Assembly (NCBI GenBank): GCA_915275065.1 | Contig: CAJZGD010000001.1 | Span: forward strand, 1 to 37,588 | Source of the DNA: an uncultured Corynebacterium sp. | GTDB lineage: Bacteria > Actinomycetota > Actinomycetes > Mycobacteriales > Mycobacteriaceae | Length of the DNA: 37,588 bases | Direction of reading: 5' to 3' | Shown: positions 1 to 37,588 of the stretch, piece by piece | How positions within the stretch are numbered: position 1 is the stretch's first letter | Layout of the letters: the number at the start of each line of letters is the position of its first letter | The notes under the pieces: generated by a model | The model's input: the letters and a program-made list of their open reading frames with translations, nothing else | Databases searched by the model: none | Told to the model about the DNA's origin: nothing | Program-made: the position numbers and the translations under genes

Positions 1-761
1 CGCGCCTGCCGGTGGTGGTGATGATGGCGGGCAATCCGGGTTCGCCGGGGCAATGGTTTGGACCACTGAATGCCCAGGCAGCGCTGCAGAGTTTCCAGGC
101 TGCGCACCATGGGGTGGCACCAATCGTGTTTTCCATTGATGCCACCGGTTCGACCAACGGCAACCCGTTATGCATTGATGGCCCGGAATATAAGGTACAC
201 ACCTGGCTTGCCGACGACGTGCCAACCGGTATTAAGCGCATGTTCACCGTAGATAGTGACCAGAATCACTGGACCATTGGGGGGCTATCGTATGGGGGTA
301 CTTGTGCCCTTCAAGTGGTGACGAATTCGCCTAGCTCGTACGGTACTTTCATTAGTTATGCTGGTCAGGGCGAGCCCATATATAAGGACCATACGACTAC
401 TCTAAAAATGTTCTTCAATAATGACGAGGCAGCGTTTCAGGCCGTGAATCCTATGAATTTGTTACAACACCCTACTCCAGAGCGCCGGGCGAAATATCGA
501 CAGTTGGCCGGCTGGTTTATTGCTGGCACTGCCGATGAGCATTCGCAGCAGGCGCTTCGTCAGCTTCACGAGATTGCCCAGAATGCTGGGATTGATTCGC
601 GGTACACGGAGATTCCCGGTTCCCATACGGCCCGGGTGTGGCGGACGGGGTTTGGTCAAACATTGCCGTTTGCGGCGGCACGGGGTGGGCTCACTGCCGT
701 GGCCGACAAGGGCGCTGACAGCGGCGCCACCGCCGCTAGCACCAAGGGGCGGGCAGCATGA
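1..761 (+). CDS. Putative esterase (alpha/beta hydrolase), probably 5'-truncated by the window edge
   Basis: GLSYGG nucleophile elbow, GTAD and PGSHTARVW catalytic-like motifs. The frame runs from the window edge and its stop overlaps the next start (ATGA 758-761). Confidence 0.8.
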   Translation, partial: RLPVVVMMAGNPGSPGQWFGPLNAQAALQSFQAAHHGVAPIVFSIDATGSTNGNPLCIDGPEYKVHTWLADDVPTGIKRMFTVDSDQNHWTIGGLSYGGTCALQVVTNSPSSYGTFISYAGQGEPIYKDHTTTLKMFFNNDEAAFQAVNPMNLLQHPTPERRAKYRQLAGWFIAGTADEHSQQALRQLHEIAQNAGIDSRYTEIPGSHTARVWRTGFGQTLPFAAARGGLTAVADKGADSGATAASTKGRAA

Positions 762-3343
762 AATCGTTGACGCAGTCACTGCTGCCCCGGCGGCTTCGGA
801 AGACCAATAGGTCCCAGGATCGGGATGCCTCCGCCATGGACCAGGCAGCCGCCGCGGACACGGCAGCCACCAAGACGCCCGACAAAACTAACGCCGACCC
901 TGCGCCTGACAGCACCACCGACACCACCACAGCCCCCGGCGCCGCCTGGGCGAAACTACTTGCATACCTGCGGCATATGGCGTGGATTATTCGGGTGGCG
1001 CGCCGGGTGCCAATCACCTCGGCGTTGATTGTGGTGGCGTGGGTGATGTGGCTGTTGGCACGCAGCACTTCGCCGCAGCGGGCCTATGGGTTGACGTCGG
1101 ATATGGCGGGCCAGTCGTGGCGGTTTTTCACTTCCGGGTTGACGGAGAAGACGTTCCCGTCGTTGTTGATTGCCACGGTGGTGTTGGTGGTATTGGGGAG
1201 TGCCGCCGAATACATGTTGGGGAGCCGCCAGTATGTGGGGTTTAGCCTGGTTTTGCATGTGTTTTCGGTGATTGGCATGCTGGTGACCCGGGATGTGATG
1301 GTGGTGTGCCGGTCGTCGTGGGCGAAGTCGTGGTTGACTGAGCCGTTTTTGTCGCAGATTCCGTGGGTATTTGGGGTGGCGACGGTGGCGTCGTCCCATT
1401 TTGGTAGGTTGTGGCGGCGCCGCCTGTTGGTGGTGTTGTTGGTGATTACCGGGTCGATGGTGTTGTATTCGGGTTCTGCCGCGGATGTGGCTCGGTTGAT
1501 GGCGGTGGTTGCCGGTGCGGTGATGTCCCGGATGCCGGTGCGGGGGTCGTTGCGGCGGAGTTCGCTTCAGGAGTTTCGGCTGCTCATTGCCGCGGCGTTT
1601 GTGATGGTTTCTGCGGGCCCGTTGATGACGTCGGTGAATCCTGATTCTGATGCGCCATTGTCGCGGATTTACCTGCTCACGTGGGAGGAGAGCCCGGTGA
1701 CGGTGCGTGAGGCCGGGGTGTTGGGCGCGGTTTTTAATCTGGTGCCATTGATTATTGCGGTGGTGCTGTCGATCGGCTTGGCCCGAGGCCGGCGGATTGC
1801 CTGGTGGGGCGCCCAAGTGTTTTTATGGGCGACAATCGTGGGGTTGTTGTTTGAGGCGTTTCGGATTACGAAGCTGGAAACAGATATCCCTATCAAGGTG
1901 ATGGTTTCATATGGGTTGCTGACGGTGTTGCCATGGTTAGTGCTCATTGTGGTGTTGCTTATGTATTGGCGGGATTTCCGGGCGCCGGCGGAGCATGGTA
2001 CAGCAAAGTTGTTGATATTGCGTATTTCGTCGTTTGCGGTGTTGGTGTGTTGTTTGTGGGTTGGTAGCGTCATGGCGTTGCGGGATCATTTTGATCCGCA
2101 TGCGTCGCTACTAGGCACGATAAAGGCGTTGCGGGTGGTGTTATTGCCGCCGGTGTTGTCGAGGGTGTTTGTGGCGGATCTTCATCCGGCGGACCAGTTG
2201 GGCTGGTGGCTGGGGTTATGGCCGGGCCCGGTGTTGGGGATCGCGGTTGCGGTTTTCTTGTATATTGCGTGCCGGTCGACGCATGTGGAGTTGGGGGATG
2301 ATGCGAAGCATCAGCGGATGCAGCAGATTTTGACGACTGGTCGGGGTGGGGATCATTTGTCGTGGATGACGTTGTGGCCGGGCAATTTGGTGTGGGAGGC
2401 CAAGGATGGTGCTGGTTATGTGGCGTATCGGCTGCATTCGTCGACGGTGATTACGTTGGGTGAGCCGGTGGTGAATTCGGGTGATGCCACGGCCCAGTCG
2501 CTTGCTGATGAGTTTGGGAAGTTTGCGGAGCAGCAGGGGTGGACGTTGGCGTGGTATTCGGTGGGGGCGGAGTTTGCCGCGGGCCGGCCGGGCACTTCAA
2601 AGCTGCAGGTGGCTGAGGAGTCGATTGTGTCGACGGAGTTGGTGACGTTTCGGGGGAAGAAGTTTCAGGATGTGCGGACTGCCCGGAATCGTGCCGGTAA
2701 GGAGGGGATTCGGGCGGTGTGGACCACGTGGAATGATGCCGGCCCGATGATTCGTACCCAGATTCGAGCGTTGTCGGAGGAGTGGGTTTCGGATAAGTCG
2801 CTGCCGGAGATGGGGTTCACGTTGGGGAATCTTTCCACATTGCACGACCCGGAGGTGCGGTTGATGTTGGCGTTGGATGAGCACGATAATTTGCATGGGG
2901 TGACGAGTTGGTTGCCGGTGTATGAGCATGGGGCGCTTGCCGGATGGATGTTGGATTTCATGCGGCGGGATCCGACTGGGTTTAGGCCGGTGGTGGAGTT
3001 TTTGATTGCGGAAACGTTGGTGCAGGCCCATGAGGATGGTTTGGGCTGGATTTCTTTGTCGGGTGCACCATTGGCCCATGAGGCGTCTGGTGAGGAGAAT
3101 CCGCTGGATACGGTGACGGATGTGTTGGGTCGGACGTTGGAGCCGCTGTATGGGTTCCGTAGTTTGGCGTCGTTTAAGCGAAAATTTTTGCCAGAATATG
3201 CGCCGTGGTTCCTGGTGTATACCGACCCTGCGACTCTTCCAGCGATAGGATTAGCGGTGAGTGCTGCATATGTGCCAGACTTCTCGATCGCAGATATGCA
3301 GCGTGCTGCCCGACAATTACTTGCCGCCCGCAAGGAGGAATAA
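758..3343 (+). CDS. MprF/LysX-like membrane protein with a C-terminal phosphatidylglycerol lysyltransferase (DUF2156) domain
   Basis: 861 aa with a multi-TM N-terminus. The C-terminus has GKKFQDVRTARNRAGKEG, EMGFTLG, LDFMRR, SLSGAPLA and YGFRSLASFKRKF motifs. Confidence 0.85.
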   Translation: MKSLTQSLLPRRLRKTNRSQDRDASAMDQAAAADTAATKTPDKTNADPAPDSTTDTTTAPGAAWAKLLAYLRHMAWIIRVARRVPITSALIVVAWVMWLLARSTSPQRAYGLTSDMAGQSWRFFTSGLTEKTFPSLLIATVVLVVLGSAAEYMLGSRQYVGFSLVLHVFSVIGMLVTRDVMVVCRSSWAKSWLTEPFLSQIPWVFGVATVASSHFGRLWRRRLLVVLLVITGSMVLYSGSAADVARLMAVVAGAVMSRMPVRGSLRRSSLQEFRLLIAAAFVMVSAGPLMTSVNPDSDAPLSRIYLLTWEESPVTVREAGVLGAVFNLVPLIIAVVLSIGLARGRRIAWWGAQVFLWATIVGLLFEAFRITKLETDIPIKVMVSYGLLTVLPWLVLIVVLLMYWRDFRAPAEHGTAKLLILRISSFAVLVCCLWVGSVMALRDHFDPHASLLGTIKALRVVLLPPVLSRVFVADLHPADQLGWWLGLWPGPVLGIAVAVFLYIACRSTHVELGDDAKHQRMQQILTTGRGGDHLSWMTLWPGNLVWEAKDGAGYVAYRLHSSTVITLGEPVVNSGDATAQSLADEFGKFAEQQGWTLAWYSVGAEFAAGRPGTSKLQVAEESIVSTELVTFRGKKFQDVRTARNRAGKEGIRAVWTTWNDAGPMIRTQIRALSEEWVSDKSLPEMGFTLGNLSTLHDPEVRLMLALDEHDNLHGVTSWLPVYEHGALAGWMLDFMRRDPTGFRPVVEFLIAETLVQAHEDGLGWISLSGAPLAHEASGEENPLDTVTDVLGRTLEPLYGFRSLASFKRKFLPEYAPWFLVYTDPATLPAIGLAVSAAYVPDFSIADMQRAARQLLAARKEE

Positions 3344-3972
3344 TGGCTTTGTTCGACTGGATTCCGCGGTTGGATCCGCGTAAGGCGTTGCCGTCATCGA
3401 CTGGTACTAGTGGTATACCTGTGGTGTTGCTGCATGGCGCATATAGCACCCCGAAAGCGTTTGGGGCGTTGGCCGCGGCGTTGAATGAGGTAGGGCGGCC
3501 GTTTATAGCCCCCGATTATGCGCATTATGGTACTGGTGCGTTTGTCGACGGCCTTCGGGAGGTGACGACGATTTGTGAGGGATTCCGGTCGTTTGACATA
3601 GTGGGCCATTCGTTTGGTGGGATTATAGGGTTGCAGTTGGCGCGGCAGCCGGAGTTTGCGGGGAAGGTGTCGACGATCATTGGTTTGGGCACGCCATGGC
3701 GGGGGTTGCCGACGAAGGGGAAGCACATGGTGAAGTTGTTTGGGCAGGCGTATGAGGATTTGCGGGGCCCGTTTGAGGTGGATGATGTGGATCCTGGCAT
3801 TAAGGTGTATTCGGTGATTTCCACGGCGGATAAGACAGTGAATCCGAAGTTTTCCCAGTTTGGGGAGGTTATAGTGTTGGATGGTTCGGTGGCGCATGCG
3901 GCGTTGCCGAAGGAAGCGAAGGTGATTACGTCGCTGTTGGAGGAGGCCGAGTTGGCCCGGGGGCCACAATAG
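3343..3972 (+). CDS. Small alpha/beta hydrolase (lipase/esterase)
   Basis: ATG at 3343 is coupled by TAATG and preceded by AAGGAGG. Motifs: PVVLLHG, IVGHSFGG (GxSxG), GTPWRG, D-KTV and a C-terminal His. Confidence 0.85.
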   Translation: MALFDWIPRLDPRKALPSSTGTSGIPVVLLHGAYSTPKAFGALAAALNEVGRPFIAPDYAHYGTGAFVDGLREVTTICEGFRSFDIVGHSFGGIIGLQLARQPEFAGKVSTIIGLGTPWRGLPTKGKHMVKLFGQAYEDLRGPFEVDDVDPGIKVYSVISTADKTVNPKFSQFGEVIVLDGSVAHAALPKEAKVITSLLEEAELARGPQ

Positions 3973-4361
3973 GCTTCGCTAGTCGACGATAGGCGCTGCG
4001 GTAGGGCCCGATTTGCTGCCGCAAGGTCGTCGACAAGCATAGTTTTTTATGGTATCTAAGCTGTGCAATTCGCCATGCAGCGTCCGCATGCTTGACGACG
4101 CCCAAAGGTTTGAGAACTTATGGGATATCAGCTATTTTTGCGATTTTTGAATGACCGCCACACATGCTTGCGTCATGAATATTCTTGACATTCATGCCCT
4201 CAATATGAGTAGCACCCCCTAGTGAGGGAATGTGTTCTGTGTCGCAGCAAAAAAATCTGCTCTACTATTTTTATGCGACTTACAAGCCATTAGTTCAATT
4301 GGCGATATCTAACCCAGTCCAAATAAACTTTATCTATCAATCTCTTTGACATCCATATAGC

Positions 4362-4649
4362 GTGACTGACATGCTCAACATCATGGGAAGTAGATCAAGA
4401 AATGACGTTGGAGCGTTTGGAAAAATCGTCGCCGAGATCCTTAACGACGCACGATTAAACCACAATGTTTCGCAACTTCAACTTCAAGAATCCACAGGTA
4501 TTTCCCAATCCCAGCTATCAAAGCAATTACGCGGAATTCGGGCAATTAACCTTGATGAGCTTGAGGCAATCTGCGCCACGTTATCAATATCTGTAAAAGA
4601 AGTTCTTATCCTTGCAGAGGCAAAACTCGACGCCACCCGGAAGACATAA
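4362..4649 (+). CDS. XRE-family helix-turn-helix transcriptional regulator
   Basis: SQLQLQESTGISQSQLSKQLRGIRAINLDELEAIC is a Cro/C1-type HTH pattern. The start could instead be ATG 4371. Confidence 0.8.
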   Translation: MTDMLNIMGSRSRNDVGAFGKIVAEILNDARLNHNVSQLQLQESTGISQSQLSKQLRGIRAINLDELEAICATLSISVKEVLILAEAKLDATRKT

Positions 4650-5197
4650 TGAAGCCCTTGAAGCCCCCATATTCACAGCCCCTCGACACGATAAATTACG
4701 GAAGGTTCTCGTGGATAATCAGCCCAATAATTCATAGGATAAATTTATTTAACGCCACACTTATATGGCGGTCGTCTTATATAAATTCATAAATGAAATT
4801 CGCTACCATTAACACCGACATGTGGGCTTTGCCATAATAATCCGGGGGTGTTTTTCAAAACTCTTCCAGTACGTTAGGCCGATTCGGCAACACCCCGCCC
4901 CGCATGCCACCCCCGACGAATCCGCATGACGCATCGTTACAGTAGTACACAATTTATCCTCGCCTTCGGAGGATCACTCCTCTTCCTTGCTACCGTCTCG
5001 GTCCGACTGCCCCGATTATTCCCGGCAGACCTGATAGGTGCGGCACTCGCCGGATTGGGGGCAACGTTTCAGGGAGTGATCCGTATGGTGTCGCTGGACC
5101 TCATAGGCGCGCCGCAAGGCACATCGGTGGATACTGTAGTAGCTATCTCCTCCTTTGAGTCGCCAATAAGCCCGTTTCACCACCCAAGCCATCAAAA

Positions 5198-5475
5198 GGG
5201 TTGCCCCGTGTGCCCAAGATAGATAGCATCCCGACACTGGTCAAAGGCACCAATCTGAACAAGAGGGAAATACTGGCCACTAATCCAGACGTGGTGCTTT
5301 CATCCAATGGCAAACAGGTTGAAGATACCCTCGCCGTTGATGCCCCATGATAAAGATGGGCTTCCAAAACTTCGAAGACTTACAACACACCATCAAGATT
5401 ACTGCCGACGGCATTGGGACGAATAAAGCCAAAAACCTGGCCCAAGAATTCTCCGCCTACCCAGCGACTGAATAA
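5198..5475 (+). pseudogene. Fragment of an iron-siderophore/cobalamin-type ABC substrate-binding protein
   Basis: Manual translation gives PKIDSIPTLVKGTNLNKREILATNPDVVLSS...DAP*, then in a shifted frame MIKMGFQNFEDLQHTIKITADGIGTNKAKNLAQEFSAY. This resembles FecB/BtuF-type proteins. It has no start or signal peptide. Confidence 0.5.
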
Positions 5476-5508
5476 GCTTCTCTGAAAGCACATATCTGGT
5501 GCGGTAAT

Positions 5509-6195
5509 GTGACATGCATGTCTATCCGCCACCCTGCACTACGTGAAATGTATGGGAAATTAGCCAACCACCACACAGTAATTTTCCTTGATGAGAGCTA
5601 TCGTGAACCCGTCCAACAATCAGAAGAAGAAGAAGGTTATTATATTATTGCTGGTTCAATGCTGAAGAAAGACAACCTAGAAGGCACACGCCTACAATTA
5701 CAAGAAATTGTAGGCGACAACTATTTCCATACCACCAAAGCGCTGCAAACCGCTAATGGGACAAAAATCGTTCAATCTTTACTCCAACAATGCCAGGAGT
5801 GGAATGACAACCACATTCTGGTCATAAATACCCAACTCACACCAGGGTGCAACATAGAGCATGCCCGACAGCAATGCTTAAGAAGGCTTATTGTAGACCT
5901 GAAAACAGACACCCGCGCAATCGTCTTTGAAAAACGACAACACAGCAAAGAAAACAATTCCGACGAAGCACTAATAAAAACGCTCCGTCAAGCCAAAGCA
6001 CTATCTGACCAGACACGAACCATGTGGGTATCACCATCAGATGAAAAACTACTATGGTTACCCGATTTAGTAGCAATGGCCTATCGACGCACCATTACCC
6101 ACACCAATGAAACTAGTTTGTTATTCCCTCAATATCTACAACAATCCACCACTATTATCCCCATCACCTACCAAGATAATCCCCTAGAAAATTGA
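5509..6195 (+). CDS. DUF3800-like (RNase H-fold) protein
   Basis: N-terminal IFLDES, YYIIAG, FHTT, IVFEKR and C-terminal LLWLPDLVAMAY match the DUF3800-type pattern as recalled. Codon usage is AT-rich and the start is uncertain. Confidence 0.6.
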   Translation: MTCMSIRHPALREMYGKLANHHTVIFLDESYREPVQQSEEEEGYYIIAGSMLKKDNLEGTRLQLQEIVGDNYFHTTKALQTANGTKIVQSLLQQCQEWNDNHILVINTQLTPGCNIEHARQQCLRRLIVDLKTDTRAIVFEKRQHSKENNSDEALIKTLRQAKALSDQTRTMWVSPSDEKLLWLPDLVAMAYRRTITHTNETSLLFPQYLQQSTTIIPITYQDNPLEN

Positions 6196-6278
6196 AAGGC
6201 CCCCATCGGCCGCAGCACTCAGGGAGCCGAGACATACACGGACTGGGGATTTAAGTTCCCAGAAGAAGTATGCTCCTT
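6196..6278 (+). ncRNA. Candidate structured RNA immediately downstream of the DUF3800-like gene
   Basis: GC-richer patch in AT-rich DNA with complementary segments: CCCCA 6201-6205/TGGGG 6244-6248, GGAG..CATAC 6223-6237/GTATGCTCC 6268-6276, and CTGGG/CCCAG. Confidence 0.3.
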
Positions 6279-6823
6279 ACACATAATGGTAGCAGCGCAA
6301 GCAGAACACACAGTTTCCACATTGCCTAAACTTCGGCGCAATAAGAAAATCAAAAACATTGGATCACGCCGAAGCCCCCAATGGGTTCTTACGGATAACT
6401 CTTAAATCAGTGCAGGTCAGGCTTTTTTGAAAAATGGGATGATTTCCGACCAGTTTCGGTCAAATTCACCCCATTTTTGCCAAAATAAACCCCATTTCTG
6501 CTGGTCATCCTTTTTTGCAGAAGGTGTCAATTCTTGACAGCTTCAAAAAAGAAAATCGGTATTGGTGCAGTTCAGGCTTTTTTAGCGTCAAAAACGGACA
6601 AATAGAGACACCACTACAAATTTTCCATAATTTACATATTTTATTCTCATATTTTACACTTCGTATACACCATGGGCTTCCCTACTAAAACAAAACCCTA
6701 CAAATAGCGGACCATGGAATAGTAAAAACCTAAGCAATATACTATGTAAAACTAGGCTATAATGAGGAAATCTGCTATTACCAGGCAAAACCTCATCCAC
6801 TCGTGATAGATAAGGAGTCGCAC

Positions 6824-7099
6824 ATGACTGACCAAGAGAAAATAGCCTATTTAGAGCAAGCACTCCGGGAGAAGGATCACGAGCTCATGCGGGCCCGGCA
6901 GGAGTTTTCCGGCCAGATTGCCGCCAATAATCTGGGGGACGCCTCGCTGCGGCACAGGATAGAGCTAGCAGAACAAGAACTAGGGTTTATGCGGCAACAA
7001 CTCGCCGACAAGGATGCCGAAATCGACCGGCTCACCAAGGTGGTCGACACGTTGCAGGCCGCCATCACCACGTTGAATGGTTCCGGCGCGGGCGCATAG
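6824..7099 (+). CDS. Small coiled-coil hypothetical protein
   Basis: AAGGAG RBS before ATG 6824. The 91-aa product is heptad-rich and GC content returns to the host level. Confidence 0.7.
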   Translation: MTDQEKIAYLEQALREKDHELMRARQEFSGQIAANNLGDASLRHRIELAEQELGFMRQQLADKDAEIDRLTKVVDTLQAAITTLNGSGAGA

Positions 7100-7108
7100 C
7101 ACAACAAA

Positions 7109-7142
7109 CCCCCAGTTCACATCGTACGATGCAAGCTGGGGG
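7109..7142. terminator. Hairpin between the convergent coiled-coil gene and tRNA
   Basis: CCCCCAGTT-CACATCG-TA-CGATG-CA-AGCTGGGGG imperfect inverted repeat. Confidence 0.55.
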
Positions 7143-7152
7143 CCCTGATCTG

Positions 7153-7237
7153 CGGAAGCGGGGGGATTTGAACCCCCGGATAGTTTCCTATCGCTGGTTT
7201 TCAAGACCAGTGCATTCGGCCGCTCTGCCACACTTCC
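7153..7237 (-). tRNA. tRNA-Ser (anticodon UGA)
   Basis: Minus strand GGAAGTG...CTGGT-CTTGAAA-ACCAG, long variable arm, GGTTCAAATCC T-arm and CGCTTCC-G acceptor. CCA is not encoded. Confidence 0.96.
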
Positions 7238-7282
7238 CTATGACAAGGAAAGATTACCAAAAAGTCGGTACGCTGTAAAAGC

Positions 7283-8254
7283 ATGAAAGCGATAGTTGTT
7301 ACGGCTGATAAAACCTTGGAATTGGCCGAGGTCCCCGCCCCACAATTGCGGGCCGGGGAGGTGCTCGTCAAGGTCCATGCGACCGGGGTGAACCGGGCAG
7401 ATTTATTGCAGGCCGCGGGCTATTACCCGCCCCCACCAGGCGAATCAGAGATCATGGGGTTGGAGTGCGCCGGCGAAATCGTGGATGCTGGCGATACCGA
7501 CCGTCAGGTTGGTGAGAAGGTTGCGTGTCTCTTGGCGGGCGGGGGCTACGCCGAATATGTGGCGGTGCCGGCCGGCCAACTGCTGCCCATTCCTGAAGGA
7601 TATTCCTATGAACAGGCGGCCGCGGTGGTTGAGGTGGCGGCCACGGTGTGGTCAAATCTGGGCATGCTCACCGGGTTGGCGGCGGGCCAGACCGTCCTGA
7701 TTCATGGGGGCGCGGGCGGGATTGGCACGTTTGCTATCCAATTGGCGAAGCATTTGGGAGCACAGGTGGCGGTCACCGCTGGTAGCGTCGAAAAGCTTGA
7801 AGCTTGTCGACGCCTAGGCGCAGACATCCTCATTAATTATCGGGAGGAAAACTTCGCCGACGTGCTCAAGAACCGGTGCGACCGGATTCTCGACATCATT
7901 GGGGCGAAATATCTGGATCAGAACGTGACCGCGTTGGCGCCGGACGGGCACATGGTCATCATTGGGATGCAGGGCGGGGTCAAGGGCGAGCTCAATATTG
8001 GCAAGCTGCTGGCCAAACGCGGCACGATTTCGGCGACGGCGCTTCGGGCCCGCAGCCACGATGACAAGGCCCGAATCGTGGCGGACACCATCGAACATGT
8101 GTGGCCGCTGCTTGCCGACGGCACCATCACGCATCAGCTGCACGCCACTCTTCCGCTTGCCGACGCTGCCCGCGCCCACGAACTGCTCCGCAGCGGTGCC
8201 GTCACCGGAACCCTAGTTTTGAACGTTTGTTCGAACGAGGCATCAAAAGGTTAA
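7283..8254 (+). CDS. NAD(P)H-quinone oxidoreductase (zeta-crystallin/PIG3 family)
   Basis: [30 protein letters not shown] and IHGGAGGIG motifs. Confidence 0.92.
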
Positions 8255-8262
8255 TCGAACAT

Positions 8263-9483
8263 TTATGCGAGTGATGCGAGGACTCGGATGAGCTGATCTA
8301 CGTCGTGGGTGGTGTTATATAGCCCCAGGCCCACCGTGATCGCCCCATCGGTGTCCTCCAAGCCCATGGCCGACAGCAATGGATCCGGCTTCGCCACCGT
8401 GGTGACCAGACGATTATCTATGAGCCGGCGGCGGATTGTCGACGCCGGAATCCCCGGAATGCAAAAGGTCACCCGGGGAACCCGAGTGGCCGTCGACCCG
8501 TAGGCAATCTCGCCCGTCACGCCAAACACATGCAGCCGAGTCATGCTGCTCAACGAGTCCGCCAGATAGTCGGCCATGCGACGCAGATACAGGCCAGCCT
8601 CAAACAGGCTGGTTTCCAGCCGCTGCCGCCGGGAGCCGTGATCCTGCTCCACCAACCCAGCAAGGTGTTCCACGGCGGCAGGCAGCCCAGCAACGAAGCC
8701 TGGGGCCACATCCTCAAGGAACGCGGCCATGTCGATGCGGGGGAACATGGAGGTGTCCCGGAACGCCAACGCGGCCACCTGGGGGGCGCCAATGGCCGTG
8801 CAGTCCACGATCACCATGTCCACCCCCAGGTCATCTATAGTGATCGGCGAGAATCCCGCCAACGCGGTGGCGTCGACAAGCACCCAGGCCCGGGAATGCT
8901 CCCGAACGTTTTCGGAAATCTGGGACACGTCATTCACCGTGCCTACCTGGGGATGCACGGCCGATAACGTCACCAACCGCGTGTCACCGGTGACGAGATT
9001 CGTATACTGCCATGCCGGCACTTCACCGGTCCCCAAATCCGGCTCAGCATAGGCGATATCGTCGTTGGTGAGTTGATGAGTATCTGCCCGCGACGCCAAA
9101 AGCTGGCCGCGACGCAGCACGGGCCGAAGCGCAGTATCCAACCGCTGGTAAAGAACATCAATGCTGGGCGCAAGAATCACGGCATTAGCAGTTGTGCCAG
9201 TGAGATCGGCGACCGCCTGCCGCGCGGCCTTCATTTGCGACTCAGCCCCCAGCCTCCCCATTTCGGGGGCAACGGAATGACTACCGTGATTACCCGTATA
9301 GGGCTCCACATATTCTACAACCGGCGCTTGACGGAATCCGCGGGCCACCGCAGACGACACTCGTTCGGGGATTTGCGGCTGGGCATGAGCGGACAAATAC
9401 GTCCAACCGTCGCCTAATGACGTGTACAAACCACGCACTCGCGCTACGTCAAAGACCATCTGGGACTCCTTCAGCATGTCCAT
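8263..9483 (-). CDS. Class-V aminotransferase / cysteine desulfurase-like protein (Rv3778c-like)
   Basis: FDVARVRGLYTSLGDGWTYL N-terminus, VLVDAT, and GLGLYNTTHDVDQL C-terminus. It has the usual position next to wzm. Confidence 0.85.
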   Translation of the reverse strand: MDMLKESQMVFDVARVRGLYTSLGDGWTYLSAHAQPQIPERVSSAVARGFRQAPVVEYVEPYTGNHGSHSVAPEMGRLGAESQMKAARQAVADLTGTTANAVILAPSIDVLYQRLDTALRPVLRRGQLLASRADTHQLTNDDIAYAEPDLGTGEVPAWQYTNLVTGDTRLVTLSAVHPQVGTVNDVSQISENVREHSRAWVLVDATALAGFSPITIDDLGVDMVIVDCTAIGAPQVAALAFRDTSMFPRIDMAAFLEDVAPGFVAGLPAAVEHLAGLVEQDHGSRRQRLETSLFEAGLYLRRMADYLADSLSSMTRLHVFGVTGEIAYGSTATRVPRVTFCIPGIPASTIRRRLIDNRLVTTVAKPDPLLSAMGLEDTDGAITVGLGLYNTTHDVDQLIRVLASLA

Positions 9484-9550
9484 AATTAACCTTTTAATAA
9501 TATGCCTACCGTATCCATTGTGCGCACAGAGACCACTAAGCTAGAAATCT

Positions 9551-10483
9551 GTGCAGGATCATCAAGATGAAGAAAAACTGGCAAAACCGCCGCAGACTAC
9601 TGCGTCCGTGACGCTTTCAGAACAGATCAACCGCATCACCAATGCGACCGACTTAGACCCTGAACCCTCAGGTTCAAAGACCTTCGCCGCCGCCTGGCAT
9701 GACCTCGTGCGTGGTTTTCACCAACACGAACTGTGGCTCCAACTGGGCTGGCAGGACATTAAACAACGATACCGCCGATCCGTCCTAGGACCGCTATGGA
9801 TCACCATTGCTACTGGTGTGATGGCTGCCGCACTTGGACTATTATATTCAGTTCTCTTTAAGATTCCGGTAGCGCAATTCCTCCCCCATGTGACGGTAGG
9901 GCTTATCATGTGGACGTTCATCTCAGGTTGTATCAAGGAAGGCGCGCAAGTTTTTATTGATAATGAGGGCCTAATTAAACAACTGCCTTCCGCGCTTTCC
10001 GTCCACGTCTACCGACTCGTGTGGAAGCAAACCCTCTTCCTTGGGCATAATTTGATTATTTGGGTTGCCCTCATGGTTATTTTCCCCAGGCCATTGGGTT
10101 GGGATTTCCTCCTGGCCATACCCGCGCTTATGCTTCTGGTTGCCAATGGTGTGTGGGTGTCCATGTTCTTCGGCATCATAGCCACCCGTTACCGGGACGT
10201 CGCGCCCCTCCTCGAAGCCGGCACCCAACTATTGTTCTATGTCACGCCCATTGTGTGGATGACTCAAACCCTGAAGGACCAGGGCGGCGCCATCTCTGAC
10301 CGGGCAAAACTCGCCCAACTCAACCCGCTTTACCACTACATGGAGGTCGTCCGCGCCCCACTCATCGGCGCCGACCTGCCCGTCTACCACTGGTGGGTTG
10401 TGCTCGGGTGCACCGTTGCTGGGCTCACCATCGCCCTGCTCGCCATGCGGCAATGGCGGTTCCGGGTCAGCTACTGGGTATAA
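9551..10483 (+). CDS. wzm: Galactan export ABC transporter permease
   Basis: LGWQDIKQRYRRSVLGPLWITI ABC-2 permease motif and YRDV..LLFYVTPIVW. Confidence 0.92.
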   Translation: MQDHQDEEKLAKPPQTTASVTLSEQINRITNATDLDPEPSGSKTFAAAWHDLVRGFHQHELWLQLGWQDIKQRYRRSVLGPLWITIATGVMAAALGLLYSVLFKIPVAQFLPHVTVGLIMWTFISGCIKEGAQVFIDNEGLIKQLPSALSVHVYRLVWKQTLFLGHNLIIWVALMVIFPRPLGWDFLLAIPALMLLVANGVWVSMFFGIIATRYRDVAPLLEAGTQLLFYVTPIVWMTQTLKDQGGAISDRAKLAQLNPLYHYMEVVRAPLIGADLPVYHWWVVLGCTVAGLTIALLAMRQWRFRVSYWV

Positions 10484-10503
10484 CTTTGAAGGAGAAGTGA
10501 CTC

Positions 10504-11322
10504 ATGGTTTCGATTGATACTTACAACGCGTGCGTGGACTTCCCCATTTTTGACGCGAAATCCCGCTCCATGAAAAAGGCCTTCCTCGGGGCGGCCGGCG
10601 GCGCCATCGGCCGCAATAAAGACAACACCGTGGTGGTTGAGGCACTGCGCAATGTGAATCTGCACCTCCGCGAGGGCGACCGGGTGGGGCTGGTCGGCCA
10701 TAATGGTGCTGGTAAATCCACCCTGCTGCGCCTGCTGTCCGGCATTTACGAGCCCACCCGCGGCTCCGCACACATCCACGGCCGGGTCGCACCGGTATTC
10801 GATCTTGGTGTGGGTATGGACCCAGAAATCTCCGGGTATGAGAACATCATTATCCGCGGGTTATTCCTCGGCCAAACCCGGAAACAAATGAAGCAAAAAA
10901 TGGATGAAATCGCCGATTTTTCCGAACTCGGCGAATACCTTTCCATGCCGCTACGCACCTATTCCACCGGCATGCGCATTAGGTTGGCCCTAGGGGTGGT
11001 GACCTCCATTGAGCCAGAAATTTTGCTTCTCGACGAGGGAATCGGGGCGGTGGATGCCGCCTTCATGGCCAAGGCCCGGGCTCGCCTCCAGGAGCTGGTG
11101 AAACGCTCCGGCATTTTGGTGTTTGCATCCCACTCCAATGATTTTCTCGCCCAACTCTGCGACACCGCCCTGTGGATCGATCATGGTGAGGTTCGGGAAG
11201 CCGGCCCGATCCCAGATATTGTTGGATCCTATGAAGGTCCGGGGGCCGCAAAGCATGTGCGACGCATTATCGAGGATTTGCATAAAGGGGATGCGGAGAA
11301 CATGAGCGCCGCCCCTGAATAA
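10504..11322 (+). CDS. wzt: Galactan export ABC transporter ATP-binding subunit
   Basis: Walker A GHNGAGKST, YSTGM signature and LLLDE Walker B. It follows wzm and has an RBS (GAAGGAG). Confidence 0.93.
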   Translation: MVSIDTYNACVDFPIFDAKSRSMKKAFLGAAGGAIGRNKDNTVVVEALRNVNLHLREGDRVGLVGHNGAGKSTLLRLLSGIYEPTRGSAHIHGRVAPVFDLGVGMDPEISGYENIIIRGLFLGQTRKQMKQKMDEIADFSELGEYLSMPLRTYSTGMRIRLALGVVTSIEPEILLLDEGIGAVDAAFMAKARARLQELVKRSGILVFASHSNDFLAQLCDTALWIDHGEVREAGPIPDIVGSYEGPGAAKHVRRIIEDLHKGDAENMSAAPE

Positions 11323-11456
11323 GGGTGGGGCGAGATTGTGGCGGGGCTAGCTGCGCCGACGGGTTTTGGCGGTTCCTGGGCTTGCCCCATGGCGGCGGGC
11401 CCTGCTGGCAGGTTTCAGCAAGCCCCGGCGCGCCCGGCGGGCCCAGTCCATCTGAA

Positions 11457-12125
11457 TCATTCGGATGGCGCGGGGCCTGGGCGTTCTCCGGTGAGGAATT
11501 CGTGGAGACTCAGGGTGTGGCCGGTAATGACGACGTCGGGGTTGGGGGTGTAGTCGTCGCGCCGTAGCTCGGCCAGGACCGCGGGTAGCGGAGTGCCGTT
11601 CGGCCCGGCAGGGGCTGTAACCGACTCGACCACCCGGTAGCCGACTTTGGCGGACACCGCCGCGGAGGTGTGATTGCTGGTTATCCAGACGGTTTGCATG
11701 ACGGTAGCCCCCAGGGTGACCAGGCCGTATTCGCAGATGGCGCGGCGAATGGTAGTGCCATAGCCGCATCCCTGATGCTTGTGGAGCACCCAGGAGCCGG
11801 TACTCATGCAGCGGGTGGTGGCAAAGTTGGTGGCTCGAAGGTCTGTAGCACCGATAAATTCGCCCGTATGTTCGTTAAAAGCAGCAAGGTCTAATGACCA
11901 TTCTTTCGAACTCATATTCGCACGGTTGGCCCAGCGGAATTGGGCTGCGGCCACGGGGGTTGAGGTGAAAAGCCAGGTGAACGCATGATCGGGAATCGTG
12001 TCACCGTAAATGTCCGCGAACGTCATAGTGCACACGTGGGGCAGGTGCTCGTCGGTGATGGCGACGATGCGCAGGCCGCCCGCCCGGATTTGGAGGGTGC
12101 TTGGTGGCCATAGAGTTTCCAACAT
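11457..12125 (-). CDS. GNAT acyltransferase (RimJ/RimL, Rv0802c-like)
   Basis: TGSWVLHKHQGCGYGT (QGxG motif) and NHTSAAVSAKVGY. Confidence 0.82.
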   Translation of the reverse strand: MLETLWPPSTLQIRAGGLRIVAITDEHLPHVCTMTFADIYGDTIPDHAFTWLFTSTPVAAAQFRWANRANMSSKEWSLDLAAFNEHTGEFIGATDLRATNFATTRCMSTGSWVLHKHQGCGYGTTIRRAICEYGLVTLGATVMQTVWITSNHTSAAVSAKVGYRVVESVTAPAGPNGTPLPAVLAELRRDDYTPNPDVVITGHTLSLHEFLTGERPGPAPSE

Positions 12126-12215
12126 GGCCTTATCCTAGTCCCGGTTCATCGGTTTTCCCACGCGGGATTTGGCTGCGCGTTGGCTGTGAGGCGGAAGAAA
12201 TGGTGTGATAGAGAC

Positions 12216-14972
12216 ATGGATATTTCGGCTGCTCGACAAACCATTCGGTCACGGTTAATTACGGCACTACGAGAAGAAGAGTTGATTCCGCAGGATACGC
12301 CGATTCCCCCAGATGAGGACCCGGTAATGGTGTTGCGGAAGCTTCGATCCGAATTGACGGTTCCGGCCACAAATTTTGATCGGGCGGCCGCCGAATTGGC
12401 GGATAGTGTGGTGGGGTTGGCGCGGGCGCGTGAGGGCGTGGCACGCCGCTATCAAAACCGCACGTCGTTAGGCAATATGGAACAGCTGGTGTGCGAGGGC
12501 CACCCGAAGCATCCGTGCGCAAAAACGTCGCTGGGGCTGGGTGACGCTTATAAGGATGTGCTGCCTGAACAGGTGGAAACGATTCAGCTGCGGTTTGTGG
12601 CGGTTCGGGAACAGCTGGCGCGCACCTCAGGCATGCCGCTCATTGCGGCGCTTCACAGCCAGATTCCGGGGTTGGCCGATCGGTTGGCGGCGGAGTGCCC
12701 GCCGGGGTTTGTGGTGGTGCCGGTGCACCCGTGCCAGGAAGTGACGTTGTCTGATGATGTGCGGGAGCTGGCCACGTCGATAGCTGCGGAACCGCTCATG
12801 AGCGTGCGGACGCTGCGGGTGCGCGACGAGACCGGGTGCGTGCACATTAAAACCAGTGTGGGGTTTCAGCTGACCGGGGCGATTCGGGGGATTTCGTATG
12901 CGGCGTTGGCGGGGCCGGTGATTGCCGAGCGGGCCGAACAATTATTGCGCACGGCGGGGATTTCACCCTACACCAGCGACGATACGCCGGCGTTTCGGGT
13001 GGCGCGGGATTTGGCGGGGGTGCGGGTGCCGCAGGCGGATGGGAGTTCGTTTGGAGCGATCGTCCGGGTGCCGCCCCGGGGGATTCCGGCGGCGGCCTTG
13101 TTGGCGACGAATCCGCTCACGGGGGAGAATTTCTTCACGGAGTTTTTGGCGGAATCGGGTGCGACCCCGGCTCAGTGGTTTGATCGATTGTCGACGATCC
13201 TGATCCAGCCGGCGCTCACGCTCTTAGACCAGGGGTTAGCGATGGAGCCGCACCCACAGAACACGGTCATTGAGCTGCGGAATGGTTGGCCGTATGCGGT
13301 GACGGTGCGGGATTTCGGCGGGTGCCGGATTGTGCGCGATTCCGCATTCGGCCAGCGGTACGATTGGGGCTTCCTGGAAGGCACCGCACTCCTGAGCGAC
13401 CGCGATACCGCCTATGACAAGCTGATTTATCCAATGATAACGAATTTGGTGTTGGGGTTGTGCGAGGCGGCGGGCATTGATCCGGGCACGATAGCCCTGG
13501 ATAATCTGCCCCCGATGCTGCCGCGGAAGCGTATGTTTGGCATGCGGTTGTCGGGGGCGGTGACGGAGCAGGATTACGTGCGGATCCCCAATCCGATTCC
13601 GCCGGTTCCGCTTGTCGACGAGCTCCCGTGGGCGCGCGAACATGTGTCCGAACGCCTCACTGAAACCATGGCGGTGGAGGGCCTCACGCAACTCCCAGAG
13701 TGCGATGTGGATAATGCGGTGTCCACCTTGGCCCACGTCAAACAGGTTGTCGATCGTCGGCTCCGATTCTACCGGTCGCCGGCAGACCTGATCTCCACCG
13801 CTCCCCCGGAGCTGCGTGGCGTTGTTGCCGACTCCTTGGCGATCACCGGCCATAATGTGCACCCATTGGCGAAGCTGCGCCTGGGGTTTAGTGTGGAAGA
13901 TTCCGCACTGTATGGGCCGGAAAATTTCCGGCCCACCAATCTGAAGCTGATTGGTGTTCGCCCCGATCTGCTCGCAGAGACCGGGGACGTGACGGCAATA
14001 CTGCGGGCCGAGTTTCCCGAGAATATGCCAAACACTACGCTGCGCATTGTTCCCGTCCACCCGTGGCAGTGGGAACATGTGATCGGTGCGGAATTCGCCC
14101 GGGAGATCGCCGCCGGCACGATCATGGACACGGGGGCAACGCTGCCGGTGCTGCCCACGCTATCGCTGCGAACCGCACTGACGTTCCATCCGGGAACGTC
14201 AGGACGCCGGCTGTTCATCAAGACGTCGGTGGATGCGACATTGACGTCGACGCGGCGGTCCATGTCGCGGGATTCCGCCCTGGGCACCCCGCTGGTGGCC
14301 GCCCACCTGGCCGGCCTGGGGTTGCCGTGTGATCTGCTGCCGGAGATCGCAGGCTGCGCCTACGACGGCCCGAAGACGAATCCGCGGGCGGTTCGGGGAT
14401 TGAGCACGCTCATCCGCGAGTCCACACCCCGGACGGCTATCACGGCAGCCGCGCTGCGGGGGCTGCCCACGGTGACGGCGGAGTTCTTTTCCCGCTACGC
14501 TCGCGACCTGCTATCGACAGTGCTGCCCACCATGTGGCATGCGGGCATCGCCCTGGAGGCACATTTGCAGAACACCCTGGTGTATGTGGATGACGACTTC
14601 CACTACCAGGGAATCTGCCTTCGGGACTTCTCCGGCCTGCGGGCCTACCGGCCCCGGGCCACGGGCATGCCCATTCGGGATGGCGCCATCACCATGACCG
14701 ATGACTACAATACGTTCGTCGCCAAGGGGCATTACGCCGCCATTCCCGGCAACCTGGCGGCGTTCGTGGATCAGTTGCCTGGTGATCCACGCCAGTATTG
14801 GCGGCTGGTCCGGTCCATTGTGACCGACCTGATTGCCGAGCATCATCCGCCGCAGGCGGACGTCGACAAGCTATTGGCGCCAACGATGAAGCAGAAGGCG
14901 TTTCTGCGCATGCTGGCAGACCCGGCGCGAGGCGATGTGTACGTGGATGTACCCAATCCGCTTGTAGGATAG
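12216..14972 (+). CDS. NRPS-independent siderophore synthetase with two fused IucA/IucC modules (CiuE-like)
   Basis: The motif set occurs twice: GHPKHP/GHNVHP, VPVHPCQ/VPVHPWQ, PLMSVRT/PTLSLRT, IKTSV, EPHPQN/EAHLQN and RDFG/RDFS. ATG 12216 is preferred over TTG 12180. Confidence 0.9.
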   Translation: MDISAARQTIRSRLITALREEELIPQDTPIPPDEDPVMVLRKLRSELTVPATNFDRAAAELADSVVGLARAREGVARRYQNRTSLGNMEQLVCEGHPKHPCAKTSLGLGDAYKDVLPEQVETIQLRFVAVREQLARTSGMPLIAALHSQIPGLADRLAAECPPGFVVVPVHPCQEVTLSDDVRELATSIAAEPLMSVRTLRVRDETGCVHIKTSVGFQLTGAIRGISYAALAGPVIAERAEQLLRTAGISPYTSDDTPAFRVARDLAGVRVPQADGSSFGAIVRVPPRGIPAAALLATNPLTGENFFTEFLAESGATPAQWFDRLSTILIQPALTLLDQGLAMEPHPQNTVIELRNGWPYAVTVRDFGGCRIVRDSAFGQRYDWGFLEGTALLSDRDTAYDKLIYPMITNLVLGLCEAAGIDPGTIALDNLPPMLPRKRMFGMRLSGAVTEQDYVRIPNPIPPVPLVDELPWAREHVSERLTETMAVEGLTQLPECDVDNAVSTLAHVKQVVDRRLRFYRSPADLISTAPPELRGVVADSLAITGHNVHPLAKLRLGFSVEDSALYGPENFRPTNLKLIGVRPDLLAETGDVTAILRAEFPENMPNTTLRIVPVHPWQWEHVIGAEFAREIAAGTIMDTGATLPVLPTLSLRTALTFHPGTSGRRLFIKTSVDATLTSTRRSMSRDSALGTPLVAAHLAGLGLPCDLLPEIAGCAYDGPKTNPRAVRGLSTLIRESTPRTAITAAALRGLPTVTAEFFSRYARDLLSTVLPTMWHAGIALEAHLQNTLVYVDDDFHYQGICLRDFSGLRAYRPRATGMPIRDGAITMTDDYNTFVAKGHYAAIPGNLAAFVDQLPGDPRQYWRLVRSIVTDLIAEHHPPQADVDKLLAPTMKQKAFLRMLADPARGDVYVDVPNPLVG

Positions 14973-15143
14973 CTGCTACCTGCGGGTGCAAAATCTGTCG
15001 GTGGTTTGCGGTGGCTGCGTTGGGTTATGGGTATGCTCATGATTGCGCACTAGGTCTCTGGTTGGTATCAAATGAACTATTTTTAGGTAACAAAGATGCC
15101 AACCAGGTGCTTTTTGCAAGTTTCACGTTATGATTTAGGTAGT

Positions 15144-15192
15144 GGGCACCTCCGTCTCTAGCCAACGGAGGTGCCTGCTATTTATGTTTTTT
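15144..15192 (+). terminator. Rho-independent terminator after the siderophore synthetase
   Basis: GGGCACCTCCGT...ACGGAGGTGCCT stem followed by a T-rich tract. Confidence 0.7.
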
Positions 15193-15569
15193 GACCATCA
15201 GATCGCGATTTTTGACGTTTCCGCTGGTAGCAGCGTGGCCAGATGGTAGGTTCGGATGCCAGATGGATTAGGTGGCGTCCTATTTGTTCCCCTCCCTATT
15301 GAAGGGAAAACACAGCAAAATCTTCTCCACCAATCATCATGGGGGTGTTCTTTAGTTGTAAAATAGGTTCGAACTTTTTATTAAACTCTGTGTGATCATG
15401 GCGAGGAAACTGTCACCAGTAGGGTTTTTGGGTCGCCGACCTTATTTCTACGGGCATGACGGGTCACGGCTTGGGTGCTACTTCTTAAGTATGGGCATGA
15501 GAAAAATGAGCCATTGCTTAGTGGCTACATGTGATGGACTGATGAAAAAATGAATCTTCCTGATTTAAA

Positions 15570-15978
15570 TTGGCCGCTTTTCATCCCGTCCGCTATCACG
15601 CTGGGGTTCTTAGTATCATTTTCGCCTCAAAATCGAAGACGGTACGACAGGTAGGCGTTCTCCTCATTGGCATTGCCACTTTCCTGCACGTTGCTGGTCT
15701 TTTTGTGCCTAATAACGACCCCAATCAGACGACTGCCGAGCCTCCCACAACCGGAGCAACTGCCGCCACCGACGCAAACAAGGCTACGGCAGGCACCGAC
15801 CCCTACCTGGCGGAAGCTCACCTTTGGTGTTGGCATAGAAGACAACAGTGCCACCCGGGAACAGGTGGCGGTCTTCACGCTCATTGCGGATGGGAAGCCC
15901 ATCTTCGAGAAAACCACCCAGAAGAATGAGCCGGTGACCTCGCAACTGGTGTGGATGACGCCCCAATTGCACTCGTAG
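15570..15978 (+). pseudogene. Frameshifted remnant of a membrane-anchored protein with an NPCBM/NEW2-like beta domain
   Basis: One frame gives a TM helix plus a T/A/P-rich linker. Another frame continues LTFGVGIEDNSAT..VAVFTLIADGKPIF. Both are short and overlap. Confidence 0.4.
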
Positions 15979-15991
15979 GGGCGTCGTCAAG

Positions 15992-16837
15992 CTACGTGCG
16001 GGACCGCAGGCGGACCACCACCCACACGGCGAGGAAGATCAGGCCGTCGACAAACGCCATGGTTGGGGACGTCGCCGTATTAAACTTATAGGCAACCCAA
16101 AAACCCACTTGGGAGCTAATAAGCGCCACCAATAACGTGACCGTCAGCATCGCCCCCTGGCTGTGGGTGACCAACAACGCCGTGGCGGCGGGCACAATCA
16201 TGAGCGCCACCACCAGCACCGCGCCGGCCGCATTAAACGCCACCACCACGGTCAGGGAGGACAGCACCATCACCAGGTAGTCCAGCAGGCGGTGCCGCAC
16301 CCCAATGGTGCGGGCAAACACCGGGTCAAACGTGGCGATCGTCAACGGCCGGCGGGCCAGAATCAGCACCACCAGGGTGACCAAACCGGCGCCGCCCACA
16401 ATCCACATGTCCTTCGGGCCCAGGTCGTAGCCGCCCACAATCCAGTGGGACATGGCCGCAATGTTCAAATCCCCCACCAGCACCGTGTGCTCTGAAATCA
16501 TGCTGCCCGCAAACCTAGTAGAGATCAAAATCACACCAATGGCGAAAAACGCGGGGAAAATCAGGCCGGTCGCGGAGTCCTCGGTAAACCGACCGCGGGC
16601 CCGCAACCATTCCGTGGCGGCAATCACCACCACCCCGCCGATTGTGGCCCCCACCAGCAGGATTGGGTCGCGCGGGCTGCTCGCCCACAATGCTGAAATA
16701 GCAATGCCCGGCAGCACCGCATGCGAGAGCGCATCCGACAACATGGCTTGTCGACGCAACACCAGTACCACCCCGGGCAACGCCGTGGTGAGCGACACCA
16801 CCGCCGCAAGCAACGCCACCGATACCGCAAAACTCAT
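15992..16837 (-). CDS. Mn/Zn/Fe ABC transporter permease (TroD/MntD-type)
   Basis: LSDALSHAVLPG and FDPVFA motifs of ABC-3 permeases. Confidence 0.9.
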   Translation of the reverse strand: MSFAVSVALLAAVVSLTTALPGVVLVLRRQAMLSDALSHAVLPGIAISALWASSPRDPILLVGATIGGVVVIAATEWLRARGRFTEDSATGLIFPAFFAIGVILISTRFAGSMISEHTVLVGDLNIAAMSHWIVGGYDLGPKDMWIVGGAGLVTLVVLILARRPLTIATFDPVFARTIGVRHRLLDYLVMVLSSLTVVVAFNAAGAVLVVALMIVPAATALLVTHSQGAMLTVTLLVALISSQVGFWVAYKFNTATSPTMAFVDGLIFLAVWVVVRLRSRT

Positions 16838-17724
16838 ATACGCTCACCTCCGCCAGGGTGCATGGCGCCGCGCCGGGGTGCGACGATCATAGAGACCAGC
16901 ACAATCCCGCTCAGCACCAGCACAATGACCGGGCCGGTCGGAACCTTGCCCACCGTCACCGATATATAGGTTCCCAATACCGACGCCACCGCCCCAAACA
17001 GGCCGGACAGAAACGTCATCCGACCAACAGTTCGAGAAAATTGTCGGGCCGCAGCCGGCGGGAATACGGCGAACGCGATCATGAGGATCAGGCCCACCGC
17101 CTTCACCCCGATCACGATCGCAAGCACGATCAGCCCGAAGAGTGTGGGGGATAAAACCGCGGTTTTGAGGCCACTGACCTTGGCTAATGTCGGGTCGAAG
17201 GTCATGAGGGTAATGGGTCGCCACAGAAACGCAACGGCGAGAAATACCACAAACGTCACCACGGCGATCGTTCGCACATCTAGGTTTGTGAGCGTGGCGG
17301 CGTTACCGAACATGAGGTCCTCAATTCCGCCTTTGCCCCGAATGTGGGAGCGCTGGATGACCTGCAAGATCAGCAAACCGCCGCCCAGGAAGAGCGACAA
17401 GACCACCGCCATGGTGGCGTCGATCCCGATCCGGGTGGTGTCCGCCACCTTATTGGCCAGCACCACCGCTATCAGGCCGGTGATGAGTGCCCCCACCACG
17501 ATCACCGGCATGGACCTGGCGTCAAACCCGCCGAAAATCAGGCTGACTACCAGGAATGCCCCCATCACGCCCGGGGTGGCGGAGTGGCCGATCACGTCCG
17601 ACATGAGTGATTGGCGGCGCAAATACAGGAATGTGCCCATGGCCCCGGAGCAGGCCCCAATGAGCATGGTGCCGATCACAATTCGCCGGTAGGAGAACTC
17701 GGAGAGGAACTCGATGAGGCTCAT
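16834..17724 (-). CDS. Mn/Zn/Fe ABC transporter permease (TroC/MntC-type)
   Basis: LRRQSLMSDVIGHSATPG and VPTGPVIV motifs. It overlaps each neighbour by 4 bp. Confidence 0.9.
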   Translation of the reverse strand: MSLIEFLSEFSYRRIVIGTMLIGACSGAMGTFLYLRRQSLMSDVIGHSATPGVMGAFLVVSLIFGGFDARSMPVIVVGALITGLIAVVLANKVADTTRIGIDATMAVVLSLFLGGGLLILQVIQRSHIRGKGGIEDLMFGNAATLTNLDVRTIAVVTFVVFLAVAFLWRPITLMTFDPTLAKVSGLKTAVLSPTLFGLIVLAIVIGVKAVGLILMIAFAVFPPAAARQFSRTVGRMTFLSGLFGAVASVLGTYISVTVGKVPTGPVIVLVLSGIVLVSMIVAPRRGAMHPGGGERI

Positions 17725-18494
17725 TCTAGTAGCCCCAATCCGAAGGCCTTGGTGATGTTTTCCCTGGTGAACGCCTCGTTGGTGGGGCCGGTGGCGATGA
17801 TTTCCCGGTTGAGGATGGTCACATGGTCGCAGAGTTCGGCAACCGTGGACAGGTCGTGGTGCACGATGACGATCGTGGCTCCGTGGTCCCGCAGCTCGTG
17901 AAGCACGCCCCGGATCACCCGTTCGCTGGCGGCATCCACCCCGGCAAACGGCTCATCCAGCAGGTAGAGTTCCGGGGCTTGCACCAGGATGCGAGCCACA
18001 AATACGCGGCGGCGCTGGCCGCCGGACAGTTCGGAGATTTGCCGTTTGGCCAGTTCGGCAATGCCCACCCGGTCGAGGACTTCCATCACCCGGCTGCGGT
18101 GGGTGGCATTGGCGCGGCGCAGCCAGCCGAGTTCGGTGTACATGCCCATGGTCACCACCTGTTCCACGGTGATGGGATAGTCCCAGTCCACCGCGGCAAC
18201 CTGCGGCATGTATGCTACCTTACGGCGCACCTCTTCCAGGGGTTTCCCGAAAAATCGCACGTCACCGGTGTGGTCCATGAGTTCGAGGCCGGCTTTGATG
18301 ATGGTGGATTTGCCGGCGCCGTTCGGGCCGATAAGCCCCATGACGGACCCGACCGGCACGGTGAAGGTGGCATGTTCGATGGCGAGGGTTGCCCCGTAGG
18401 AAACGGTGACATCGGTCATTGACATCGCCGATGCGACTTGCGTGGATGCTGCCGGGGCTGGTGTTGCGGTTTTTGTTGTCTTCGCTGGGTCCAT
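17721..18494 (-). CDS. Mn/Zn/Fe ABC transporter ATP-binding protein (TroB/MntB-type)
   Basis: GPNGAGKST, LSGGQ, LLDEPFAGVD and VHHDL motifs. Confidence 0.92.
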   Translation of the reverse strand: MDPAKTTKTATPAPAASTQVASAMSMTDVTVSYGATLAIEHATFTVPVGSVMGLIGPNGAGKSTIIKAGLELMDHTGDVRFFGKPLEEVRRKVAYMPQVAAVDWDYPITVEQVVTMGMYTELGWLRRANATHRSRVMEVLDRVGIAELAKRQISELSGGQRRRVFVARILVQAPELYLLDEPFAGVDAASERVIRGVLHELRDHGATIVIVHHDLSTVAELCDHVTILNREIIATGPTNEAFTRENITKAFGLGLLE

Positions 18495-18497
18495 GTA

Positions 18498-19442
18498 TTA
18501 GCTCGCTAGGGCTGCGGAAATGGTATCGGCATTGTATTTCATCACCCCGAGGTAGGTGTCGACCGGCGGGTTGGGGCCCAGCGAGTCGGCGAAGAGTTCC
18601 TTGTCGGAAATCGTCACGTCCCAGCCGCCGGCCTTCACGGTTTCTTGCAGCGAGTTAATGGCCTGCGGGTTCGCGAGATTGTCCTGGAAAATGGTTTTGA
18701 TCTGCTTTTCGGCAATGTATTCGCCCAATTCCTTGATTTCCGCTGGGGAAATTTGGGATTCCGAGGTGACAAAATCCGTCGCGCGAATCTCTAGCCCAAA
18801 TTGTTTACCGAAATAGTTAAATGCATCATGCCCGGTGATGAGGATGCGTTTGTCCTCCGGGATCGCATTGATTTTCTCCCGGACGTAGGACGCGGTCTCG
18901 TCCATGGATTGCTCGTATTTTTTGGCGTTTTCCTGGTATTTGTCCTTATTGTCGGGGTCCGTGGCGGCGAGTTTGTCGGTGATGGCCTGCACCACGTATT
19001 TCCAGTTTTCGGTGGAGTTCCACACGTGCGGGTCGTATAGTTTTTCCCCGTTTTCGCCCAAGTCAGGCCAGTCGAGCAGGTCTTCCTTGGGGATCGCCTC
19101 TGCGACCGCTACCTGCCTGTCACCCTGCGACCTAAGTTGGTCGATCATGTGGGCTTCCATGTGGAGACCGGACCAGAAAACCAAGTCGGAGCTGGAGATT
19201 TTTTCGGTGTCTTGGGTGGTGGGTTGGTAGGTGTGCGGGTCGCCGCCGGGCCCCACCATGACGGTCACGTCGGCGTCGGGGGCAATATTTTTCACTGCGT
19301 CACCAATGTAACCAGTCGTGGCAAAAACGGTGAGCTTTTTATTCTCCCCTTGCTTATCGACGGCGCAAGCGGTCACACCCGCCACCAGGGAAATCCCCAA
19401 AATCACGGCAAAAATGGAGCGCTTATTGATAGTGATGTTCAT
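18498..19442 (-). CDS. Metal ABC substrate-binding lipoprotein (TroA/MntA-type)
   Basis: Lipobox VTAC and metal-ligand motifs DPHTY, DPHVW, GHDAFNYFG and ADSLG. ATG 19442 is the preferred start. Confidence 0.92.
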   Translation of the reverse strand: MNITINKRSIFAVILGISLVAGVTACAVDKQGENKKLTVFATTGYIGDAVKNIAPDADVTVMVGPGGDPHTYQPTTQDTEKISSSDLVFWSGLHMEAHMIDQLRSQGDRQVAVAEAIPKEDLLDWPDLGENGEKLYDPHVWNSTENWKYVVQAITDKLAATDPDNKDKYQENAKKYEQSMDETASYVREKINAIPEDKRILITGHDAFNYFGKQFGLEIRATDFVTSESQISPAEIKELGEYIAEKQIKTIFQDNLANPQAINSLQETVKAGGWDVTISDKELFADSLGPNPPVDTYLGVMKYNADTISAALAS

Positions 19443-19487
19443 ACCAAATAAGCATACAAATAGGGGTACAAAACGCAAAATCCCAAT

Positions 19488-19506
19488 ATAAGGTAGCTTT
19501 ACCTAT
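19488..19506. promoter_or_regulatory. DtxR-family-like operator between the divergent metal ABC operon and glfT1
   Basis: ATAAGGTAGCTTTACCTAT matches 13/19 positions of TTAGGTTAGCCTAACCTAA and lies about 45 bp upstream of the lipoprotein start. Confidence 0.45.
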
Positions 19507-19572
19507 CTCCCACGGAAAGGTGGAAGCTCAATGAGCCCCAACCTCTATCGCTCGATATGAAACAATAGAACC

Positions 19573-20517
19573 ATGATTCTTTCCGCCACCGATAAAGTCG
19601 CCGCTGTTGTTGTCACCCATAACCGGGTCGAACTCTTGAGATCATCTCTGGAAGTGGTAGCGCAACAAAGCCGACCAGTGCACTGGATTATTGTGGTGGA
19701 CAACGGCGCCGACCCGGCCGTCGAAAAGCTCCTTGCTGAGATCGCCGGCGACCGGGGCATATATCTGCCCAGCAAAACCAACCTTGGTGGCGCTGGCGGA
19801 TTCGCATACGGATTCCTGGTTGCGCTCGCGCAGGGCGCCGACGCCGTATGGTGCGCCGACGACGACGGCCGGCCCGAAGGCCCCGACGTGCTCGCCACCC
19901 TCCAAGACTGCGCGGTCCGACACAACCTGGCCGAGGTGTCGCCCGTGGTCTGCAACCTCGACAACCCCGACCGCCTCGCATTCCCGCTCCGCCGCGGGCT
20001 GGAATGGCGCCGCCTCCGCAGCGAACTCACCGACCCGCGCGGCACCGAAGTCGGCGACACCGCCAACAACCTGGGCGACGACCTCCTCCCCGGCATCGCC
20101 TCCCTCTTCAACGGGGCCCTCATCTCCACGCGGGCCATGGAGGTTATTGGCATCCCCGACTATCGACTGTTCATTAGGGGTGACGAGGTGGAATACCACC
20201 GACGATTACACCGATCCGGGCTCCCCTTCGGCACCTGCCTCACCACCGCCTACCTGCACCCGGACGGGTCCGAAGAATTCCGGCCCATCCTCGGCGGGAA
20301 AATGCACACCCAATACCCGGAGAACCCCGGAAAACGATTCTTCACCTACCGAAACCGCGGCTACCTCATGAACCAGCCCGGCATGCGCCGCCTCCTACCG
20401 CAAGAATATGCCCGATTCGGCTGGTTTTTCCTGGTGCAGCAAAAAGACCCCAAAGGTTTCTGGGAATGGCTGAAACTCCACCGGTTGGGCCGCAAAGAAC
20501 GATTCTTCCGGCCATAA
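19573..20517 (+). CDS. glfT1: Galactofuranosyltransferase GlfT1 (GT2)
   Basis: AVVVTHNR, NLGGAGGFAYG, WCADDDGRP, LFIRGDEVEYHRRL and FFTYRNRGY motifs, located in the arabinogalactan locus. Confidence 0.92.
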   Translation: MILSATDKVAAVVVTHNRVELLRSSLEVVAQQSRPVHWIIVVDNGADPAVEKLLAEIAGDRGIYLPSKTNLGGAGGFAYGFLVALAQGADAVWCADDDGRPEGPDVLATLQDCAVRHNLAEVSPVVCNLDNPDRLAFPLRRGLEWRRLRSELTDPRGTEVGDTANNLGDDLLPGIASLFNGALISTRAMEVIGIPDYRLFIRGDEVEYHRRLHRSGLPFGTCLTTAYLHPDGSEEFRPILGGKMHTQYPENPGKRFFTYRNRGYLMNQPGMRRLLPQEYARFGWFFLVQQKDPKGFWEWLKLHRLGRKERFFRP

Positions 20518-20547
20518 AGCTATAAGGTGCAAATGTAAACGCCCTCG

Positions 20548-20612
20548 AACCCCGCACCACAACCCCCGCGCTGTAATGCGCACTGTAATGCGCCGGCATG
20601 GTGCGGGGTTTA
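20548..20612 (+). terminator. Inverted repeat downstream of glfT1
   Basis: AACCCCGCACCA (20548-20559) pairs with TGGTGCGGGGTT (20599-20610). The long loop contains CTGTAATGCGC twice. Confidence 0.45.
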
Positions 20613-20690
20613 TGGTTGATGATCTTGATTACGTTGCTGCGGAAACCCGGGACCCAAGCCACTTGGCCATTGGTTGAGGTAGCAGGTTAG

Positions 20691-22230
20691 ATAAGCATGG
20701 TTTCTGTTCTTAGGCCAAGTCGGCTCCTGCAGGTTTGAACTGCGGCCAGTGGGAAACCAAGCTTAGAACAAATGCTGCTATTTAAATCACCCACGGCTTC
20801 TAGCTGCACAAGTTCTAAGCATGGTCTTTAATTCTGGGGCGTGTTAGTTCTTGGGGGTTTGATGTGGTGATTTTTGAAAACCATGCTTATCAAGTGTGCT
20901 GCTTTGCGATATAGCGGATATCCCCGACCAATTCACCACAACCAGTGAGTCAGCAGACTCGATAAGCATGGTCTTTACTATTCGAGCATGTTGGTCTCAG
21001 GGAATTTGGCGTGGCGCATTTCAAAGACCATGCTTATCATATGTGCTGCACGCAGCACCCTGGGGACAGTAAGTTCGATACGCACGGTTTCTGTTCTTAG
21101 GCCATATCAGCTGAAGTGTCGTTGGCAGAAAACCATGCTTATCAAGTGTGAAGTCCACAGCCCCCTGGAGATAGCAGATTAGATAAGCATGGTTTCCGCC
21201 CTGGGGGTGCGTTAGCCCCTGGGATTTAGAGCGGCAAAGTTTAAAGACCATGCTTATCAGACATGCAGCCCCATTCATTTCGCCCAACAGCGCAAACGCT
21301 GAGCTTGACTTCAAGTTCCCTCCTACTTATCTCCAGTATGTAAGATCTTTGCTGCCCCAAACCCCAGCTCAACATCAGTGCAGCACAATCCCTAAACTGC
21401 AAAACCCTCTCCAGGCACCCCGGAAGTCCGCCCTTTTAAATGAAACCAAGCTTAGGGAAAATGCTACGGCAACCCAGGACAGCGCTGCACATGCTCTAAG
21501 CATGGTCTTTCCCGGCTAGCGTATTGACTCCAGGGGATTTGATGAGCCAGATCTCAAACACCATGCTTATCAGATATGCTGCTCATGATTATTGGCACTG
21601 CCCTAATGCTCTCGGCGGTATAGCAAGTTAGATAAGCATGGTCTTTGATTATGGTTGGATTCTTGTCTAGCGGGTTTGGACTGCTCGGTTTTAAAAACCA
21701 TGCTTATCAAGTACGAAGCCCACAGCCCCTTAGGTTACAGCAAACTAAATAAGCATGGTTTTCACCCCGATGACACGCCAGCCCCTCGGGGTTTAGGATG
21801 GCAGGTTTTGAAAACCATGCTTATCAGACATGAAACTGTATTCATCCCACCAGGTAGCACAACCCCTAAACCGTAAAACCCCCTCAAGGCACCCGGAAAA
21901 ACGATCCCTTTGAACAAAAACCAAGCTTAGGGAAAATACTACAGCAACCCAGATGGGACAGCATATGTTCTAAGCATGGTTTCCATTCCGGGAGCGTACT
22001 GGTTCCTGGGAGCTGAACCGTCACCAATAGAAGTCCAAGCTTAGAACAAGTGCGGCAGTCAGGTGTGCCGGCAGCCGGCCTCTAGCACATGTTCTAAGCA
22101 TGGTCTTTTTCTAGCAGGCACGCCAACCCCAGGGGATTCAGGCCGGAAATCCTCAAACACCATGCTTAGCATGTGTGCTACGCGCGGGCACGGTGGGAGC
22201 GCAGCGGAAGCACGGTCGCTAAGCTTGAAG
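20691..22230. repeat. Array 1 of ~75-bp inverted-repeat units (TAAGCATGGT...ACCATGCTTA)
   Basis: About 24 copies of the motif, mostly in alternating orientation. Nine pairs are offset by 64-65 bp, e.g. 20691/20756, 20815/20880, 20962/21027, 21632/21697 and 22094/22159. Confidence 0.9.
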
Positions 22231-22249
22231 TCCACCCAGTATTCGGTCC

Positions 22250-23512
22250 TCAATCAATGCTGATGGCGCGCACGCGCTGGTTTGCCAGGGCACAGACCAC
22301 CATGATGGCGTGCACTACAACAATGATGAGCAGGATGGTTCGATACGGATCAATCCCTGTTGTGGGCTGATGCCGAGCAAGCGTGTCGGCAACCACACCC
22401 CACAGGGGGACGGCCAAGGCACCCACCGCACCGACAACACTGATGAACACGGACATTGCCTGGCCGACCTTTTCGGATGGAACGGCCTGGACGAAGATTG
22501 TTTGGAATGGTGGGTTGAGCACCCCTTGGCTCGTCGCAAAGCTAAAACCGACAACGACGGTAATCAGGGCGGAATCCGTCACCGAAATGACGGCCAGGAG
22601 GAAACTCACCGCAAGATTACTGAGCGCCAGGAGCTTGAAGAACCTCATGCGCTCCGACAACCACGGGGCGGCGAGGTAGCCTATCGCATAACCAGCGGCA
22701 ACCAGGGCATTCCACACCCCATACCAGGTGGCCGAAACATGCAGCGTGGCGGTGAAAAAATAAATGGCCACCATGCTCAACGCCGACGAACTGACAGCCT
22801 CCAGGATCGCAAAGGGCAGCATCACCCGGTAGCTTTCCGAACCGACCATGGCACGGAGCCCGGCTTTCCACGTGGCCCAAAACCCCTCGGCGGGCCCGGC
22901 GGTTTGTCTGCTCATACTGTGGCGAATGGGGGCAAGAATCAGCGCCGCCACGAGCAACGCCACGGTTTCCAGCGCCATGGTGCCGGCAAACCAACCCCGA
23001 TCAGCACCGATACCGGCCAAAATTGGCCCCGCCATGGACCCCATCAAGGCGAAAAACCGCAACCAGCTGAGCAGCCGCACAAGCTCCTGGCCATCCGCCA
23101 ATCGGTGGGAAACCGAGGCGGCGGCCGGCAAATAGGCTGTGTCGCACATGGCCTCGATGACGGCAAGGGCAATGACCGCTAGAACGGCCGCCAAACCCCC
23201 GGTCGGGCAGAAGACCAGGATCGCAATAATCCCGGCGCTCGCAACCGCCCGCACCAGGCACGCCATGGTCATGGTGGCTATCGGGTCGTGACGGTCCGAC
23301 ACCACGCCCGTGAACAGCCCGGCGAGCAGCTGGGCAACCGCGATAACGGTCAGAAACCCGCTCACCCACGGCACGGAACGTTCCTCGCCAAACACCGCAA
23401 GAACGAACCACAGGCTAATGATCTTCGCCGCCAGCGATGTGGCCAGGTTGGACAGGAAGTCGCTGCAGAGGAGTCGCCACACCAGATGCTTTTTACCACC
23501 AACTATGGTCAT
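22250..23512 (-). CDS. MFS transporter (efflux type)
   Basis: About 12 hydrophobic segments and a GVVSDRHD motif-A variant. Confidence 0.85.
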   Translation of the reverse strand: MTIVGGKKHLVWRLLCSDFLSNLATSLAAKIISLWFVLAVFGEERSVPWVSGFLTVIAVAQLLAGLFTGVVSDRHDPIATMTMACLVRAVASAGIIAILVFCPTGGLAAVLAVIALAVIEAMCDTAYLPAAASVSHRLADGQELVRLLSWLRFFALMGSMAGPILAGIGADRGWFAGTMALETVALLVAALILAPIRHSMSRQTAGPAEGFWATWKAGLRAMVGSESYRVMLPFAILEAVSSSALSMVAIYFFTATLHVSATWYGVWNALVAAGYAIGYLAAPWLSERMRFFKLLALSNLAVSFLLAVISVTDSALITVVVGFSFATSQGVLNPPFQTIFVQAVPSEKVGQAMSVFISVVGAVGALAVPLWGVVADTLARHQPTTGIDPYRTILLIIVVVHAIMVVCALANQRVRAISID

Positions 23513-23752
23513 TGCCGTCCTTCATGCTGAGCTTTTCGACGCCAACCCGGCTCCCCACCCACCCTATTGCACACAATGCGACTCGTACAAAAAACCATTC
23601 CATAAATGGAGTACTCGACACTATGGAAGGAGGTGGTCTATACGACATCATGACCTAGAACATTGATACCTTGCCTAAGCAGCCAAAACGGCTGTTTAGG
23701 TTTTCTCCGGCAATAGGGCGTGACCCGACCGCGGGAAGCGTAAATAAGCGGA

Positions 23753-24265
23753 TCAGCGTTGTTTGAAAATAAACGCCCGCTGCATGACGAAGTTCGTCAC
23801 GGTGGCCACGCCTTGGGCGATGACGAAGGAAATCGTGTCCACGACGAACTTGGGCAGCTCGAAGGAGTGCAGCGGCATCGGCACCACCTTGTACAGGATG
23901 TTTTGGACGGCAAACGTGGACAGGTACAGGATAGCCACGGCCACGGTTGCCTTCGCAGAAGTTTTCGAATTGAACGTCCATTTCGCGTTCATGAAATAGG
24001 CAGATGTGGTGCCAGCAACCCACCCCACGGCCTTAGCCCACCCCCGGGGCACCCCCAACACATAGTCCAGTAGCAGGGTTGTGCCGTAGTCGATGACGGC
24101 GCACACCACGCCCACCGCGATGAACCGGACGAGCTGGGTGCGCAGCGAACCATCGGACTGCGATGATGCCGACGATGCTGGCTGCGTGGGCTGTTCGGGC
24201 GATTCGGAAGACATGGATGCTGACGTGGTAGGAGTGGTGGGAGTGCCTGGTGGGGTTGCTGTCAT
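23753..24265 (-). CDS. GtrA-family membrane protein (Rv3789-like)
   Basis: QLVRFIAVGVVCAVIDYG, NAKWTF and NFVMQRAFIF motifs. Confidence 0.9.
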   Translation of the reverse strand: MTATPPGTPTTPTTSASMSSESPEQPTQPASSASSQSDGSLRTQLVRFIAVGVVCAVIDYGTTLLLDYVLGVPRGWAKAVGWVAGTTSAYFMNAKWTFNSKTSAKATVAVAILYLSTFAVQNILYKVVPMPLHSFELPKFVVDTISFVIAQGVATVTNFVMQRAFIFKQR

Positions 24266-24276
24266 AAGCCACCAGG

Positions 24277-25359
24277 TTACAGGCGGAGCAGTTCCCGGTA
24301 AATCTCAATACGCTCCACTGGAGACGATAACCCCCCAATATCCCGCAAATGTTTCAGCGAGTTTGGGCACAGCGCGCGCACCTCGTTCGCTGTTTTGTTC
24401 CAACCGAGGGCCTGCACAATGCTTTCAATAATCGCATCGGTCACTTCCTCATCGCTCATGCAGCTGAGCCCCAGGACCACCGCCCAAAACGCGTCCTGCT
24501 GCACTGGGTCTTCCTCCACCGGCAGCACCGCGCACATCATGGCGACCTCCGGATCGATGTCGGGGGTGCGGGAAAAATCAATGGCCTGCAACAGCGGCAC
24601 AAAGTCCAAGATCCCGGAGCGCCGAATCAGATTGGCTGGCTCGGGTCGGGTGCGTCCCAGCACGGTTTCGATGGTTTCGGCGCCGGTGAGCCGGGTGTTA
24701 ATCCTTGTGAGGTCGAAGCTGTCCTGGCAGGTGGCACATAACCGCATGCGGTCGATGGCGCCGGAATTGCCGGCGGGGGCAGCGCTCGGGTTGCCGTGGG
24801 CATCAACGACACCCGCACAACCGGAAGCGCCAGGACTGCCCGGCATACCAGGGCCGCCGGGAGTGCCGGAACCACCCGGACCACCAGGACCACCACTCGG
24901 CCCGCCGGCGTCGGCGTCGTAGAAATCGTCGAAGTCGTCGCGGTCGTCGAAGTCGTCAAACAGGAGATCCGCCATGGACCCAAAACCACCTACACATAAT
25001 GCGGTGGGGGTGCCATTATCACGGGCGATAATTTCAATAAGTTGAATACGGATTTGCCATAAACCCACCACACAATGAAATTCATCACCATCGGCTTGTA
25101 AATGCTCCCATAATAAACTGTCGGGATCTAAGGTAGTACCCCCAAAGTTGCAACAATAACGGTCGAATTCTGGGTTATCGAGGTCGAAGCAAATCGTAAT
25201 GATGTTATAGAATTCCGCCACCGTTACGGCGCTATCAACACCGATATGGCGGATAATCTCGTGGTCAGTGGACACAACCTGAGCTTGGATTATCAGCGTT
25301 GACTGCGCATAGGTAGCTGCCGCAGTGCCGCTACGGCTACTACTTACTGGGGTGGACAT
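24277..25359 (-). CDS. Hypothetical protein with an N-terminal pRiA4b ORF-3-like domain and a low-complexity insert
   Basis: IIRHIGVDSAVTVAEFYNIITICF...WQIRIQLIE...ALCVGGFG resembles that family. ATG 25359 is chosen over 25638. Confidence 0.6.
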   Translation of the reverse strand: MSTPVSSSRSGTAAATYAQSTLIIQAQVVSTDHEIIRHIGVDSAVTVAEFYNIITICFDLDNPEFDRYCCNFGGTTLDPDSLLWEHLQADGDEFHCVVGLWQIRIQLIEIIARDNGTPTALCVGGFGSMADLLFDDFDDRDDFDDFYDADAGGPSGGPGGPGGSGTPGGPGMPGSPGASGCAGVVDAHGNPSAAPAGNSGAIDRMRLCATCQDSFDLTRINTRLTGAETIETVLGRTRPEPANLIRRSGILDFVPLLQAIDFSRTPDIDPEVAMMCAVLPVEEDPVQQDAFWAVVLGLSCMSDEEVTDAIIESIVQALGWNKTANEVRALCPNSLKHLRDIGGLSSPVERIEIYRELLRL

Positions 25360-25617
25360 GGTACCCACAGTAGTGGCGAAAAATGAAAATTGCCGAAACA
25401 GTCTGAGAATTACACAAAAGAAACATGTGTTATCAGTCTTGCTTACGGGGTTAAATGGGGGCAATTTTATGGCGGCTTTCCGCCAAGCTTTTCGACGCTT
25501 TTTGCCCACGGTTTCCTGCCACCAGATAGCATATACATCATGTTTGGCCTGTTTAAGAAGAATATTTCCTCCGACCATGCCGCCGCGGATCACACAAATC
25601 TGCCGCTCGACAATTTT

Positions 25618-25764
25618 ATGACAACCCTTATGGCACAAGAGCTACCATTCTTGGATTCCGCATCACGTATTCGGGTGTATGAGATTCTCAACACTTATGA
25701 TGGCCCAACCATCACTAGCCAGGAAGAATTACCCATGGAGATCCGCGAACTCATGGACCTGTAA
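25618..25764 (+). CDS. Small (48 aa) hypothetical protein
   Basis: MTTLMAQELPFLDSASRIRVYEILNTYDGPTITSQEELPMEIRELMDL has protein-like composition. It is the 3' part of ORF 25390-25764. Confidence 0.55.
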   Translation: MTTLMAQELPFLDSASRIRVYEILNTYDGPTITSQEELPMEIRELMDL

Positions 25765-25984
25765 TCCCGCTCATCCGCCCATTTATGAGTGATACGTCAC
25801 GTTCTGCTGTGTGCTACCCCTCGAAACGGGGAGGAAATCCGAAATCAGACAGCGGGCGAGGTGAGGTGATCTCGCTTTCATGCTCCCGCTTACCCGGTAG
25901 TCAAACCCAAAAAATAGGTAGGGTTGAGCGTGAGAAAAATTTGAACTTAACCCAAGAAGCATAGAGAAGGTGGGCTAGACCCGA

Positions 25985-27412
25985 ATGACGCAACGTCCAA
26001 ACCTTTCCACAACCGCACAGAAACTCACCGGTTGGGGCCGCACCGCCCCCACCACCGCCCAGGTGCTTGCCACCCCGGACGTGGAAGAGATTGCTCGTGC
26101 GGTTGCCCTGGTGGCAGAATCCAACGCCGATAAACCCGACTATCTCAAGCGGGGTGTGATCGCCCGGGGCATGGGCCGCTCCTATGGTGACCCGACCCAA
26201 AACGCTGGCGGCCTGGTCATTGACATGCAGCCGGTGAATCACATTCACTCCATCGACCCGGAGACCGCCATTGTCGACGTTGATGGTGGTGTCACTCTTG
26301 ACCAATTGATGAAGGCCGCCCTGCCGTATGGCCTGTGGGTTCCGGTGCTGCCGGGCACCCGCCAGGTGACCATTGGTGGCGCCATTGGCCCCGACATTCA
26401 CGGTAAGAACCACCACTCTGCCGGCTCCTTCGGTGACCATGTGGTGTCGATGGAATTGTTGGTTGCCGACGGCCGGATCCTGCATCTTGAGCCGGAGGGC
26501 ACCCCCGACGACCCCAAGGGCGACCTGTTCTGGGCCACCGTTGGTGGCATGGGGTTGACCGGCATCATTCTGCGGGCCCGCATCAAGATGACCAAGACCG
26601 AGACCGCCTACTTCATTGCCGACGGCGACCTCACCGCCAACCTGGATGAAACCGTGGCCTTCCACTCGGATGGTTCCGAGCACAACTACACCTATTCTTC
26701 CGCCTGGTTCGATGCGATTTCCCCGGAGCCAAAGCTGGGACGGGCCGCTATTTCCCGCGGTTCGCTCGCAACCTTGGCCCAGTTGGAGGAGTTGGCGCCA
26801 AAGCTGGCCAAGGAACCCCTGAAGTTCAATGCTCCCCAGTTGGTGACGGTGCCGGATATTTTCCCCTCCTTCACCATGAATAAGCTCAGCATGATTGCCA
26901 TTGGGGAATTGTGGTGGCTCAAGTCGGGCACCTATAAGAACAAGGTGCAAAACCTCACCCAGTTCTACCAGCCACTCGACCTCATTGGGGAGTGGAACCG
27001 TGGCTACGGTTCCAAGGGCTTCTTGCAGTACCAGTTCGTGGTGCCCACCGACGCGGTGGATCCGTTCAAGGAGATTGTGCGCGATATTCAGCGTTCCGGC
27101 CACTATTCGGCCCTGAACGTGTTCAAGCTGTTTGGCCCGGGTAACCGTGCCCCCTTGTCGTACCCGATGCCGGGCTGGAATGTGTGCGTGGACTTCCCGA
27201 TCAAGAAGGGCCTGGGTGCGTTCTTGGATGATCTGGACCGTCGGGTCATGGAGTTTGGTGGCCGGCTGTATTTGGCTAAGGAGTCCCGTACCTCCGCCGA
27301 GAACTTCCATAAGATGTATCCGGGTATGAAGGATTGGTTGAAGTTGCGGCACGAGATCGACCCCACCGGGGTGTTCGCCTCCGATATGTCCCGTCGACTG
27401 GAACTGAACTAA
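25985..27412 (+). CDS. dprE1: Decaprenylphosphoryl-beta-D-ribose oxidase
   Basis: [43 protein letters not shown] and [10 protein letters not shown] motifs. Confidence 0.96.
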
Positions 27413-27436
27413 CAAGAAAGGCATGTGAAGTAAAAA

Positions 27437-28204
27437 ATGTTGAACGCTGTGGGTCAAGCCCAAAGTATTCTATTGCTCGGCGGCACCTCGGAGATTGGCC
27501 TGGCTATTGTCACGGAGTTTCTGTCGAAGGGCCCGGCCAAGGTGGTGTTGGCTGCCCGGAAGAATTCGCCCCGGCTTGACAGCTCTGTCGCCATGGTGAA
27601 GGCCGCTGGCGCCTCCGAGGTTGAGGTCATTGATTTCGACGCCACCGATTTCGCCAACCACCCGAAGGTCATTGACAAGGCCTTTGCTGGTGGCGACATC
27701 GACATCGCTATCGTGGCTTTCGGCACCCTGGGCGACCAGGAGGCCCTGTGGCACGACCAGAAGCTGGCCGTGGAGTCGGCACAAACCAACTTCACCGGCC
27801 CGGTGTCGGTGGGTGTGCTGTTGGCGGAGAAGTTCCAAACCCAGGGCCACGGCAATATCATTGCGTTGAGTTCGGTGGCTGGCCAGCGGGTTCGCCGGTC
27901 GAATTTTGTGTATGGCGCCGCCAAGGCAGGCATGGATGGTTTCTATGTGAACCTGGGCGAGGCCCTGCGCGATGTCGGCGTGAATGTGCTGGTGGTTCGG
28001 CCGGGTCAGGTGCGCACCAAGATGTCCACCGTTGCCGGTGAGCCCGAGGCCCCGTTGACCGTGAATAAGGAAGATGTGGCCAAGGCGGTTGTTGACGCCG
28101 TGGTGTCGCATAAGGAAGCAATCTTCGTGCACCCGTTGTTCCAGCCGGTGTCGTTGGCGTTTAAGGTGATTCCGCAGAAGATTTTCCGTAAACTGCCGTT
28201 CTAA
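27437..28204 (+). CDS. dprE2: Decaprenylphosphoryl-2-keto-ribose reductase (SDR)
   Basis: LLLGGTSEIGLAI and RRSNFVYGAAKAG motifs. It follows dprE1. Confidence 0.95.
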   Translation: MLNAVGQAQSILLLGGTSEIGLAIVTEFLSKGPAKVVLAARKNSPRLDSSVAMVKAAGASEVEVIDFDATDFANHPKVIDKAFAGGDIDIAIVAFGTLGDQEALWHDQKLAVESAQTNFTGPVSVGVLLAEKFQTQGHGNIIALSSVAGQRVRRSNFVYGAAKAGMDGFYVNLGEALRDVGVNVLVVRPGQVRTKMSTVAGEPEAPLTVNKEDVAKAVVDAVVSHKEAIFVHPLFQPVSLAFKVIPQKIFRKLPF

Positions 28205-28318
28205 CCAGTTTTCACCGGTTTTAAGCCGTCTTAAAGGTTTTTCGCCCCCGTTTGAGGATATCCCTAGCGCAGCTGGGAATGTTCGAGGGGGCTTTGTCAT
28301 GAGCAATGTGAAAGACTA

Positions 28319-30346
28319 GTGAGTATGACTTTAACGGAATCAGGTCAACGGGACTTCGTTGATACCTCACGGTTACAGGAATATGGTCCCGATGTCTTGA
28401 GCACCCCCCGCACCGTCGTCGGCATCATTGCCGCAGCTCTAGGCGGTGCGGTCTTCACGCTGGGGTGCTGGTTTGCGTTGAAAACCACGCACCTGCCGGC
28501 CTTTGGGCCTTCCAATGTGACTAAGGCTATTGGCACGTTTGGGACCGTGCTGGTCTTGCTCACGGTGGCCGGGCTCACCCTGTTGTGGGTGTTGGATGAG
28601 AAGAAACAACAATCGCACCCCCGGTGGCGCACTTGGGTCACCTATGTGGTCAGCTACCTGTCCCCCGCCGCATTGATCGTCACCACCCTGGCCATTCATT
28701 TGGCGGCCACCCGACTGTATTTGGATGGCATCACGGTGGACCAGGGGTTCCGCACCCAGTTCATGACCCGCATGGCCGACGGTTGGGGCCTGTCGGACAT
28801 GAACTATATCGACATGCCTACCTTCTACCCGGCCATGTGGTTTTGGTTCGGGGGCCGGCTGGCGAACCTCTTGGGTATGCCGGGCTGGGAGGTGTTTCAG
28901 CCGTGGGCGTTGATATCCCTGGCCGCCGCTGGCTCCACCCTGGTGCCGGTGTGGCAGCGGCTGGTGGGCAGCCTGCCGGTGGCCACCGCAATTGCCCTGG
29001 TCAGCACGTGTGTCACCCTGGTGATGAGCGCCGAGGAACCCTATGCCGCCATTATTTCCCTGGGTGTGCCGGCCGCCGTGGTGGCCGCCCGCCGGGCGTT
29101 GGTGGGTCGGAACATGGCCATGGTGGGGTTGATAATCTACCTGGGGTGCTCAGCATCGTCCTATACCTTATATACGGCGGTGGTGGCGCTCAGCACCATG
29201 GTGATCGCCGCCCTATTCTCGGGGGTGGTGTTGAAGTCGATAACCCCCATCATCCGATTGGTCATTATCGGGGTGGGGTCCATGGCGATCGCGGCCATTT
29301 GGTGGGCGCCCTACTTCCTGGCCATTCTTCAGGGGCGCCCGGTGTCGGGGGCGACCGCCTCGCATTATCTTCCCCTGGAGGGCACGCGGGTGCCACTGCC
29401 CATGTTGGCGCCGTCGGTGATTGGGCTGTTATGCCTGATCGGCCTGGTGTATTTGATTGTGCGGTCCAGTAATTATGATGTGCGCATGCTGGGGGTGGCG
29501 CTGCTGGTATTTTACGGCTGGGTGGCGCTCTCCATGGTGTTTACCCTCATAGGGTCGACGCTGCTTGGGTTCCGCATGGATGTGGTGATTGCCACTACCC
29601 TGGCGACGGCCGGCGTGTTGGGCGTGGCCGAGCTGCGGATTTATGCGATCCACCAGTGGCTATTCCCCCAAGAGTTCGACGTGAAGACGTCACGGATGAT
29701 TACCTGCGTATTCCTGGCGATCCTCGTGGTAGGCGGCCTCAGCTATGCGCAAAACATTCCGAACCAGAATGCGGACCCGATTGAACGGGCATATTCGGAC
29801 ACGGATGGTTACGGGGAGCGGGCCGACCGGTATCCGCCGGATTCTACCCAGTACTACAAGCAGGTGGCGGAGTTCATCGACAAGCACATGGGGTTACAAC
29901 GCAATGAAACCGTGGTACTCACGGACGAATTAAACTTCATGTCGTATTACCCATACCGGGGTTTCCAGGCGTTTACCAGCCACTATGCCAACCCACTGGG
30001 GGAATTTGACGTGCGCAACCAAACGATTACGGAGTGGGCGTTGAGCAGTTGGGAAAACGCCAACACACCCGAAAAATTCTTGGCAAAAATGCTGGAGGCA
30101 AAGTGGCGAGCCCCGCAGGCATTCGTGTTCCGGGCGGACCTGGAATCCTATAAGCAGGACAAAGCCGCAGGTAAAGACAGCAGCGGGTGGGTGTATGACC
30201 TGGCCGAAGACATTTACCCGAATAATCCCAATGTGCGGTTCCACGGGCTCCGGTTCAACCCGGAAGTGTTCGTGGGCGACGGCACGGAGTGGGAAGTCAA
30301 ACAGATTGGCCCATTTGTGGTGGCAGTACGAAGCTTCGCGAGATAA
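28319..30346 (+). CDS. aftA: Priming arabinofuranosyltransferase AftA
   Basis: LYLDGITVDQGFRTQF, DMNYIDMPTFYP and FTSHYANPLGEF motifs. It lies between dprE2 and emb. Confidence 0.94.
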   Translation: MSMTLTESGQRDFVDTSRLQEYGPDVLSTPRTVVGIIAAALGGAVFTLGCWFALKTTHLPAFGPSNVTKAIGTFGTVLVLLTVAGLTLLWVLDEKKQQSHPRWRTWVTYVVSYLSPAALIVTTLAIHLAATRLYLDGITVDQGFRTQFMTRMADGWGLSDMNYIDMPTFYPAMWFWFGGRLANLLGMPGWEVFQPWALISLAAAGSTLVPVWQRLVGSLPVATAIALVSTCVTLVMSAEEPYAAIISLGVPAAVVAARRALVGRNMAMVGLIIYLGCSASSYTLYTAVVALSTMVIAALFSGVVLKSITPIIRLVIIGVGSMAIAAIWWAPYFLAILQGRPVSGATASHYLPLEGTRVPLPMLAPSVIGLLCLIGLVYLIVRSSNYDVRMLGVALLVFYGWVALSMVFTLIGSTLLGFRMDVVIATTLATAGVLGVAELRIYAIHQWLFPQEFDVKTSRMITCVFLAILVVGGLSYAQNIPNQNADPIERAYSDTDGYGERADRYPPDSTQYYKQVAEFIDKHMGLQRNETVVLTDELNFMSYYPYRGFQAFTSHYANPLGEFDVRNQTITEWALSSWENANTPEKFLAKMLEAKWRAPQAFVFRADLESYKQDKAAGKDSSGWVYDLAEDIYPNNPNVRFHGLRFNPEVFVGDGTEWEVKQIGPFVVAVRSFAR

Positions 30347-30359
30347 CGCAAGGTAGAAG

Positions 30360-33300
30360 ATGGATAACGTAGACGAGAAACAGAGCGATACCCCAATCGA
30401 CCCGCAAGTCGCGCCCGAGGCAAGCGACGCTTTGCGACGCCAAGTGTGGCGGCAAAACGCCATGTTACGACGGGTGGCCGCCATCAGCGGTGTGGTGGGA
30501 TTTGTGCTTTTCATGCTCACCCCATTCATGCCAGTGGACCAGGTGCAGTCCTCCCTGACCTGGCCGCAAAACGGGAACCTCAATAGCGTCAACGCACCCC
30601 TGGTGTCGTATGCACCGGAAAACCTTGATATCACGGTGCCGATCTCCGCGCTGAAATCCCTGCGTGAGGACGAAACCACAGTGGTGAGCACCCTGCCGTC
30701 GACAAGCGAAAAAGCGACCGAACGTGGCCTCTTCGTGCGCTCCGACAAGGGCGCGCTGGACGTGGTGCTGCGGGATAACGTGTTCTTCCAAATGGATGCC
30801 GAGGAAGTGGCCGCCCTGCCGCGGGATGCGGTGCTGAAAATCCACTCGGGGCTGAAAGAAACCTGGGTGGAAATCCCCGGCGCCACCGACGCCAACGGTC
30901 AGCCGCTGCGCAAGGCCAACGATAAAAAGGACGATAAAGAAGATCTGCGCCCCCAAATTTCCGGTATTTACACCGAGCTGACTGGGGATGCGGAGCCGCT
31001 CATCCGGGCTGGGCTCAATGTGCAGGTGGAGATCAATTCCCGCTACACCTCCTCCCCCACCGTGCTGAAATATTTCACCATGATCGGCGGGGTGTTGTGC
31101 ACCCTGGTGGCGTTGTGGGCGCTGTTCCGCATTGACCGGTTGGATGGTAAGGGCCGGTATCCGTTCTGGCCGAAGGGTTTTTTCCGGCCGCGCCCCTTGG
31201 ATGGCCTGGTGGCCGGGGTGTTGGTGCTGTGGTATTTCTTCGGGGCGAACACGTCGGACGATGGGTTTATTTTGACCATGGCCCGGGTGTCGTTGGAGTC
31301 GGACTATATGGCCAACTATTACCGGTGGTTTGGGGTTCCCGAATCCCCGTTCGGTGCACCCTATTATGATTTCTTGGCGCTAATGACCCGGGTGTCGACC
31401 GCGTCCACGTGGATGCGGCTGCCGTCGCTGGTGGCTGGCTTGTTGATCTGGCTGATTGTGTCCCGGGAGGTATTGCCGCGCCTGGGTGCGGGGATTACCG
31501 CCCGTAGGGCTGCGCATTGGACGGCGGCGCTCATGTTTTTGGCGTTTTGGCTTCCCTATAATAATGGTTTACGACCGGAGCCGATCATTGCGTTGGGCAC
31601 GTTGACCGCCTGGGTGTCGTTCGAACGTTCCATCGAACAGAAGCGGTTGACGCCGGCGGCTATTGGCACGATCATTGCAGCGTTCACCTTGGCGTGTGGC
31701 CCGACCGGCCTGATGGCGGTGTCGGCGTTGCTGGTGACGCTGTCGAGTCTGATTCGGATCATGAACCGGTGGTTAGGCTATTTCGGGGTGACGGAGGATT
31801 CCACCCGGTGGCAGCGGATCAGCGGGTGGACGGCCATGTTGGCGCCGTTTATGGCGGCCGGCACGTCGGTGTTTATTGCCGTGTTCGGGGATCAAACGTT
31901 GGCGAATGTGCGGGAGTCCACCTATGTGCGTGCGGATAAGGGCCCGTCGTTGCAGTGGTTCCAGGAGTGGGTGCGCTACGAGGTGCTGTTCCAGCAGGAG
32001 GTGGATGGGTCATTTTCCCGCCGGTTTGCGGTGTTGATTGCGTTCATGAGCATTGTGTTTGTGTTCGCATCGATGTTGCGGAACGGTAAGGTGCCTGGGT
32101 CGAGCCGGGGCCCGTCGCTGCGGTTGATGATGATTTTCATCGGCACCTTATTCTTTATGAGTTTCACCCCGACGAAGTGGACCCACCACTTCGGGGTGTG
32201 GGCCGGTATCGCTGCGGCCTTAGGCGGCCTGGGGGCGATTGCTTTGAGCGAGTTCGCTACCCGGTCGCGGCACACCCGTACCCTGGTGTTGGGCGGGTTG
32301 TTGTTTATGTTTGCGTTCGCCCTGTCGGGCACGAACGGCTGGTGGTATGTGTCCAGTTACGGGATTCCGTGGTGGGATAAGTCCATCCAGTTCAAGGCGA
32401 TTGAGGCGTCCACGGTGGTCATGGTGATTTCCGTGATTGTGCTGCTGGTTGGTATTGTGCAATCGTTCCGGGTGGGGTTGGCCACGGAGTTGGATGATGC
32501 GTCGGCAGCCTATAAGAAGGCGGACCGGAAACCCAGCCGGTTTACGTTATTATTCTCCGCCCCGATTGCGGCGTTTTGCCTGGTGGCGATCCTGTTTTCC
32601 ATGCTGTCGTTCGCGAAGGCATTTATCACCCAATATCCGGCGTATTCGGTGGGCTTGGGGAATATGAACAGTGTTGCGGGGAAGACCTGTGGCCTGGCGG
32701 ATTATGTGCTGGTGGAGACAAACACGAACGAGTCGTTCTTAAAGCCGCTCACCAGTAATCTGGGGGAGTCTCTCCAGGTGGATAAGAAAACCCGGGGTTT
32801 TGAGCCGGATCGGATTCCCCAATTGGGGAGCGACCAGCTGCCAGATCTGGTGAGTGCGGGGGATCGCCTGAATGTGGAGGGTGGCCGCAGCACCACGAAG
32901 GGTGTGAATGGGTCGAAGTGGGTGCTGCCGTTTAACCTGGATCCGGCGAAGGTGCCGGTGATGGGCTCGTATACGGTGGGCCGCCAATACTACGCGCAGA
33001 TCACCACGGACTGGTATGACCTGCCGAAGTCCACGCCGGAGGCGCCGCTGATTGTGGTGTCGGCTGCGGGCATTATTGAGGGTGTTGACGCCGATGGTGT
33101 CACCCAGGAGGGCCGGAAGTTGCTGTTGGAGTACGGCAAGAAGAATCCTTCCGGCGGGGTGGATAAGTTGGGTGAGACCCAGATGCTGGATATTGGCCCG
33201 AAGAAGAAGTGGCGTAACCTGCGGCTTCCTATTGATGATCTGCCGAAGGAGGCGGATGCGGTGCGTATCTATGCTGAGGATGATTCGCTTGACCCAGAGC

Positions 33301-33755
33301 AGTGGCTGGTGGTGACGCCACCGCGGGTGCCGAAGCTGGATTCGTTGAATTCGGTGGTTGGTAGCACGGAGCCGGGCTTGTTGGACTGGTCGGTGCCGTT
33401 GCAGTTCACATGCCAGCGGCCGTTTAGCCACTATGCGGGTGTTGCGGAGATTCCCACGTTCCGTATCCTGCCGGACTATAAGGGGAAGCGTTCGGGTGCC
33501 AGCTTCGAGGATTATCATGGCGGTGGCGTGTTGGGCACCGCGGAGTCCGTGAATTATTCCTATGAGCTGCCGGGTTACGCCAAGGATGACTGGTTGCGTG
33601 ACTGGGGTTCCCTGGAACTCTATGCGCTTCGCCCGAATTCGCAGGGCCAGACGCCGGATGTGGCGCGCATCGACCGGACCACGAAGACCCGCTGGGGTTG
33701 GTGGTCGCCAGGGCACCAGAATATTGATACGGATAAGAAGGATTATTTGAATTAG
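30360..33755 (+). CDS. emb: Emb-family arabinosyltransferase
   Basis: 1131 aa with NTSDDGFILTMARV, ANYYRWFGVPESPFG, NNGLRPEP and TPTKWTHHFG motifs. Confidence 0.95.
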   Translation: MDNVDEKQSDTPIDPQVAPEASDALRRQVWRQNAMLRRVAAISGVVGFVLFMLTPFMPVDQVQSSLTWPQNGNLNSVNAPLVSYAPENLDITVPISALKSLREDETTVVSTLPSTSEKATERGLFVRSDKGALDVVLRDNVFFQMDAEEVAALPRDAVLKIHSGLKETWVEIPGATDANGQPLRKANDKKDDKEDLRPQISGIYTELTGDAEPLIRAGLNVQVEINSRYTSSPTVLKYFTMIGGVLCTLVALWALFRIDRLDGKGRYPFWPKGFFRPRPLDGLVAGVLVLWYFFGANTSDDGFILTMARVSLESDYMANYYRWFGVPESPFGAPYYDFLALMTRVSTASTWMRLPSLVAGLLIWLIVSREVLPRLGAGITARRAAHWTAALMFLAFWLPYNNGLRPEPIIALGTLTAWVSFERSIEQKRLTPAAIGTIIAAFTLACGPTGLMAVSALLVTLSSLIRIMNRWLGYFGVTEDSTRWQRISGWTAMLAPFMAAGTSVFIAVFGDQTLANVRESTYVRADKGPSLQWFQEWVRYEVLFQQEVDGSFSRRFAVLIAFMSIVFVFASMLRNGKVPGSSRGPSLRLMMIFIGTLFFMSFTPTKWTHHFGVWAGIAAALGGLGAIALSEFATRSRHTRTLVLGGLLFMFAFALSGTNGWWYVSSYGIPWWDKSIQFKAIEASTVVMVISVIVLLVGIVQSFRVGLATELDDASAAYKKADRKPSRFTLLFSAPIAAFCLVAILFSMLSFAKAFITQYPAYSVGLGNMNSVAGKTCGLADYVLVETNTNESFLKPLTSNLGESLQVDKKTRGFEPDRIPQLGSDQLPDLVSAGDRLNVEGGRSTTKGVNGSKWVLPFNLDPAKVPVMGSYTVGRQYYAQITTDWYDLPKSTPEAPLIVVSAAGIIEGVDADGVTQEGRKLLLEYGKKNPSGGVDKLGETQMLDIGPKKKWRNLRLPIDDLPKEADAVRIYAEDDSLDPEQWLVVTPPRVPKLDSLNSVVGSTEPGLLDWSVPLQFTCQRPFSHYAGVAEIPTFRILPDYKGKRSGASFEDYHGGGVLGTAESVNYSYELPGYAKDDWLRDWGSLELYALRPNSQGQTPDVARIDRTTKTRWGWWSPGHQNIDTDKKDYLN

Positions 33756-33920
33756 CCCTTCGCTTGACGACGCTCACCTCCCGGTGGGCGTCATTCCACC
33801 TCCCCCACCAACCACCCCACGCTCGCCCACATCTGCCCCTGCTGCCCTGCAGCCCCACCCCTGCCAGCCCACATCTGCCCCCTCTGTGCGCCTTCCCCCT
33901 GCTCCGGCGCTGCACATGTT

Positions 33921-34145
33921 CTAAGCTTGGTTTCCCATTTCTATGACCACCAGCTCCTGGGGGTTTGCCGCCTTTGCATAAAACACCATGCTTAGCAAAC
34001 TTGTGACCCTCTTTGAAAGCGGTAACACCACAGACCCACCCAGGGCTTCATACCTTCTAAGCATGGTTTTCAAAATCTACCGCCCCAAGGTGTCACATGC
34101 AGCACACCTGATAAGCATGGTCTTTAAGGACAGCCGACCTAAATC
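33921..34145. repeat. Array 2 (left part) of the same inverted-repeat units
   Basis: Motif copies at 33921, 33985 (offset 64), 34057 and 34111. The array is interrupted by the IS. Confidence 0.85.
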
Positions 34146-34243
34146 TGAAGTGTCGTTGGTTTTTTGGACGGGTGTTTTCCTTTCCCCTGGTAGAAAAAAA
34201 ATTTGTGTGACAGGAAAGGAAACCGGCCCAAGGCTGGGTGGTT

Positions 34244-34730
34244 ATGGGTAAACTCACGCTCATCCAACGACAACAAGCAGTAGAATTATTCGAGCAAGGC
34301 TATGGGTACGTTCTAGTATCTAGGATGCTCGAACTCAACCAATCCCAAGTAGAACTCTTAAGCCGTATGTGGCGTATCCATGGCAAACTATGCCTTATGC
34401 GGAGGAAAAACAAACACTACCCGTTCGAAACGAAAAAAGAAGTCGTAACCCGGTACCTACAAGGCGATAACCCTATCGAGCTAGCAAAACAATACAACAT
34501 CAGCTCGGACAGGCTGATCCGTATATGGGTGAAGAAATGGAAAATTAGTGGGGACAAAAGCCCTACGACCCCGCATGAAAGGATACCCACCAGCCGGGGA
34601 CACTAGCGCGCCTTTGACCGAGGTAGAAAAACTCCAACGCGATAACTACTACCTACAAATGCAGGTTGATGTCCTAAAAAAACTCAAGGCCTTAAGAGAA
34701 ATGCCACCAGGCGAGAACTCACCTATATAG
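34244..34730 (+). pseudogene. IS3 transposase OrfA (HTH), frameshifted near 34556-34559
   Basis: The HTH part (YPFETKKEVV...IRIWVKKW) and the coiled-coil part (EVEKLQRDNYYLQMQVDVLKKLKAL) are in different frames. Removing one A from GACAAAAGCC joins them. Confidence 0.7.
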
Positions 34731-35569
34731 TGGCATCTCTTAAGGCAAACTACCGGCTTGATACGCTCCTTACCCTGGTAGGGCTTGCCAGGTCTACCTA
34801 CTACTACCACCTGAAAAAGATAAGAGAACACTATGATAAACACGCCAGATTGAAACAAGAAATCTTCCGGTTGTTCCACGAGAACCATAAAGTATATGGG
34901 TGCCGCAGGATCAGGCTTGCATTATTAAACCGCGGCTGGGTGGTATCGAAAAACTTGGTGCATACCCTGATGCGGTCTATGGGGCTGCGGTGTGTGATCA
35001 GACGCAGGAAATACCAGTCTTACCGGGGTCGGGTAGGAAAGATCGCCGGGAATGTTCTTAGCAGGTGTTTCACACCCGCTAGGCCGAACAAAGCATGGGT
35101 AACGGATGTGACAATGTTCCAGGTGGCTGGGAAACGAGTGTATTTATCGCCGGTTATGGATTTATATGACCGCAGTATCATCGGGTATTCCACATCACTA
35201 ACTTCTACGGTTGAGTTCGCGGTGACGAGTTTGAAACAAGCGTTTACTCAGGCGGGGTGCCCTCATGGGGTGGTAGTGCATTCGGATCAGGGTTATCACT
35301 ACCAGCATGAGTCCTGGCGTGGGGTGCTTGACATGTTTGGTGGTATCCAGTCGATGTCGCGGAAAGGTAATTGTTGGGATAACGCGGTGATGGAAAACTT
35401 TTTCGGCCATATGAAAGCGGAAATGTTCCATGGGCGGTGTTTCACGAGTACAGATGAGTTAATCACTGCTATTCGTGAATACATCACTTGGTATAACATG
35501 ACAAGGCTGCAAGGAGTACTCGGTGGGCGTACCCCGATCCATGCTAGGTATCAAGCACTCGTGGTATAA
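34730..35569 (+). CDS. IS3 transposase OrfB (DDE integrase core)
   Basis: YGCRRI, WVTDVT, VHSDQG and SRKGNCWDNAVMENFFGHMKAE motifs. It is in the -1 frame and open back to the A7 slippery run at 34676-34682. Confidence 0.92.
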   Translation: MASLKANYRLDTLLTLVGLARSTYYYHLKKIREHYDKHARLKQEIFRLFHENHKVYGCRRIRLALLNRGWVVSKNLVHTLMRSMGLRCVIRRRKYQSYRGRVGKIAGNVLSRCFTPARPNKAWVTDVTMFQVAGKRVYLSPVMDLYDRSIIGYSTSLTSTVEFAVTSLKQAFTQAGCPHGVVVHSDQGYHYQHESWRGVLDMFGGIQSMSRKGNCWDNAVMENFFGHMKAEMFHGRCFTSTDELITAIREYITWYNMTRLQGVLGGRTPIHARYQALVV

Positions 35570-35620
35570 ATAACCCAAACGGATAGGAAAACAACAATCC
35601 AAAAAAACCACGACAGTTCA

Positions 35621-36515
35621 ATCTCCTGGAACCAACGTGCCAGCCGGGAAAAGACCATGCTTAGAACATGTGCGGTAGTCAGGTGTGTGGGTGGGCCAGC
35701 GCTAGCACATGTTCCAAGCTTGGACTTCTATTAGTGACGGTTCATACCTCGGGACAGAAACCATGCTTATCTAATCTGCTGCCCCAGGTGTCGCGTGTAG
35801 CATACCTGATAAGCATGGTCTTTAAACTCTACTATCCTAAATCTCCTGGAATCGATATGCCCCCAGATGAAAACCATGCTTAGAACATGTGCAGCGACGC
35901 CTTGGGTTGTTGGTAGCGTTTTCCCTAAGCTTGGTTTTGCGCAAAAGGGTGGACTTCCAGAGTACCTGGAGGGGCTTTTGCAGCTTAGGGGTTGTGCTGC
36001 CGGGTGGGATGAATATGGCTTCATATCTTCTAAGCATGGTTTCCGCTCTGAGGACACGCTAGTCCCTGGGGGTTAGGGCGGTAGATTTTGAAAACCATGC
36101 TTAGAACATGTGCAGCAATCAGGTACGAGGGCAGGCCGGCACCAGCATATGTTCTAAGCATGGTTTTCCATTTTTGCCAACTCGTATCCCCTGGATTCTC
36201 ATTCCGCCACGCCTAAACACCATGCTTAGAAAGTCCGATACCATATCAAGGGCTTGAGGTGGCACCTGGCACCATAATCATGAGCTTGGGCTTTCTCCGT
36301 CCACAGTTCAGGTTGCAGCTTCACATTCGATAAGCATGGTCTTTCAAATCCGCCACCCTAAATTCCCTGGGATCAATACGCCAATCAGAACAAAACCATG
36401 CTTATCTAATCTGCTGCCCCAATGGTTACGGCAAACCAATCCAGCAGCAAACCTTCTAAGCATGGTGTTTATCCTGGGGATGTGTCGGCTCCTGGGTTCA
36501 AATCAGGCTTAGGGG
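35621..36515. repeat. Array 2 (right part) of the inverted-repeat units
   Basis: Copies at 35654, 35714, 35760, 35809/35873, 35925, 36030/36094, 36154/36219, 36330/36395 and 36456. Confidence 0.9.
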
Positions 36516-36525
36516 GTGCCGGAGG

Positions 36526-37458
36526 TTATTGCGTCGAAAAGCCTTCGGGGGGTTGGACACCAGGCATGACCTGCGTGGCGGGGGGCGCATCAGGCGCGGG
36601 CTCTTCCAGGGAAGTCAACGGCAGGTGGGGGACCGTGATGGGGCCGCTGCCTTCGATTTCAATTTGTTGGACACAATGCCCCCAACACGACAGGAATGTG
36701 CCGTAGAGCACGATGGCAACACCAACCCACCACGCGATCTGGAGGTTTCCGGCGGAAATGATGGTGTTCCAGGCGAAGTGGAGGAGGAAACTCGCCCCCA
36801 AGCCACCGAACATGTATGCCAATCGCTTACGCATGGGAATGTCAGCCAGGTAAATGGCATAGCCGACCCCCAACCCGGAAATCGCAGTCAAACATACGTG
36901 CAGTCCAGGCCCGGCAATCGTGCGATATCCCCACACGGCCAGGGCGCCGTCCACATCCGAATTCGGGTCAATCATCGCCCCGAAGCTTCCATAGACTATG
37001 TTTTCGAAAGCCTCGAACCCCAGGCCCACCATGCCGCCGACCACGAACCCGTGCCACGGCCTGCTGAATCGCTGCGACACAATGAGAATGAGGGCGACGC
37101 CTAAGAGTTTGGAGATTTCTTCCGGGTAGGCCCCACCGAGGGCTGCCTCGAAAAACATCAGGTTGAGCCGCTTTAACACCGTGCTGATGGGTGAGCCAAT
37201 CACCGACACCACCCCGATCGAGGCGCACCCACCCCATAGTAGGCAGGTCAGGTACCATTTCCAGTTCAGCTCGTCTGGCCACATGGGTGATACCCGAAAA
37301 ATTGCGGTGCCAACTATCAGGTAGGCGATGAATCCGGCCAGGTTGATGAGGTTTACCGGCGCGTCCACGAGGAAGACACTCATACCGATGCTGACGAGTG
37401 AAACAATCACCCCGATGATCATGCTGACGATCAGCACGGTTTTTCCGTAACGCAGCAT
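36526..37458 (-). CDS. PrsW-family intramembrane glutamic protease
   Basis: PEEISK, GLGFEAFENIVY, GLHV and LLHFAWN motifs. Confidence 0.88.
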   Translation of the reverse strand: MLRYGKTVLIVSMIIGVIVSLVSIGMSVFLVDAPVNLINLAGFIAYLIVGTAIFRVSPMWPDELNWKWYLTCLLWGGCASIGVVSVIGSPISTVLKRLNLMFFEAALGGAYPEEISKLLGVALILIVSQRFSRPWHGFVVGGMVGLGFEAFENIVYGSFGAMIDPNSDVDGALAVWGYRTIAGPGLHVCLTAISGLGVGYAIYLADIPMRKRLAYMFGGLGASFLLHFAWNTIISAGNLQIAWWVGVAIVLYGTFLSCWGHCVQQIEIEGSGPITVPHLPLTSLEEPAPDAPPATQVMPGVQPPEGFSTQ

Positions 37459-37588
37459 TAGAATCCCAACTCCTGTTCTCCCTGCATGGGTTTGATGAGC
37501 GGCTGAAGCATGTCACCGCCGCCATTGCCATCACCCTCACCAGCACCGCCAGCATCACCGCCAGAGCCGGCCCCGCCGCCGGACCCAC
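37458..37588 (-). CDS. C-terminal end of an unidentified gene (truncated by the window)
   Basis: The minus frame reads GSGGGAGSGGDAGGAGEGDGNGGGDMLQPLIKPMQGEQELGF*, with a TAATG overlap onto the PrsW start. Confidence 0.55.
   Translation of the reverse strand, partial: GSGGGAGSGGDAGGAGEGDGNGGGDMLQPLIKPMQGEQELGF

Follow-up and report, generated by a model that had tools for sequence, protein, structure and literature searches.

The inverted-repeat array noted in an earlier, sequence-only reading of DNA from an uncultured Corynebacterium sp. is confirmed, and its repeats are best explained, with a probability of roughly 60%, as a lineage-specific, non-coding, hairpin-forming extragenic repeat family that is REP/BIME- and REPIN-like in architecture and behavior. 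The family is strongly non-random. In the window, which is the whole 37,588-base stretch of DNA analyzed, 38 matches to TAAGCATGGT (≤1 mismatch) were found against 1.26 expected; none of 100 shuffles gave more than 6. Of the 38, twenty lie at 20692-22168 (array 1) and 16 at 33.9-36.5 kb, in a second array (33908-36499, array 2) that is absent from the earlier reading. The start-to-start offsets reported there for nine inverted pairs proved correct when the sequence was read directly. Both 10-mers are exact in seven of these pairs, but the right arm is mismatched in the other two: it is ACCAAGCTTA in pair 20691/20756 (1 mismatch), and TCCAAGCTTA in pair 21970/22034 (2 mismatches), which therefore falls outside the 38 matches. 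The spacing peak is kept genome-wide. Across the source assembly (G000; 2.46 Mb, 320 contigs, 57.5% G+C, 88.6% complete), start-to-start spacing is 63-64 in 34 of the 47 forward 10-mers that have a partner, that is, a reverse motif ≤400 nt away, with a minor peak at 53 (7 of 47). The remaining 88 of 135 forward 10-mers (≤1 mismatch) lack a partner, and chance accounts for most of them.

Thirty-four full units were extracted, oriented and aligned. Each is ~100 bp long and dyad-symmetric, reading GCWGCA, six variable bases, (C/A)TAAGC-ATGGT-YTTY, an interior of ~45 nt and then the mirror image, and the 27-nt arm consensus corresponds to inverted ends of roughly 27 nt. Within the arms, (C/A)TAAGC plus ~9 nt pair with the opposite arm of the unit. 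The interior carries CTCCTGGGG at its exact center, where the dyad axis falls on CCWGG or CCACAGG. Interiors of different units are homologous and diverged, and because one strand is rich in G, every unit has an orientation. The inverted ends of the ~75-bp unit first proposed stand, but its length does not: the inverted symmetry takes in another ~13 nt at either end (GCWGCA-N6), making the units ~100 nt long and the linkers ~0-50 nt instead of the 50-82 claimed, with an array period of ~105-150 nt. Nor is the internal sequence free, as had been supposed, given the homology, orientation and axial CCWGG of the interiors.

The nine units first counted in array 1 are an incomplete set, as three cores of 62-63 nt (21079-21141, 21393-21454 and 21867-21929) had been missed. 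The features of array 1 and its flanks are as follows.

19573..20517, + strand: glycosyltransferase family 2 gene, left flank of array 1
20678..22182, + strand: array 1, ten HMM units and two 62-63-nt variants (unit-profile nhmmer and direct reading)
20692..20765, + strand: unit core 1, 74 nt, right arm ACCAAGCTTA
20816..20889, + strand: unit core 2, 74 nt, both arms exact
20963..21036, + strand: unit core 3, 74 nt
21079..21141, + strand: unit core 4, short class, 63 nt, left arm degenerate (TACGCACGGT)
21184..21256, + strand: unit core 5, 73 nt
21393..21454, + strand: variant unit, 62 nt, left arm degenerate (TAAAC), right arm ACCAAGCTTA
21497..21569, + strand: unit core 6, 73 nt
21633..21706, + strand: unit core 7, 74 nt
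21750..21823, + strand: unit core 8, 74 nt
21867..21929, + strand: variant unit again, 63 nt, sharing 87% identity with the copy at 21393..21454 (both belong to family D8)
21971..22043, + strand: unit core 9, 73 nt, right arm TCCAAGCTTA
22095..22168, + strand: unit core 10, 74 nt
22250..23512, - strand: MFS transporter gene, right flank of array 1

Array 1 sits between two convergent genes, and all ten of its units share one interior orientation (++++++++++). The arms of the variant unit at 21393..21454 are not complementary. Orthologous arrays are found in two relatives, G118 (a complete chromosome of 2,866,540 bp) and G274, whose flanking genes are ~94-96% identical to those of the window; unit core 2, for example, shares 97% identity with the G274 orthologue and 94% with that of G118. 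Unit core 4 holds TGAAGTGTCGTTGG at 21112-21125, which equals the first 14 nt of an insertion sequence at 34146. An excision scar was considered as the origin of this 14-mer and rejected, since diverged versions of the stretch are present in its orthologues in G118 and G274; more likely, the unit sequence resembles the end of the insertion sequence by chance.

Core lengths are discrete, with main classes of 73-74 and 62-63 nt. In 116 units, drawn from the source assembly, from the G118 loci and from G209 (a sister genome at 53% completeness, with 88% identity in Emb), cores measure 74 (61 units), 73 (22), 63 (21) and 62 nt (7), and more rarely 51 (2), 72 (2) and 77 nt (1). At least 246 distinct metagenome cores fall into the ranges 71-75 (188), 62-63 (46), 51 (2), 81-83 (6) and 89 nt (4), with no intermediate lengths among the metagenome matches listed. 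The steps of ~11 nt may reflect distinct interior families, or helical phasing.

The periodic arrangement, and nothing else, would fit a decayed repeat-protein gene or a CRISPR array, an explanation already refuted by the anatomy of the units and left with next to no probability. Every unit has TAA on both strands, units vary by indels and occur in both orientations, and the longest ORFs within array 1 are 97 and 89 aa. As for CRISPR, which the sequence-only reading had rightly dismissed, the repeats are inverted pairs within units of ~100 nt separated by linkers of 0-50 nt, and no cas-like domain was found among nine window proteins scanned. Tandem Repeats Finder reported no array at 20.7-22.2 kb, to which it is blind because the units are too diverged.

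The features of array 2 are as follows.

30360..33755, + strand: Emb-type arabinosyltransferase gene, left flank of array 2
33908..36499, no strand assigned: array 2, ten HMM matches in mixed orientation, some partial, interrupted by an insertion sequence (IS)
34112..34145, + strand: left part of the IS-split unit, read directly (right part at 35621-35663)
34146..35620, + strand: IS3-family insertion sequence, 1,475 bp, with 22-nt imperfect inverted ends
36526..37458, - strand: PrsW-family protease gene, right flank of array 2

The IS3-family element contains orfB with rve domains (34730-35569) and is bordered by a 3-bp duplication, ATC, at 34143-34145 and 35621-35623; the split unit minus the element and one ATC copy is a 74-nt core. 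The source assembly has one copy of the element, which the orthologous arrays of G118 and G274 lack. Its ends are unrelated to those of the repeats, to which it is not cognate, and it is the only IS in the window. The earlier statement that no cognate enzyme lies in the window is borne out. All exact 10-mers in the source assembly are within units, except two inside genes; thus, no IS carries these ends. The Y1 HUH transposase/RAYT domain (PF01797), proposed as something to look for near the motif, is absent from all three genomes searched (G000, the complete G118 and G274), and the control search gave matches in 6 of 14 reference genomes. Arrays adjoin housekeeping genes (leuA, recR, dnaX, tuf, emb and similar), and 29 neighboring proteins that were scanned are housekeeping or unassigned (ZnuA, GT2, MFS, Emb, AftA, PrsW, LeuA, RecR, DnaX, MMPL, EF-Tu, EF-G, Dyp peroxidase and ABC transporter parts), with no integrase among them.

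These observations bear on a classical MITE, which had also been suggested: an IS deletion derivative moved in trans by a DDE transposase that binds both inverted ends. A length of ~100 bp with inverted ends of ~27 nt, the new intergenic loci in G209 relative to the source assembly, and restriction to a narrow lineage would all suit such an element. However, although terminal inverted repeats are present, no target-site duplication was seen at five solitary units of the source assembly, one of which has inverted flanks instead, and no parent IS with these ends is found in that assembly. Plasmid, phage and viral-contig collections gave no match to the repeats. Additionally, at least five arm variants occur within one genome, which is not expected from a single sequence-specific transposase, and the copies lie in arrays that grow by tandem duplication with the flank included. 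A MITE origin is considered unlikely.

Arms and center of the units are conserved against a drifting interior, and the arms appear to be kept complementary. The coexisting variants are TAAGC-ATGGT, -TTGG, -GGGGTTTC, -TGGGGACC and -TCCCATTCC, each usually opposite its own complement; units with arms of two different subfamilies exist near dnaA. In 28 units from four arm subfamilies, pairing in the inner helix reaches 91.7%, and both partners have changed at 8 of its 15 base pairs. These double changes go back to only ~4-5 switches of subfamily among related copies, in units collected with patterns that already fix part of the arms. The whole structure in these 28 units is 79.1% paired, compared with 72.5% in shuffles (0 of 500 reached 79.1%) and 34-45% in controls in which the partner was slid; the six bases between GCWGCA and TAAGC are only 49% paired. 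Stem changes that involve both arms point to pairing of the arms within one strand. The looser pattern TAAGC-N40-68-GCTTA gives 103 candidates in the source assembly, of which 30 match at ≤4 of 9 inner arm positions and some are chance. Divergence was taken from 41 reciprocal-best unit pairs between the source assembly and G118 or G274. The arms differ by 2.4-3.3%, the outer GCWGCA by 5.6-7.3%, the N6 by 10-14% and the interior by 15.7%, so that divergence between orthologous units is ~5-fold lower in the arms than in the interior; the central CCTGG has hardly changed. Low arm divergence could stem from gene conversion instead of selection. Individual units fold as long hairpins (mean z -3.8, 34 units), and an RNAalifold consensus fold retains the terminal stem of 11 bp alone, with no conserved interior structure. 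Of the two geometries first proposed, a protein-recognized one of about six helical turns or a cruciform, the cruciform would be unlikely, as the unpaired center of ~45 nt disfavors its extrusion from duplex DNA. The discrete core lengths, with steps of ~11 nt (51, 62-63 and 73-74 nt), fit helical phasing of a duplex at least as well as a hairpin.

The hairpins raise the question of an RNA role, in which each array would be part of a 3' untranslated region or a set of small RNA genes, and the hairpins would act as terminators, stabilizers or RNase targets. The stability of the hairpins, the maintained complementarity of the arms and the position of both window arrays at the ends of convergent genes are in keeping with this. 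On the other hand, neither promoter-like sites (1 against 2.3 expected) nor terminator-like sites (2 against 2.4 expected) are in excess at 20400-22400, and the repeats have no Rfam family: at gathering thresholds, the window yields only a tRNA elsewhere, and with E up to 1 the region 20400-22400 yields a chance miRNA match alone (E 0.64). Convergent gene ends are not the rule either, as arrays occur in convergent, tandem and divergent intergenic contexts alike. With some arrays in divergent (promoter) regions, mixed unit orientation, conserved structure limited to the terminal stem, and ten successive hairpins exceeding what a terminator needs, an RNA role is distinctly improbable.

The extragenic repeat family is confined to a few genomes. 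A unit HMM finds 67 non-overlapping units on 15 of the 320 contigs of the source assembly, 20 of them in the window, and arrays hold 1-11 units in intergenic DNA between long ORFs. The exact unit pattern is present in 3 of 321 Corynebacterium species genomes (G000, G118 and G274). The frame GCWGCA-N6-CTAAGC, counted on both strands, occurs 69 times in G000, 83 in G118, 62 in G274 and 12 in G209, and is at ≤4 in all others; a scan of relatives, which had been put forward as a check, thus finds this motif enriched in only 4 of 321 genomes of the genus. A unit covariance model (R1) run on 150 relatives, a draw without G118, recovered G274 and one marginal match, and nothing convincing in the other 148. 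The marginal match, in G222, has the frame GCTGCA-N6-CTAAGC with a different complementary stem. By an Emb protein search the window belongs to Corynebacterium; the motif is absent from the flanks of the closest named Emb records (70-76% identical), and at least 116 metagenome contig stretches carry units, their at least 246 distinct cores belonging to the same subfamilies. No published description of such a corynebacterial repeat was found in full-text literature (main texts); in the accessible part of PMC2267715, C. diphtheriae appears only in a table. The suggestion that the repeat is possibly undescribed holds for the literature searched and for Rfam.

Along the chromosome, copies are clustered. 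In G118, where dnaA lies at 2,684,015-2,684,497, an arm-agnostic version of the frame matches at 73 places (control 10), which all fall within 40.9-500.9 kb or 2304.7-2801.0 kb; these span -379 to +683 kb from dnaA, or 37% of the chromosome, and 70 of the 73 fall in 26% of it. All 62 matches to the long-class frame (control 5) and 18 of 19 to the short-class frame (control 12) are at -379 to +327 kb of dnaA, the nineteenth short-class match being without arm complementarity. Binding sites of a DNA-binding protein that organizes the origin-proximal chromosome would have such a distribution, matS/MatP and ram/RacA being analogues of domain-restricted site sets. The containment of all 73 matches within -379 to +683 kb of dnaA, the dyad-symmetric design with three conserved islands and the ~11-nt steps in core length are all compatible with sites of this kind. 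However, a strict confinement to the origin-proximal quarter is true for four arm types and weakened by two further observations: TCC-type units occur at 500 kb in G118, and in G209, where 22 of 22 TCC-type units are on a single 190-kb contig, the mapped array is at a locus orthologous to 2,127 kb in G118, which corresponds to -557 kb relative to dnaA and falls beyond the G118 arc. Regional clustering therefore recurs but in a different region, which favors short-range spread over a dedicated origin-domain role. The arm subfamilies are also regional along the chromosome, as local copying predicts, the coexistence of arm variants speaks against a single sequence-specific binder, and the number of copies per locus varies freely between close relatives. 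A set of origin-domain sites is thus held to be improbable. A link between unit orientation and replichore was rejected, as both replichores of G118 are ~65% '-' (32 of 49 and 11 of 17, tallied by hand).

Local growth and copying are seen in the arrays themselves. Array contigs of the source assembly map to the same loci as the arrays of G118, indicating that the arrays predate their split. A comparison between strains, which had been proposed earlier, reveals whole-unit indels in the orthologous array 1 of G000, G118 and G274: end units are 90-97% identical across the three, and in the middle whole unit-plus-linker modules are present or absent, such as the 147-nt module of unit core 3 and its linker, which is missing in G118 and G274. 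Two array-2 units of the source assembly are most similar (84% and 95%) to units in array 1 of G274. G118 has identical 74-mers 429 nt apart, and two copies of a two-unit block of 224 nt, at 2557 kb and at 2800 kb, which are inverted relative to each other, share 98% identity and end on arm motifs. One G209 array occupies a site with only ~27 nt of intergenic DNA in the source assembly, and its linkers repeat the native flank, which points to tandem duplication of unit plus flank. Arrays at other loci in this sister species show that new ones are seeded. Across these sequence comparisons, arrays change by whole-unit growth and shrinkage, by exchange of units between arrays and by tandem duplication.

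For the hairpin-forming extragenic repeat family preferred here, the selected state would be an intrastrand stem-loop in single-stranded DNA or RNA, and a putative factor may recognize the invariant TAAGC and GCWGC islands sequence-specifically. Slippage or unequal recombination between the conserved arms would expand the arrays, and new sites would be seeded rarely and at short range, producing the regional distribution of copies. A more tentative and rather unlikely reading is that units are cis sites of an unrecognized DNA transaction, either RAYT-independent, structure-specific, short-range copying, or architectural sites that mark the origin-proximal third. In the architectural version, the 11-nt steps would be helical phasing, and TAAGC, GCWGC and CCWGG would be protein contacts. 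In practical terms, the arrays are hypervariable markers between strains that are ~95% identical, and they probably break assemblies: the source assembly is in 320 contigs, and 5 of the 17 array clusters listed have no long ORF between the cluster and a contig end.

Among known systems, the repeat family resembles REP/BIME elements in its extragenic clusters, where short linkers separate palindromic units, in its mosaic organization and in its variability between close relatives. BIMEs are bound by IHF, gyrase or DNA polymerase I, and their unit orientation alternates regularly. Such alternation is not seen here, where array 1 reads ++++++++++ and others are mixed (for example, -+-+-+++ and ------). 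IS1397 is a known case of an IS that targets REPs, and likewise the IS3-family element at 34146-35620 lies inside a unit. REP sequences are also treated as IS targets in the accessible part of PMC1525189. Enterobacterial REP palindromes are ~35 nt long, whereas the corynebacterial units are ~100 nt with a long unpaired center; the family further differs in being without RAYT, in its confinement to part of the chromosome and in its actinobacterial host.

The array was initially likened to REPINs, and in architecture the likeness holds: two arms, inverted and a set distance apart, form a single long hairpin. Membership of the REPIN/RAYT system does not, as REPINs need a single-copy RAYT and PF01797 is absent from G000, G118 and G274. 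REPIN arms are short imperfect palindromes with a conserved 5' tetranucleotide, whereas the 27-nt corynebacterial arm consensus is not palindromic, being self-complementary over 3-5 bp at most (judged by reading). REPINs also occur mostly as single or paired copies, whereas arrays of ten units are seen here. REPINs are described as vertically inherited and persistent, as a further point of likeness. In the accessible part of PMC2718517, the R0 and R2 families of Pseudomonas fluorescens are 89 bp with 24-bp inverted repeats and 110 bp with 43-bp inverted repeats, respectively; both fold into hairpins, are specific to a strain or lineage and are missing from parts of the genome. These traits, and two inverted arms around a core of fixed size, are common to REPINs, R0/R2 and the corynebacterial units.

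Like the corynebacterial units, MITE-like small repeats such as Correia, ERIC and RUP are ~100 bp long and intergenic, have terminal inverted repeats and are capable of forming RNA hairpins. In contrast to these, the corynebacterial units have no target duplication or parent IS, are clustered and have several co-varying ends. Integron attC sites are imperfect inverted repeats of 57-141 bp with conserved short terminal boxes and a variable middle, and act as folded single strands; unlike these, the corynebacterial units have no cassette-sized DNA between them (linkers 0-50 nt) and no integrase among the neighbors scanned, and occur at many loci. REP and REPIN repeats are understood mainly in proteobacteria, where RAYT explains their spread. 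Here the same overall design is found in an actinobacterium without RAYT, with co-varying arms, discrete lengths and one part of the chromosome as its range. If an acting factor exists, the family would represent a new mode of hairpin-repeat maintenance; if none exists, it would be a clean example of repeats that persist via recombination alone.

Array 2 (window 33908..36499) is split within one of its repeat units by an insertion sequence.

34146-35620: insertion sequence of the IS3 family; its orfB carries rve, rve_2, rve_3 and HTH_21 domains

The element sits in the centre-left of the unit, with a 3-bp duplication, ATC. A single copy is present in the window's own assembly, and the orthologous arrays of the relatives G118 and G274 lack it; thus, the insertion is recent. 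Unit 4 of array 1 contains the 14 nt TGAAGTGTCGTTGG (window 21112-21125), an exact match to the start of this element (its first 14 nt). The orthologous units of G118 and G274 carry diverged versions of these 14 nt, and therefore this stretch may belong to the unit itself and resemble the end of the IS, instead of being a scar.

In three genomes, repeat arrays are directly adjoined by stretches that share 68-80% identity with nt 227-554 of the element (orfA region) and look like old IS3 remnants.

Contig C249 of the window's assembly, 2555-2887: orfA-like stretch
Locus L108, 1422-1742: orfA-like stretch
Locus L096, 10697-10761: orfA-like stretch

Contig C249 also carries a solitary unit (2895-3020), in which the palindrome is extended by the flanks (CCCCGCC ... 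GGCGGGG) into a near-perfect stem of >30 bp, with the lowest folding energy of the set (-65.7 kcal/mol). A lone 130-nt element in a more distant Corynebacterium species, G222 (contig C6; L111 1511-1630), has the outer frame of the repeat unit (GCTGCA-N6-CTAAGC ... TAG-N6-TGCAGC), and a self-complementary stem that differs from that of the family. This element may be a distant, solitary member of the wider family (E-value 8.5e-4 with the covariance model R1).

The sequence immediately upstream of array 1 includes 2.2 copies of a 12-nt tandem repeat, CGCACTGTAATG (window 20567-20593). They sit within an inverted repeat, rich in GC, that resembles a terminator for the gene to the left of the array. 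Two long ORFs lie between the arrays, with no Pfam match for either.

24277-25638, minus strand: ORF, 453 aa
25901-27463, minus strand: ORF, 520 aa

In the complete G118 chromosome, a two-unit block is found in inverted orientation at 2,557,076-2,557,299 and 2,800,422-2,800,644 (L098 and L100), the copies being 98% identical. These lie ~127 kb to the left and ~116 kb to the right of dnaA, respectively, and could mediate an origin-symmetric inversion.
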